Source of the DNA: Macrostomum hystrix
Lineage: Eukaryota; Animalia; Platyhelminthes
DNA length: 64,000 nucleotides
Direction: 5' to 3'
Assembly (NCBI GenBank): GCA_950097015.1
Contig: CATNEN010000001.1
Span: forward strand, 23,374,001 to 23,438,000
In this document: positions 1-64,000 of the stretch, one piece after another
How the letters are laid out: each line of letters begins with the position of its first letter
Numbering within the stretch: the stretch's first letter is position 1
Position numbers and translations under genes: made by a program
The notes under the pieces: generated by a model
Databases searched by the model: none
What the model was told of the DNA's origin: nothing
What the model saw: the letters and a program-made list of their open reading frames with translations, nothing else

Positions 1-1215
1 AGATCAACGCGAACCGGAGCTACCTAAACTACGGCAAGCACACCATCAACCTCGGCGGCCTTCTGTTCGACACCTGCTCCAAGGAGACCTACGCTCTGGA
101 GAAGGCGCTCGAGTTTGTCAAGAACTCGCTCACTCACGAGTACGATGGCGAGTTCGTCTGCCAGTACCCGAACGGGACGCAGCTGCCAGCCCTCCGGTCC
201 AGCAGTCGAAAGCACTCGAAGAAGCCAATCCGGGGAGTGGTGGGCGGCGCCTACAGCCAGGTGTCCATCCAGGTGGCTAACCTGCTGCGCCTGTTCTCCA
301 TTCCGCAGATCAGCTACGCTTCAACTTCCGCTGCCCTCGGCGATAAAAACCGATTCGAGTACTTTGCCCGAACCCTGCCATCTGACACCCAGCAGGCGAA
401 AGCGCTGGCCGACATTGTGAACTACTTCAACTGGACCTTCGTGTCGACAGTGTTCAGCAAGGGCGACTACGGTGAGGGCGGTATTCAGAGCTTCGAGAAC
501 GAAGTTGACAAGCTGAGCGTGTGCATCGCAGAGAGACTGCTCATCAACCTGGAGCCCACCAAGGACGAGCTGGACATCATCGTGGAGAGGCTGCAGAGCC
601 AGCCGCGAGCTCGCGTTGTGGTCATGTTCACCCGCGAGGACCACACGGAGAAGTTTCTGGACGCTGTCAGGCGAGCTAATGTCACGAACAAATTCGTGTG
701 GATCTCAGCAGATGGCTGGGGCAAGAGCTACCTCCCAGTCACCAACAACACCTTGGTTGCCAGCGGCGCCCTGACCCTGGAAATCTCGGCTGGCGAGATC
801 CCGAACTTCAACAGGTATTACACTGGCCTGAAGCCTGGCCAGCTGCGTCACTCGACGCCAACGAATTTCAGCTTCACCAATCCGTTTTTCGACGAGTACT
901 GGCAGCTGAAGTTTGACTGTCACTTCGCCGGGGGAGCCGGTGGACCGCATGGGGCCAGCAAGAAGGTGTGCGCCAAGAATCTTGCCATCGAGGCCGACAA
1001 GTTCAAGCAGGAGCCGAAGGTGCCGTTCGTCTACGACGCTGTGTACACCTTCGCCAACGGGCTCAGGAAGGTGAGGGACCTTGTCTGCTCAAAGCAGCCA
1101 GACCACGTGGACACCAAAGCAACAGATTTGTTCGCTTCGTGCGTTAGAAACATCAGCGCCTTCTCGGGCAAGGATTTCTACAACATCCTGATCAGCGAGG
1201 AGAACTTCTTTGTCA
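1..1215 (+). CDS. mGluR: Metabotropic glutamate receptor (group II / Drosophila mGluRA-like), Venus flytrap exon, 5'-partial
   Basis: Frame open from base 3: DTCSKETYALEKALEFV, GVVGGAYSQVSIQVANLLRLFSIPQISYASTS, FEYFARTLPSD, GDYGEGG, WISADGWG, NPFFDEYW. Donor GTGAGT at 1216 (phase 1). Confidence 0.95.
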
Positions 1216-1249
1216 GTGAGTGGTCAAAAGCTCCGTTTTGTGTTCTTAA

Positions 1250-1567
1250 TAATTGCAGGAGGGCTGCGGGCAATGGCACATCATTTAACGATACTAGACC
1301 TGCAGCCATCGAGGAGGCAATTCTGCCCATTTCGCTGATTCCTGAGCACATTCGCACACTGATACTGTACGCAGACTTTTTTCGTCAGGCAGTGTACATT
1401 TCACTGTTCCTTAGAGTTAGGCCCTCAAGGGCGTAAATTGCACGACAAGCCCCCAAGCCTTCTCTCCGCGGCTGCGCCCCAAATAAATGTGGCCTCGCCG
1501 CGGAATCGAACTTAGGGACCTTGGCGCGAGAGGCAAACGCGTTAACCGCTCTGCCACCGACCCCCCT
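1250..1567 (-). mobile_element. tRNA-derived SINE family A
   Basis: A box TGGCAGAGCGG, B-box region AGTTCGATTCC; body shared with about 9 other copies in the window. Confidence 0.85.
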
Positions 1568-3009
1568 GCATTGTTTTCTTAGTTGTTATTGATCCGAATT
1601 CTGCTTACTGAATGAACGCCCACTGAATAGACTGAAGCGATTGGGAATTTTGTGTCATGCTCAAAGACACGTTTTTTGCACCAAGATTCGAACTCCTGAA
1701 CGCTCTAACCGCTGGGCAAAAATGCTAGAAATAGTTTTTTTATTCCCTCGAGCTCTGGCTGGGATGAACTTTGGTCCCGGCTGCTGAACTGGCGGGGATG
1801 AAGTCGAGGAGTCGGAACAAAAAACGATTCAACAAAACATTCTTCTGGTCCGCTTGGCCAAGTCTACTCAGCAGTGTGTTAAAGAATTCACGATGGGGCT
1901 GAGCTGAGACTGAGACACATAAACTCAACAGCAGTGACTGAACCAGAGAATTTTGGCTTCAAGTCTCCTAGTACGCAAAATTTACCTCCCATACCAGCCT
2001 CTCGCCTCCTTCATCCTGCTCTGCTGAGCCATTGGGAATGGGTAAGAATTATGCAAGCTAGAGAAAAAGGAAGTAGAATTACTGGCTCAACCTGGATGAG
2101 GCATTTTTTAGCGGGCCTTAGCATTTTAAACTCTTTCTGCTGCTGCTGCTGCTGCTGATGCTTGTGGCTTGGGTAAAGGTTAACGCTTTGGTGCTGCAAT
2201 GCCCTCTTCCATGAAACAGCTTCTCATTGTTGAATCCGGCAGGACTTTCTTAGAATGAAATAGTTGCACTATTTTTCACATACAGTACTCAATATTCGGT
2301 GAGCACAGTACTTAATAGTTGGTGAGGGCATAGTACTCAATAATTTGTGAGCACAGAACTCAAAAACGTTTTTCAGTTCTCGATTATTACTTTTGAGGCG
2401 TGTGAAACAATTTCAGCGCACTGTAACGAAAGTTCTTACGTTACTCTTATTAAAAGTGGTACATTTCATTTGAGCCAGAATAATTAACCAGGAAAGTTTA
2501 TTTCGTTCCTTTTGGAAATGGCTGTGGATGTACATTCTTTCCGTGCAGTCAGTTGGCAAGATATTTCTAAGCTGATTGTTATGAAACAATGGCCAATGCA
2601 GTAAAAAATACTGCTTATCACTAACTACATCATTAGGAAGAAGACTATTAGGATAAAATGCGGTGAGAAGGATTTATTCGTTCTGTCCAAGTCACGGCTA
2701 TGGGTCTTCTCAGTGCTTTTGAATAATGACGCACGCACAGAAACAAAAGAAATAAGGTAAGAAACTTGAGCTCGATTGAGCACAACTGAAATCACAAATT
2801 ATCAAATGAGGCAAACTGAGGCATAGACCCAACTGAAGACCCACAGTACAGTGGACAATTGAGCTATTAGATGGTTTAGGTTTGTGCTGCAGATAACCTG
2901 TTATAATATTGATGATGAGAAGCCTGAGAAGTATTTGTAGGATATAATAATAATCGATTGCATTTCCTGAAACAGGACTTTCACAATCATAGTAGATTAG
3001 AGAGAAGTA

Positions 3010-3380
3010 TACACTCTGTAGAGATTGTAGTAGATATGAGACTGGTAGATACTAGAGATGGTAGATAAGGAAGAGGATGACACTAGAGATTGTGGTAGAT
3101 AAGGGAGAGGTAGACACTAGAGATTGTGGTAGATAAGGAAGAGGATGACACTAGAGATTGTGGTAGATAAGGAAGAGGTAGACACTAGAGATTGTGGTAG
3201 ATAAGGAAGAGGTAGACACTAGAGATTATAGATAAGAGAGACGTAGACACTAGAGATGGTAGATAAGGGAGAGGTAGACACTAGAGATTGTGGTAGATAA
3301 GGAAGAGGTAGACACTAGAGATTGTGGTAGATAAGGGAGAGGTAGACACTAGAGATTGTGGTAGATAAGGGAGAGGTAGA
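3010..3380. repeat. About 34-bp minisatellite
   Basis: GACACTAGAGATTGTGGTAGATAAGGAAGAGGTA tandem copies. Confidence 0.9.
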
Positions 3381-4072
3381 GAGCGTACCATTCAGATCAG
3401 TCAGCAAACTTTGAGCTCAAAGATAGCTATAAAATTCAATAGCCAATAACTGTTTGTTCGCTAGCTATAAGTCTAATCATGTAGCTAATTTCCAATTACT
3501 AATTACTAGTAATAAAGTACTGCTCACAAGTACTGTGAGGGCTACAGCACTGCTGGGGTTGGGCCAGCCTTGGTCCGCTGCCCACCAAACAGAAATCGAT
3601 GAGTAGTGAAAGTGGTTTAAGTTGAAAAGCACTCAAACTGGAGGACGTTGCGGGGTAGGGTAAGCAGCGGCCCAAATAGCCCAGGAGATTGGAGTGAGTG
3701 GGGAAACAACTCAGGACTGGGGATAAAAGTCACCTGTGATATGAGACTCGATCCACTCTTTGATAAAAAAACAGGCCACAAAATGAGCTTTATTAGAGTA
3801 GCAACTAAATCTTGAGCACAGAGTAAGTCTAGCTTTCAAGCACGAGGCGCTGCGTTTCCACCCGCTGCCGATCTCTCAGCAACCGAAAACTTTGAGAACG
3901 GGCAGCTAGTTTTATTGAGGCTTATTCTGTTTAAGGGGCTGCTAATTTCATTCTCAGCTTTTTAGGCTCCGTAGTTTCAGCTATGCGGTCAGTAAAATTG
4001 TTCCAAAGTCCTTTCCTGACACCAACAATATCATTTGCATTATCTCTTTCTCGTGTAATAAAATGCTAATGG

Positions 4073-4510
4073 ACTCATAGCCCCACTCATAGTCTCACTC
4101 ATAGTCTCACTCATAGTCTCACTCATAGCCTCACTCATAGTCTCACTCATAGTCTCACTCATAGTCTCACTCATAGTCTCACTCATAGTCTCACTCATAG
4201 CCTCACTAATAGCCTCACTAATAGTCTCGTAGCCTCACTAATAGTCTCACTCATAATCTCACTCATAGCCTCACTCATAGCCTCACTAATAGCCTCACTA
4301 ATAGTCTCGTAGCCTCACTAATAGCCTCACTAATAGTCTCGTAGCCTCACTAATAGCCTCACTAATAGTCTCGTAGCCTCACTAATAGCCTCACTAATAG
4401 TCTCGTAGCCTCACTAATAGTCTCACTCATAATCTCACTCATAGTCTCACTCATAGCCTCACTCCTAGCATCACTCATAGCCTCACTCACTCATAGCCTC
4501 ACTCATCACT
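4073..4510. repeat. 11-12-bp minisatellite
   Basis: ATAGTCTCACTC / ATAGCCTCACT tandem copies. Confidence 0.9.
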
Positions 4511-5227
4511 CAAAGTTAATCCTTGATAAAATGTAACGCAAGCCGCATTGAAATCTGACTTGCTTTTTTCTGTCCTAAGTCCCTAAGAAATCCATTGTAA
4601 GTAATCGCGTCGAATTTTTGTTACACCCTGTCAAACTGCTTGTCAAAGAAAACATTGGAATCTTTTGAAATATTTCCTTTCCTATACGTTAGGATATTTA
4701 ATCCCCTAATTATAAGCTTTAAAGTTATTTCTATGCGTTGATTGAACTATAGTTTGTTAATCTCATAAATAGTGGACTAATAGCTAACGTGTATTTCTCA
4801 CGTAAATTGTTTTTTAACTTTACAAAGCAAAGACAGTTGTTAAAGCTGTGAATGACATGCAGAATATATTTTTTTACTCAGATTGAAATCCAAACAGCTC
4901 ATTAAATGAAAACACTTCTCCAGTTCAACCCCAAAATCCCTGTCGCTTCTCTCTCCGAAAACTTCATCAAAAATTTTTTCTCCTCTAAAAGCTTCAAACC
5001 AGAGCGAGAACAATCCGATAAAAAGGCTTCTTAGAAAAAATATTTGACGATTTTCGACTGAAAATGCCTTCAATTTGAGAAACCTTTGAGCTTTAGAAAT
5101 GTGCAGAAAGAAATGCGCAGAATCCACGGTGATTGAAATCCCCAGGATTAAAATTATTACGGTTTTTAATCCTTCGGAATTTAATGTGTTCTGTGGGATT
5201 TAAGGAATCCTTTAGGGATAAAGGGAT

Positions 5228-6235
5228 AATCTTACGGGATTTCTAAATCTTACGGGATTTCTAAATTCTACGGGATTTCATAATCCTACGGGATTTATAA
5301 ATCCTACGGGATTTTATAATCCTACGGGATTTTATAATCCTACGGGATTTTATAATCCTACGGGATTTCTAATTCCTACGGGATTTCATAATCCTACGGG
5401 ATTTATAAATCCTACGGGATTTTATAATCCTACGGGATTTTATAATCCTACGGGATTTCTAAATCCTACGGGATTTCATAATCCTACGGGATTTCTAAAT
5501 TCTACGGGATTAAATAATTTCAACGGGATTGAATAACCCTATGGGATTTAATTAACCGATGGGATTTAATAATCCTAGGGATTGAGTAATCCTTCAGGAT
5601 TTGATAATCCTACGAGATTTCATAATTCCAACGAGACTTAATAATCCTATTGGTTTTCATAATCCTACGGGATTTCATTATCCTAAGGGATTTCATATCC
5701 TACGGGATTTCATATCCTACGGGATTTCATAATCCTAAGGGATTTCATTATTCTAAGGGATTTCATTATCCTACGGGATTTCATAATCCTACGAGATTTC
5801 ATAATCCTAAGGGATTTCATTATCCTACGGGATTTCATAATCCTACGGGATTTCATAATCCTAAGGGATTTCATTATCCTACGGGATTTCATAATCCTAC
5901 GGGATTTCATAATCCTACGGGATTTCATTATCCTAAGGGATTTCATTATCCTACGGGATTTCTAAATCCTACGGGATTTCATAATCCTACGGGATTTCAT
6001 TATCCTAAGGGATTTCATTATTCTAAGGGATTTCATAATCCTACGGGATTTCATAATCCTACGGGATTTCATTATTCTAAGGGATTTCATTATCCTACGG
6101 GATTTCATAATCCTACGGGATTTCATTATCCTACGGGATTTCATTATCCTACGGGATTTCATTATCCTACGGGATTTCATTATCCTACGGGATTTCATTA
6201 TCCTACGGGATTTCATTATCCTACGGGATTTAGGA
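5228..6235. repeat. 18-bp hairpin minisatellite
   Basis: ATAATCCTACGGGATTTC tandem copies. Confidence 0.95.
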
Positions 6236-6600
6236 ATCCACCGTGTTCACTCTTGATTTCAGAATCCTACCAAAATAGTTTCATTGATAAAGAGGCTTAA
6301 AATTAGGTGCTTGTACTATTACAGGGAATAAATTTAGATTCAAAAGAAACAGCTGAAGCGTATCTGTTTAAAAAGCAGTCTAGGCGGCAAAATCACAGGT
6401 ATCAAGTGTCAGGCGAAACAATTCAGAAGAAACAAAAATACTTTAGCCATCAAAGAAGCTTATAGTTTCAATAATTCTGATCACTGATCAGCGACTTGTG
6501 TTATGTAACACCCTTATTCTTAGCATTTTGAGTATGTATTTCGCTAACAAGTACGATATGAAATCGATCCCACACATGAGCAACCCTTTTGTGGTTAAAT

Positions 6601-6891
<291 letters not shown>

Positions 6892-7454
6892 CTAGGGAGA
6901 ATCGCACATCGAGGATTTGAAGAACTTTGGAAGTTTTGCACTCTTCCACAGGCTCCACGACCCCGGCAATCTCGTGCTTTGATCTCTTGGCTTTTGCGAT
7001 GTGGCAGAAGATTTTCCCGGGTCGTCCAGTTTTGCCGATCGCGCGAGCCTGGGCCCCTCAAGTTTCCGTGTAATTTTTGCGGGCGAAAAAAAATGAGGAA
7101 ATAAAAAAACAGGGCCAACCAAGTCCCGGGGGGGGGCGGACGTGTTTTGAAAACTGCCGACACGAGAGGACCCAGAAGGGAGACGGAAGAATAGACAGAT
7201 TGAGCGGCTGCAAGTCTTGGGCTTTCCAGCGGTCTTCAGCATCTTGCCAATTCGGCAATGTTGTTGCAACTGATTGATTGGCTGTGACAGCTGGCGCTGT
7301 GTTGGGAGCGTCGGACACCTACCCTGCCCACCAGTGCCTACTGCATGTTCCATTGCGGCTAACTCGGTGAGAATTCAGAGGTATGGTGAGAATTGAAGAG
7401 TCAGTGGAAGAAAGTGAGTGTGTGAGGGTGAGAAATAAATAATTTTTGTGAGAA

Positions 7455-8040
7455 ATAGAGAGGTAGGATGAGAAGTAGAGAGCTTGGGTGAGAAAAAGAG
7501 CGGTAGTGTGAAAGGTAGAGAGGTAGGGTGACAAGTAGAGAGCTTGGGTGAGAAATAAAGAGGTAGGGTAAGAAGTAGAGAGTTTGGGTGAGAAGTGGAG
7601 AGGTAGGGTGAGAAGTGGAGAGGTAGGGTGAGAAGTAGAGAGGTAGGGTGAGAAGTAGAGAGCTTGGGTGAGAAAAAGAGCGGTAGTGTGAAATGTAGAG
7701 AGGTAGGGTGACAAGTAGAGAGTTTGGGTGAGAAGTGGAGAGGTAGGGTGAGAAGTGGAGAGGTAGGGTGAGAAGTAGAGAGCTTGGGTGAGAAAAAGAG
7801 CGGTAGTGTGAAATGTAGAGAGGTAGGGTGACAAGTAGAGAGTTTGGGTGAGAAGTGGAGAGGTAGGGTGAGAATTGGAGAGGTAGGGTGAGAAGTAGAG
7901 AGGTAGGGTGAGAAGTAGAGAGCTTGGGTGAGAAAAAGAGCGGTAGTGTGAAATGTAGAGAGGTAGGGTGACAAGTAGAGAGTTTGGGTGAGAAGTGGAG
8001 AGGTAGGATGAGAAGTGGAGAGGTAGGGTGAGAAGTAGAT
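7455..8040. repeat. 20-bp purine-rich minisatellite with about 120-bp higher-order period
   Basis: GAGAGGTAGGGTGAGAAGTA variants; the variant block recurs every 120 bp. Confidence 0.9.
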
Positions 8041-8444
8041 TTGTAGGGCGTGTCTTGAACTGAGCAGGAAGCTCTGCCGTGTCTCCAAGCCTGTCGAGTT
8101 CAGTCTCACACCGAGGAGGCAGCGGGGCCGCAATTTGTTTGATTAGTCGGAGCCGAAGCCAGTCTTCGGTTGAAAAGTGTCGCTGCTCCAGCTGCATTTC
8201 TTTGATTAGGCTGGGCGGCAGGTGAGGGTGAGAATTGTGAGGCTGGAGATGCTTACGACTTGGCGGCCGGTTCGCTTGAGCAGTTGCTGATTCGGTTATT
8301 GGCGGTGCGAATTGAATTTGTGTAAATCTCACCTACGAAGAAGGAAATAGACACAGTGGGATAAATGAAGGAAGGATAGAAAATAGGACTGGGAAAATTG
8401 GTGCCAACTTTTAGGGGAGAAAAGGATTAGAAAGAAGACAAAAA

Positions 8445-8781
8445 GAGTAGGGTGAGAAATGGTTGGAGGGTGAGAAATGGGAGGAGTAGGGTGAGAATTG
8501 GGTGTAGTAGGGTAAGGAATGGGTGGAGTAGGGTGAGGAATGGGAGGAGTAGGGTGAGAAATGGGAGGATTAGGGTGAGAATTAGGTGTATTAGGGTAAG
8601 GAATGGGTGGAGTAGGGCGAGAAATGGGAGGAGTATGGCGAGAAATGGGAGGAGTAGGGTGAGAAATGGGAGGAGTAGGGCGAGAAATGGGAGGAGTAGG
8701 GCGAGAAATGGGAGGAGTAGGGTGAGAAATGGGAGGAGTAGGGTGAGAAATGGGAGGAGTAGGGTGAGAAATGGGAGGAGT
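8445..8781. repeat. 21-bp G-rich minisatellite
   Basis: GGGTGAGAAATGGGAGGAGTA tandem copies. Confidence 0.9.
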
Positions 8782-9487
8782 CTCGCCCTTCACTCACCTC
8801 TCGCCCAGTGTTGAAATAAAAACTGCGCCTGAAGTTGCTGAGCGGAGTTGAACATTTTGGAAACCCGCCCACACCCCCTGCCATCACCGAGGGAGAGAAT
8901 GAAGGGAGGCGCCAGGTAGCATGTCTTGTTTGTACAGGCAGAATTGGCTGCGTGAAATAATGGGAGAACAAAGGCTCGGTGAGTGAGTGGTAGCAGAGTC
9001 TGGAAAACCGGTGGCTCACATTGACGGTTGGCCAGAACAAAAATGTTGCAGCAGCGGCTCAAGAAATGCCTAATTTGTGAATCTTTTTGATGTTTTTTGA
9101 AGTCGGGAGTCAGAAACTGAAGAAAATAAAAGGAATTGTTCATAGAACTCTTCAACTACAGCTCAGCTAGGTCTGGAGATGTTGCCAAAATCCAGTCAAT
9201 ATCTTCCCTGTCTGACTTCGTCCCTCAGGGGGATTAAGGAAGACAATTGTTGAGCCCTGCTCAGGGCATCGCAAAACTTAGAGCTGCTACAATGCATGGC
9301 TGTAAAATGTGATACATTTTCGGCCTCACTGCTGCTTGCACACTGCTGACTGCTTATCTGGAAAGTGCAAAATTGAAAGATCAATGCTTACGTGTAAGGG
9401 AATTCGTGGAAGTGTATGAAAGTGTACTCTAGACTAAATACGTTAAGTATTTACATTAATAATAAAGGTGTGTACGGACAGGCTCTG

Positions 9488-9830
9488 AGTGGCAGAGCGG
9501 TCTAACGCGTTTAACTCTCGCACCAAGGTCCCTAGGTTCGATTCCGCGGCGAGGCCACATTCATTTGGGGCGCAGCCGCGGAGAGAAGGCTTTGGGGGGC
9601 TTGTCGTGCAATTTACGCCCTTGAGGGCCAACCTCCAAGGCACAGTGAGAGTGTACACTGCCTGACGATGAGAAAGGCAGTGTGGATGTACACACCTGTG
9701 TGAGTGTGTCTGCGAACGGTATCTGCGTGCGTGTGTGCTCAGGAGTCAGTGAAATGAGCAGAATTGCCTCCTCGCTGGCTGCGGGTCTGGTGTCACCAAA
9801 TGATGTGCCATTGTCCGTAGCCCTCCTGCA
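9488..9830 (+). mobile_element. SINE family A (followed by an inverted partial copy at about 9880-9980)
   Basis: GGCAGAGCGG...GGTTCGATTCC...CTCAGGAGTCAG...GCCTCCTCGCTGGC. Confidence 0.85.
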
Positions 9831-10849
9831 AAGAGATATATTTCTAATCTTTCACTGCACCTTGGCCTGTGGATTGGCCATAAATTGCACTACAAGCCCC
9901 CCAAGCCTTCTCTCCGCGGCTGCGCTCCAAATGAATGCGGCCTCTCAGCGGAATCGAGCTCAGGGACATTGGTGCAAGAGTCGCTACTCTTATTTTTACT
10001 TACCGGTTAAGAAAGGAAAAATTAAAAATTTTCTTGTCAGAAATTTTCTTCCCAATTAACTCCACCTTGTCATTCCCAGCTATCCCATGATCCTAGAGGA
10101 ATCTGAGAAAGTCTCAAACACGGAGTAATTTCACGCGCAAAATTTGCCGCATTTTATTTCGAAGCAAAAAAAGCCGACAGAGCGGCCTTTCACACTTGGC
10201 ACCTCTCTCCACATCCGCATGCTTTTCTTTTCCGAATCCCCGCAGTCAGGGGTAGCCCAAGTCCTCACTGATCCCTTCAGTTGGCTTCCTGTTCCTTCCC
10301 CTCCCCCTGGAGGCAAGCCAGGGCAATTAGTTAGCTCCCTTTAGACCCTAGCTCTCTAGTCGAGTTTTTTTCAATCTCTTCCAGCTCGAGGAAGTGCGAG
10401 AGAGACACAGGCGGGGGGAGGGCAGATACGCAGCGGTGTGTTTTGTGGCGATGATAATAGTCCCTCTAATTGGAGGCCCAGACAGGAGGGCCTTGAGGTA
10501 GAGGAGGCTTCTGGGGCTGTTACCGACCCGGCGCGGAGTCTGCGGCCAACAGTGCAAGAAGGCACAGCATTGTCCCTAAACATGAGGGTGTAACTGACGC
10601 TTCTTATGAACACAATGTTTCATCGCACGCCAAGCATTTGTTATTGATTGCTATGCATTCGGCTTTTAAATCCTTCACACTCCCTGCGTGATGATGAAAA
10701 AGCGTCATCGTGCCAGACAGTCACTGCGTCACTCGCCTGCCATACTGACTGATATTGATAAGTCGCTTTACTTTCATGTTCTAACTGAGTTTGATGCCAG
10801 AAATGACTAAAGTCTGAGTGACATCTGTCTGCGTCACTTTGTCCTTTTT

Positions 10850-11152
10850 GTGGCAGAGCGGTCTAACGCGTTTGCCTCTCGCACCAAGGTCCCTGAGCTC
10901 GATTCCGCTGAGAGGCCGCATTAATTTAGGCCGCGGAGAGAAGGCTTGGGGGCTTGTCGTGCAATTTACGCCCTTGATGGCCAACCTCCAAGGCACAGTG
11001 AGAGTGTACACTGCCTGACGATGAAAAAGTCAGGACAGACGTACACAGCCTGTTTGAGTGTGTGCTCAGGAGTCAGCGAAATGGGAAGAACTGCCTCCTC
11101 GCTGACTGCGGGTCTAGTGTCACTAGATGATGTGCCGTTGCCCGCAGCCGCT
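10850..11152 (+). mobile_element. SINE family A
   Basis: Same head and body as the other copies. Confidence 0.85.
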
Positions 11153-11351
11153 TAATTTTGTTACAACCTCGCAAACTTGTATCTAAAAAAAACATGTTAT
11201 TTTGTCATCAAGTCACAACGTCACTTTTTCGTTCCACCAGAATGTCTTAAAGTCCGTTTGTCTCATTGCTTGAGTGTAACAGGGTCAGTTTTTTCGCAAC
11301 GTGACCTAGTCAAATATGGCACAACTACCATCATAATTTTCCGCCATTCAG

Positions 11352-11743
11352 ACTCAGCTAAACGGAAGGTGCAATACACCAAGCAAGGTGACGGCATTGG
11401 CACCTACATTATCTACAATTACCGACGCAACCGCGAGACCAAGCACCTGGACTATCGCCGCGTCGGCGAGTGGAGCAAAGAAGTCGGGCTAACCCTGGAC
11501 ATTAACCAAAGCATCTACTGGAGCGGCGGGGTGCTGGACATGCCGATCTCGCGATGCAGCGAAGAGTGCGCCGTCCACCAGAAGAAGGTCTACTCAAATA
11601 AGGGCAACAACAAGAACAAGTGCTGCTGGACCTGCAACGACTGCCAGCAGCATCAGCGAGTCAGCGAGAGCGGAGACGCCTGCATCGACTGTCACGAAGA
11701 TGAAGGGCCAACTTCGGATCGAAAATCTTGCGTTCCGATTCCG
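11352..11743 (+). CDS. mGluR: mGluR exon: end of flytrap domain plus cysteine-rich domain
   Basis: Acceptor TTCAG ending 11351 (phase 1 matches); GDGIGTYIIYNY, PISRCSEEC, CCWTCNDC; donor GTAATG at 11744. Confidence 0.92.
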
Positions 11744-11774
11744 GTAATGATGATTAGGGTTGCCGCATGAGATA

Positions 11775-12710
11775 TGCCATTGTCTGTCATTGTCTGTCAT
11801 AGTCTGTCATTGTCTGTCACTCTCTGTCAAGATATGTCACTCTCTGTCAAGATATGTCACTCTCTGTCAAGATTTGTTACTCTCTGTCAGGATATATCAC
11901 TCTCTGTCAAGTTGTGTCACTCTCTGACAAGATTTGTCACTCTATGTCAAGTTGTGGCACTCTCTAAAGATTTGTCACTCTCTGTCAAGATTTGTCACTC
12001 TCTGTCAGGATATGTCACTCTCTGTCAAGTTGTGTCACTCTCTGTCAAGATTTGTCACTCTCTGTCAAGATTTGTTACTCTCTGTCAGGATATATCACTC
12101 TCTGTCAAGTTGTGTCACTCTCTGACAAGATTTGTCACTCTATGTCAAGTTGTGGCACTCTCTAAAGATTTGTCACTCTCTGTCAAGATTTGTCACTCTC
12201 TGTCAGGATATGTCACTCTCTGTCAAGTTGTGTCACTCTCTGACAAGATTTATCACTCTCTGTCAAGTTGTGTCACTATATGTCAAGTTGTGGCACTCTC
12301 TAAAGATTTGTCACTCTTTGTCAAGATTTGTCACTCTATGTCAAGATTTGTCACTCTCTGTCAAGATATGTCTCTGTCAAGTTCTGACACTCTCTGTCAT
12401 ATTCTGTCACTCTCTGTCAAGTTCTGTCACTCTCTGTCAAGTTCTGACACTCTCTGTCATATTCTGTCACTCTCTGTCAAGATATGTCACTCTCTGTCAA
12501 GATTTGTCACTCTCTGTCAAGATTTGTCACTCTCTGTCAAGATTTGTCACTCTCTGTCAGGATATGTCACTCTCTGTCAAGATATGTCACTCTCTGTCAA
12601 GTTGTGGCACTCTCTAAAGATTTGTCACTCTTTGTCAAGATTTGTCACTCTATGTCAAGATTTGTCACTCTATGTCAAGATTTGTCACTCTATGTCAATA
12701 TCTGTCACTA
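11775..12710. repeat. 20-bp minisatellite
   Basis: TGTCACTCTCTGTCAAGATT variants. Confidence 0.95.
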
Positions 12711-13664
12711 TCTACCTAGCCCTGACACTCAAAAGTAAGGTTCACTCAGAGAACGCAAAGATTCCTACTGTCAAATGGTTTTAGCGAACTAAAACGCCAA
12801 CACTTGGTAGAGAGAACAAAATCATCCAATAAAATGTGACCTTTCATCTCGCGACTCCCCCTGTATAAACACGAATAAAGTAAGTTTAAGTCAGCGGCGA
12901 AATAGCTCTAGCGGAGAAAGTGCTTGAAACAACTGAGATTCGCGGGCTAGGCCGCAGGTATAAAATTAAGGATTTTAATGGAGCAACGGAAGAGAAAACA
13001 GTAAAATAAATTGCTGAACTGCTATTTCGGTAACCAGAACTACTGGGGGGCTTAATATTTTTTCTGGCATTTGTGGTGAAGAAATTTTTCACTGCAATTT
13101 TTCTTTAAGCTGCGGAGAAAAAAGCCTGATTGTCCAGTGTTTCGCTCTCTAAAGCAGTTTTTGTTACCCTTAATGAGGACGCGAACAGTGATGATGCATC
13201 GACTGGAATTCCTATCGCGACCATTTCACTACCACGAGACCGTTTTAGAAAGCAAAACTTTGTCCTCTATAGCATTTTCTAGTTTCTGGCATTGATTGAA
13301 AAGATTCCGAATGCATTGGCTGGCCTGGATATGTTGTCTTAGACTCTATTTTCCATAATTTTTATTTCAGAATTCTGTAAATTGTGCAAACGCTGTCAGT
13401 TTCAGGACTGTTTAAGAGCACAGATGTTTATATTCGTATAGAAAATAGTGGGAAAATGAGAATAGGGATATTTGTAGCTTGAGCATGGAGTAGGGATGAG
13501 TAGGAGATATTGCAGAGGGAAAATAGGTTATTGTGAGAACACGTCCCCCTGACTCTAGGCCATTCATCAGTCACAACAAAAGTCTGAGTAACTTATACTT
13601 GTCTATGCCTTTTTCATTAAATCCTTAATCGCAAGATTCTTGAGTTGGGCCATTCCATGTACTA

Positions 13665-14130
13665 ATGTCAGTTTGTCACAATGTCAGTTTGTCATAATGT
13701 CAGTTTGTCACAGTGTCAGTTTGTCACAGTGTCAGTTTGTCACAATGTCAGTTTGTCACAGTGTCAGTTTGTCACAGTGTCAGTTTGTCACAATGTCAGT
13801 TTGTCACAATGTCAGTTTGTCACAATGTCAGTTTGTCACAATGTCAGTTTGTCACAATGTCAGTTTGTCACAATGTCAGTTTGTCACAGTGTCAGTTTGT
13901 CACAATGTCAGTTTGTCACAATGTCAGTTTGTCACAGTGTCAGTTTGTCACAATGTCAGTTTGTCACAGTGTCAGTTTGTCACAATGTCAGTTTGTCACA
14001 ATGTCAGTTTGTCACAATGTCAGTTTGTCACAATGTCAGTTTGTCACAGTGTCAGTTTGTCACAATGTCAGTTTGTCACAGTGTCAGTTTGTCACAGAGT
14101 CAGTTTGTCACAGTTTGTCACAGTGTCAGT
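13665..14130. repeat. 16-bp minisatellite abutting a splice acceptor
   Basis: TGTCAGTTTGTCACA(A/G) tandem copies. Confidence 0.95.
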
Positions 14131-14151
14131 TCTTCACTGCTCCTCACACAG

Positions 14152-14838
14152 GTGCAGTACATGGAGTGGACCAGCTGGTATGCCATCGTGCCCATCATCC
14201 TCAGCACAATGGGCATCCTGTCGACATCCTTCATTATCGCCACATTTGTTCGCTACAATGAAACTCCCTTGGTGAAGGCGTCAGGCAGGGAGCTGAGCTA
14301 CCTGCTGCTCACTGGCTGCCTGCTCTGCTACCTCATGACCTTCCTGCTCATCACGAAGCCGACAGCGTTCACCTGCGCCATGCAGCGCATCGGCATCGGC
14401 GTCGGCTTCGCTGTCATCTACGCCAGCCTGCTGACGAAGACCAACCGCATCGCCAGGATCTTCGAAGCCGCCAGTCAGAGCGCTAGAAGACCGCCGTTCA
14501 TTTCGCCGAAATCGCAGCTGCTGATAGCCGGAGCTCTGATAAGCGTCCAGCTGGCCTGCACCCTAATCTGGATTGTGCTCAGCAACCCGGGCACCAGGAT
14601 TCACCACCCGCAGAGACTCGAGGCCATCCTGAGATGCAACATCGACGACAAATCGCTGATCGTGTCGCTGCTTTACAACATGATCCTCATTCTAATCTGC
14701 ACCTACTACGCCATCAAGACTAGGCGAATTCCCGAGAATTTCAACGAGTCTAAGTTCATAGGATTCACCATGTATACTACTTGCATCATCTGGCTGGCAT
14801 TTGTGCCGCTGTTCTTTGGCACGCATTCGTCATTTGAG
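14152..14838 (+). CDS. mGluR: mGluR exon: TM1-TM6
   Basis: Acceptor CACAG; TPLVKASGRELSY, LLTKTNRIARIF, KTRRIPENFNESKFIGFTMYTTCIIWLAF; donor GTTGGA at 14839. Confidence 0.95.
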
Positions 14839-15214
14839 GTTGGATTTGCGAATCTGTTTGTTGCAATAATATTTGCTTGAGGGCTGCAGTTAAATGTGTC
14901 ACCTGGACGAGAATCGTTGAATATCTCGACAATGCCATGTTTTGTGATCCTGGAAGTTGTTTCATCGGTTAGAGCGGAAAATTTTAGCCCGTGTTCCGGA
15001 TGTTCGTGGCGATGGGTTGAAAAGTTTTTGAAGATGCAGAAAGGAGAAAATGTGGGTATTTGAAGTGCCCCATCTTTCGTATTAGCTTCACGATTAGCTT
15101 GAAGTCAGCAAAATGTGAAAAAAAACTCATAAAAAGACACACACACTCTCACTGGACCTTAATATAAAAATATTTACAACAGAAGCATCCAACCCACTGT
15201 CTGTTGAACTGCAG

Positions 15215-15398
15215 GTGCAAATAACAACCCTCTGCATCAGCATCTCATTATCGGCTTCTGTTGCGCTGGCCTGCCTGTTCACACCCAAAGTCTACATCAT
15301 CTTCTTTCAGCCGGAGAAGAATGTGCGCAAGCTCACAATGAACTCAAATCACTACAAGAAGCAGGCGTCGAGCAGTGCCGGCAGCTGCGGAAACCACA
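15215..15398 (+). CDS. mGluR: mGluR exon: TM7 and proximal C-tail
   Basis: Acceptor TGCAG; [37 protein letters not shown]; donor GTGCGT at 15399 (phase 1). Confidence 0.93.
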
Positions 15399-15559
15399 GT
15401 GCGTTTGGCTTTTTTACATGCGTTATTTGATATTTTAACACGATTCTATTGGGAGTTGGTTATGAAATCCATTGAGGACCAATCCCCAAGCGACAGTGAG
15501 TGCAGGTGTACATATCTATGCGAGTGTGTGCCTGCGTACGAGCGTACACAGTAGGTATC

Positions 15560-15852
15560 TGGCAACATTATTTAGTGACGCTAGACCAGCAGCCAGTGAG
15601 GAGGCAATTCTGCCCATTTCGCTGACTCCTGCAGAGCACGCACGCACACGAACAGTACGCAGGCACACACTCATAGACGTCGTCAGGCAGTAGGCAGTGT
15701 ACACTCTCACTGCGTCTTGGAGGCTGGCCCTCAAGGGCGTCAATTGCACGACAAGCCCCCAAGCCTTCTTTCCGCGGCTGCGCCCCAAATGAATGTGGCC
15801 TCGCCGCGGAATTGAGATCAAGGACATTGGTGCGAGAGGCAAAGGCGTTGGA
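15560..15852 (-). mobile_element. SINE family A
   Basis: Reverse-complement match to the family body, in the last mGluR intron. Confidence 0.82.
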
Positions 15853-15896
15853 CAGACACCCTCCTGGCGCAATATGTCTTTCTTATAATTATTCAG

Positions 15897-16199
15897 TACT
15901 GAAAACTTCGACCCAATTAACCCAATTGTGTACAGAAGAGGGCGGTGGCTCAATCGAGGGCGACTCAAACTCGACCACTCTGCGCACGACGCTGCCTGGC
16001 CAGCTGTACTCGTCCAGGTACTCGGAGGGCCTGGACGATGACCGGGGCATGATCAGGTCAGCCACCCTGGCAAATCCCGGCTTGGCGAAGTCGGCAGGCG
16101 GTGGCGGCTGCATCGACAAAGAGGAAATCCTGGACCTGCATCAGCCGCATCAGAAGCAGCTCTTCGTTCAGCACCACGAGTTCCACCCGCAGCATTGTG

Positions 16200-16230
<31 letters not shown>

Positions 16231-16378
16231 AGAAGAGCATGAAGAGTCGCAACAGGAGAAGCAGCCGTTCAACTGCAAACGTGGCAGTCAGTCGCCGATT
16301 TTACACGCGTACGCGCAGAGCCGCTGCTCCAGCGATGCCGACAGCGCGAATTATCGATACGAAGACGGCTTCGTCTGA
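15897..16378 (+). CDS. mGluR: mGluR terminal exon: low-complexity C-tail with polyQ, ends YEDGFV
   Basis: Acceptor TTCAG ending 15896, phase 1 matches; open to TGA at 16378; AATAAA near 16609. Confidence 0.75.
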
Positions 16379-17009
16379 TTCCAGACCTATTTGTGCTCTT
16401 GATTTGTTGTAAGTGCTCGATTTGAGCACTTTGCACCAGGACATTGCCGCCACTTCGATAGCACGTTCCACACTGTTACACCCAAGCAGTGCACAAATTT
16501 GCAATTGATTTTGATAAATTCGTTTTAACTATTTCACCCAGTTGCTATGGATACGCAAACAATTTCATAAATCTGCAAATTGTATTATATATGTGTGTTA
16601 CTGTCCACAATAAAAATGTTTGTGTGATTGCTATGAACCAGGTTATTTGTCAGCGTGTTGGTTTGTTAGTTGTTTGTTATGTCTGGTTGTATATTTGCTT
16701 GCTTGATGGTTTTGTATTAATTTATGGACATGCCAATCCAATATTGCGTGTTCCGTTGAGCAAGAATTATAGCTACTCACAATGGCGCAGTTTTATTTTG
16801 TAAACTGTCGGACCGAGTGTACTTGTCAAATTATTAAACACTGATTTGAAAATTTAGTTTCGATTCTATGAATTTTTTTGTTATTCTATGTCGAGCTACC
16901 ATGAGTAGGAGGATTTGCATCGGAACGAACTTTATGCAGAAATACTGAAACTTTAATAAATTAACGCTCAGAAAATTCATCGACTGAAATTTATACTTTA
17001 GCTGAAATG

Positions 17010-17500
17010 AAACGAATACTTCAGGGATTTACAGAAACATTTTAGAGATACATGGAAATAATTCCCGAGATTCATTGACATACCTAAGGGATTCATAAAA
17101 AAACTTCATGGATTCCTAGAAATAATTCAGGGATTCTTAGAAACACTTCATGGATTCTTAGAAATACTTCACGGATTCTTAGAAACGCTTCAGGGATTCA
17201 TAGAAATACTTCATGCATTCCTAGAAATTGTTCGTTGATTACTAGAAGCACTTAATGGATTTCTAGAAATACTTCATGGATTCCAAGAAATGCTTCATGG
17301 ATTCCTAGAAATGCTTCATGGATTCCTAGAAATGCTTCATGGATTCCTAGAAATGCTTTACGAATTCTTAGAAACGCTTCAGGGATTCATAGAAATGGTT
17401 CAGGGATACATAGAAATAATTTTGGGATTTATATACATATTTCAGGGATACATAGCAATATTTTACTGATTAACTGAAATACTTCAGGTATACTTCAGGC
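17010..17500. repeat. Degenerate 21-bp minisatellite
   Basis: CTTCATGGATTCCTAGAAATG variants. Confidence 0.8.
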
Positions 17501-18051
17501 TTGAAAAATAAACTCTAGCACGTTGCATGCAGGCACACAAAGCAAGCCTGAATTCGATAGCTGCAGCTGCTGATTGAAGTCATTTGAGCCAATTCCTTAC
17601 TTATAATTCAAAGCTGTTGAATTCAAACACGGCTGCTGTCGCCGCGGCATAAAAGTACATTCATCGTCGCGCCCTCGCCGTTCGGGGCAAACACCTCTGG
17701 CGAAATTTTTCCGCCCGGGCCGAGACTTTTATTTGCCATGGCGATGGGGATTATTAGTATTCACACAATGCCCACGAAATTCAGATAGAGGTGATAAAGC
17801 TATTGGGAAATGGGACTTGGTTAGGGATCCGGCAGCGGGGACGAGAATGGATCGATCGCTCCTCTTCGGTTGGGATATTCTTCGAGAATTCCCCGCAGCA
17901 GCTATGAGTCAGCTCTGCATGCCAGCTCAGAGTTTGATGCATGCCATCCAGCAGCTATGCAAAATTCAACAATGGGATGGCAAGAAGACAGGATAAGTGG
18001 AAACAGCGATTGCAAAGAGAGAAGTGCAGAGGAATGCCATGCTATACCAAT

Positions 18052-18366
18052 AGCCTGTCTAACAGCATCCTACCAGCCTGTCTAACAGCATCCCACCAGC
18101 CTGTCTAACAGCATCCCACCAGCCTGTCTAACAGCATCCCACCAGCCTGTCTAACAGCATCCCACCAGCCTGTCTAACAGCATCCTACCAGCCTGTCTAA
18201 CAGCATCCCACCAGCCTGTCTAACAGCATCCCACCAGCCTGTCTAACGGCATCCCACCAGCCTGTCTAACAGCATCCCAACAGCCTGTCTAACGGCATCC
18301 CACCAGCCTGTCTAACAGCATCCCACCAGCCTGTCTAACAGCATCCCAACAGCCTGTCTAACAGCA
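18052..18366. repeat. 23-bp minisatellite
   Basis: CAGCCTGTCTAACAGCATCCCAC tandem copies. Confidence 0.95.
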
Positions 18367-18601
18367 CGTCACCGATAAAGAATTCTGAGAAAACGTGCTA
18401 TTTCAAATTAATTAGTTATAATTTATCAACCAGCAACTTTTATGGCAACATCGAGGTAAGAAAGACAAAAGCAGAGTTGCAGGTGTGTGGGCCTTAGAAT
18501 AAGTCAACAATGTCTAACATAAACTACATTGAAATACACAGAAGCTAAGATTATTGTTCTCAGGAATGTCTGGTCGAGAAAGTTCAAGTTTCGCCTAGCA
18601 A

Positions 18602-19414
18602 CTAGCAGCGCAAGCAGAAGCAGGACCTGGTCTTTCCACCTTCGGCTGGGCAGACTACCGCGTCGTCGACCAGTATGCCAGCCTCCCAATCATCGTCGTC
18701 CTCTTCCTGCTCGCCGTTCTCCCTGACGATGGAGTCCAAGTCGCAGTCGTGCTGAACAGTCCAATGCGCGACTCGAACCCCCGACTGCAGCCGATCAATC
18801 AGATGCCGACAGGCCCGAAGTTGGCGCCGAAGCAGCCGGCTGGAGTCGGAGTTTCCCGACCCGGCGGGGCCGCTCGTCGAAGCCGGCTCCGGCATCGACG
18901 CCGCGGACGCTTCGGCGGCGGCCGCGGCCACAGCAGCGATGGCGCACCTCTGCTTGCCCGCGTTGCCAACGCTCATCGCGAACCAACGCCGGTCGGGCAG
19001 CCCCAGGCCGGTGTGAACCGGAACTCCCGGTCCCAGCTCAGCTAGCGCAAGGGCCCGCTGGACATTGTCCGCTGTGGACTCCGCCAGTTGAAGCAGCGTG
19101 GCAAATCTGGCCTCCCATTCGCGCCAGCCAGGCGAGTCGCCAGAGTCATTTGAGCTGTTCTCAGCCTGCTGCTGCTGCTGAGCCTGCACTGCCGGCAGTG
19201 TACAGTCTGCTGTCGCTGTCAGAGCCGCCAACAGGCGCGACCACAGCTCGACGAGCTGCTGGAAGGCGACCCGGCTGGCTTCCGAGCCGCCACCGCGCAG
19301 GCTTCCGATCTGCCTGGTGAGAAGCTTGCACTGGGCCAGGCTTCGGCTGAGCTGTCTCAGCTGGGCTGTGAGCTGCTCGAGCGAAACGGTGGTCACTGGA
19401 CTCACAGCTGTCAT
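18602..19414 (-). CDS. Intronless RGS7/RGS9-binding protein (R9AP/R7BP family) homolog, 270 aa
   Basis: Helical N-terminus. VQRALALAELGPGVPVHTGL and LRRQLRACRHLIDRLQSGVRVAHWTVQ resemble R9AP RRALELG..PLVRTGV and LEREVLQVGEMIDNMEMKVNVPRWTVQ (recalled, not searched). C-terminal KTRSCFCLRC. Confidence 0.7.
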   Translation of the reverse strand: MTAVSPVTTVSLEQLTAQLRQLSRSLAQCKLLTRQIGSLRGGGSEASRVAFQQLVELWSRLLAALTATADCTLPAVQAQQQQQAENSSNDSGDSPGWREWEARFATLLQLAESTADNVQRALALAELGPGVPVHTGLGLPDRRWFAMSVGNAGKQRCAIAAVAAAAAEASAASMPEPASTSGPAGSGNSDSSRLLRRQLRACRHLIDRLQSGVRVAHWTVQHDCDLDSIVRENGEQEEDDDDWEAGILVDDAVVCPAEGGKTRSCFCLRC

Positions 19415-20324
19415 GCCTACCTGCTTCCTGCTCTGTGGCTTTGTTCGTTGGTCGTCAAAGTCGGGACAAAATCCTTTTGTTGGGATTTCGATTTGGTCCA
19501 GGAAATAGTAGGGAGAGGGAGAGAAGGCGGAGGGACAGAGAAATTGGGAGCTCGTTTTGTCCGTCCCGGGCCATTGGACAAAACACTGGCGATGGCCGGT
19601 AGGAAAATGTCTACCTGAGCGTACAATGCAGTGCCCTACTCGCCACTCCGGGGCATTTGTTCAACACGGGACGGGGAAGAAAGCTAAAACGGCGCAGAGA
19701 GAGGCGGGATGGATTTTAGGAAATTGGGATTTGAACGACTCTGAAAGCTCCCATGCCGGGGTGGAAAGAAAGAGATTTGTTGAGCGAGAGATGTAGTCGG
19801 TGCAGCACAAGTGCAAGAGCGGAAAAGTGCGGCTGCAAGAGCCAACATGGGAGAAGCAAAAAGCATTCAGACGCTCAGAGATCGAGCAGTTTAACAAAGC
19901 CCGAGCGACGCAGCAGAAGCAGATTTGATCATCAAACAAGAAACTGACAAAAGAAGTTACAGGCATTGTATGAGGGACAGGAGTGTGCTGAGTATCAGAT
20001 TATAGCCAGTTAGACATCAAGGCCTTTCATTGTTCTCAATCGGAGCTCATCACAATGGCTCGAGTGTTCAACAGTAGATTTTTTGAAGAAAAAATTCTTC
20101 CGACAGTGCACGAAACACTCAATGCTACTAAAATGATGGTCATGAATTTTGAGCAGATGGCTTTTGATACCGCTTTTTGCAACTTATCACTTGATGTACT
20201 TTTCTCATACTTCCGATGAAGGCTTAAGAAACCAAATCTGATCATCTGTGAGCTGTGAGATTGTTCGTGCCTGTAAAGTTCTCGAATATTCCCTACTAGA
20301 AACACAAGTTAGTTCGTAGTCGAA

Positions 20325-20490
20325 CGGTCTAACAATGACACTAACAGTCCCGGAGCTCGAATTTCGCGGCGAGGTCACATTCAATAGGAGGCTTGGGGTG
20401 GGCTTGCCATGAAGGTTACACCACCTCAAGGCGCAGTGAGTGTGTACAGTCTGATGATAAGAAAGTCAGGATAGATGTACACACCTTGTA
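20325..20490 (+). mobile_element. SINE family A, degraded partial copy
   Basis: CGCGGCGAGGTCACATTC...GTGTGTACA...GAAAGTCAGG...ATGTACACACC. Confidence 0.6.
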
Positions 20491-21538
20491 TCACCTTAAA
20501 TGAGTATTTGATGGATTGGTAGATTGACGGAACGAGATAGAATTAGCAGAAGGCCACGGGGTTCAAAATCCAGAACACATCCTAAAATTGAAGTAGGCAG
20601 TGGGTATTTTGAAACACCCCTTCAGTCTTTCCCCAGGGAGGGGATGGCGTTGTCTATCTACTGTTAACTGAGAATAACTGTTCACCAATGAGGATGTAAA
20701 AGGACACACTAAAAGCCATCCGTGTCCCACCTGGCCATTGGGACACACACAGTAACCTCGCCTTTGCAAGGCCACAGCTTCTGTCTTCACATCAATCTTT
20801 TTTCAACTGCAGATCAAGTTGCTTACTGATCAGTTAATAGAGAAATCTTTTGAGCAGGGTGACTCAAATCCCTGCAAAATCAATCCCGTTAATGTGTTTA
20901 CCCTTAGCTAATTCTTAATCTAGAACTAGCTTCATAGCAATTTCCAGATTTATTTGATTAAATAAGGCCGATGAACGAAATCGTTTCCTGGAAAAATAGC
21001 AACTTCCTTCTAAAATTTGCGATTCAAATCACGCGCGCCTATCTTCTGTGAGTTAAAGGGGCTAGTCAATATTAATTAATTAAATAACCAAGCAGAGAAG
21101 GAACTGGGACCCCAGGGTCATCATCTGCAGCTTGAGGCAATCATCAGGCTTTTTAGACACTTCAATGAAATCAAAGTGACTCGTTTAAAGATATTAATTT
21201 AGAAATTCCTTGAAACAAGTCTTTCTAGAAGTCTGCCATCACTGCATTTAATTTGTTGGAGTCCCTCGAGACAATGAGATTGGAATTCCGCTTCCAATTT
21301 TGCTCTCTGAGTGATTTAAGTTAAAATTAAAATAAATAGAGATTGAGATAGAGACAGAGGGGAGATAAGAACGGCTTACAGTCTTCGAAACTTGGCCTCT
21401 GAAAGTTCTGCCTAGCATCTTTTTTGGCAAAAGATTTGATAAATTTCACTTGACAAATGGTAAGTTGATTTGGTTACACTGACACCTGTAATTAGCTTTG
21501 GTAAGGCCGGTTCGACAAATAATAGGCATGGGGAGTGG

Positions 21539-22067
21539 CAGTTTATCTGATGGGATCAGACAGTTTATCTGATGGGATCAGACAGTTTATCTGATGGGAT
21601 CAGACAGTTTATCTGATGGGATCAGACAGTTTATCGGATGGGATCAGACAGTTTATCTGATGGGATCAGACAGTTTATCTGATGGGATCAGACAGTTTAT
21701 CTGATGGGATCAGACAGTTTATCTGATGGGATCAGACTGTTTATCTGATGGGATCAGACAGTTTATCTGATGGGATCAGACTGTTTATCTGATGGGATCA
21801 GACAGTTTATCTGATGGGATCAGACAGTTTATCTGATGGGATCAGACAGTTTATCTGATGGGATCAGACAGTTTATCTGATGGGATCAGACTGTTTATCT
21901 GATGGGATCAGACAGTTTATCTGATGGGATCAGACAGTTTATCTGATGGGATCAGACAGTTTATCTGATGGGATCAGACAGTTTATCTGATGGGATCAGA
22001 CAGTTTATCTGATGGGATCAGACAGTTTATCTGATGGGATCAGACAGTTTATCTGATGGGATCAGAT
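21539..22067. repeat. 22-bp hairpin minisatellite
   Basis: CAGTTTATCTGATGGGATCAGA, nearly invariant, about 24 copies. Confidence 0.97.
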
Positions 22068-22086
22068 AGAAGTGACAGTCTATCCT

Positions 22087-22561
22087 ATGGGGAACAGCGC
22101 AATGAGTTTTTTGCCAAATTTTCTCCCCCAATTGATCAAATTAAAGGCCGGAAGTCAAACCGAAGAGGCAGCGGCAGTGCCTGTAATAATCGATGCAGCG
22201 GAGTTTGCCAATCTCTTCGAAGATTGCTTCGATTTCACCTGCTCCTGTGCCAGCTCCGAAGTCTGTTCAGTTGAGAATGACGACAAAGCGTCAACAGGAA
22301 CTGCTCAAATGACGCCACAGATACTGGAACAGATAGGTCGAGCACAAGCGCTGGCCAGTAGGTCTCGAACCACTGACCTACAATCAGTCGCAGGTACTCA
22401 GCTGCTAACAAGCCCGCAAGCTGCCTTCAATCCATGGACTGCGGCTGGGGCGGCCAGGCTGGTCGAGTTGTGCCATCACGTTCGTGGCGGAGACGCGAGG
22501 CGGCACATGATGCGACAGATTCTCCAGGAGTTCGACAAACGGCTGTCTGAGTGTGTGCCAG
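22087..22561 (+). CDS. Hydroxylysine kinase (HYKK/APH-family)-like protein, exon 1
   Basis: TPQILEQIGRAQA and NPWTAAG...RHMMRQILQEF resemble HYKK segments; donor GTGAGT at 22562 (phase 1). Start codon uncertain. Confidence 0.55.
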
Positions 22562-22937
22562 GTGAGTTGGCATGTTAGACGAAGCGAAAGCTAAAGCGAA
22601 ACTCTGTTGGCTTAAAGAAAAAAGCCAACTTCAACGAAGAGAAATGGGTGCTTCAATATTTGTCCGGTCGCGGTGGCTTTCCAGCTTCCGAGAAGACAAA
22701 GTAAAGAGAAAAAGCGATTACACTCCTGTGGGCTGTGGGCCTGATAAGCAGGAGAACTCTCCTTCGCAGTTTACTCTAGCGGGTTAGTTTGCCTTGATAT
22801 TTCGATGCATTTCAATGTGAGCAAACACATTTTAGTACAAATATCTGGGTACTTTTACTGGCAGTGCTTTCGATTCTCGAAGGACATTAGAATTAGAAAG
22901 AGCATCGCAAATTGTCTCATAGAATTCCAAATTAAAT

Positions 22938-23649
22938 TCAGGTAAAGTTGCTCGCTTGGCAAGTAAGATAAATAGAAAGGCGAGAATCAACATTTAAAGA
23001 CATCCGCATTGCAACATCCGCGTCATCTTTCGTTCTGCTAAAGTTGGCAACTTTGTCGGTCGGTTGAAGTCACGTGTTCCCTGTGCTCTTCGTGCTGGTG
23101 TAGTTTACCAATTCAACTGCTCTGATGACCAGAGCGTCTCCTACGTGGGGAAGACTAAAAGGCACCTGCACACTAGAATCAGGGAGCACTGGCTGAAACC
23201 GTCGGCTATTCAAAACCATCTCTTAGAATGTAATAGCTGCTCCAGCTGCAAACCCGAAGAGCGCTTCAAAGTCATTGACCAATGCTCATTTGACTCCAAA
23301 CTGCAGATACTTGAAGCGTTGTACATTAAAGCGCATTCCCCCAACCTCAACACTCAACTCCAACACAGTGGCGCGGGCCATGTTCTCCGTGTGTTCTGAG
23401 GGAGGGGGCACTGGCTGTACATTCTGTACTGTTGGCTGCAACGCTAACAATCCGTCCCTGGACGTTGCCTCTCGACTTACGGACTATCAAATATGTACTG
23501 AAAATATTAAAATTTTGATTAAATTTACACCCAAAAATCTCAGATTTATTCACTTCTCTACTCGCTATATTCGTTTAAAATAAACCTGAAGATGCGCACT
23601 GTTGTGCGAAACGCGTCGTTAAATGTTGATTCTCGCCTTTCTATTTATC
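22938..23649 (+). mobile_element. 5'-truncated Penelope-like element: GIY-YIG endonuclease fragment, pLTR and inverted tail copy
   Basis: ORF 23064-23399: GVVYQFNC..SYVGKTKRHLHTRIREH..SAIQNH..ILEALYIK..PNLN. 31-bp inverted repeat at 22967-22997 / 23619-23649. Flanking direct repeat CCAAATTAAAT at 22927-22937 / 23649-23659. Confidence 0.88.
23581..23622 (+). ncRNA. Minimal type I hammerhead ribozyme (PLE-associated)
   Basis: TAAAC CTGAAGA T GCGCA-ctgt-TGTGC GAAA CGCG TC GTTAA: full core, 5-bp stem II, palindromic ACGCGT stem/loop III; predicted cleavage after C23617. Confidence 0.85.
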
Positions 23650-23671
23650 CAAATTAAATATTTGTAATCAG

Positions 23672-24041
23672 AAGAACAGGTCGGTAGCTGGAACTGGCCG
23701 CAAGTGGACAATGTGACCGTCGGATCCACAAGCGTCGTCAAAAGGCAGACGACGGTTGAACGCGTGACCCTGAGACCCTGGTCCCAGTCACTGTCCGGTC
23801 AGGGATCTTTCGACCTGGCTCTCCTCATCATGCTGGCTAGTCGTCGAGTTCTAGTCGCCAGTCTTCCATCAACGAACGGAGTCGATCCATTCAGGGCGGT
23901 GGCCGGCCCTCTTATACGAGGATTTGCGTCAGAGCTGCCGTTGAGTCGAACTGAACTTAGACGACTGCCTCTTCTAGTGGCCGTGCGTCTGGCACAATGG
24001 CTGGTGCTTAGAGACTGCCTGCTGCTGAGGCACCGGGAGCT
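23672..24041 (+). CDS. HYKK-like protein, exon 2 (C-lobe helices)
   Basis: Acceptor ATCAG ending 23671, phase 1 matches; FDLALLIM...DPFRAVAGPLIRGFASELPLSRTELRRLPLLVAVRLAQWLV matches the HYKK C-lobe pattern; donor GTAAGT at 24042, or stop at 24045 if unspliced. Confidence 0.65.
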
Positions 24042-24197
24042 GTAAGTCCTCGTTCGACACGGGTAATTGCCTACGAAAAGCTCTCTTGGCGAAGAGCGAG
24101 ACAAAGCCAGCGAGAAGACAACTGAATCTACCCTCAGTAAACTATTTCAAAGCTAGAGCTATTACAGGGGTTCACTTGTGGATGTGTTCACACGAAC

Positions 24198-24958
24198 TGT
24201 AAAAGTGCCTGCCCGTATAATAATGAGATCTACCAAACTCACGAGACATGCGACTCCAATCTGAAGCTGGGTTAAATTTCCAATCATAAGTTGATAGCAC
24301 AAATTTCTGTTTTGAAGTTCCTCGCACTGCGGTCATGGAGTAGCTTCGCGCTCGAAGACAAAGGAGTCAGTCGAAAGTGGAGGAATTATAATTCGCACAA
24401 TTCTGAAGACAATCGGCCACCTTGAACTGGATCTCGGTAGTTAGAGGGGTTAAGAGTTAAAGGAATCGCAGGGAAATATAAACTAATACGAAGCAAAACT
24501 AGAAAAAAACCTTCTATGGTCTCTGGTAGCGGGGCACTGTTAATACAGTGCAGAAAGGGTATGGTAAACAGGCGCATCACGTGCTTTCTATTATTAGAAA
24601 CTGACGTCACATAAAAAAGGTAGCAGACCCATAACCGAGGGGTCTGCTGCTAAAAATAGAAACTGAAGTCATGCATGCGTAGGATAAACGTTGGAGAGGA
24701 AATCCTAGGATAGGCAGACGAGTATCTATATATAGACATGAGTCATAAGTACAAGTAAACAGGCAGTGTCCTCTAAAGGATCACGTGAGGAAGACAAAGA
24801 TCTCAAGCACGGATCCAAGTGCCGAGGCAACACCTGAATAATCTAACCTGCCCTTTCAATTCGCTGAGAACCCAGTCAGTTTTATGCTCTTTATAACTGC
24901 ATCTTAGATCAATACAAACCTGTATTCATTTCACTTTCTTCCCTAGGAGTAGCACACA
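24198..24958 (+). mobile_element. Solo-LTR-like element (761 bp; boundaries uncertain)
   Basis: TGT...ACA with GAAC on both sides; TATATATA at about 24727 preceded by the same TF-site set as the other two. Confidence 0.4.
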
Positions 24959-25049
24959 GAACCATAGAAGCTCAAATGGCGAGCAAAATGCAAAGCAAGA
25001 GAAATCTCAACATCTGCAAGAAACAGCGGAACCATCGCACATCGACCTT
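24947..25049 (+). CDS. HYKK-like protein, putative exon 3
   Basis: Acceptor TTTCTTCCCTAG, donor GTGAGT at 25050; converts phase 2 to phase 0 with no stop (SSTQNHRS...HIDL). Confidence 0.4.
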
Positions 25050-25462
25050 GTGAGTTAACTGATACCATGCGAAAATGTTTCCTTTGCGCGAATTTAGAAA
25101 ATACCTACTGATCAGTAGTGAGACAATGATTAAATAATATTATTATATTGATTGTTACCATCTGTGAGTCAGCTAGGTATTTTTTTAATTTTAATATCGA
25201 GGCTTTGCTAAAACCAGGTAAGATTCCATAGAATGTGTGGCCCTTTCAACCAGTAACCTTACTACCAAAGTTACCAAAATATCCCTTGCAAGCAGTGGAT
25301 TATAAGCAGGATAACCCATCGCTTTTATCCCTTTAATCCATTTAAAGTCTGCAAAAAGCTATATAAATATATAGCCATCGTGGATTGTTAATTTAAAAAG
25401 TTGAAACAAAAGCTTGCAGCTAATTGAGTCATTGGTTACTATTTTATAATAAATAAAAATAT

Positions 25463-25685
25463 CTGCTGGAGGGCTGTGGGCGATGGAACTTCCAGTTGAC
25501 CGGCAGCCAGCGAGGAGGCAATTCTGCCCATTCCGCTGACTCCTGAGCGCACACTCACACAGGTGTGTACAACTGCCCTGACACTCTCACTGTGCCTTGG
25601 AGCTTGGCCCTAAAGGGCATAAAGTGTCCAAGCCTTCTCTCCGCGAATGCGCTCAATACTGAAATCGAACCAAGGACCGCTCTAT
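25463..25685 (-). mobile_element. SINE family A, copy with deletions
   Basis: GCCAGCGAGGAGGCAATTCTGCCCATT...CTCCTGAGC...GCCTTCTCTCCGCG. Confidence 0.75.
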
Positions 25686-25872
25686 CATTCATCCCCAAGG
25701 CTTAATAATACTTTTTTAATTGTTATGTCTGTAGCTCAGTGGTTTGAGCTTCCGACTTCTAACTGAGCTCTGGAGTCCAGCGTCTGTACAGCTGTACACA
25801 GTCTTTGTTCTGTCACGGATATCTCCTATCTATCTATCCAGACTCTAAGCCTTCGATTGTCCTGCATTTCAG

Positions 25873-26010
25873 CCGATCGCAGATGCTCAGGAGAGCCTAG
25901 CGATAGCTAGCTGGCACTGCATTGACTGGCTGTGGAACGGACACAAACATCAGCTGGACGAGCTGGGCTCTCGATGGGCTCAGCTAGCTCAGTGCGACTT
26001 CTGCAGCTGA
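25873..26010 (+). CDS. HYKK-like protein, putative terminal exon
   Basis: Acceptor TTTCAG; PIADAQESLAIASWHCIDWLWNGHKHQLDELGSRWAQLAQCDFCS-stop, resembling the HYKK terminal helices. Confidence 0.45.
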   Translation, partial: PIADAQESLAIASWHCIDWLWNGHKHQLDELGSRWAQLAQCDFCS

Positions 26011-26542
26011 TTTGAGAACGATTTTTTTTCCATGACATGCATCTTTTAACGATTAGTATTATTCGTTCAATTTTCTGTCAAAACACTTTAACACCAACTG
26101 CTTGATAAAATCGATTTATGAAAAAGAGGATGTAGATAATTCTATTTTTAATACGGAATCGATTCTTCTCAAACGTCGAAGTTTAATTTATTTGATTGCC
26201 TATGAGAGTGACGGGTGTACATGGGACACCCTTATTAATCATTTTGTCTAGTGTTCCATTGTTCTTTTATAAAAAATGAATAATTACTGGCTAAGTGTCT
26301 ATAGGGCTAGTAGTCAACAGGCTAAAAAATCTGGTTGAATCCAATTTCGCTGTTTTGCGTTGATTAAACTATGAAAGACAACCTGCTTCTCAGACAGACG
26401 CTTCGTCGGCAATGGCCATGTCAATTACGAAGATTAAATTTTAAACAAAGCTTCAAAATCCATAAAAAAGTCGAGCCGCTTACGAAAATGCCCAGCTCAC
26501 TAGTAAGATAACCGCGCATTAGACAAGGACAGTAACAGAGCT

Positions 26543-27658
26543 ATGAACGCAACTACGGGTCGCTCGGCGGGCGACGTTAGATACTTCAACAACTTGATGG
26601 TCCTGCTCATCGACTGTCTGGACGTCGACTCAGCCGGCAAGCTCCGTTGCATCACTGCCAGAATGGCTGGCGTCGCCTGCGGCTGCGTGCTGCCGCTCAT
26701 CATTCTCCTCGGTCTCGTCGGCAATGGTCTCGTCGGCTACGTCAATCTCGTCAAGATTCGTCCGCTCACTAGACAGAACATGTACTTTGGCTGCATTGCA
26801 GTGGTCGACGCGATCACGATGACATTGTTCGGCCTTGTCAACTTCTTTCTGTGTAGAGGTCTCCCTTGGCTGAGTGGTGGCAGATTTGGCTACATCCTGC
26901 AGAATGACGGCTACCTGGGCTGCAAGGTGTACATGGCGGTAATCAGCGTGTGTCCTCTACTGTCTGCCGCACTGCTACTCGTGATGGTTGCCGACAGAGT
27001 TCTGTCAGTCGTGGCGCCATTCCGATTCAGGACTCTCGGACCGAAAGTCGCATTGAAGTGGCTGTCAGCGGCTGCTGTAGCATCCATTGTGCTCTCGATT
27101 CCGGCCGTCGTTATGGGCAATCGAAACATCTCCGATTATCCAAATGGAAGCACAGTCATATTCTGCTTCTTCGACGGTACAAATAATCTGACTTTGTTGT
27201 ACTGGAGTCTCATCTGCAATCCACCGACGCTTGTTCTGGCCATCACGCTTTTCATCAACTTCGGCCTTCTGGCCTGTGTTGTACGTCTGGTGCGCGAAAG
27301 AAAACTGAACTTGGGCAGTCAAGTTGACGTATCCGGAGACAGGGGGAGTGGCCAGCACCTGAACGCAGCTGCGCTTGTCCTAGTCCTGTCGTCATTGAGT
27401 CTGGCTGCTCAAATCCCAACAGCTGCCCTCTACTGGGCCCTGACAATCACTCCAAAGACACCAAACTACACTGATGAGAACAGTAGAATCATGGTCAACA
27501 TCCTGAGCATCCTTGGGCCGCTGTCGCTATACTGCCAGGCATGCAGCTTCCCTGTGATGATGAGGCGCAGCCCCAAATTCAGAGCCTGCGTGTTAGAGCT
27601 TGTCACTTTGAGCCTCCAATCCACAACCAGTGATGTTCAGCTGCAGTGCCGCGCTTAG
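26543..27658 (+). CDS. Intronless rhodopsin-class (class A) GPCR, peptide/orphan type, 371 aa
   Basis: Seven hydrophobic segments; TM1 GLVGN, TM2 IAVVD, GCKVY, DRV variant of DRY followed by VAPFRFR, TM4 LSIP, ECL2 Cys, TM6 QIP. Confidence 0.88.
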   Translation: MNATTGRSAGDVRYFNNLMVLLIDCLDVDSAGKLRCITARMAGVACGCVLPLIILLGLVGNGLVGYVNLVKIRPLTRQNMYFGCIAVVDAITMTLFGLVNFFLCRGLPWLSGGRFGYILQNDGYLGCKVYMAVISVCPLLSAALLLVMVADRVLSVVAPFRFRTLGPKVALKWLSAAAVASIVLSIPAVVMGNRNISDYPNGSTVIFCFFDGTNNLTLLYWSLICNPPTLVLAITLFINFGLLACVVRLVRERKLNLGSQVDVSGDRGSGQHLNAAALVLVLSSLSLAAQIPTAALYWALTITPKTPNYTDENSRIMVNILSILGPLSLYCQACSFPVMMRRSPKFRACVLELVTLSLQSTTSDVQLQCRA

Positions 27659-27916
27659 CGAATCGGAAACCGAATGGGTCTTCAACTGTGAATATTGAGA
27701 GAAATGTCGATAGATCGGCTTATTACAAGTGAATTGAATACACTCGCTTTAACTTCGCACGCAAGCACTACACAACCAGTTCTAAAAAGCACTCCCGATT
27801 TTTTTTGAAAGAATGCACTTCTAATATCATATTCTAGAGGTAATGCACTCCCACCATGCTAGAAGCAATGCACTCCCAACATGCTAGAAGCAATGCACTC
27901 CCACCATGCTCGAGTC

Positions 27917-28553
27917 CAGGGATCGGCAAAATTATTTGCTAGCGGGCCAAAGAGAGAGCCTAATAGACGATAGCGGGCCGCATTGACTGTATGAGATACG
28001 GGAGAGATGAGACACGGGAGAGATGAGACACGGGAGAGATGAGACACGGGAGAGATGAGACACGGGAGAGATGAGACACGGGAGAGATGAGACACGGGAG
28101 AGATGAGACACGGGAGAGATGAGACACGGGAGAGATGAGACACGGGAGAGATGAGACACGGGAGAGATGAGACACGGGAGAGATGAGACACGGGAGAGAT
28201 GAGACACGGGAGAGATGAGACACGGGAGAGATGAGACACGGGAGAGATGAGACACGGGAGAGATGAGACACGGGAGAGATGAGACACGGGAGAGATGAGA
28301 CACGGGAGAGATGAGACACGGGAGAGATGAGACACGGGAGAGATGAGACACGGGAGAGATGAGACACGGGAGAGATGAGACACGGGAGAGATGAGACACG
28401 GGAGAGATGAGACACGGGAGAGATGAGACACGGGAGAGATGAGACACGGGAGAGATGAGACAGAATACTGTTGGTGTCGGAAGGGGCAACGGGTCGGATT
28501 TGGGAGCTTCGAGGGCCGCATCTGGCCCGTGGGCCGGAGTGTGCCAACCCCTG
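27917..28553. mobile_element. hAT-type MITE with internal perfect 16-bp minisatellite (GAGATGAGACACGGGA)
   Basis: TIRs CAGGGATCGGCA...TGCCAACCCCTG, subterminal GGCCCGTGGGCC; no clean TSD. Confidence 0.8.
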
Positions 28554-30276
28554 TACTCGACCCAATGCACTCCCAAAATGCTAGATGCACCCGCTGACTC
28601 TTAAGGAACTCTAACGGAAAACTAAGTAAAAATACACTTCCTCTACTATCAATGAACCTGTTGTGTTCTTAATGCACTGCATGGGCCATGAGTATTGTTA
28701 CCGCAATGGAACTCAAACTATTGGCGACAGACTGTCTGAGTAACGTTTAAAAGCATTGCAGCTTTAATCAACGAATGAATTTGAGTAGACTCATAAATTG
28801 AACTCTCCTAAGAGCTTAATCTTCTAGAAACACAGACTCGATCAGGAACGTTCTGCGATGCAGTTGTAGAAATGATTGATAAAAAAATAATACAGAATGC
28901 ATTAAAAACGTGTACCAAACTCTGAAATGCCATTGCATGGGCACTTACGAGCATAAGCCCACAATCCCAAACTCAAAGTAGATGTAAGTTTTAGACATAA
29001 TCGCAAAAGCTAGATCGTAAAATCGGTATGCACTAAATCTTGTCTTGAATTGGGAGAAAAATCTAGGCTAGTTGAGGCTAGGCTAGACCGAGTGCCAAAT
29101 TCAAGGTCATATTTTTTGGAATTCCCAGTTGTCTATGGGCAAGATTTCGAAAATTTGAGATTGAGCAAAAGTTAACGCTGAGTTAAGGGCCCATCTATTT
29201 TACTTATTTTCATTTCATTCAAAGGGTCAAACACCGACATGTCGAAAGCGAAGAACAACTGCCTGGGAGGTTGTGACTTCGCAGGTCAATGAGCAGTGCG
29301 AAACTAACTAGCCTGTTGAAAAAGTGCAAAAAAGATGGAAGAAAAAAGTGCAAGGAAGACTGGAGGTGGACCGCCTCCAAAACTGTCATTGAATGAGAAT
29401 CCCAAGAATTTGGGATTAAGAAAAGGCGATCTAGACAGAATTTAAAGACAAATGCAAGGAGGAGGTCAAGGACTTACATATAATCTTAAAAACAAGTCAT
29501 CTTTCCTTACCATATGCTGGTAAAGTGCAAGTGCAGTAAAAGGACAGGGCTCAATAGCCTCTGCCATCTTGTTTACGCCCATAAGATTATACCATTAGAG
29601 CCACAGTCTTCCTTTTTAAAGAGAAAGACGCCTCGAAACTCCAGACTTTATGTGTGAATTAAAGTGTGAAGTTCACACCAATCGATAATTCGATAGCGTC
29701 TCAGAGATTTCAAAGTTTAGCATGTTGAATTTCATTCGATAGTGGCCTCTTAGAACTTTTAAGAGGTTTAATTGGTTTTCTTTCCACTCACCAACAAAGC
29801 GTTTGTGTCTCGACGACGGAGGGTGTTAAGGACGATCGGGAAGCTAAGAATAAAAAAGCATCATTCTGTACCAGTAAGCAGCTACCAAAAGGGAATTAAT
29901 GAGGCATGCTGAAACATCTATTGATCAGGGCTGTTCGAATACAGTAAAGTTGAAATTAATGCAGCGAAAGTGGCTCTATTCTGAATATAAATATGGCATC
30001 TAAGATTGCATATTGCATATACGAGCTCGTAAATGCATTGCGGAGATAGGCGAGCACAGTTCAGACGTGAATAACTTTTGAACTGTACTACGAATCGACT
30101 CCAAATTTGATATGCACTGGTAACTCGGTTGCTGTTCGAAGACTGTAAATTTTCATGTGATTTGGTACGACAGAGCCAGAGTGTTTGTTATATTTAGAAT
30201 ATAAATCTGAATATGTATCGGGGACCTATTACATTACTGTAACACACTAAAAGTGGGGAACGAACCTCGCGCTGGC

Positions 30277-30321
30277 AGACCGAGACCGGTTTCTGGCTTG
30301 TTTGCCTTCGTCAGTCAGCCT
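30277..30321 (-). ncRNA. Minimal type I hammerhead ribozyme-like motif
   Basis: Minus strand AGGCTGA CTGACGA A GGC-aaacaa-GCC A GAAA CCGG TC TCGGTCT: 7-bp stem I, palindromic ACCGGT; A.A mismatch at the base of stem II. Confidence 0.7.
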
Positions 30322-30643
30322 TAGCCACACGCCGTCCTCTCCCACCACTCTTAGTGTGCACAGAAGTCTCTTTTAAGCTTGCCATTTTTATGGCGATACT
30401 TATTTAGTGTTATGTGAGAGTTTTGCAGCCAAGTCTTTGCTTTTCTATTGTTGTCAGTAGTCTGAATTGTATCTCTCACACATACGATCCTCCTTTCTCA
30501 TTCTGAGCAAGAAAAAAGGCAAAGTAATGTATCCACAAAAATCAGCAACTGTTTGTCACAAAATGTTTCAGAAAAAGTATTGCATTACAACCCAAAGTTT
30601 TTTTTCACTGAACACCGCAGTTACTTAAATAGCTGGTGTCGAG

Positions 30644-33600
30644 CTATCGGCACATCAGGGACGAGCAGAGGACAGCGCAGCGCACGCCGTCGCACTGAGC
30701 GGCGACGTGAGCGCAACCGGCGTGGGCGACTTCGCGGTGCTTCAAGACGCCAGTTGCCCCCGGTCTCTGCCGCTTCTGAATCGGATCCGCCGGGTGGCGC
30801 CGGGGACCGTGAGGCCCAACGTCATCGGGCCCTAGCCGTACCAGGTGGTCGCCTCAGGCTCGGCACGCTGAACTGCCGGACCCTGAAGGCCCCCTGGCGT
30901 CGCACTCTGCTCGTCCAGCTGGCCCACGACCTACAGCTGGACCTCATAATGCTGCAGGAGGTCTCTATTGTGGCGGAGCCAGGCCTTCAAAATGAGGACC
31001 TTGGAGCCGGATGGAGCCTCTTGTACACGTCGGCAGACGGCCGCGGGCGTGGCGGCGTCGGCGTGCTGATCGGACCGCGCCTTCGGCAGAGCGTGCACTG
31101 CGCCCCACTCTCCCCGCGTCTGCTGCGGGTTGACCTGCGCCTGCGCGCTCGCTGCATTCGGCTCTTCTGCGCGTACGCCCCTACGGCTGCCCACCCGGAT
31201 GAAGCTCTCGCCTTTTTCGAGTTTCTGGCCGGACAGCTGGAAGAGATGCCAAACCGCGACACGCTGGTGGTGCTCGGAGACCTAAACGCAGTTCCACGTA
31301 GGTCCGAACGATCGCCTTTCGTTACGGGACGCGAGAACGCCAACACGGATGCGCTGGAGGACCTACTAGAACGGCTGGACCTGATGTCAATTAACACCCG
31401 TTTCCGCAAGCCACCGGCCCGCCTGGTCACCTTCGCGGGCTGCAAGAGGAGACGACGGAACGCGCGAGGACGGAATGCCACGAGGCGGCTGGCGCAACTC
31501 GATCATGTGCTGGTCCGCGCTCGCGAGCACCGCCGCGTCATCAACTGCGACACCATGGCTCCGCTGGCTCTCCGGTCTGACCACCGACTCCTGCTCTGCG
31601 ACCTGCGGCTCAACGACCCGCTCTACCGACCTCCGAAGCAGCGGCCACGGCGCTACTATCGTGCCTTGTTGGACCCCCGCGTAAAGTACCAATTCGCGGG
31701 CGCCTTCGCTGGCGCGCTTGGAAACCAGCGCGAAGCGGAGTACGCCGACATCAGCACTGCCGTGAGAACTGCAGCTGAGAAGACGGTCCCGCTGATGCGA
31801 CCGGCGGAGCGGACGCAGCCAGTCTGGCAGAGCGACCCAACGATCAGGCAGGCGCGGCTAAAGATCGAGCGACTCCGAAGATCCCGACGGCCCACTGGTG
31901 ACGCCGAGGAGGCGCTCGCGCGTCTTCTGGACACGCGGCAGCAGGCCGCAGTCGACGACGCCATCCAGTCCATCACAGCAGCTGGCCCCGACGTGAGGAG
32001 CCGCGCAGTGTGGACGGCCGTTCGGACCCTTACGGGGCGCAAGAGGCGTGTGGCGCTAAATCTGGCCGGCGACACTCCGGAGGAGCGCAGGAATGAATTG
32101 CGCGACTTCTTCGCCGGCATTGTAAACGCACCCTCGCCCCCGCTGCCAGCCAGTTTCGCACTGCCGACGGACACGGCCCTGCCAGCTGAGGAGGATTTTC
32201 GCACCAGCCCAGTCACTGTGGAGGACGTTGTACGGTTCGCTCGGAGAACATCTGGCGGCAAGGCGCTCGGCCCCGATGAGGTTCCGGTCGAGGCGCTGCG
32301 GCTCCGCTGTGTGGCTTCCCAAGTCACAAGCGCCATGAACCGCGTGCTCGCCGGCGCCCCTGCGCCCACCGAGTGGACCGTAGCACACATCGTGCCGATC
32401 CCGAAGAAGGCCGGGACAACGCGGAAAGAAGATCACCGCGGGATCTCGCTTATGTCCTGCACCGCAAAGCTTTTCAACCGACTGCTTCTCGATCGCCTGC
32501 AGTCGGTGCTGGACCCGTACCTCCGTTACGAGCAGAACGGGTTCCGGCCACAGCGCGGTACAGTAACCCAGATCCTCGCACTCCGCCGTGTCATCGAGGA
32601 GGCGCGCATCCGCCAGTCAACGCTGATCGTCGTGTTTGTCGACTTCCGCAAGGCGTTTGACTCGGTGTCGAGGGCCGCGCTTCTACTAGTCCTTCGTGCC
32701 TACCGGGTCCCAGAGCAGCTAGTCGCCGCTGTCATGTCGCTGTATCGCGACACGCGCGCTGCTGTTGTTACGGCGGACGGCCTGTCCGACCTGTTTGCCA
32801 CCTCGTCAGGAGTGCTGCAGGGCGACACGCTGGCCCCGTTCCTCTTCGTGCTTCTCCTGGACTGGGTGCTTCGGACTGCGCTCCCCTCGGCTGAAGACGG
32901 CTTCCTGCTACGCAGACGCATCGGTCGCCGCCACGATGAGAAGCGCCTCAGTGTGCTTGGCTACGCCGACGACCTCGCCCTCCTGTCCTCGACTGTCGAA
33001 GGTGCCCAGCGCCAGATTGACAGGTTGGCTGAGGTGGCATCAAGCGTCGGCCTAGTGATCAACACGCTTAAGACCGAGGTGCTGACCGTGCCGGCCGACA
33101 TCCCAGCGGACCTGACGTGCCGCGGCGCAGACGGGCAGATCATCTCGCTCGCACGCTGCCAGCGCTTCACTTACCTCGGCGGTCTGGTGCCCAACGTGGA
33201 AGACGACATCCGGCGGCGCAGAGGACTCGCATGGGCGGCCTACCGTTCGATCCGGGCCGTCCTCCAGTCCACAGCGCTGCCTGACCGCCAGAGGGCTCGG
33301 CTGTGGCAGGCGGTGATCGAGACCGTCCTGCTGTACAACGCCGAGTCGTGGACGCTGACGGCTACGCTGGAGCGGCAGCTGGACTCGGTGCACTCGGGGC
33401 TGCTCCGTGCGGCCTTTCAAGCTGACGAGAGCGTCGGGACGGAGGCTCTGTACGAGAGAGCTCAGCTGCAACGCCCGTCCACCATCCTGCGCCAGCGACG
33501 ACTTCGACTAGCGGGCCACGTCATTCGGGCCGAAAGCTACTGCCGCCAGCCCGCCCAGGACGTCCTTCTGCTCACCCTGCAGGGCCCGTTCAGGCGCGGC

Positions 33601-33763
33601 CAGGCTCGGACCCGCCGCTACGTCGACTGCCTGCTGAGCGACGCCAGGGCGCCCGACACTGCCTCCGGCGCGGACCATGTTCGCGCGCTGGCTCTGCGGC
33701 GCATCATTTGACGCCGCCCCCCTGACGTTTGGGGCTTGCGTATTTTGTTGTTGTTGTTGTTGT
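30644..33763 (+). mobile_element. RTE-clade non-LTR retrotransposon (APE endonuclease + reverse transcriptase), intact and probably young
   Basis: 10-bp TSD TGGTGTCGAG at 30634-30643 and 33764-33773; (TTG)n tail; 3' hairpin GCCCC...GGGGC at 33716-33735; GC-rich against an AT-rich flank. Confidence 0.93.
30646..33711 (+). CDS. LINE ORF: apurinic endonuclease + reverse transcriptase
   Basis: GTLNCRTL, LQEV, AYAPT, GDLNA, LDHVL, SDHRLL (APE); GPDEVP, PIPKK, RGISL, QNGFR, FVDFRKAFDS, GVLQGDTLAPFLF, YADDL, FTYLG, LRLAGHVIR (RT and C-terminus). No stops; start undefined. Confidence 0.93.
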   Translation: MGTSGTSRGQRSARRRTERRRERNRRGRLRGASRRQLPPVSAASESDPPGGAGDREAQRHRALAVPGGRLRLGTLNCRTLKAPWRRTLLVQLAHDLQLDLIMLQEVSIVAEPGLQNEDLGAGWSLLYTSADGRGRGGVGVLIGPRLRQSVHCAPLSPRLLRVDLRLRARCIRLFCAYAPTAAHPDEALAFFEFLAGQLEEMPNRDTLVVLGDLNAVPRRSERSPFVTGRENANTDALEDLLERLDLMSINTRFRKPPARLVTFAGCKRRRRNARGRNATRRLAQLDHVLVRAREHRRVINCDTMAPLALRSDHRLLLCDLRLNDPLYRPPKQRPRRYYRALLDPRVKYQFAGAFAGALGNQREAEYADISTAVRTAAEKTVPLMRPAERTQPVWQSDPTIRQARLKIERLRRSRRPTGDAEEALARLLDTRQQAAVDDAIQSITAAGPDVRSRAVWTAVRTLTGRKRRVALNLAGDTPEERRNELRDFFAGIVNAPSPPLPASFALPTDTALPAEEDFRTSPVTVEDVVRFARRTSGGKALGPDEVPVEALRLRCVASQVTSAMNRVLAGAPAPTEWTVAHIVPIPKKAGTTRKEDHRGISLMSCTAKLFNRLLLDRLQSVLDPYLRYEQNGFRPQRGTVTQILALRRVIEEARIRQSTLIVVFVDFRKAFDSVSRAALLLVLRAYRVPEQLVAAVMSLYRDTRAAVVTADGLSDLFATSSGVLQGDTLAPFLFVLLLDWVLRTALPSAEDGFLLRRRIGRRHDEKRLSVLGYADDLALLSSTVEGAQRQIDRLAEVASSVGLVINTLKTEVLTVPADIPADLTCRGADGQIISLARCQRFTYLGGLVPNVEDDIRRRRGLAWAAYRSIRAVLQSTALPDRQRARLWQAVIETVLLYNAESWTLTATLERQLDSVHSGLLRAAFQADESVGTEALYERAQLQRPSTILRQRRLRLAGHVIRAESYCRQPAQDVLLLTLQGPFRRGQARTRRYVDCLLSDARAPDTASGADHVRALALRRII

Positions 33764-34072
33764 TGGTGTCGAGTTAGCTGGTTTACTCGAGTAAAAGTGA
33801 CTTCTTCAGAGATTTAAAGCTTTAACGCTTCATTCGTTAATAAGAATTTCTCATAGTAGCGGAAACAATGCAGGCTTTGTTTTTTGTAACTCATGGTAAT
33901 ATGAATTTCGTGATTTTTTGTTTAAGCTTGAAAGCGATCAAATTCAATGTAGAAAAAGACGTATTTTTTCTATATCGTACCTATGTCATCGTATTCTAAT
34001 GAATTGAGTTTTCATTTCCAACGAGTTATTCTGTAATCACTAATACGTCAGTTAACCAAATCAGAAACAGGA

Positions 34073-34172
34073 ATGTCCTACGTACCAGTCTCCCAAAATG
34101 CTCCTGAGGGTAGCATTTCATCAGCCTCTGCTTTTTTGCACAGTGGTCACATCGAGGACATTGATAAAATAG
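34073..34172 (+). CDS. ATP6V1H: V-type ATPase subunit H, first coding exon
   Basis: ATG at 34073, MSYVPV...IEDIDKI, donor GTAATT at 34173; phase 1 joins in frame to GMYAATNQLQ. Confidence 0.7.
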
Positions 34173-35557
34173 GTAATTTTTGTGTATTTGTTTATATAAG
34201 TTTTTGTATAGAGAGTAAAATACATATATTTATTTTCAATATATTTAATCTATTAATTGCTCCCGGCTTAGTTATACTCGTAGTAGCTTAGCCTAGACTA
34301 ACAGTATACATGACTGCCAAAAACTCAGTCACAAATTGGTGCAATGGCTATGCCTATCACACCTATGCATGCTAGCAATTTTACAAACAGAGCCATATGC
34401 CTAATCATGTTATCTTAATAATTTTTTTAAGTATAAGTAGGCCTATATACTTTAATATTGAGTAGTATTTGGTATTATATAATATTCTCTGACTTAACCA
34501 TTATGGTTACAACTATGTCAATGTTGCAGTTTGTTTTTTGTATGTACTTATATGTTTTAAAAAGAACAAGCATAAATTGTAAACAAAAAACAGGAATGGC
34601 AGGTTATTTAGTAAGTTATTGCACTAAAATTGTTTATGGTAGATAATAGTGAGCAACCCAGTATAGAATTGCATGAAACACCTTGCTATGGCACAGTTGC
34701 TGTCAAAGGTATTCTTTATGGTTACTCATGAACAGAGCCATAGAAGTTCCACTTTGCACAGTCTCACATACTTTCATTTGTGTTCATTTGCACTGACACA
34801 TGATTTAGGTCCACAGAGTAGAGGCAATGGTTTACCACTATATAGTAGGCCAGTCCTTTTTATATAAGCCAGCCAGCCATGCTCAAGATACAAGTTCCAG
34901 GCATATCAGCCTGTTATATCCAGGCAAGATGTGACACTGGATGATAGGAAGAAGTGCAGTCTGGCGTAATGGCTATCATGCACTAGTTGTTCTGTTATTT
35001 AACCATCCCAAGGACCTAATGTCCTTCATACCATGTGCCCTTTGTGATGGTACATAAATTTGAATTTGTCCACCTCCACTTTGTCAGGCCATTTTAAGTA
35101 GATGTTCAAGTCAAAAATGATGCTAGTCAACAATGGTGTAGTCTTTACAAACCCGCATATGATGACTTGGATAAGTTGATTAGATCAATTCAAGCTCTAT
35201 GTGACACATAGGCTCCAATTCAAGCTTTAAAAAATTACACAAAAACTGCAACATTGCCACCATGTGTTACTTTTAGTCGGGTCAGCTGAGACAGTAATTT
35301 TGATAGAAGAAATCAAGAAATGTTATATTAATTCTTGAGACAAGACTAGAATAATTTCATGGTAAATGAGGTAATTAAATGGGTTTTACTTTGCCCATTA
35401 CTGTTATTTTATTTCAAGAAATTATTTTAGTTGTACGTAATGGATACAAAAATATTGAGTGCAAGAATAGAGTTTAATATTAAATTACAGTCTGACAAGC
35501 ATTTTAGCAATTTCAGAGAACATGTTTGAAGTTAGTATCAAAGATTATAGCTTAGTA

Positions 35558-35696
35558 TAGCAAAAGAGCAAACATCAAAACAAACATTTTAAAATCTATT
35601 TAAACTGCTGACACATTTTGTCCAAAGCAGAAATCTTCAGGGCAAACCAACCATTAAATAGATTAAATGTTTGTTTTGACGTTTGCTCTTTTGCTA
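35558..35696. repeat. Small foldback element (about 45-bp arms)
   Basis: TAGCAAAAGAGCAAACATCAAAACAAACATTT..AATCTATTTAA and its reverse complement; nearby 14-bp direct repeat TATAGCTTAGTATA. Confidence 0.8.
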
Positions 35697-37638
35697 ATCT
35701 TAAAGAGAGCTACATTACTATAGCTTAGTATACAAGACAATTCTAAAAGAGAAAGTCAGAATTTTCAAATACTATAAAAAACTTTTTCTTTTTTTATATA
35801 TTAAACCTTAACATTATATTATGTACATATTTATGAAAAGATAGATGGCTGTGAGTGATGATTTCCTGATGATAATAAAATAATCATTGTATTTATTATG
35901 AGATAGTATTATATTGTGCCACTATTATTAAATTTCTATGGTTTTAAGTGGTTTTAATAATTTGTCAAATTCTTAAGTCTTGGAATCTTGATAAAAGTCT
36001 CGTCAAGATAAAACTGGATCTTGTCTAACATCTGGTCTGTATCATTCTTGTTATATGCTAGAAGGAATTTGGCATGAATTCTCTTTTCTACACTTAATTA
36101 TGTCAAATAGAAATGGCCTAATGCTTTCTGCCAAATTATGTCAAGTTGATTCATTTTTGATGCTATTATCATTCAGTTTAAAGAATTGTTTTTTTGTTAA
36201 TAACTAAAGTTTGTATAAACAGAACAAACTGTATTAAATAATTTTAAAGAAACCTTCCCTTTACTATTATTTACTAGATAAGATGGCATTTTATCAATGT
36301 CAGCCAATTTAAGTAATTCACATTTAATGCCACCAATTTTTTGAAATATTTTATTCACACTAATTATGCATATATCAATCCAGGACACTGATTCAGACTT
36401 TATAAGAACTATGCTAAATGTCATTTTGGATTTTAATTTTGCTAGAGAATTATAGCATGGCTTGAATACACAATAATGAGATAGGGCCCCGGTTTCTTTG
36501 AAACCATTTCCCACGCAAATTTATTATTTTGTTTAATTTTACGAAACTTTTGTTTAAATGCACTAATTTGTTTAATTGCACTGAAAATAAAATGTTTTAA
36601 TGAAGTCATGAAGGTGAGGAGGAGGAGAAGTTTTAGTATAAATACACATGAGCGAAAGAGAGAAGAAAGTAACCCTTGTTTGAGATGGAGTTCAGAATAA
36701 AGAAAGCTTGAATCTTGAAGTGTTTGTGTTGCAGTTATTTGAAAGAGACACTGCAAAAGAAAAGTGAAACTGGGTAAAGAAAAGCTGTAAATCTAGATCC
36801 ACTGGTAAAGCCTAAGACGGACTGAAGATTAAAATAAAGATGGAATAAAGACTAATAATAAAGACAGATTAAGATTGACAAGGATTGACAAAGAGTACTT
36901 ATAGGAATAATACAGCAAAGTAATAAATAAGAAATAAATTGAGATTGGCCATATTATAACGCTACCAGATTAAATACATAAATGTTTCCAATTAAATTAA
37001 AAAATAAGAAAGTATATAAATTGATTAAAACTAAAGACACTTATAAAGTTTGATATAAAGACAGTATTTGAATAAAGATTGTAAGCATTACAACAACATT
37101 GGTAACAGAAATGAGAGTTTATGATATTAAGAAGTCAGGCATAGAACAACTTTGGTGACATTCAGTAAGATATTAAATATAATTAAATAGCCCTAGGACA
37201 ACTTTGGTGACAGCAGTAGGATTGGCATTATTGTAATTAGAGTTTAGTAAGAAATTAGAAGAAATTTATTCATAGATAATTAGTAATCAGTTACAATTAT
37301 AACTTTTATCTTATTTCATTAATTATTTTCATAACTTTTTCTAGATTCATGATGTTTCTTAAAAAGTTACATTGCTTAAAGTATCCTAAATAATTTTATA
37401 TTAATTTGTATTATTAGTAAAATACTGACTATCTCAGTGTTTTTATAAGTCAAAATATGAAATGAATTGCAGTTTGTTTAAACTAATCCCACTTACCTTA
37501 CATTAGTTGTAAAATAAATTCCATATTTATTAGTTTTGGTACTTTTGTCAGTGTCAATCCATTGATATAATTAATGTTACCCTTGCTATCAATAAAAGTG
37601 CCTGTGCAATCATATGCTTAGCGTCAATGCAAATTTAG

Positions 37639-37720
37639 GTATGTACGCAGCCACCAATCAGCTGCAGCACAGAGCCAATGAGGTACGGAACAGTCGCATC
37701 AATTGGCAATCCTATTTGCA
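37639..37720 (+). CDS. ATP6V1H: V-ATPase subunit H exon 2
   Basis: MYAATNQLQHRANEVRNSRINWQSYLQ; TTTAG acceptor, GTGAGT donor. Confidence 0.92.
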
Positions 37721-37818
37721 GTGAGTTCTTTGACATGTTTTCTAATTTTAATTTTCTTTAAGCTTATAATAGTGGCTGTCTTGTAAGTCAGATAAATATC
37801 CTATAATACATTATTTAG

Positions 37819-38233
37819 GGGCCAAATGATTGACCCTGAAGACTACGACTTCATGGTGAAGCTTGAATCGCTGGCCGCAGTGCCTGACCAACGCAAAGTC
37901 CTGCTTGACTCCAACCCTGATCAGTTTGCCCGGACTTTCTTCTCAATGTTGGCCAAGATTTCCAAGGACCAGACTCTGCAGTATGTGCTCACGTTGCTAG
38001 ACGATCTGCTTCAAGAGGAGAAGACCAGAGTGGACGTGTTCAAACGCTACATGGAGCAGAGGCGTGAGAACGTCTGGAGTCCTTTCTTCTCGCTGTTGCA
38101 TCGTCCAGACGGGTTCATTGTGAACCAGGCTTCGAGGATTGTGGCCAAGTTTGCCTGCTGGGGCAGTCGGCTAATGGAGCAAACTGATTTGGTGCACTAT
38201 CTCAACTGGCTCAATGAGCAGCTTAGAATGCCT
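37819..38233 (+). CDS. ATP6V1H: V-ATPase subunit H exon 3
   Basis: GQMIDPED...ISKDQTLQYVLTLLDDLLQE...ASRIVAKFACWG...YLNWLNEQL; donor GTAAGC. Confidence 0.95.
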
Positions 38234-38554
38234 GTAAGCTTGATCCATAAGTCTTTGTTTGTCATCTGGCCTAGACTTCGTCCTCTATCCCATTCTCGGC
38301 CTTGTCTTTATCAGCCAACCCGTTCTAGTCTTTATCTTATATCCTATTCTAGTCTTTATCCTCTTTCCATTATTGTCTTTATCCTCTATCACATTCTAGT
38401 CTTTAATGCTCTACCCCGTTTTAGTCTTCATCCTCTACCCCGTTCTAGTCTTTATCCTCTATCCCATTTTTGTTTTTTCCTCTATCCCGTTCTAGTCTTT
38501 ATGCTCTATCCTATCCTAGCCTTTGTTCCTATCAAATTCTAGTTTTTATCTTCT

Positions 38555-40197
38555 TGAAGAGTTTTGGTGTTCATCAGACATGCACACAAAAGTCCCACTT
38601 CACGACAATGGGGAACAATTGCCTAGGAATTTATAACATTCACGTGACACTTACTGCAGTTGCTTCTTCTTCCTTGGTAGTGAGTAGTATTCTGGGTCCT
38701 TGTAATCCGGCAGTTATTCTTCTCCTTGTTTCGATCGACCGTGAAGTTTCGAGTCTCTTGCTTCTTGAGTCTTTGTAGTCTTCTTGTCTTCTTTGTCTTC
38801 CTGGCAGCTGCTAGTCGATCCTGTCTGTTGCGCCTGAATTTGTCTGTTGGCCAATATCGGACGAGAGCGAATCAGATTACTTGTCGGTTTTCTCGAGCTC
38901 GGAATTCACAATAGAAACGTGCGCCCTGGTGAACAATTGAATTCTCTTTTGTGTCTCTCTAATAGGTCCTCCTGAAGGGCGTCTTCTTCGTTACCTCCGA
39001 AAGATAACGGATAACTCAAATCAAATCAATCAATAATCCCCTAGGAATGTATCGTAGGAAACAAGGAGGCCTTTCTCAAATGTATCGACGATATGTGGCT
39101 CTCGTAAACTTAGTTCAGTCCAACAACGATTGCTAGCAATAAATAACTCTGTCTAGTAAAGCGCTTACCACTTGTCTTTCCCTCAGAGATGAGTCCTCTT
39201 CTTCGTAAGATGTTTTGAAGTCCGGTGGACCGCTCCGAGTCTGAATTTTCAGCTCGGATTTTCGCTTGTATTTATAGTAACATTTTGGATAGTGAGTAGT
39301 TGGTTCTACTACCGGGTGTTTACTTAGGTCACACATATTTGTTTAGTGAGTCGTGATTGTGAGTTTTACCATATTTGGAATATTGTGTAAATATTCTACA
39401 GCTGCAGAAACCGATAAGTCATAATTGTTTTTTTTACCATATTTGGAATTCAAGCAAATACAGCTGTCGAGAACCGGTTCTCCGGTTTCATGTCACATGA
39501 CTTTGTTTCTAAAAATAGCGCATGACTCATTCCTAAAAATAGTTTAAACGTTCTATCTAAGGCAGGGGTAGGCAAACTTATTTGCTGGTGGGCCAAAGAG
39601 AGAGCCTAAAAGACGACAGCGGGCGGCATTGACTGTATAAATATGAGATAGGGGAGAGATGAGACACGGGAGAGATGAGACACAGGAGAGATAAGACAGG
39701 GAAGAGATTAGACACGGGAGAGATTAGACACGTGAGAGATTAGACACGGGAGAGATTAGATACGGGAGAGATGAGACACGGGAGAGATAAGACAGGGAAG
39801 AGATTAGACACGGGAGAGATTAGACACGTGAGAGATGAGACACGGGAGAGATGAGACACGAGAAAGATGAGACACGGGAGAGATAAGACAGGGAAGAGAT
39901 GAGACACGGGAGAGATAAGATAGGGAAGAGATTAGACACGGGAGAGATTAGACACGGGAAAAATTAGACACGGGAGAGATTAGATACCAGAGAGATGAGA
40001 CACGGGAGAGATTAGACACGAGAGAGATGAAACAGGACACTGTAGATGTCAGAAGGGGCAACGGGCCGGATTTGGGAGCTTCGAGGGCCGCATCTGGCCC
40101 GCGGGCCGGAGTTTGCCGACCCCTGATCTAAGGTTTCCTTGTGATATTACTTTAAGTAGCGCGTTTAAGCAAATGGAATATTTTACTACTCTCTACA
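38555..40197 (-). mobile_element. Solo-LTR-like element (about 1.07 kb without the nested MITE)
   Basis: TG...CA ends (TGAAGAG / CTCTACA), 4-bp TSD TTCT; interrupts a degenerate TTCTAGTCTTTATC repeat present on both sides; TATAAA on minus at 39271-39276. Confidence 0.62.
39563..40125. mobile_element. hAT-type MITE with internal 16-bp minisatellite
   Basis: TIRs CAGGGGTAGGCAAACT / AGTTTGCCGACCCCTG; perfect 8-bp TSD ATCTAAGG. Confidence 0.9.
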
Positions 40198-40378
40198 TTC
40201 TAACGCGTCCTAGTCGTTATCATTTTCTACATTCTAGTCTTTATCGTCTTCCCATTCGAAATTTAAACTTAGTCGTGTTTTATTATCACTGAGTCTATTC
40301 TCGACTGCCAATTGATTTAAGCAGTTTGCAGTCAGACTGTTCGTAAATCTTAGAATCTTACTATTTCGCATCCCGCAG

Positions 40379-40584
40379 TCCAACGAATACCTGCAGACGG
40401 TGGCCCGGTGCCTCCAGATGCTGCTGCGGGTTAACCAGTACAGGCAGGTGTTTTGCGACATTGACGGCATCGGCACCCTGGCCTCTGTACTGTCTGGCAG
40501 GGTGAACTATCAGATCCAGTATCAGCTGGTGTTCTGCCTCTGGTGCCTTAGCTTCGATGCTGACATTGTAGTCAGGATGAAGAA
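40379..40584 (+). CDS. ATP6V1H: V-ATPase subunit H exon 4
   Basis: SNEYLQTVARCLQMLLR...QIQYQLVFCLWCLSF; CGCAG acceptor, GTGAGT donor. Confidence 0.95.
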
Positions 40585-40780
40585 GTGAGTAGAGTCTCAT
40601 CCCTGTTGTCAAGATCCCCTTAAGTAAGAAATATCCCTTAATGCTCTCACTAAAGATCCCTAAAGACTGTCACTAAAGATCCCTTTGGAAAAACCGTATA
40701 ATCCTAAATCATTTGAGAGCCGAAATCCCAGATTTGCAACAAATCCCATTTTAGTGACGTACCACTCCTACAAATCCCAG

Positions 40781-41272
40781 GTACAATCTAATCCCAATAT
40801 GCGCGGACATCCTGTGCGAGTCAGAGAAGGAGAAAGTGAACCGCATTGTCTGCGCCTTCTTCCACCACCTGCTTGAGAAGCCAACTGACTCGCAGCAGAC
40901 TCAGGAGTACGCCCTGGCCATGGTGCACTGCAAGGTGCTCAAACAGGTTGAGTTGCTGGCCCAGAAGAAATACGACGATATTGAGCACGAAGAGGATCTG
41001 AAATATCTAGTCGAAGTGCTGAGCAGTTCCATTCACGATTTGAGCTCATTCGATGAGTACGCCAGCGAACTCAAAGCCGGCAGGTTGGAATGGAGCCCGG
41101 TGCACAAGTCCGAGAAATTCTGGCGTGAGAATGCCACTAGGCTGAATGAGCGCAATTATGAGCTGCTCAAAATTCTAGTCCGACTGCTCGAGACTAGCAA
41201 GGAGCCTTTGATACTGTGCGTTGCTGCTCACGATATTGGCGAGTACGTGCGACACTTTCCCAGAGGGAAGAC
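40781..41272 (+). CDS. ATP6V1H: V-ATPase subunit H exon 5
   Basis: [57 protein letters not shown]; donor GTAAGT. Confidence 0.97.
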
Positions 41273-41332
41273 GTAAGTTAGCCGACTTAATAATCCTACT
41301 TGTGTTTTTTAATTCTATTTGGTATTTTTTGT

Positions 41333-41580
41333 CGGCGATAGAGTGGGTCTAACGCGTTTGCCTCTCGCACCAAGGTCCCTGAGTTCGATTCCGCGGCGAT
41401 GCCACATTCATTTGGGGCGCAGCCGCTGAGAGAAGGCTTGGTAGCTTGTCGTGCAATTTACGCCCTTGAGGGCCAACCTCCAAGGCTTGATGAAAAAGTC
41501 AGGGCAGATGTACATACCTGTGTGAGTGTACACCTGCGTACGGTATCTGTTTGAGTTCGTGCTCAGGAGTCAGTGGAATA
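41333..41580 (+). mobile_element. SINE family A, 3'-truncated
   Basis: Head with GAGTTCGATTCC and family body, in ATP6V1H intron 5. Confidence 0.82.
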
Positions 41581-41636
41581 ACTAGTTTTTATCGTTTCTA
41601 GAACCTTCTAGAAAAGTTCTCTCTGATTTTTGCTAG

Positions 41637-41750
41637 GGTCATCGAACAGTTGGGTGCCAAAGAGCTGGTGATGAAGATGCTCAACAATGACGATCCTAAT
41701 GTGCGCTACAATGCACTTATTGCCGTACAGAAGATCATGGTGCACAACTG
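41637..41750 (+). CDS. ATP6V1H: V-ATPase subunit H exon 6
   Basis: [38 protein letters not shown]; phases consistent. Confidence 0.95.
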
Positions 41751-41794
41751 GTGAGCGGGCCGGTTGACTGAAGCATTCATTCAACCACTAACTA

Positions 41795-42644
41795 CCTTCT
41801 TGACCCACTGAATGCCTTCTTGATCCACTGACTGCCTTCTTGACCCACTGACTGCCTTCTTGACCCACTGACTGCCTTCTTGACCCACTGACTGCCTTCT
41901 TGACCCACTGACTGCCTTCTTGACCCACTGACTGCCTTCTTGGCCCACTGATTGACCCACTGACTGCCTTCTTGACCCCACTGACTGCCTTCTTAACCCA
42001 CTGACTGCCTTCTTGACCCACTGACTGCCTTCTTGACCCACTGACTGCCTTCTTGACCCACTGACTGCCTTCTTGACCCACTGACTGCCTTCTTGGCCCA
42101 CTGATTGACCCACTGACTGCCTTCTTGACCCCACTGACTGCCTTCTTAACCCACTGACTGCCTTCTTGACCCACTGACTGCCTTCTTGACCCACTGACTG
42201 CCTTCTTAACCCACTGACTGCCTTCTTGACCCACTGACTGCCTTCTTGACCCACTGATTGACTTCTTGACCTACTGACTGCCTTCTTGACCCACTGATTG
42301 ACCCACTGACTGCCTTCTTGAACCACTGACTGCCTTCTTGACCCACTGATTGCCTTCTTGACCCACTGACTGCCTTCTTGACCCACCGACTGCCTTCTTG
42401 ACCCACTGACTGCCTTCTTGACCCACCGACTGCCTTCTTGACCCACTGATTGACCCACTCACTGCCTTCTTGACCCACTGACTGCCTTCTTGGCCCACTG
42501 ATTGACCCACTGACTGCCTTGTTGACCCACTGACTGCCTTCTTGACCCACTGACTGCCTTCTTGACCCACTGATTGACTTCTTGACCCACCGACTGCCTT
42601 CTTGACCCACTGATTGACCCACTGACTGCCTTCTTGACCCACTG
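41795..42644. repeat. 20-bp minisatellite filling the last ATP6V1H intron
   Basis: TGACTGCCTTCTTGACCCAC tandem copies. Confidence 0.95.
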
Positions 42645-42695
42645 TCTCCGTATATTATTCTTTGCCTTACTTATTCACCCAATCTCCGTTGCTAG

Positions 42696-42783
42696 GGAGT
42701 ATCTGGGCAAGCAGATCGAGGACAAGCAGCAGTCTGGCTCTGGTGGTTCCAACAAAGCTTCCACATCAACTGTGAAGTCTTGA
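42696..42783 (+). CDS. ATP6V1H: V-ATPase subunit H terminal exon
   Basis: WEYLGKQIEDKQQSGSGGSNKASTSTVKS then TGA; AATAAA at 43312. Confidence 0.92.
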
Positions 42784-43544
42784 ATGAAAGACATTGTCCT
42801 GTTTTACTTTTAAGTCGTTGACCTAACTAAGCCAATGAATACAAATGAAATCATTATGAGATGCGAAATCTTTAGTCGTAATAATTATGTCATTTTATTT
42901 AAACAGACATGCATAACGTAATATAAAAAACTATTCGATAAGCGTATTGTGGGAAGCACTTTTCAGATTTGTGATCGATTTACTGATTTACTGCTGTCTA
43001 AGTCGTCATGCTTCATAAAAAACACTATAAATTTGTGTACTATATTGCATGCGTAACTTAACTTTAGATCTGGTTGTCGATTTAAACAAATGAATTCACA
43101 ATACTTTGCTTGTTTTTGTGTTCTTCATGTTTGCATAATAATACTACTGTAGTGAAGAATCGTGATTTTATAAACAAACCTGTGCTAGGTAGTTCTGGTT
43201 TAGTGTTTAGATTGATTGATCATCTTCTTAATTGATTTATTTATTAATCATTTAAACAAATTATGCGCCTATTCTGGTTTAAATTCAGGTTTTTAATCTA
43301 GTAGCTATGCAAATAAATTGTTATAAAAATGAAATGACGCTAATTGTGTTTCTTTGTCATTTCATTTCGATTTTTTTCGTTTGTTTAGGTTAACAGTCAC
43401 AGGCAGATAGAAATGACACCTTACCGATGGCTGTGTACAGCTGTTCAGTCCATGGACTGGGTAAGCCGCCATACTCACATAGCTTTCAGTTGCTGTTGGT
43501 ACCCATTTTAAGTACCTTGTGCTGAGTAAACCGGAGCACAAGGC

Positions 43545-44193
43545 CAGGGGTGAGCAAACTTATTACCTTGCAAGCCACAGATAGAACCTAAGAGACGACA
43601 GCGGGTTGGAATATTAAGGCTAGGAATATGAGGAAGAGGAGATATGAGACACGGGAGAGATGAGCACGGGAGAGATGACACACGGAGAGATATCATAAGA
43701 CACGAGAAAGATGAGACACGGAAGAGATGAGACACGGGAGAGATAAGACACGCGAGAGATTAGACACGGGAGAGATGAGACACGGAAGAGATGAGACACG
43801 GGAGAGATAAGACACGCGAGAGATTAGACACGGGAGAGATTAGACACGGGAGAGATAAGACATGGCAGAGATAAGACACGAGAAAGATGAGACACGGGAG
43901 AGATAAGACACGGGAGAGATAAGACATGGCAGAGATAAGACATGGCAGAGATAAGACACGAGAAAGATGAGACACGGGAGAGATGAGACATGGGAGAGAT
44001 GAGACACGGGAGAGATGAGACACGGGAGAGATGAGACACGGGAGAGATGGGACACGGGAGAGATGAGACACGGAAGAGATGAGACAGGGGAAAAATGAGA
44101 CAGGATACTGTAGGTGTTAAAAGGGGCAACTGGCTGGATTTAGGAGCATTGAGGGCCGCATCTCGCCCGCGGACCGGAGTTAGCCGGTCCATG
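43545..44193. mobile_element. hAT-type MITE with internal 16-bp minisatellite, diverged
   Basis: TIR CAGGGGTGAGCAAACT; 8-bp TSD CACAAGGC/CACTAGGC; sits at the edge of a SINE-B remnant. Confidence 0.82.
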
Positions 44194-44456
44194 CACTAGG
44201 CAATCAAGTTTAGCATTAATATCACTGGTCCAAAAACCTCTAGGTAGAAAAATGTTATTTTTTAGATACCATCTTAGGGCATGTAATTAAAAGTATACAG
44301 TATGATTTTCTCATAAACTGACTTGCCTATTAAAATTCAATTTCAGCTTGTCTGCACTTTGCTACTCTTAAAAGTAGTATAGTCAGTAAGTAGTCTAGAA
44401 TCCAAGCGACAAAGCTTTAAAGGCTCTTTTATTAGCACTGCGCTCTAGACTCAACA

Positions 44457-46391
44457 ATGTCCAGTGCATCGGCTGTGAAACGGGAGCCGGTGTCCGATTT
44501 TAACAATGGCGGCGCTCGCGACAGCGGCAGCAACAGCAGCAGCGACGACGATGTGCCGTTGTCCAAGAAGTTCAACGTCGCCAAGCGCAAGGCGTCCCCG
44601 ACGCCGCCACAGTCGGCATCGGCAGCTTCGGCCGCAGCGGTTCCATCGGCTGGCGGTGATTCAAAATCCGCTGCGGCCGATGCCAACGGCGGTCAACCGT
44701 CTAGCAAGAAGGTGAAGAAGGAAGCCGTTGAATCCAATGGCGTGGAGTCTAGCTCTGCCGAATCCGCCTCTAGGAAAGAGCTCAAAAAGAAAAAGAAGCT
44801 TGAGAAAGAGAAGCGACGCGAGAAAGAGAAGGCTGCCAAAGCCAAGGACAAGTCAAAGGACAAGGATAAGAAGCCAGTGAAGAAGGAGCCAGTGCCGGAC
44901 TCTGCAGGCAAGAAAAAGTCAGCGGGCGGCAAGTCAGACGAGCCCGAGGTGTGGCGCTGGTGGGAGGAGGCCAAGCCTACGGACGGCTCCAAGTGGAAGT
45001 TTCTTGAGCACAGAGGTCCTGTGTTCGCGCCGGCCTATGAGCCGTTGCCGAAATCAGTGAAGTTCTACTACGAAGGCGAGCAGATGCAGTTGTCACCGGA
45101 GGCTGAGGAGGCGGCCGGATTCTATGCCAGGATGTTGGATCACGACTACACCAGCAAGGAGGTGTTCAACAATAATTTCTTTCAGGACTGGCGCTCGGTA
45201 ATGACGCATGAAGAGCAGAAGCGAATCAAATCTTTAAAGAAGTGCGACTTCAAGGAGTTGCAGCGATTCTACGCCCAGCAGGCCGAGGAGAGAAAGAACC
45301 GCAGCAAGGAGGAGAAGCTCAAGCTGAAGCAGGAGAATGAACGCTTGATGAAGGAGTACGGCGTGTGTACTCTTGACGGGCACAAGCAGAAGATTGCCAA
45401 CTTTCGCATCGAGCCGCCGGGCCTGTTCCGCGGTCGCGGCAATCACCCGAAGATGGGCAAGCTGAAGCGTCGGGTCAGGCCGGAGGATGTGATTATTAAC
45501 TGCAGCAAGGACTCGAAGGTGCCCAAACCGCCGCAGGGTCACAAATGGAAGGAGGTACGCCATGATAACACAGTCAGCTGGTTAGCCTGCTGGGTGGAGA
45601 ATGTGCAGGGCAATTTCAAATACGTCATGCTCAATGCCGCCAGCCGTCTGAAGGGCGAGAAGGACTGGAAGAAATATGAGACTGCGCGCCAGTTGCACGA
45701 AGTTGTGGACAAGATTCGAGCGCAGTACCGTGCCGACTTCAAGAGCAAAGAGATGCGGCTCAGGCAGCGCGCTGTCGCTCTCTACTTCATTGACAAACTG
45801 GCACTGCGTGCCGGCAATGAGAAGGATGACGATGAGGCTGACACAGTCGGCTGCTGCTCACTGCGCTATGAGCACATCCGGCTGCACAAGCAGCACCCAG
45901 AGATGGGCAGCTACGTTGTTGAGTTCGACTTCCTCGGTAAGGACTCCATTCGCTACAACAACGCTGTGCCAGTTGAGAAGCGAGTGTTCAAGAATCTGCG
46001 CCTGTTTATGGAGAACAAGAAGGAAGGCGACGATCTGTTTGACCGGCTCAACACCACCATCTTGAATGCGCACCTCAAGGAGCTCATGGACGGTCTCACC
46101 GCCAAGGTGTTCAGGACGTACAATGCCAGCAAGACGCTGGAGGATCAACTGGACAAGCTGACCAATCACGAAGACCCCGTTGCCGCCAAGATACTCAGCT
46201 ACAACAGGGCCAATCGTGAAGTTGCCATTCTGTGCAATCATCAGCGAGCCGTGCCTAAAACCTTTGAAAAATCCATGGAGAATCTCAGCAAGAAGGTTGA
46301 AGAGAAAGAGCAGGCCGTGAAAGCAGCCAAGAGGGAGGCCAAGGCTGCCAAAGTGGTTGCTAAGAGACAGAAGAGTGTGAAGAATAAGCAG
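44457..46391 (+). CDS. TOP1: DNA topoisomerase IB exon 1
   Basis: [80 protein letters not shown]; donor GTGAGT at 46392. Confidence 0.98.
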
Positions 46392-46511
46392 GTGAGTTGT
46401 TTAATTAGTATGGGGGGTCAATGAAATTAACAGGATTCATAACAAGCCATGAATTTCACGCAGTCAACAAGTAAGCTTGCTTTTGACTTTCTTCACTAAC
46501 GCTAAATTTCA

Positions 46512-46815
46512 GGGGGTCGGTGGCAGAGCGGTTAACGCGTTAGCCTCTCGCACCAAGGTCCCTGAGCTCGATTCCGCAGCGAGGCCACATTCATTTGGGG
46601 CGCAGCCGCGGAGAGAAGGCTTGGTAGCTTGTCGTGCAATTTAAGCCCTTGAGGGCCAACCTCCAAAGCTTGATGAGAAAGTCAGGGCAGATGTACATAA
46701 CCTGTTTGAGTGTGTGCTCAGGAGTCAGTGGAATGGGCAGAATTGCCTCCTCGCTGGCTGCAGGTCTAGTGTCACGAAATGATGTGCTATTGCCCACAGC
46801 CCTCCAGAAATTATT
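46512..46815 (+). mobile_element. SINE family A
   Basis: Near full-length copy in the TOP1 intron. Confidence 0.85.
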
Positions 46816-47092
46816 ATCGTAGTCGACAAAAGCACGTAAATAAGAAAACGCTGGTTGCAACTTCGCTTTGGCAAAGGTTTGATTCTGTTGAGATTCGCAG
46901 TTCAGTCTGTGGCAGGCCAGTGGTGTGTGCGAAATTACCTCTTTTGCTGGCTGCGGGTCGACTGTCCTAACTAATGCATCCGGGGCCACTTGACAATATA
47001 ATTATTGCCATAATAAAAACGGCCCTTTTTAGGGCCACATGATTTAACTTCATGTGTTAACTTAACTTTGCCGTGCAATCTACAAATTAATA

Positions 47093-47396
47093 TAATAATA
47101 ATAATAATTGATTACACCTGCCCCAATTGGGTCAGATGTGCAGCCGACAGCACAGCCGCAGCTAATGCGCGGCGCATCTGAAGGCTGCGTACAGCTGTTT
47201 AGTCCATGGACTGGGGGGACGCCACACCCACCTTCAATTATCCCTGCTGATGCTGGTACCCATTTAACAGCTGGGTGAACTGAAGCAATGCAGAGTTAAG
47301 TGTCTTGCTAAAGGACACAAATTGTTCCAGTGGGGTCGGGAATCGAACCCCTGACCTTTAAGTCGTGAGTCCAATGCCCTAACCACTAGGCTACAA
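47093..47396 (-). mobile_element. tRNA-derived CORE-type SINE (family B); partial relative at about 43425-43540
   Basis: Minus strand: GTAGCCTAGTGGTTAGG (A box), GGTTCGATTCCC (B box), then GTGTCCTTTAGCAAGACACTTAAC...CAGTTCACCCAGCTGTTAAATGG, resembling the MIR CORE domain; (TTA)n tail. Confidence 0.75.
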
Positions 47397-47472
47397 CCTC
47401 TTACTAGGCTACAACCTCTTTCTACAATGTACAAACTAATACTGAAATAATCACCGCCATACCGCCCCTCAG

Positions 47473-47817
47473 GCCTACGAGAAGAAGAAGGCCGCTCTGC
47501 GTCGCCTAGAAGAGCAGCTGCTGAAACTGAAGGTGCAGAAAACTGACAAAGATGAGAATAAAGAGATTGCCCTCGGCACGTCCAAGCTCAACTACCTGGA
47601 TCCCCGCATTACAGTGGCCTGGTGCCGCAGATTCAATGTGCCAGTTGAGAAAGTCTATAATAAAACACAAAGAGAGAAATTCCAGTGGGCCATCGACATG
47701 GCTAGAGCTGAGTTCCGCTTTCAGGACATCGAGAGCGACCGGTGCACCAACCAGATGCAGGGCGGCGATGGCGACGAGGAAGGAGACGAGGACGACGAGG
47801 AGGACGACGATTCTTAA
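47473..47817 (+). CDS. TOP1: DNA topoisomerase IB exon 2, with catalytic Tyr
   Basis: Acceptor CTCAG; [20 protein letters not shown]; acidic tail; TAA at 47817. Confidence 0.97.
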
Positions 47818-49279
47818 ACGGCATCTTTGACTGACCGGCGAACTAGCTTCTTAACAGTAGAGAGAACACGCTATTCCCCCCCCCTGGAGAAAGACCACGA
47901 GATATTCAAATGCCCGCTGCCTACTGCACGATGGCTCCCAAACCGAATGACTGATTTTCGTGAAAGTACACCATATCGACTGACTTTCAAAGCCCTCCGA
48001 CGTTTAACATCGGATAAGGCGAAAAGTTCTAGCCGATTGGTTGAACGTTTTAGGAGATGCAATGGAAAGAAAAATGTGGATGTTTTTGAAATGCCACCGA
48101 TAGTCTGCCTTTCCACTGTCTACTGAACTTCTTAGCTTATCAATCTGTAGCTATCCACATTATCATCGTTTTAGATCTACTGGTCGTTTGTAGTGAAGAT
48201 TTTTTCTTTAAAAAGCAAGTTTTTTTAGTCGAGCACTAGTACAATCCAATCTGTTATAGTTATTAATATTTTCTGGCCCTTATCCTTCGTGTTTTCTTGA
48301 CTGGCTTTGTTAAAAACTTGTTAAATAATTGCTTAGTTGCTTAGTTAAGTATGATTATGCTATTGTATGTCAATTCTGAAAGTTTTCTCCTACACAGATT
48401 GATTGTTTTGTTTTCTGTGAGAGAAACAATTTTGATTACAAGTGTACTTGCTTGTTTTTAGTTTGCTACTTTTGGCAGTTGTTGGTTTCGGTAAAAAATG
48501 CATGCTTTTTAGACTAAAAAATTGCTTCTGTTTTTATCAATATTTTCTGCACCTCTGTCTTGTTTCAACTTTTATTATCTAGCAAAATTTGCACAGATTA
48601 AAACAAGTAGCTTTTTTGTTGTTATCATGTAGATAATCATTGTAGCCTATTTGAATATTAACCTTACCTTTTTATCTAATATCTTTTTTCAACATTTTTT
48701 ATCGAAAATATTGAATTTTCTATTCATGAGTGATGCTCTTAATTTGCTTTATATTCCCCCGCCCACTGAAATTAATTGCTTATGTTTTGCTGACAACGCT
48801 TGTGTCATTTTCTGCATATTATCTTCCAAAGCCTATTTCTTAAAATTTTAATAATTATTTTTTAAGCCCTAACAACTGCCTGAAAATTCTCTCTACTTAG
48901 GTTTGTATGTAATGCGATATTATTATTGAGTTATTATAATATATTTTTTAACGTCTTGCTTTACAGTCATGTTTTTCCTACATCTCTTTCTATTCTAATA
49001 ACTGATCCCAGTGACCAAGGAATTGTTTCGAAGGCTGCTTCACTGTGGCCAATTTAAATTTTGAATCGTGAATCACTTCTATCAGATGGCAGTTTGTGAA
49101 ATGCTGTCGTTCCTGTTTCTAACTAGAATTGGTTATATAAATCTTCTTAATGTTTCAACACTTTGCTTGTTCTGCTTTGCCTATCACTGTCACTGCTATC
49201 TGTAGACAATGATGTGCAAAATACAATTGTTTGGATTGGTGTGGGAAGATATTTTAATCATATTTAAATCAATTTATAC

Positions 49280-50200
49280 AGGACATCCACGTTAACTCCA
49301 ACCCCTGTTCCTTCAGGGCATCAGCTGTTAACCCCATCCCCTGTTCCTTCAGGATATCCGCTGTTAACCACATCCCCTGTTTCCTTCAGGACATCCGCTG
49401 TTAACCCCAACCTCTGTTCCTTCAGGATATCCGCTGTTAACCACAACCCCTGTTCCTTCAGGGCATCAGCTGTTAACCCCATCCCCTGTTCCTTCAGGAC
49501 ATCAGCTGTTAACCCCATCCCCTGTTCCTTCAGGACATCAGCTGTTAACCCCATCCCCTGTTCCTTCAGGACATCCGCTGTTAACCACATCCCCTGTTCC
49601 TTCAGGGCATCAGCTGTTAACCCCATCCCCTGTTCCTTCAGGACATCCGCTGTTAACCCCAACCCCTGTTCCTTCAGGGCATCCGCTGTTAACCCCATCC
49701 CCTGTTCCTTCAGGACATCCGCTGTTAACCCCAATCTCTGTTCCTTCAGGGCATCCGCTGTTAACCCCATCCCCTGTTCCTTCAGGGCATCAGCTGTTAA
49801 CCACATCCCCTGTTCCTTCAGGACATCCGCTGTTAACCCCATCCCCTGTTCCTTCAGGGCATCAGCTGTTAACCCCATCCCCTGTTCCTTCAGGACATCA
49901 GCTGTTAACCCCAATCTCTGTTCCTTCAGGACATCCGCTGTTAAACACATCCCCTGTTCCTTCAGGGCATCCGTTGTTAGCCCCATCCCCTGTTCCTTCA
50001 GGACATCCGCTGTTAACCCCAACCTCTGTTCCTTCAGGACATCCGCTGTTAACCCCATCCCCTGTTCCTTCAGGACATCCGCTGTTAACCCCATCCCCTG
50101 TTCCTTCAGGACATCAGCTGTTAACCCATCCCCTGTTCCTTCAGGACATCAGCTGTTAACCCATCCCCTGTTCCTTCAGGACATCAGCTGTTAACCACAT
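49280..50200. repeat. 36-bp minisatellite
   Basis: CAGGACATCCGCTGTTAACCCCATCCCCTGTTCCTT variants. Confidence 0.95.
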
Positions 50201-50799
50201 CTATTTTTGCATTAGGAGTTGATAATATTTTAATTTATTTTTCCCGTGTGGATAGAGCTGTTTTGAATCCGATTTGCTTTCAGCTTTATTATCAGTTTTT
50301 AGCAACTGTCCTGTTTTATCAATAATTTTATTCATAAAATTCTGTTATCTTTGCTTTTCTGTTACCACTCGTAATTCTGTATGAATGTTGATTTTATTTT
50401 GCATCTTTTTGTACCGATATGGAAAGAGACTACTGTCACTTCTGTACCGCCAGTAGTATGACTAGCCTCTGCGTGTATCTGCTCGCGCGCACACACATGC
50501 CACCAACTATTGATGAATAAAATCTGTTGTTTTCTTCTGTATATTAACGTAAGAAAAATGTATTTATTGTATCCATATTTATTTCTTCATTCTACCAATT
50601 ATTTGACTGTCTGTTCTTGTTACTGGCCCCTTGTTGTCCCCTTAAACATCACTTTGCCACCGATTAAGTTGATCGTAAATGAATAAACTGAAAGGAATTC
50701 AATACAATGTCTGCGGGTCTTGCGCTTACATTGTCTTTGTAATAGTTTGTGCATGAAATATTTTGCTTAAAATTTATAAATGATTTAAGGTTGAAGATA

Positions 50800-51232
50800 C
50801 TAGGGAGAAAGGATACACGAGTGAGATTAGACAGGAGAGAGATGAGACACGGGAGAGATAAAGCAGGAGAGAGATAAGACACGGGTAGAGATAAGACATA
50901 AGAGAGATAAGACACGGGAGAGATAAAGCAGGAGAGAGATAAGACAGAAGAGAGATAAGGCAGGATAGAAATGAGCCATGGGAGAGATAAGGCAGGGAAT
51001 GGTTGAGACACGGGTACGATAAGACACGGGAGAGATGAGCTAGAAGAGAGATGAGACTCGGGAGAAAATGCAATAGAGATAAAACATAGGATAGATAAGA
51101 CAAGATAAAGATGAGACGCGGGGAAACAAGACATGGCAAGGCTGAGACACGGAAGACATTAGCCACGGGATAGATGAGTCTCTGTGGAGAAGAGATGGGT
51201 AGATACGAGATAGGAATGAGACGAGATGAGAT
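50800..51232. repeat. Degenerate 16-bp GAGATGAGACACGGGA-family satellite without MITE ends
   Basis: Recognisable GAGATAAGACACGGGA units. Confidence 0.75.
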
Positions 51233-51313
51233 GTGAAATTAACAGCACTAATATTACTTAATATATCATTGCGTCAATTTTTCTATCTTTCAGCCTCTTT
51301 TTTCCGTCAGAAG

Positions 51314-51514
51314 ATGTCGTCAGTCGACGAGATTGGCGAGAGTCGAGGAGTCAATAGCAAACGTGCTTCTCCGCCTATGGATGACGTCAGCCTAGTCACT
51401 AGTCAGCAGCAGCAGAAGCAGCAGCAGAAACAGCAGTTTCAACAGCATCGCTCGATTAGTTCGCCTGAAGCGGCTCAGTTTCAATCGAATCCTCTGACAA
51501 CTGGCCTGCTTCAG
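51314..51514 (+). CDS. WNK: WNK-family kinase, putative exon 1
   Basis: ATG after an acceptor-like tract; MSSVDEIGES...GLLQ; donor GTGATT, phase 0. Confidence 0.6.
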
Positions 51515-51524
51515 GTGATTATCA

Positions 51525-52250
51525 GGAAGAGAAGGGCGAGGCTGGGGAAGAGAAGGTCGAGGCTAGGGAAGAGATGGTCGAGGCTGGGGAAGAGAAGGGC
51601 GAGGCTGGGGAAGAGAAGGGCGAGGCTAGGGAAGAGATGGTCGAGGCTGGGGAAGAGAAGGTCGAGGCTGGGGAAGAGAAGGTCGAGGCTGGGGAAGAGA
51701 AGGTCGAGGCTGGGGAAGAGAAGGTCGAGGCTGGGGAAGAGAAGGGCGAGGCTGGGGAAGAGAAGGGCGAGGCTAGGGAAGAGAAGGGCGAGGCTGGGGA
51801 AGAGTAAGGCGAGGCTGGGGAAGAGAAGGGCGAGGCTGGGGAAGAGAAGGGCGAATCTGGGGAAGAGTAAGGCGAGGCTGGGGAAGAGAAGGGCGAATCT
51901 GGGGAAGAGTAAGGCGAGGCTGGGGAAGAGAAGGGCGAATCTGGGGAAGAGTAAGGCGAGGCTGGGGAAGAGAAGGGCGAGGCTGGGAAAGAGAAGGGCG
52001 AGGCTGGGGAAGAGAAGGGCGAGGCTGGGGAAGAGAAGGTCGAGGCTGGGGAAGAGAAGGTCGAGGCAGGGGAAGAAATGGTCGAGACAAGGGAAGAGAA
52101 AGGCGAGGCAGGGAAAGAAATGGTCGAGTCTGGTGAAGAGAAGGCCGAAACTGGGGAAGAGAAAGGCAAGGCTGGGGAAGAGAAGGGCGAGGCTGGTGAA
52201 GAGAAGGCCGAAACTGGGGAAGAGAAGGGCGAGGCTGGTGAAGAGACGGG
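51525..52250. repeat. 21-bp minisatellite (WNK intron 1)
   Basis: GGGGAAGAGAAGGGCGAGGCT tandem copies. Confidence 0.95.
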
Positions 52251-52302
52251 CAGGAATCCCACTGAATAGCTATGATGCAATGCTTTAACCTATCTCGCCT
52301 AG

Positions 52303-52595
52303 GTGGACACAGCGGGTACTCCAATCATCGGCAATTCGCCCGAAGTGACTCCAAATTCAGGCGGAAGTAGCGGCGGCGGAGTCGGCTCCGGCATTTCGTC
52401 CTTCGCATCGCAGCGGCCTCACAAAAGCTCGTTGAGAACTGGCGGCATCCGGGCTCGCAAGAAGGTCACCATCTGGGAGACCGTGTTGTCTTCGTCGGCC
52501 GCCTCCGCTTTGTCGCCTCACTCTGTCAGCGAGTCTGGCGCGGACACTGCCGACTCTGCGGCGACTGCTGCTGCTGGCGGTGGGCACTTACTCGA
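52303..52595 (+). CDS. WNK: WNK-family kinase exon 2 (low complexity)
   Basis: CCTAG acceptor, GTGAGT donor at 52596; phase 2 matches the next exon. Confidence 0.7.
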
Positions 52596-52694
52596 GTGAG
52601 TCATTCTTGTTATTTCCTTGAGATTTTTCAGCAAATTTCGGTTCAAAAGCTTCGCTGGCTGTCCTAATTTTTACATTTGTTTTGTGTATTTGGT

Positions 52695-52935
52695 CATACC
52701 GGTTAGTCATTGCCCCCTTCTCTTCAGTCATTCTGCTTCGTCATTGCCCTTATCTCTCAGGTCATACTGGCTAGTCATTGCCCTTATCTCTCAGGTCATA
52801 CTGGCTAGTCATCGCTCTCATCTCTCAGGTCATACTGGCTTGTCATTGCCCTCAACTCTCTGGTCATACTGGCTAGTCATTGCCCTCATCTCTCTGGTCA
52901 TACTGGCTAGTCATTGCCCTCACCTCTCTTGTCAT
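52695..52935. repeat. About 34-bp minisatellite
   Basis: GGTCATACTGGCTAGTCATTGCCCTCATCTCTCA variants. Confidence 0.85.
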
Positions 52936-53528
52936 TCTGGTTTTGATACTAATTTAGACATGTTTTAACAAGACAAAACAGTGATAGTTCTGAATATTTG
53001 ATTTGATTAAAATAGCAGCAATTTTTTTCACAAACGTTTTTGGCATCAATGGATTCTATTCTTTTTTATCTTAACTTTCGTGTAGGTTCTCCATTACGCG
53101 GTAGGTAGGTTTGTGTGAAATGTTTTTCCATCGTAATTACACTCAAGTGTTTAGCAGTACAGTGAAATAGATTTTATTAACTTATACATATTTTTCACGT
53201 CAAAAAACTATTGATTTCGTGAAAATGCATTATTAAGGTCTAATTGGAACTAGCTATTAGTAGATTATAGTAGTATTGGCATAATATGTGTCTATTCGAT
53301 TGATTTAAATTACTATATATCCCATTTTTGCGAAAAAGTCCCGTTCCAATTCAACTGATTAATATGCTCTATTTTTCGCCACTCATTTATATATTTTTTT
53401 TTGTTTTCGGTGTTGTTTTTAAGTGTTGTTGCCATGCAACCACTGGTCAGGGTACTTCTTTGCACTTTTATTTGTCGAATGGCTTATGGCATAGGTTATT
53501 TATATCTTTACTAATCGGATTACTTTCA

Positions 53529-54714
53529 AGTTGGGATGTTAGACTCATCTGGGATGTTAGACTCATCTGGGATGTTAGACTCATCTGGGATGTTAGATTC
53601 AGTTGGGATGTTAGACTCAGTTGGGATGTTAGACTCAGTTGGGATGTTAGACTCAGTTGGGATGTTAGACTCAGTTGGGATGTTAGACTCAGTTGGGATG
53701 TTAGACTCAGTTGGGATGTTAGACTCAGTTGGGATGTTAGGCTCAGTTGGGATGTTAGACTCAGTTGGATGTTAGACTAATCTGGGATGTTAGATTCAGC
53801 TGGGATGTTAGACTCAGTTGGGATGTTAGACTCAGTTGGGATGTTAGACTCAGTTGGGATGTTAGACTCATCTGGGATGTTAGGCTCAGTTGGGATGTTA
53901 GACTCAGTTGGGATGTTAGACTCAGTTGGATGTTAGACTCAGTTGGATGTTAGACTAATCTGGGATGTTAGATTCAGCTGGGATGTTAGACTCAGTTGGG
54001 ATGTTAGACTCAGTTGGGATGTTAGACTCATCTGGGATGTTAGATTCAGTTGGGATGTTAGACTCAGTTGGGATGTTAGACTCAGTTGGGATGTTAGACT
54101 CATCTGGGATGTTAGACTCATCTGGGATGTTAGACTCATCTGGGATGTTAGACTCATCTGGGATGTTAGATTCAGTTGGGATGTTAGACTCAGTTGGGAT
54201 GTTAGACTCAGTTGGGATGTTAGACTCAGTTGGATGTTAGACTAATCTGGGATGTTAGATTCAGCTGGGATGTTAGACTCAGTTGGGATGTTAGACTCAG
54301 TTGGGATGTTAGACTCATCTGGGATGTTAGATTCAGTTGGGATGTTAGACTCAGTTGGGATGTTAGACTCAGTTGGATGTTAGACTAATCTGGGATGTTA
54401 GACTCATTTGGGATGTTAGACTCAGTTGGGATGTTAGACTCAGTTGGGATGTTAGACTCAGTTGGGATGTTAGACTCATCTGGGATGTTAGATTCAGTTG
54501 GGATGTTAGACTCAGTTGGGATGTTAGGCTCAGTTGGGATGTTAGACTCAGTTGGGATGTTAGACTCATCTGGGATGTTGGACTCAGTTGGGATGTTAGA
54601 CTCAGTTGGGATGTTAGACTCAGTTGGGATGTTAGACTCAGTTGGGATGTTAGACTCAGTTGGGATGTTAGACTCAGTTGGGATGTTAGACTCAGTTGGG
54701 ATGTTAGACTCAGT
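53529..54714. repeat. 18-bp minisatellite
   Basis: GTTGGGATGTTAGACTCA tandem copies. Confidence 0.97.
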
Positions 54715-55324
54715 AAGGCGAATAAGGTACATTTATTTTTAGTGCACTGTCTATCCTGTTAATTTTGCATGACAATTACAAAAGCGAAAGCCTTTTGTGG
54801 CCCTACAAATGAGAAGAGGTAAGTAGATAAATCCGCTATACGCGTGTAAAAGTATATGCAAAAAATGTTAAAATTGCAAGTGCAATTCAAGTCCTGCGTG
54901 TAGATAGATATGTGTGCATCTGTGTCATCATCGCGTGTAACAGATTGAAGTATGCGCATCTTGCCCCTGTGAATTTGTGCCTCTATTGGCTGTTGCTGCT
55001 GCTGCTGCTGCCCCAGCAATGAACATTAGTGTACTGTTATTTTGCCTAGCCGTTAGAATCAGGCTATAAAATTAGTTAAAATATAGCTAAAGAGATCTAG
55101 AAAAGCCAAGCAAAATTAGTCATGCATTGCTGCCAGTTGCGTTAAGAATACAAATTCTTACTGACTGACTACACTTGCTAATCTTCATACTAAGAAATTA
55201 ACAGCAGACACAGAATTATTGTTCAGTTTGTGTATTTAGTCTGTCATTTTTGTGAGAGAAAAAATCTAATTCGACTAACTTCGACATCGATTGAAAGTAA
55301 GTAAGAAAATGCATAATATAATAC

Positions 55325-56080
55325 TGTTTTCCTGCTGTCCTGCTGAACACTGCGGGATCCAGAAGTCTCGGGGGTCGCACACCGTGCAGATTTTCAGGAG
55401 CAGATAAGAGGCTGTCAGAGTCCTGCGTAGCTCGGGTGGGGGATGTTAGGCTAAGTTAATTTCGGGACTTCGCCAGAACGGAGCTTACTACGTAGCTTAC
55501 TGCTTCTATCAACCTCACCGAGACAGATGCAGGGAACTCGAACACCGATAGAACTTAAGACAGAAACTTAGGACTTGAACAAAACTTGAAGATTAGACAA
55601 CTAATCAAGCTCACGAGGAGAAACGAGTAAGCGGTCCTTTTTTATAGGCAGGGACCTCGTGGTTTCACGTGATTGGATGATGGAATAAGTGAGGTGGTTT
55701 CTAAAAATAGCAACTGACGTCAGATACGCGCTTATGATAACATGTTTACTGTACTTTTAGAGACGAAGAGTGATGCCAGTCACGTGAGACGAAACACGTC
55801 TGGCCTGTGATGGATGAGGCCAGACAGGCACACACACACACAAGAAGGGGGCAGACGCCAGCGCGGGACGATGAGGTGATGAGGGAGAGAAAGCACTCTG
55901 AAAGTGCATGCGCGGCTTACGTGAAACCGGCAGGCAGATAGAGACAGTCCAGACGGCACCAGAGAGAGGCGGGCCGGGCAGTCACTCAGTGCCAACGAAA
56001 GGCACCTAAGCTACCCTGCAGATGGGGCACTGGCAGCTAGTCAGACTCCAATAGGCCCCTAGGCAGTGGCTCACTCTACA
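55325..56080 (-). mobile_element. Solo-LTR-like element (756 bp)
   Basis: TGT...ACA ends, 4-bp TSD ATAC; TATAAA on minus at 55641-55646, CCAAT at 55672-55676. Confidence 0.55.
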
Positions 56081-56084
56081 ATAC

Positions 56085-56420
56085 TACTAATAATAATAAT
56101 AATTGTTATTATTAGGGCTGTGGACAATGGCACATCATTTGGTAACACTAGACCCGCAGCAAGCCAGGAGGCAATTCTGCCCATTTCGCTGACTCCTGAG
56201 CACACACGCACATAGATACTGTACGCAGGCACACATTTCTCATTGTCAGGCAGTTTACACTCTCACCGTGCCTTGGAGGTTGGCCCTCAAGGGCGTAAAT
56301 TGCACGAAAAGCCTCGAAGCCTTCTCTACGCGGCTGCGCCCCAAATGAATGCGGCCTCGCCGCGGAATCGAACTCACGGACCTTGGTGCGAGAGGCAAAC
56401 GTGTAAACGGCTCTGCCACT
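56085..56420 (-). mobile_element. SINE family A with AAT/TTA-rich tail
   Basis: Reverse-complement match to the family head and body. Confidence 0.83.
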
Positions 56421-56759
56421 CACAAAACGCATGGAAAATTCATCGTTCTGAACTGTTTAATATTGTGAATTTGTTAATATTGAGACACGCACTTGTTTAT
56501 GCGTCGAGGGCGCACTATTTCTACAGAATATTTCTGACACCACCGCAGTAAAAGAGTGTACACTGTGTGATTGCGGTGTGCACTTTTTCCAGTCTATCGC
56601 TCTAGTGGTTATTCTAGTAAATGAGAAAGTATAGACTGTGCAGAAGCTGGCACAGGCCAAGTTTAAAACCAAATTAATATTCTTTGAGGGTCATGGGTTC
56701 GAGTCCCCAGCTAGACTAATTAGCTAATTAAGCTTCCACTTGAACCTTCTGAACTGCAG

Positions 56760-57393
56760 ACGTCGGCGAGTTGTTAGCGAGCCACTTTCTACGCAACCGG
56801 AAGGGACAGAGGAAATTGTTGAGAAGCAGAATGAAGACTGGCCTTCAGCGTCTGCACTTTCTTCAGACCAGCTGATTGTCTCCGCACAGTCTGGAGAATT
56901 GCCTTCTCAGCCAGCATCAGGCATGATGTCAGCTGCTGCTGCTGCTGCTTCCACGGCTTCAACCGCATCTGCTTCTATTGGTCAGCAGCCACTTCCTAAT
57001 GCTCAACAGCCACAGCAGCAGCAGCAGCAGCCATCACAGCAGCAGAAGCAGCCAAACTCTTCAGCGCCAACAACAGCTGCGGCGGCTGCGGGGGCAGCCT
57101 CAAGCGGCAGCAAGGCCAAGCAATCCAAAGAAGAGAAGGCCAAAGAGCGGGAACGCAAGCGCGAAGAGCAGCTGTGGCGCCGGCATCAGATCGAGCTGCA
57201 GCTGAAGCAGCGTGGCATCGCCGTCAGCCCGTGCGGCCGCTGGATTAAACACAATCTAAAATGCGGCGAGGGCGCCTACAAGCGCGTGTTTCGCGGCTAT
57301 GACCGGGAGCAGGGCCGGCCTATCGCCTGGTGTGAGCTAAAGTTTCAGGTTGGCAAGGATAAGCCAGCCGAGAGGGAGCAGGTTCGCAAGGAG
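56760..57393 (+). CDS. WNK: WNK-family kinase exon 3 (kinase subdomains I-III)
   Basis: AVSPCGRWIK...GEGAYKRVFRGYD...IAWCEL: Lys in the glycine loop and Cys in beta3, the WNK hallmark. Confidence 0.92.
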
Positions 57394-57414
57394 GTGAGCA
57401 CTCAGTCTCACGAG

Positions 57415-57925
57415 AAATGAGATGACATTTGACATGGCAGATATGAGATATGGGGAGATATGAGACGCGGAAGAGATAGAAGAACACACGGGCGAAAAAG
57501 GAGATAAGACACGGACAGATGAGGAGATAAGACACGGACAGATGAGGAGATAAGACACGGACAGATGAGGAGATAAGATACGGACAGATGAGGAGATAAG
57601 ACACGGACAGATGAGGAGATAAGACACGGACAGATGAGGAGATAAGACACGGACAGATGAGGAGATAAGACACGGACGGATGAGGAGATAAGACACGGAC
57701 AGATGAGGAGATAAGGCACGGACAGATGAGGAGATAAGACACGGACAGATGAGGAGATAAGACACGGACGGATGAGGAGATAAGACACGGACAGATGAGG
57801 AGATAAGACACGGACAGATGAGGAGATAAGACACGGACAGATGAGGAGATAAGACACGGACAGATGAGGAGATAAGACACGTACAGGTATTAGACAGGTG
57901 AGAGAAGAGACACAAGCGAGATGGG
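57415..57925. repeat. 23-bp minisatellite related to the MITE-borne 16-mer
   Basis: GATGAGGAGATAAGACACGGACA tandem copies. Confidence 0.92.
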
Positions 57926-57974
57926 ACGGCAATGCCCTTCTGCATCGTGTGGTTGCACACTTCCTTTCGCGCAG

Positions 57975-58240
57975 GTCGAGATGATGATCAAATGTGAGCA
58001 CCCGAACATTGTTCGCTACTACGATCTGTTCGAATTTTATTTCGAGCTAGAAGAGAACGGAGAACGCGGAGAGAAGGTTAAAGCTACCGTTATCATCACC
58101 GAGTTCATGAGCGAGGGCACGCTCAAGGAGAAGATGAAGACATTCTACAATGAGCAGACCAGAGAGGCTGTGGTAGACTTCAATGTCTTTCAGTCCTGGA
58201 TGCAGCAGATTCTGGAGGGCCTGCGGCATATGCATCACAA
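57975..58240 (+). CDS. WNK: WNK-family kinase exon 4
   Basis: EHPNIVRYYD, IITEFMSEGTLK, SWMQQILEGLRHMH; CGCAG acceptor, GTGAGT donor. Confidence 0.93.
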
Positions 58241-58274
58241 GTGAGTCCGGGGACAGGTGGGGTCTCATATCACC

Positions 58275-61105
58275 CCACAGTCTCTACTCACCACAGTCTC
58301 TACTCACCAGTCTCTACTCACCACAGTCTCTACTCACCACAGTCTCTACTCACCAGTCTCTACTCACCACAGTCTCTACTCACCACAGTCTCTACTCACC
58401 AGTCTCTACTCACCACAGTCTCTACTCACCACAGTCTCTACTCACCAGTCTCTACTCACCACAGTCTCTACTCACCACAGTCTCTACTCACCAGTCTCTA
58501 CTCACCACAGTCTCTACTCACCACAGTCTCTACTCACCAGTCTCTACTCACCACAGTCTCTACTCACCACAGTCTCTACTCACCACAGTCTCTACTCACC
58601 ACAGTCTCTACTCACCACAGTACAGTCTCTACTCACCACAGTCTCTACTCACCACAGTCTCTACTCACCACAGTCTCTACTCACCACAGTCTCTACTCAC
58701 CCAGTCTCTACTCACCACAGTCTCTACTCACCACAGTCTCTACTCACCACAGTCTCTACTCACCACAGTCTCTACTCACCACAGTCTCTACTCACCACAG
58801 TCTCTACTCACCACAGTCTCTACTCACCACAGTCTCTACTCACCACAGTCTCTACTCACCACAGTCTCTACTCACCACAGTCTCTACTCACCACAGTCTC
58901 TACTCACCACAGTCTCTACTCACCACAGTCTCTACTCACCACAGTCTCTACTCACCACAGTCTCTACTCACCACAGTCTCTACTCACCACAGTCTCTACT
59001 CACCACAGTCTCTACTCACCACAGTCTCTACTCACCACAGTCTCTACTCACCACAGTCTCTACTCACCACAGTCTCTACTCACCACAGTCTCTACTCACC
59101 ACAGTCTCTACTCACCACAGTCTCTACTCACCACAGTCTCTACTCACCACAGTCTCTACTCACCAGTCTCTACTCACCACAGTCTCTACTCACCACAGTC
59201 TCTACTCACCAGTCTCTACTCACCACAGTCTCTACTCACCACAGTCTCTACTCACCACAGTCTCTACTCACCAGTCTCTACTCACCACAGTCTCTACTCA
59301 CCACAGTCTCTACTCACCAGTCTCTACTCACCACAGTCTCTACTCACCACAGTCTCTACTCACCACAGTCTCTACTCACCACAGTCTCTACTCACCACAG
59401 TCTCTACTCACCACAGTCTCTACTCACCACAGTCTCTACTCACCACAGTCTCTACTCACCACAGTCTCTACTCACCACAGTCTCTACTCACCACAGTCTC
59501 TACTCACCACAGTCTCTACTCACCACAGTCTCTACTCACCACAGTCTCTACTCACCACAGTCTCTACTCACCACAGTCTCTACTCACCACAGTCTCTACT
59601 CACCACAGTCTCTACTCACCACAGTCTCTACTCACCACAGTCTCTACTCACCACAGTCTCTACTCACCACAGTCTCTACTCACCACAGTCTCTACTCACC
59701 ACAGTCTCTACTCACCACAGTCTCTACTCACCCAGTCTCTACTCACCACAGTCTCTACTCACCACAGTCTCTACTCACCACAGTCTCTACTCACCACAGT
59801 CTCTACTCACCACAGTCTCTACTCACCACAGTCTCTACTCACCACAGTCTCTACTCACCACAGTCTCTACTCACCACAGTCTCTACTCACCACAGTCTCT
59901 ACTCACCACAGTCTCTACTCACCACAGTCTCTACTCACCACAGTCTCTACTCACCACAGTCTCTACTCACCACAGTCTCTACTCACCACAGTCTCTACTC
60001 ACCACAGTCTCTACTCACCACAGTCTCTACTCACCACAGTCTCTACTCACCACAGTCTCTACTCACCACAGTCTCTACTCACCACAGTCTCTACTCACCA
60101 CAGTCTCTACTCACCACAGTCTCTACTCACCACAGTCTCTACTCACCACAGTCTACTCACCACAGTCTCTACTCACCACAGTCTCTACTCACCACAGTCT
60201 CTACTCACCACAGTCTCTACTCACCACAGTCTCTACTCACCAGTCTCTACTCACCACAGTCTCTACTCACCAGTCTCTACTCACCACAGTCTCTACTCAC
60301 CACAGTCTCTACTCACCACAGTCTCTACTCACCACAGTCTCTACTCACCACAGTCTCTACTCACCACAGTCTCTACTCACCACAGTCTCTACTCACCACA
60401 GTCTCATACTCACCACAGTCTCTACTCACCACAGTCTCTACTCACCACAGTCTCTACTCACCACAGTCTCTACTCACCAGTCTCTACTCACCACAGTCTC
60501 TACTCACCACAGTCTCTACTCACCACAGTCTCTACTCACCAGTCTCTACTCACCACAGTCTCTACTCACCACAGTCTCTACTCACCACAGTCTCTACTCA
60601 CCAGTCTCTACTCACCACAGTCTCTACTCACCACAGTCTCTACTCACCACAGTCTCTACTCACCACAGTCTCTACTCACCACAGTCTCTACTCACCACAG
60701 TCTCTACTCACCACAGTCTCTACTCACCACAGGCTCTACTCACCACAGTCTCTACTCACCACAGTCTCTACTCACCACATTCTCTACTCACCACAGTCTC
60801 TACTCACCAGTCTCTACTCACCACAGTCTCTACTCACCACAGTCTCTACTCACCACAGGCTCTACTCACCACAGTCTCTACTCACCACAGTCTCTACTCA
60901 CCACAGTCTCTACTCACCACAGTCTCTACTCACCACAGTCTCTACTCACCACATTCTCTACTCACCACAGTCTCTACTCACCACAGTCTCTACTCACCAC
61001 AGTCTCTACTCTCACCCTGCAGTCTCTACTCCCACCCTTCAGTCTCTACTCTCACCCCGCAGTCTCTACTCTCACTGTGCAGTCTCTATTCTCGCCTACA
61101 GTCTC
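58275..61105. repeat. 16-bp minisatellite, about 2.8 kb (WNK intron 4)
   Basis: TCTCTACTCACCACAG tandem copies. Confidence 0.98.
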
Positions 61106-61164
61106 ATCCACTCTCATCCAATAGCCCACTTACTCTCAGTTCATTCCCGCCCTTCGCCGCACAG

Positions 61165-61494
61165 AATGAAGCCGCCCGTGATTCACCGCGACCTCAAGCC
61201 GGAGAACGTGTTTATTGCCGATGGCGAGAACCCTGAGGAGTACTACAACATCAAGATTGGCGACTTCGGCCTGGCCACGGCCAAGACCCAGACCCGCAAG
61301 ACCATGCTGGGCACCCTGGGCTACATGGCGCCCGAGATGCTGCAGGAGAGATACGACGAGAAGGTGGACATATTCGCATTCGGCATTCTCATTGTTGAGA
61401 TGGTCACTAACAGCATTCCGTATCAGGAGTGCCAGAACTTCTTAGACGTCTGGCAGCGCATTGCCAGCAACACTCCGCCGAAGGTGCTCACTCG
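61165..61494 (+). CDS. WNK: WNK-family kinase exon 5 (catalytic loop and activation segment)
   Basis: PPVIHRDLKPENVFI, IKIGDFGLAT, GTLGYMAPEM, YDEKVDIFAFG, PYQECQN. Confidence 0.95.
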
Positions 61495-61769
61495 GTGAGT
61501 GACAACCGCATCAGCGTTTGACAGCTCGTTATCGCTTTTTAGGAAAAATGATTCTTCAATAGTCATTCATAATCGGCTTTCCATCCAGTTCTTCCACGGA
61601 AATTTCCATCCCGTCGTTCAAATGACCTTGACCTTTCAACCCAGACATTCGAATGACCTTTTATCCGGTCACTTAAGCTACTTTTTTTCTTATCATCAAA
61701 TTACATTCTAATCACAGTCATTCAAATGACCAACCCGGATTTTATTTTTTTTTCCAACAATTTCCGCAG

Positions 61770-61977
61770 CATTGAGAGTCAAGACGTTCGCGACATGTTC
61801 TTCACCTGCACGCATCCGCTGCCGGATTTTCGACCCACCGTCGAGGAGCTGCTGTCGTTGCAGATCTTCAATCTGAAGCCGATTCCCATCCAGTTGCAGC
61901 TGGTGCGCCTGTCCCAGACGCTCAAATGGCAGGACGCCGGAGATACGGCGGCTGATGGCAGTTCCACTCTGTCTGGG
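61770..61977 (+). CDS. WNK: WNK-family kinase exon 6
   Basis: IESQDVRDMFFTC...RPTVEELLSLQIF (subdomain XI); phases consistent. Confidence 0.88.
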
Positions 61978-62077
61978 GTGAGATATTCATTCCGTTGATT
62001 AGCTGACTACTGTAAGTAGGTAGATGTAGCTTATATTTTATTTGTCATGATCAATTAGTTCTCTTTTTACCGATGTC

Positions 62078-62742
62078 CCCCCAGTCTCCATCCCCTGATC
62101 CCATCAGTCTCCATCCCCTGATCCCATCAGTCTCCATTCCCTGATCCCCTCAGCCTCTACCGTCTGATCTCCCCAGTCTTTATCCTCTGATCCCCTCAGT
62201 CTGTATCCTCTGATCCCCTCAGTCTGTATCCTCTGATCCCCTCAGTCTCCATCCCCTGATCCCATCAGTCTCCATCCCCTGATCCCATCAGTCTCCATTC
62301 CCTGATCCCATCAGTCTCTATTCCGTGATCCCATCAGTCTCCATTCCCTGATCTCCTTAGTCTCTACCGTCTGATCCCCTCAGTCTTTATCCTCTGATCC
62401 CCTCAGTCTTTATCCTCTGATCCCCTCAGTCTTTATCCTCTGATCCCCTCAGTCTTTATCCTCTGATCCCCTCCTGATCCCCTCAGTCTGTATCCTCTGA
62501 TCCCTCAGTCTGTATCCTCTGATCTCCTCAGTCTGTATCCTCTGATCTCCTCAGTCTGTATCCTCTGATCCCCTCAGTCTGTATCCTCTGATCCCCTTAG
62601 TCTTTATCCTCTGATCCCCTCAGTCTGTATCCTCTGATCCCCTCAGTCTGTATCCTCTGATCCCCTCAGTCTGTATCCTTTGATCCCCTTAGTCTTTATC
62701 CTCTGATCCCCTCAGTCTCCAACCCCTGATCCCAACCAGTCT
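62078..62742. repeat. 23-bp minisatellite
   Basis: TCCTCTGATCCCCTCAGTCTGTA variants. Confidence 0.93.
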
Positions 62743-62771
62743 CGCTAATCCCGAATTCTCCCTCCACCCAG

Positions 62772-63107
62772 GAGCCGCCCAAGAAGGTGGCGGCCAACTT
62801 GCGCGACCAGGAGCCGGTGGAGTACTCGGGCGATCCCAACAAATTCTACCACGTGGCGGACTTTCGCCTGGTGGTGAACGATCGCACCCTGCAGCAGCAG
62901 ATGCGCATTCTCCCGGGCGTCGGCTTCGAGTTCCAGTTGGACTGCTTCATCGACGAAGATTTGGAGACTGTCGTCAATTCGTTCGCCGACTTTGCAGAGT
63001 CTGACAACGGTAACAACGCTAGCGGGGTTAGCAGCGACCAGCAGAAGCGGCTGCGGCAGAAGCTGGTGTCCAGCATCCGACATCAGCTCAACTATTATCG
63101 GAAAAAG
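62772..63107 (+). CDS. WNK: WNK-family kinase exon 7 (PF2/CCT-like domain)
   Basis: FRLVVND...GFEFQLDCFIDEDLETVVNSF resembles the WNK autoinhibitory PF2-like domain; CCCAG acceptor, GTGAGA donor. Confidence 0.8.
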
Positions 63108-63209
63108 GTGAGATTCGATTATGAGCCTAATTATCACATTATCGCTCTTTCTCATGCTTAAAGCCCCATGTAAGAAATATCCTAGTTTAAATTATCCTAA
63201 AATAGCTTT

Positions 63210-63690
63210 TATCCCAATCCTAAAATCCCCATCCTATCCCAATCCTCAGTTCCCTACAATCGAAACGACATCCCTTCTTCCTTCCCAACTTTGATTCTAT
63301 TCCCAAATCCCCATTCGAAGCGAAATCCCTTCTTCCTTCCCAACTTTGATCCCAATCCCGAATCCCCATTCGAAACAAAATCCCTTCTTCCTTCCCAACT
63401 TTGATCCCAAACCCGAATCCCCATTCGAAACAAAATCCCTTCTTCCTTCCCAACTTTGATCCCATTCCCAAATCCCCATTCAAAACGAAATCCCTTCTTC
63501 CTTCCCAGTTTTGACCCCATTCTCAAATCCCTTCTTCCTTCCCAACTTTGATCCCATCCCTAAATCCCCATTCAAAACGAAATCCCATCTTCCTTCCCAA
63601 CTTTGATCCCATTCCTAAATCCCCGATGGAAACGAAATCTCATCTTCCTTCTCAGTTTTGATCCCATTCACTAATCCCCATTGCCCATTC
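63210..63690. repeat. About 59-bp minisatellite
   Basis: CCCTTCTTCCTTCCCAACTTTGATCCC...AATCCCCATTCGAAAC recurring. Confidence 0.88.
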
Positions 63691-63774
63691 AAATATGAAT
63701 TTTTATTTCCCACTTTTAATTTATTCCACTCTAAAATCCCTAACAAAAACTCCCACGGAAATGATTCCATCCAG

Positions 63775-64000
63775 GTGCTGGCAGGTGTTTGGAGTCATTT
63801 CATGGAGAAGATTCGCGAGTCGGAGCCGGAGCAGGACTCAGAGACCGACGCCTCGCCCATCGTTCGCCTCGGCCTTCAGGCTCGACGCTGGGCCGAAGCT
63901 AAACGACGGACTTTAAAGGAGCGAGACGACTACAATGCCCGCTGGGAGGAGGAGTATGAGGCGCAGCAGCAGCAGCAGCAGGATGACTCGCAGCCATCGT
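63775..64000 (+). CDS. WNK: WNK-family kinase exon 8, 3'-partial
   Basis: TCCAG acceptor, phase 0; open frame VLAGVWSHFMEKIRE...QQQQQQDDSQPS to the window end. Confidence 0.72.
   Translation, partial: MLAGVWSHFMEKIRESEPEQDSETDASPIVRLGLQARRWAEAKRRTLKERDDYNARWEEEYEAQQQQQQDDSQPS

Follow-up and report, generated by a model that had tools for sequence, protein, structure and literature searches.

Of the intracellular sensors of chloride, WNK ('with no lysine') kinases are the best documented. The DLG motif, part of a chloride-binding 3/10 helix, is characteristic of metazoan WNKs without being part of the definition of the family, and docking to the CCT domain of SPAK/OSR1 is achieved by RFxV/I motifs. 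According to structural and mutational work on the mammalian enzymes, chloride binds to the amides of G370 and L371 of WNK1, and the surrounding pocket is formed by F283, L299, L369 and L371 (PMC7606576). In that work, the L369F change raised the autophosphorylation and activation of WNK1, the WNK1 L369F/L371F and WNK4 L322F/L324F proteins were chloride-insensitive, and the fully insensitive constructs of these two kinases were double L-to-F mutants (PMC7606576). The single-change variants WNK1/L369F and WNK3/L295F have also been described as chloride-insensitive (PMC7606576, PMC13397483). A second set comprises E388, K381 and K375, which form pairs with D349, K351 and D353; jointly with K310 and Y420 these residues enclose a conserved water network in the inactive dimer (PMC11588334). 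The E388A/E314A mutants were reported to have higher activity and a lower sensitivity to chloride, and D279N and Y346F to be less active (PMC11588334), while weaker inhibition by potassium was described for E388A/E314A and for WNK3 L295F (PMC13397483).

For flatworms, our literature search returned no paper that describes the WNK motifs, and a term search found no mention of them in a 2024 preprint on WNK/NRBP evolution or in a 2026 WNK review; supplements may hold alignments. In the Schistosoma haematobium kinome paper, a WNK1-like protein is listed as an 'unclassified' kinase, its name being derived from Swiss-Prot similarity only (PMC4669435). Here we show, by sequence comparison, that positions 61165-61494 of the window (the whole stretch of 64,000 nucleotides that was analysed) constitute one exon of an intact multi-exon WNK kinase gene of a Macrostomum flatworm, and that the site at which chloride, potassium and water are bound as inhibitors in mammalian WNKs is remodelled in the whole flatworm WNK clade.

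Gene structure

Exons were located by combining the listing of open reading frames with a reading of the splice sites. Each search was run with single exons, and the M. lignano records P0151 and P0162 served as full-length stand-ins for the spliced protein. The exon at 61165-61494, like all exons described here on the plus strand, is delimited by a CAG acceptor, the last base of which is 61164, and by a GTGAGT donor starting at 61495. Its coding frame starts at 61166, base 61165 being the final base of a split codon, and the translation from 61166 reads MKPPVIHRDLKPENVF...KIGDFGLAT...GTLGYMAPE..., with HRDLKPENVF also encoded. Pfam assigned this exon to the protein kinase domain (E 1.4e-25); it covers the catalytic loop, the activation segment and helices F-G, and is 99% identical to residues 238-346 of P0162. 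Within it lie HRDLKPEN (61184-61207), the D-F-G motif (61262-61270) with its Phe codon TTC (61265-61267), the GTLGYMAPE motif (61310-61336) and a Thr codon (61301-61303) which, by alignment to WNK1, occupies the position of S382.

The N-lobe is encoded upstream. In the exon at 56760..57393 the kinase domain starts at approximately 57190 and is 100% identical to residues 81-148 of P0162; a donor follows position 57393, and the 5′ boundary was assigned only by inference, from an acceptor AG at 56758-56759. This exon carries the codon for the glycine-loop Lys equivalent to WNK1 K233 (57280-57282, in GEGAYK) and the codon for the Cys that replaces the beta3 Lys, equivalent to C250 (57331-57333, in IAWCEL). 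The rest of the N-lobe, from helix C to helix E, is encoded at 57975..58240 (97% identity to P0162 residues 149-236), where the equivalents of F283 (here Tyr) and L299 (here Ile) are found together with T301 and K310. This exon closes with two bases of a split Lys codon, and P0162 has K at the junction, as predicted. Downstream of the exon with the DFG motif, the end of the kinase domain (HPLPDFRPTVEELL) and the linker PIPIQLQLVRL are encoded at 61770..61977 (87% identity to P0162 residues 348-416), and here P0162 has R where the split codon was predicted. These are followed by a post-kinase domain at 62772..63107 and by a charged helical region at 63775..64000, which runs past the edge of the window in a frame that stays open to extended coordinate 64149 and is closed either by a stop codon there or by an earlier splice donor. 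Within a further 10 kb of the contig lie a Gln/Pro-rich exon and, approximately 2.8 kb beyond the end of the window, a downstream exon of the WNK gene with the RFxV motif GRFAVTP.

A tblastn search with P0151 retrieved six exons in order at 75-91% identity, and P0162 covers the exons contiguously at 84-100% identity per exon, with K and R at the predicted split codons. The predicted exon-by-exon gene model is thus validated by P0162. The closest database proteins to the window WNK are likewise M. lignano records, one of which is 99-100% identical in exons 1 and 3, in keeping with a contig of Macrostomum, and not of human, origin.

The introns of the gene consist almost entirely of minisatellites with units of about 16-55 bases (58241-61164, 57440-57900, 62080-62740 and 63220-63700). 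The largest, an intron of about 2.9 kb at 58241..61164 (+), is nearly all made of CTCTACTCACCACAGT-like units. Stop-free reading frames of up to 1085 codons arise from these minisatellites in several frames and are not genes; because of the repeat, all three forward frames of 58241..61164 contain such spurious long frames. Two further open reading frames on the plus strand, at 52303-52599 and 51233-51500 (...GGIRARKKVTIWETVL... and the ATG-led MSSVDEIGES...), resemble the N-terminal region of M. lignano P0151 (GGGPRVLRKRVTIRETLL). They are probably upstream exons of the WNK gene, which would then span more than 15 kb.

Residues at the ion-binding site of mammalian WNKs

When the exon at 61165-61494 was aligned to WNK1, DFG fell on DLG, HRDLKPEN on HRDLKCDN, and GTLGY on GTPEF. 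The three C-lobe motifs noticed earlier (HRDLKPENVF, KIGDFGLAT and GTLGYMAPE) were thus present and correctly placed, and the Leu-to-Phe change is a natural one that sits exactly at the leucine of the chloride site. The window WNK therefore has DFG at 61262-61270 in place of the DLG of metazoan WNKs. The premise of the earlier note, namely that L369 belongs to the chloride site and that its engineered replacement by Phe lowers inhibition by chloride, agrees with the published account (PMC7606576).

To compare the regulatory sites, we tabulated 24 positions from an alignment numbered from the HRD aspartate (D349), which reproduces all residue numbers quoted in the papers. Six non-flatworm metazoan WNKs (from nematodes, a mollusc, a rotifer and Branchiostoma, plus a vertebrate-type WNK1) were identical at all 24. 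The window WNK keeps K233, C250, T301, K310, D349, K351, D368, G370, L371, K375 and K381, and is changed (in WNK1 numbering) by F283Y, L299I, C352P, D353E, L369F (DLG to DFG), S378T, S382T, I384L, P387L, E388G and Y420I. The flatworm set as a group is also altered at F283, L299, C352, E388 and Y420, and residue 388 was Gly in 15 of 15 tabulated flatworm records as well as in the window gene. Six fluke-group sequences (five flukes and P0024) showed gaps at 233, 250 and 283, which reflect local misalignment, as these same sequences do carry GEGGYK and VAWCE. Compared with mammalian WNK1 and WNK3 (PDB 6CN9, 5O26 and others), the window WNK shares the glycine-loop Lys and the Cys in place of the beta3 Lys, as well as K233, D349, K351, D368, G370, L371, K375 and K381; it differs in DFG, HRDLKPEN, GTLGY (E388 to Gly), F283Y, L299I, Y420I and S382T, and carries two inserts, one of 5 residues ahead of the DFG strand and a longer one following helix C. 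The parts needed for catalysis are kept, that is, the glycine-loop Lys, the Asp and Lys of the HRD motif, the DFG Asp and a phosphorylatable Thr at the S382 position. The latter is a conservative change and a predicted phospho-acceptor of the activation loop.

The mammalian constructs engineered at these positions, namely WNK1 L369F, L369F/L371F and E388A, WNK4 L322F/L324F, and WNK3 L295F and E314A/Q, match positions that are naturally changed here (L369F, E388G). However, in the engineered proteins only one or two residues of a canonical kinase are altered, whereas the window WNK keeps L371 and differs at at least eight other regulatory-site positions.

Distribution among WNK kinases

Homologues were sampled with a phmmer search of exon 3 against 1.84 billion representatives and with a word-indexed search using the P0151 kinase domain. 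Every flatworm record that contained the full stretch from the catalytic loop to APE had DFG (21 of 21, from 11 named species plus two further records), and in the same 21 records HRDLK was followed by P, A or S instead of Cys, and GT[LV]G[YF]MAPE was present. The species, flukes and tapeworms among them, were M. lignano, Schistosoma japonicum, Heterobilharzia americana, Dicrocoelium dendriticum, Paragonimus heterotremus, P. westermani, Mesocestoides corti, Echinococcus granulosus, E. multilocularis, Rodentolepis nana and Hymenolepis weldensis. Kept outside this count were P0167, which is without the stretch, and two Echinococcus fragments without the kinase domain; planarian, polyclad and catenulid records were absent from the sample, which, in view of the length and word limits of the searches, says nothing either way about these groups. 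The M. lignano proteins (P0162, P0161 and P0151), the S. japonicum 'WNK4' (KAH8853002.1) and the Echinococcus 'WNK1' (CDS20373.1) have the clade and the DFG set of changes in common with the window gene. In contrast to the window gene, KADN, KSDN or KSEN is found in the flukes and tapeworms, residue 283 is Cys, and T301Q and K375V occur in addition, as read from database gene models. The WNK-like M. lignano record P0167 (635 aa) has unrelated residues in place of the HRD-to-DFG stretch, as if frame-shifted, and represents either an error in the gene model or a fourth copy that is broken.

All 34 non-flatworm WNKs of the metazoan type (23 vertebrate-like and 11 others, including four nematodes, Branchiostoma, Mytilus and Brachionus) had DLG, KC[DE]N and GTPEFMAPE, with KCDN in 33 and KCEN in P0093. 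DFG in a WNK is nevertheless not confined to flatworms, since it occurred naturally in 12 non-metazoan WNK-type sequences, for example in the plant Penstemon; DMG was found in two others and DWG in two. In all of these non-metazoan sequences KC[DE]N is unchanged and the loop reads GTPx[FY]MAPE, mostly with Glu at 388. The 12 with DFG (among them Penstemon smallii P0237 and the protist records P0089, P0142 and P0223) resemble the flatworms in the Leu-to-Phe change at 369 but, unlike them, retain KC[DE]N, which is KCDN in 11 and KCEN in P0089. GTPEFMAPE is present in nine, residue 388 is Gln or His in P0142, P0159 and P0089, and in the four tabulated sequences Tyr420 is kept in three and replaced by Thr in P0089. 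Position 250 is Asn in these kinases, not Cys, and the trees indicate an origin separate from that of the flatworm change. Among the WNKs examined by alignment, it is thus the flatworm combination that is unique, and not DFG by itself.

Paralogues in the genome

The 220-Mb assembly of the same animal was searched with exon 3, exon 1 and exon 5, and the best-scoring candidates were considered. Each query returned the same three WNK genes, one on contig C1 (the gene of the window) and two on contig C25, and all three encode HRDLKPEN, DFG and GTLGYMAPE. Pairwise dS values of 0.4-1.0 and dN/dS ratios of 0.03-0.12 were obtained, and the Phe codons are TTC, TTC and TTT. By these measures the three copies are old and under strong purifying selection, and are neither errors nor pseudogenes. 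The Phe codon itself is real and not a read error, since the two further copies also have DFG (TTC, TTT) and P0162 matches the exon at 99%. No WNK of the DLG type was found in the 220-Mb assembly with the N-lobe, C-lobe and post-kinase exon queries, a result that is strong but not absolute, and the next-best matches to the WNK exons were only 34-47% identical.

Many kinase exons of about 40% identity on contig C1 were considered as WNK candidates and rejected, as the best PDB matches of one of them (L005) were MKK7 and MAP4K. At least 14 copies of such an exon, flanking the window, are scattered across about 4 Mb in total of this contig (C1, 22.1-26.3 Mb). This exon reads QPPVIHRDINCSNII...VKLIDFGLS...GTLNFMAPE, with Asn replacing the catalytic-loop Lys (e.g. 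L005, C1:25543600-25543935), and its nearest solved structures are MKK7 and MAP4K, not WNK. The copies look like a lineage-specific expansion, possibly of pseudokinases.

WNK identity

To assign the gene to a kinase family, the exons were compared with all PDB chains. The 15 best matches of exon 61165-61494 were WNK1 or WNK3 (E 2.3e-27 to 1.5e-25, 92-98 bits), and the best non-WNK match was a CDPK at 60 bits (E 2.4e-15). The N-lobe exon matched WNK3 (1.1e-9) and WNK1 (1.4e-7), with CK2 next at 0.045, and the only kinases matched by exon 57975..58240 were WNK1 and WNK3 (E 5e-8). GEGAYK aligned to GRGAFK of WNK3, placing the catalytic Lys in the glycine-rich loop as in WNKs, and IAWCEL aligned to VAWCEL of WNK3, with Cys in place of the beta3 Lys. 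The two N-lobe hallmarks that the earlier note had named are thus indeed present, in an upstream exon.

A tree was built from the whole kinase domain, with 281 columns, 27 WNK-type sequences and 10 other kinases. In this tree, in which the window gene was represented by its proxy P0151 and P0025, P0017, P0035, P0087 and P0055 were left out as outgroups, the WNK-type sequences separated from the other kinases at 100/100. The seven flatworm sequences formed one clade (100/100), with M. lignano as sister to flukes and tapeworms, and grouped at 84/66 with the remaining metazoan WNKs that have Cys250. A long stem led to the flatworms, at 0.84 versus 0.52 for the vertebrate-type stem. Together with the best PDB matches of exons 1-3, this tree supported the earlier assignment to the WNK family. 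A second tree, built from the C-lobe only (109 columns, 43 sequences), placed all 24 non-flatworm WNKs in a clade (97/99) that excluded the flatworm sequences. The latter did not form one group and stood between the outgroup and the other WNKs, with a root at 59/34; a long-branched non-WNK outgroup sequence fell inside the Macrostomum group. We attribute this placement to a return of the flatworm C-lobe, at several of the sites that mark WNKs, toward the consensus of kinases in general, and the C-lobe tree was set aside as misleading in view of its long outgroup branches, the stray non-WNK sequence and the weak root.

Post-kinase domain and pathway partners

The earlier note had placed a PF2-like domain after the kinase. 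The exon at 62772-63107, with the core FRLVVNDRTLQQQMRILPGVGFEFQLDCFIDEDLETVVNSF, is conserved from Macrostomum to flukes and tapeworms (FRLVVNDR...GFEFQLDCFIDEDLETVV here versus LRLRFRDK...SLEFDLDIYKAEDQDIPDLI in tapeworms). Pfam OSR1_C (PF12202) was absent from this exon and from all five flatworm WNK records scanned, a PDB sequence search with the exon gave no match, and neither did Foldseek with a poor AlphaFold model built from a 12-row alignment (pLDDT 55.8). With hhalign, which compared it with the stretch behind the kinase domain of canonical WNKs, a narrow, vertebrate-heavy WNK profile reached 31.6% probability, and a diverse profile (nematode, mollusc, rotifer and lancelet WNKs with PF12202 added) reached 81% (E 1.2e-5, 77 columns). 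A language-model look-up (Atlas) returned OSR1_C clusters first, with a score of 0.78 that lies below the reliable range. The profile comparison thus points to a probable PF2-like domain (CCT-like 1), as proposed, and the Pfam, PDB and Foldseek searches found none. In the fluke and tapeworm WNKs P0043, P0152 and P0027, a second conserved block at around residues 1000-1100, RYIIRITRLERESEG...LWKLSFRCNLSDT.DDIKLF, looks like a second CCT-like domain. Fluke and tapeworm WNK records also contain several RFxV-like motifs (GNRFTVVS, SKFVVTP).

Predicted RFxV docking motifs are present in the window WNK gene (GRFAVTP) and in M. lignano P0151 (GRFTVLP). In the genome, two loci scored over the Pfam cut-off for OSR1_C (PF12202), one of which matched the CCT domain of SPAK (7.6e-13), and SLC12 C-terminal domain matches were found in three places. 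Judged from these domain matches, the partner genes of the WNK-SPAK/OSR1-SLC12 pathway are present.

Discussion

Taken as a whole, the findings are best explained by an intact and active WNK whose ion site has been remodelled throughout the flatworm WNKs, a reading that we consider likely. The encoded protein is most likely an active kinase that would autophosphorylate its activation loop and use SPAK/OSR1 as a substrate. Its inactive state, which in WNK1 is filled with water and holds chloride, is probably less stable; compared with WNK1, chloride and potassium would then inhibit the kinase directly to a lesser degree or with another tuning, and its regulation would pass to other signals, for instance the post-kinase domain or crowding. 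This sequence of events, from the destabilised state to regulation by other signals, is advanced tentatively, by analogy with the mammalian enzymes, and we rate it slightly below an even chance. Reduced ion inhibition is a reasonable if tentative expectation since mutations of L369 and E388 reduce the inhibition by both chloride and potassium in mammalian WNKs; against it stands that G370 and L371, whose amides bind chloride, are both kept.

The same conservation of the ion-holding residues speaks for the main alternative, in which the pocket has been compensated and chloride inhibition is about as in canonical WNKs. Phe369 would then have co-evolved with Tyr/Cys283 and Ile299 in a way that preserves the volume of the pocket, and DFG would be a neutral re-packing. 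With F283Y/C and L299I arising at the same time, space for Phe369 could be gained and a pocket rebuilt, and positions 283 and 299 are changed along with 369 in every flatworm sequence that aligned there. Moreover, full insensitivity of WNK1 and WNK4 was obtained with double L-to-F mutants (PMC7606576), and L371 stays Leu here. What such a compensation leaves unaccounted for is E388, a position at which mutation independently lowers chloride and potassium inhibition and which is Gly in all 15 tabulated flatworm records and in the window gene. In addition, at least five regulatory-site positions changed on one stem branch, as opposed to the six other metazoan WNKs, which are invariant at all 24; this looks like release or re-tuning, not neutral drift. 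We therefore regard compensation as the rather unlikely reading, and altered ion sensing as the one tentatively preferred.

The earlier note had instead suggested a chloride-insensitive or rewired paralogue, possibly relevant to osmoregulation where salinity is high or variable. Such a gene would be an extra copy that evolved for this habitat, next to a canonical WNK with DLG. Macrostomum lignano is an intertidal animal and there are indeed three paralogues in the genome. However, the search for a canonical copy only returned the same three DFG genes, and no DLG-type exon was found with the N-lobe, C-lobe and post-kinase queries, so that the idea of a special paralogue beside a canonical one did not hold. 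The habitat reading fails as well, because the same DFG set is carried by flukes of blood, liver and lung and by tapeworms. We consider this proposal very improbable. A sequencing error or pseudogene was ruled out by the three copies, the synonymous variation of the Phe codon and the low dN/dS ratios. Finally, that the gene is no true WNK orthologue, and encodes an ordinary Ser/Thr kinase or is a copy in decay or of chimeric origin, is likewise very improbable: HRDLKPEN, DFG and GTxxYMAPE do fit the ordinary kinase consensus, the C-lobe tree puts flatworm sequences between the outgroup and the other WNKs with a non-WNK sequence among them, and the S. haematobium protein was left 'unclassified' in the kinome paper (PMC4669435), but even by itself the C-lobe exon reaches 98 bits with WNK1 and 60 bits with the next family, both WNK hallmarks stand in the N-lobe, the whole-domain clade that includes the flatworms is supported at 100/100, dN/dS is 0.03-0.12, and the RFxV motif and the probable PF2-like domain are present.

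The changes are of interest beyond this gene. Relief from chloride and potassium inhibition is clearest for mutations at L369 and E388, and flatworms represent a natural experiment in which these two positions and those around them differ, with catalytic residues and downstream pathway preserved. The flatworm WNK would bear on whether an animal WNK can function without chloride sensing, or on how a rebuilt pocket could still sense ions. As flukes and tapeworms share the changes, the remodelled site would also mark a structural difference between the WNKs of parasite and host. It is conceivable, if doubtful, that an animal phylum that includes the parasites Schistosoma and Echinococcus gave up or retuned the direct sensing of chloride and potassium by WNK, the pocket and its water cage having been dismantled on the flatworm stem. 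If this is true, the control of cell volume and ions in flatworms would depend on a WNK that responds to other signals, and in a kinase that is conserved elsewhere the altered pocket would be a feature specific to the parasites.
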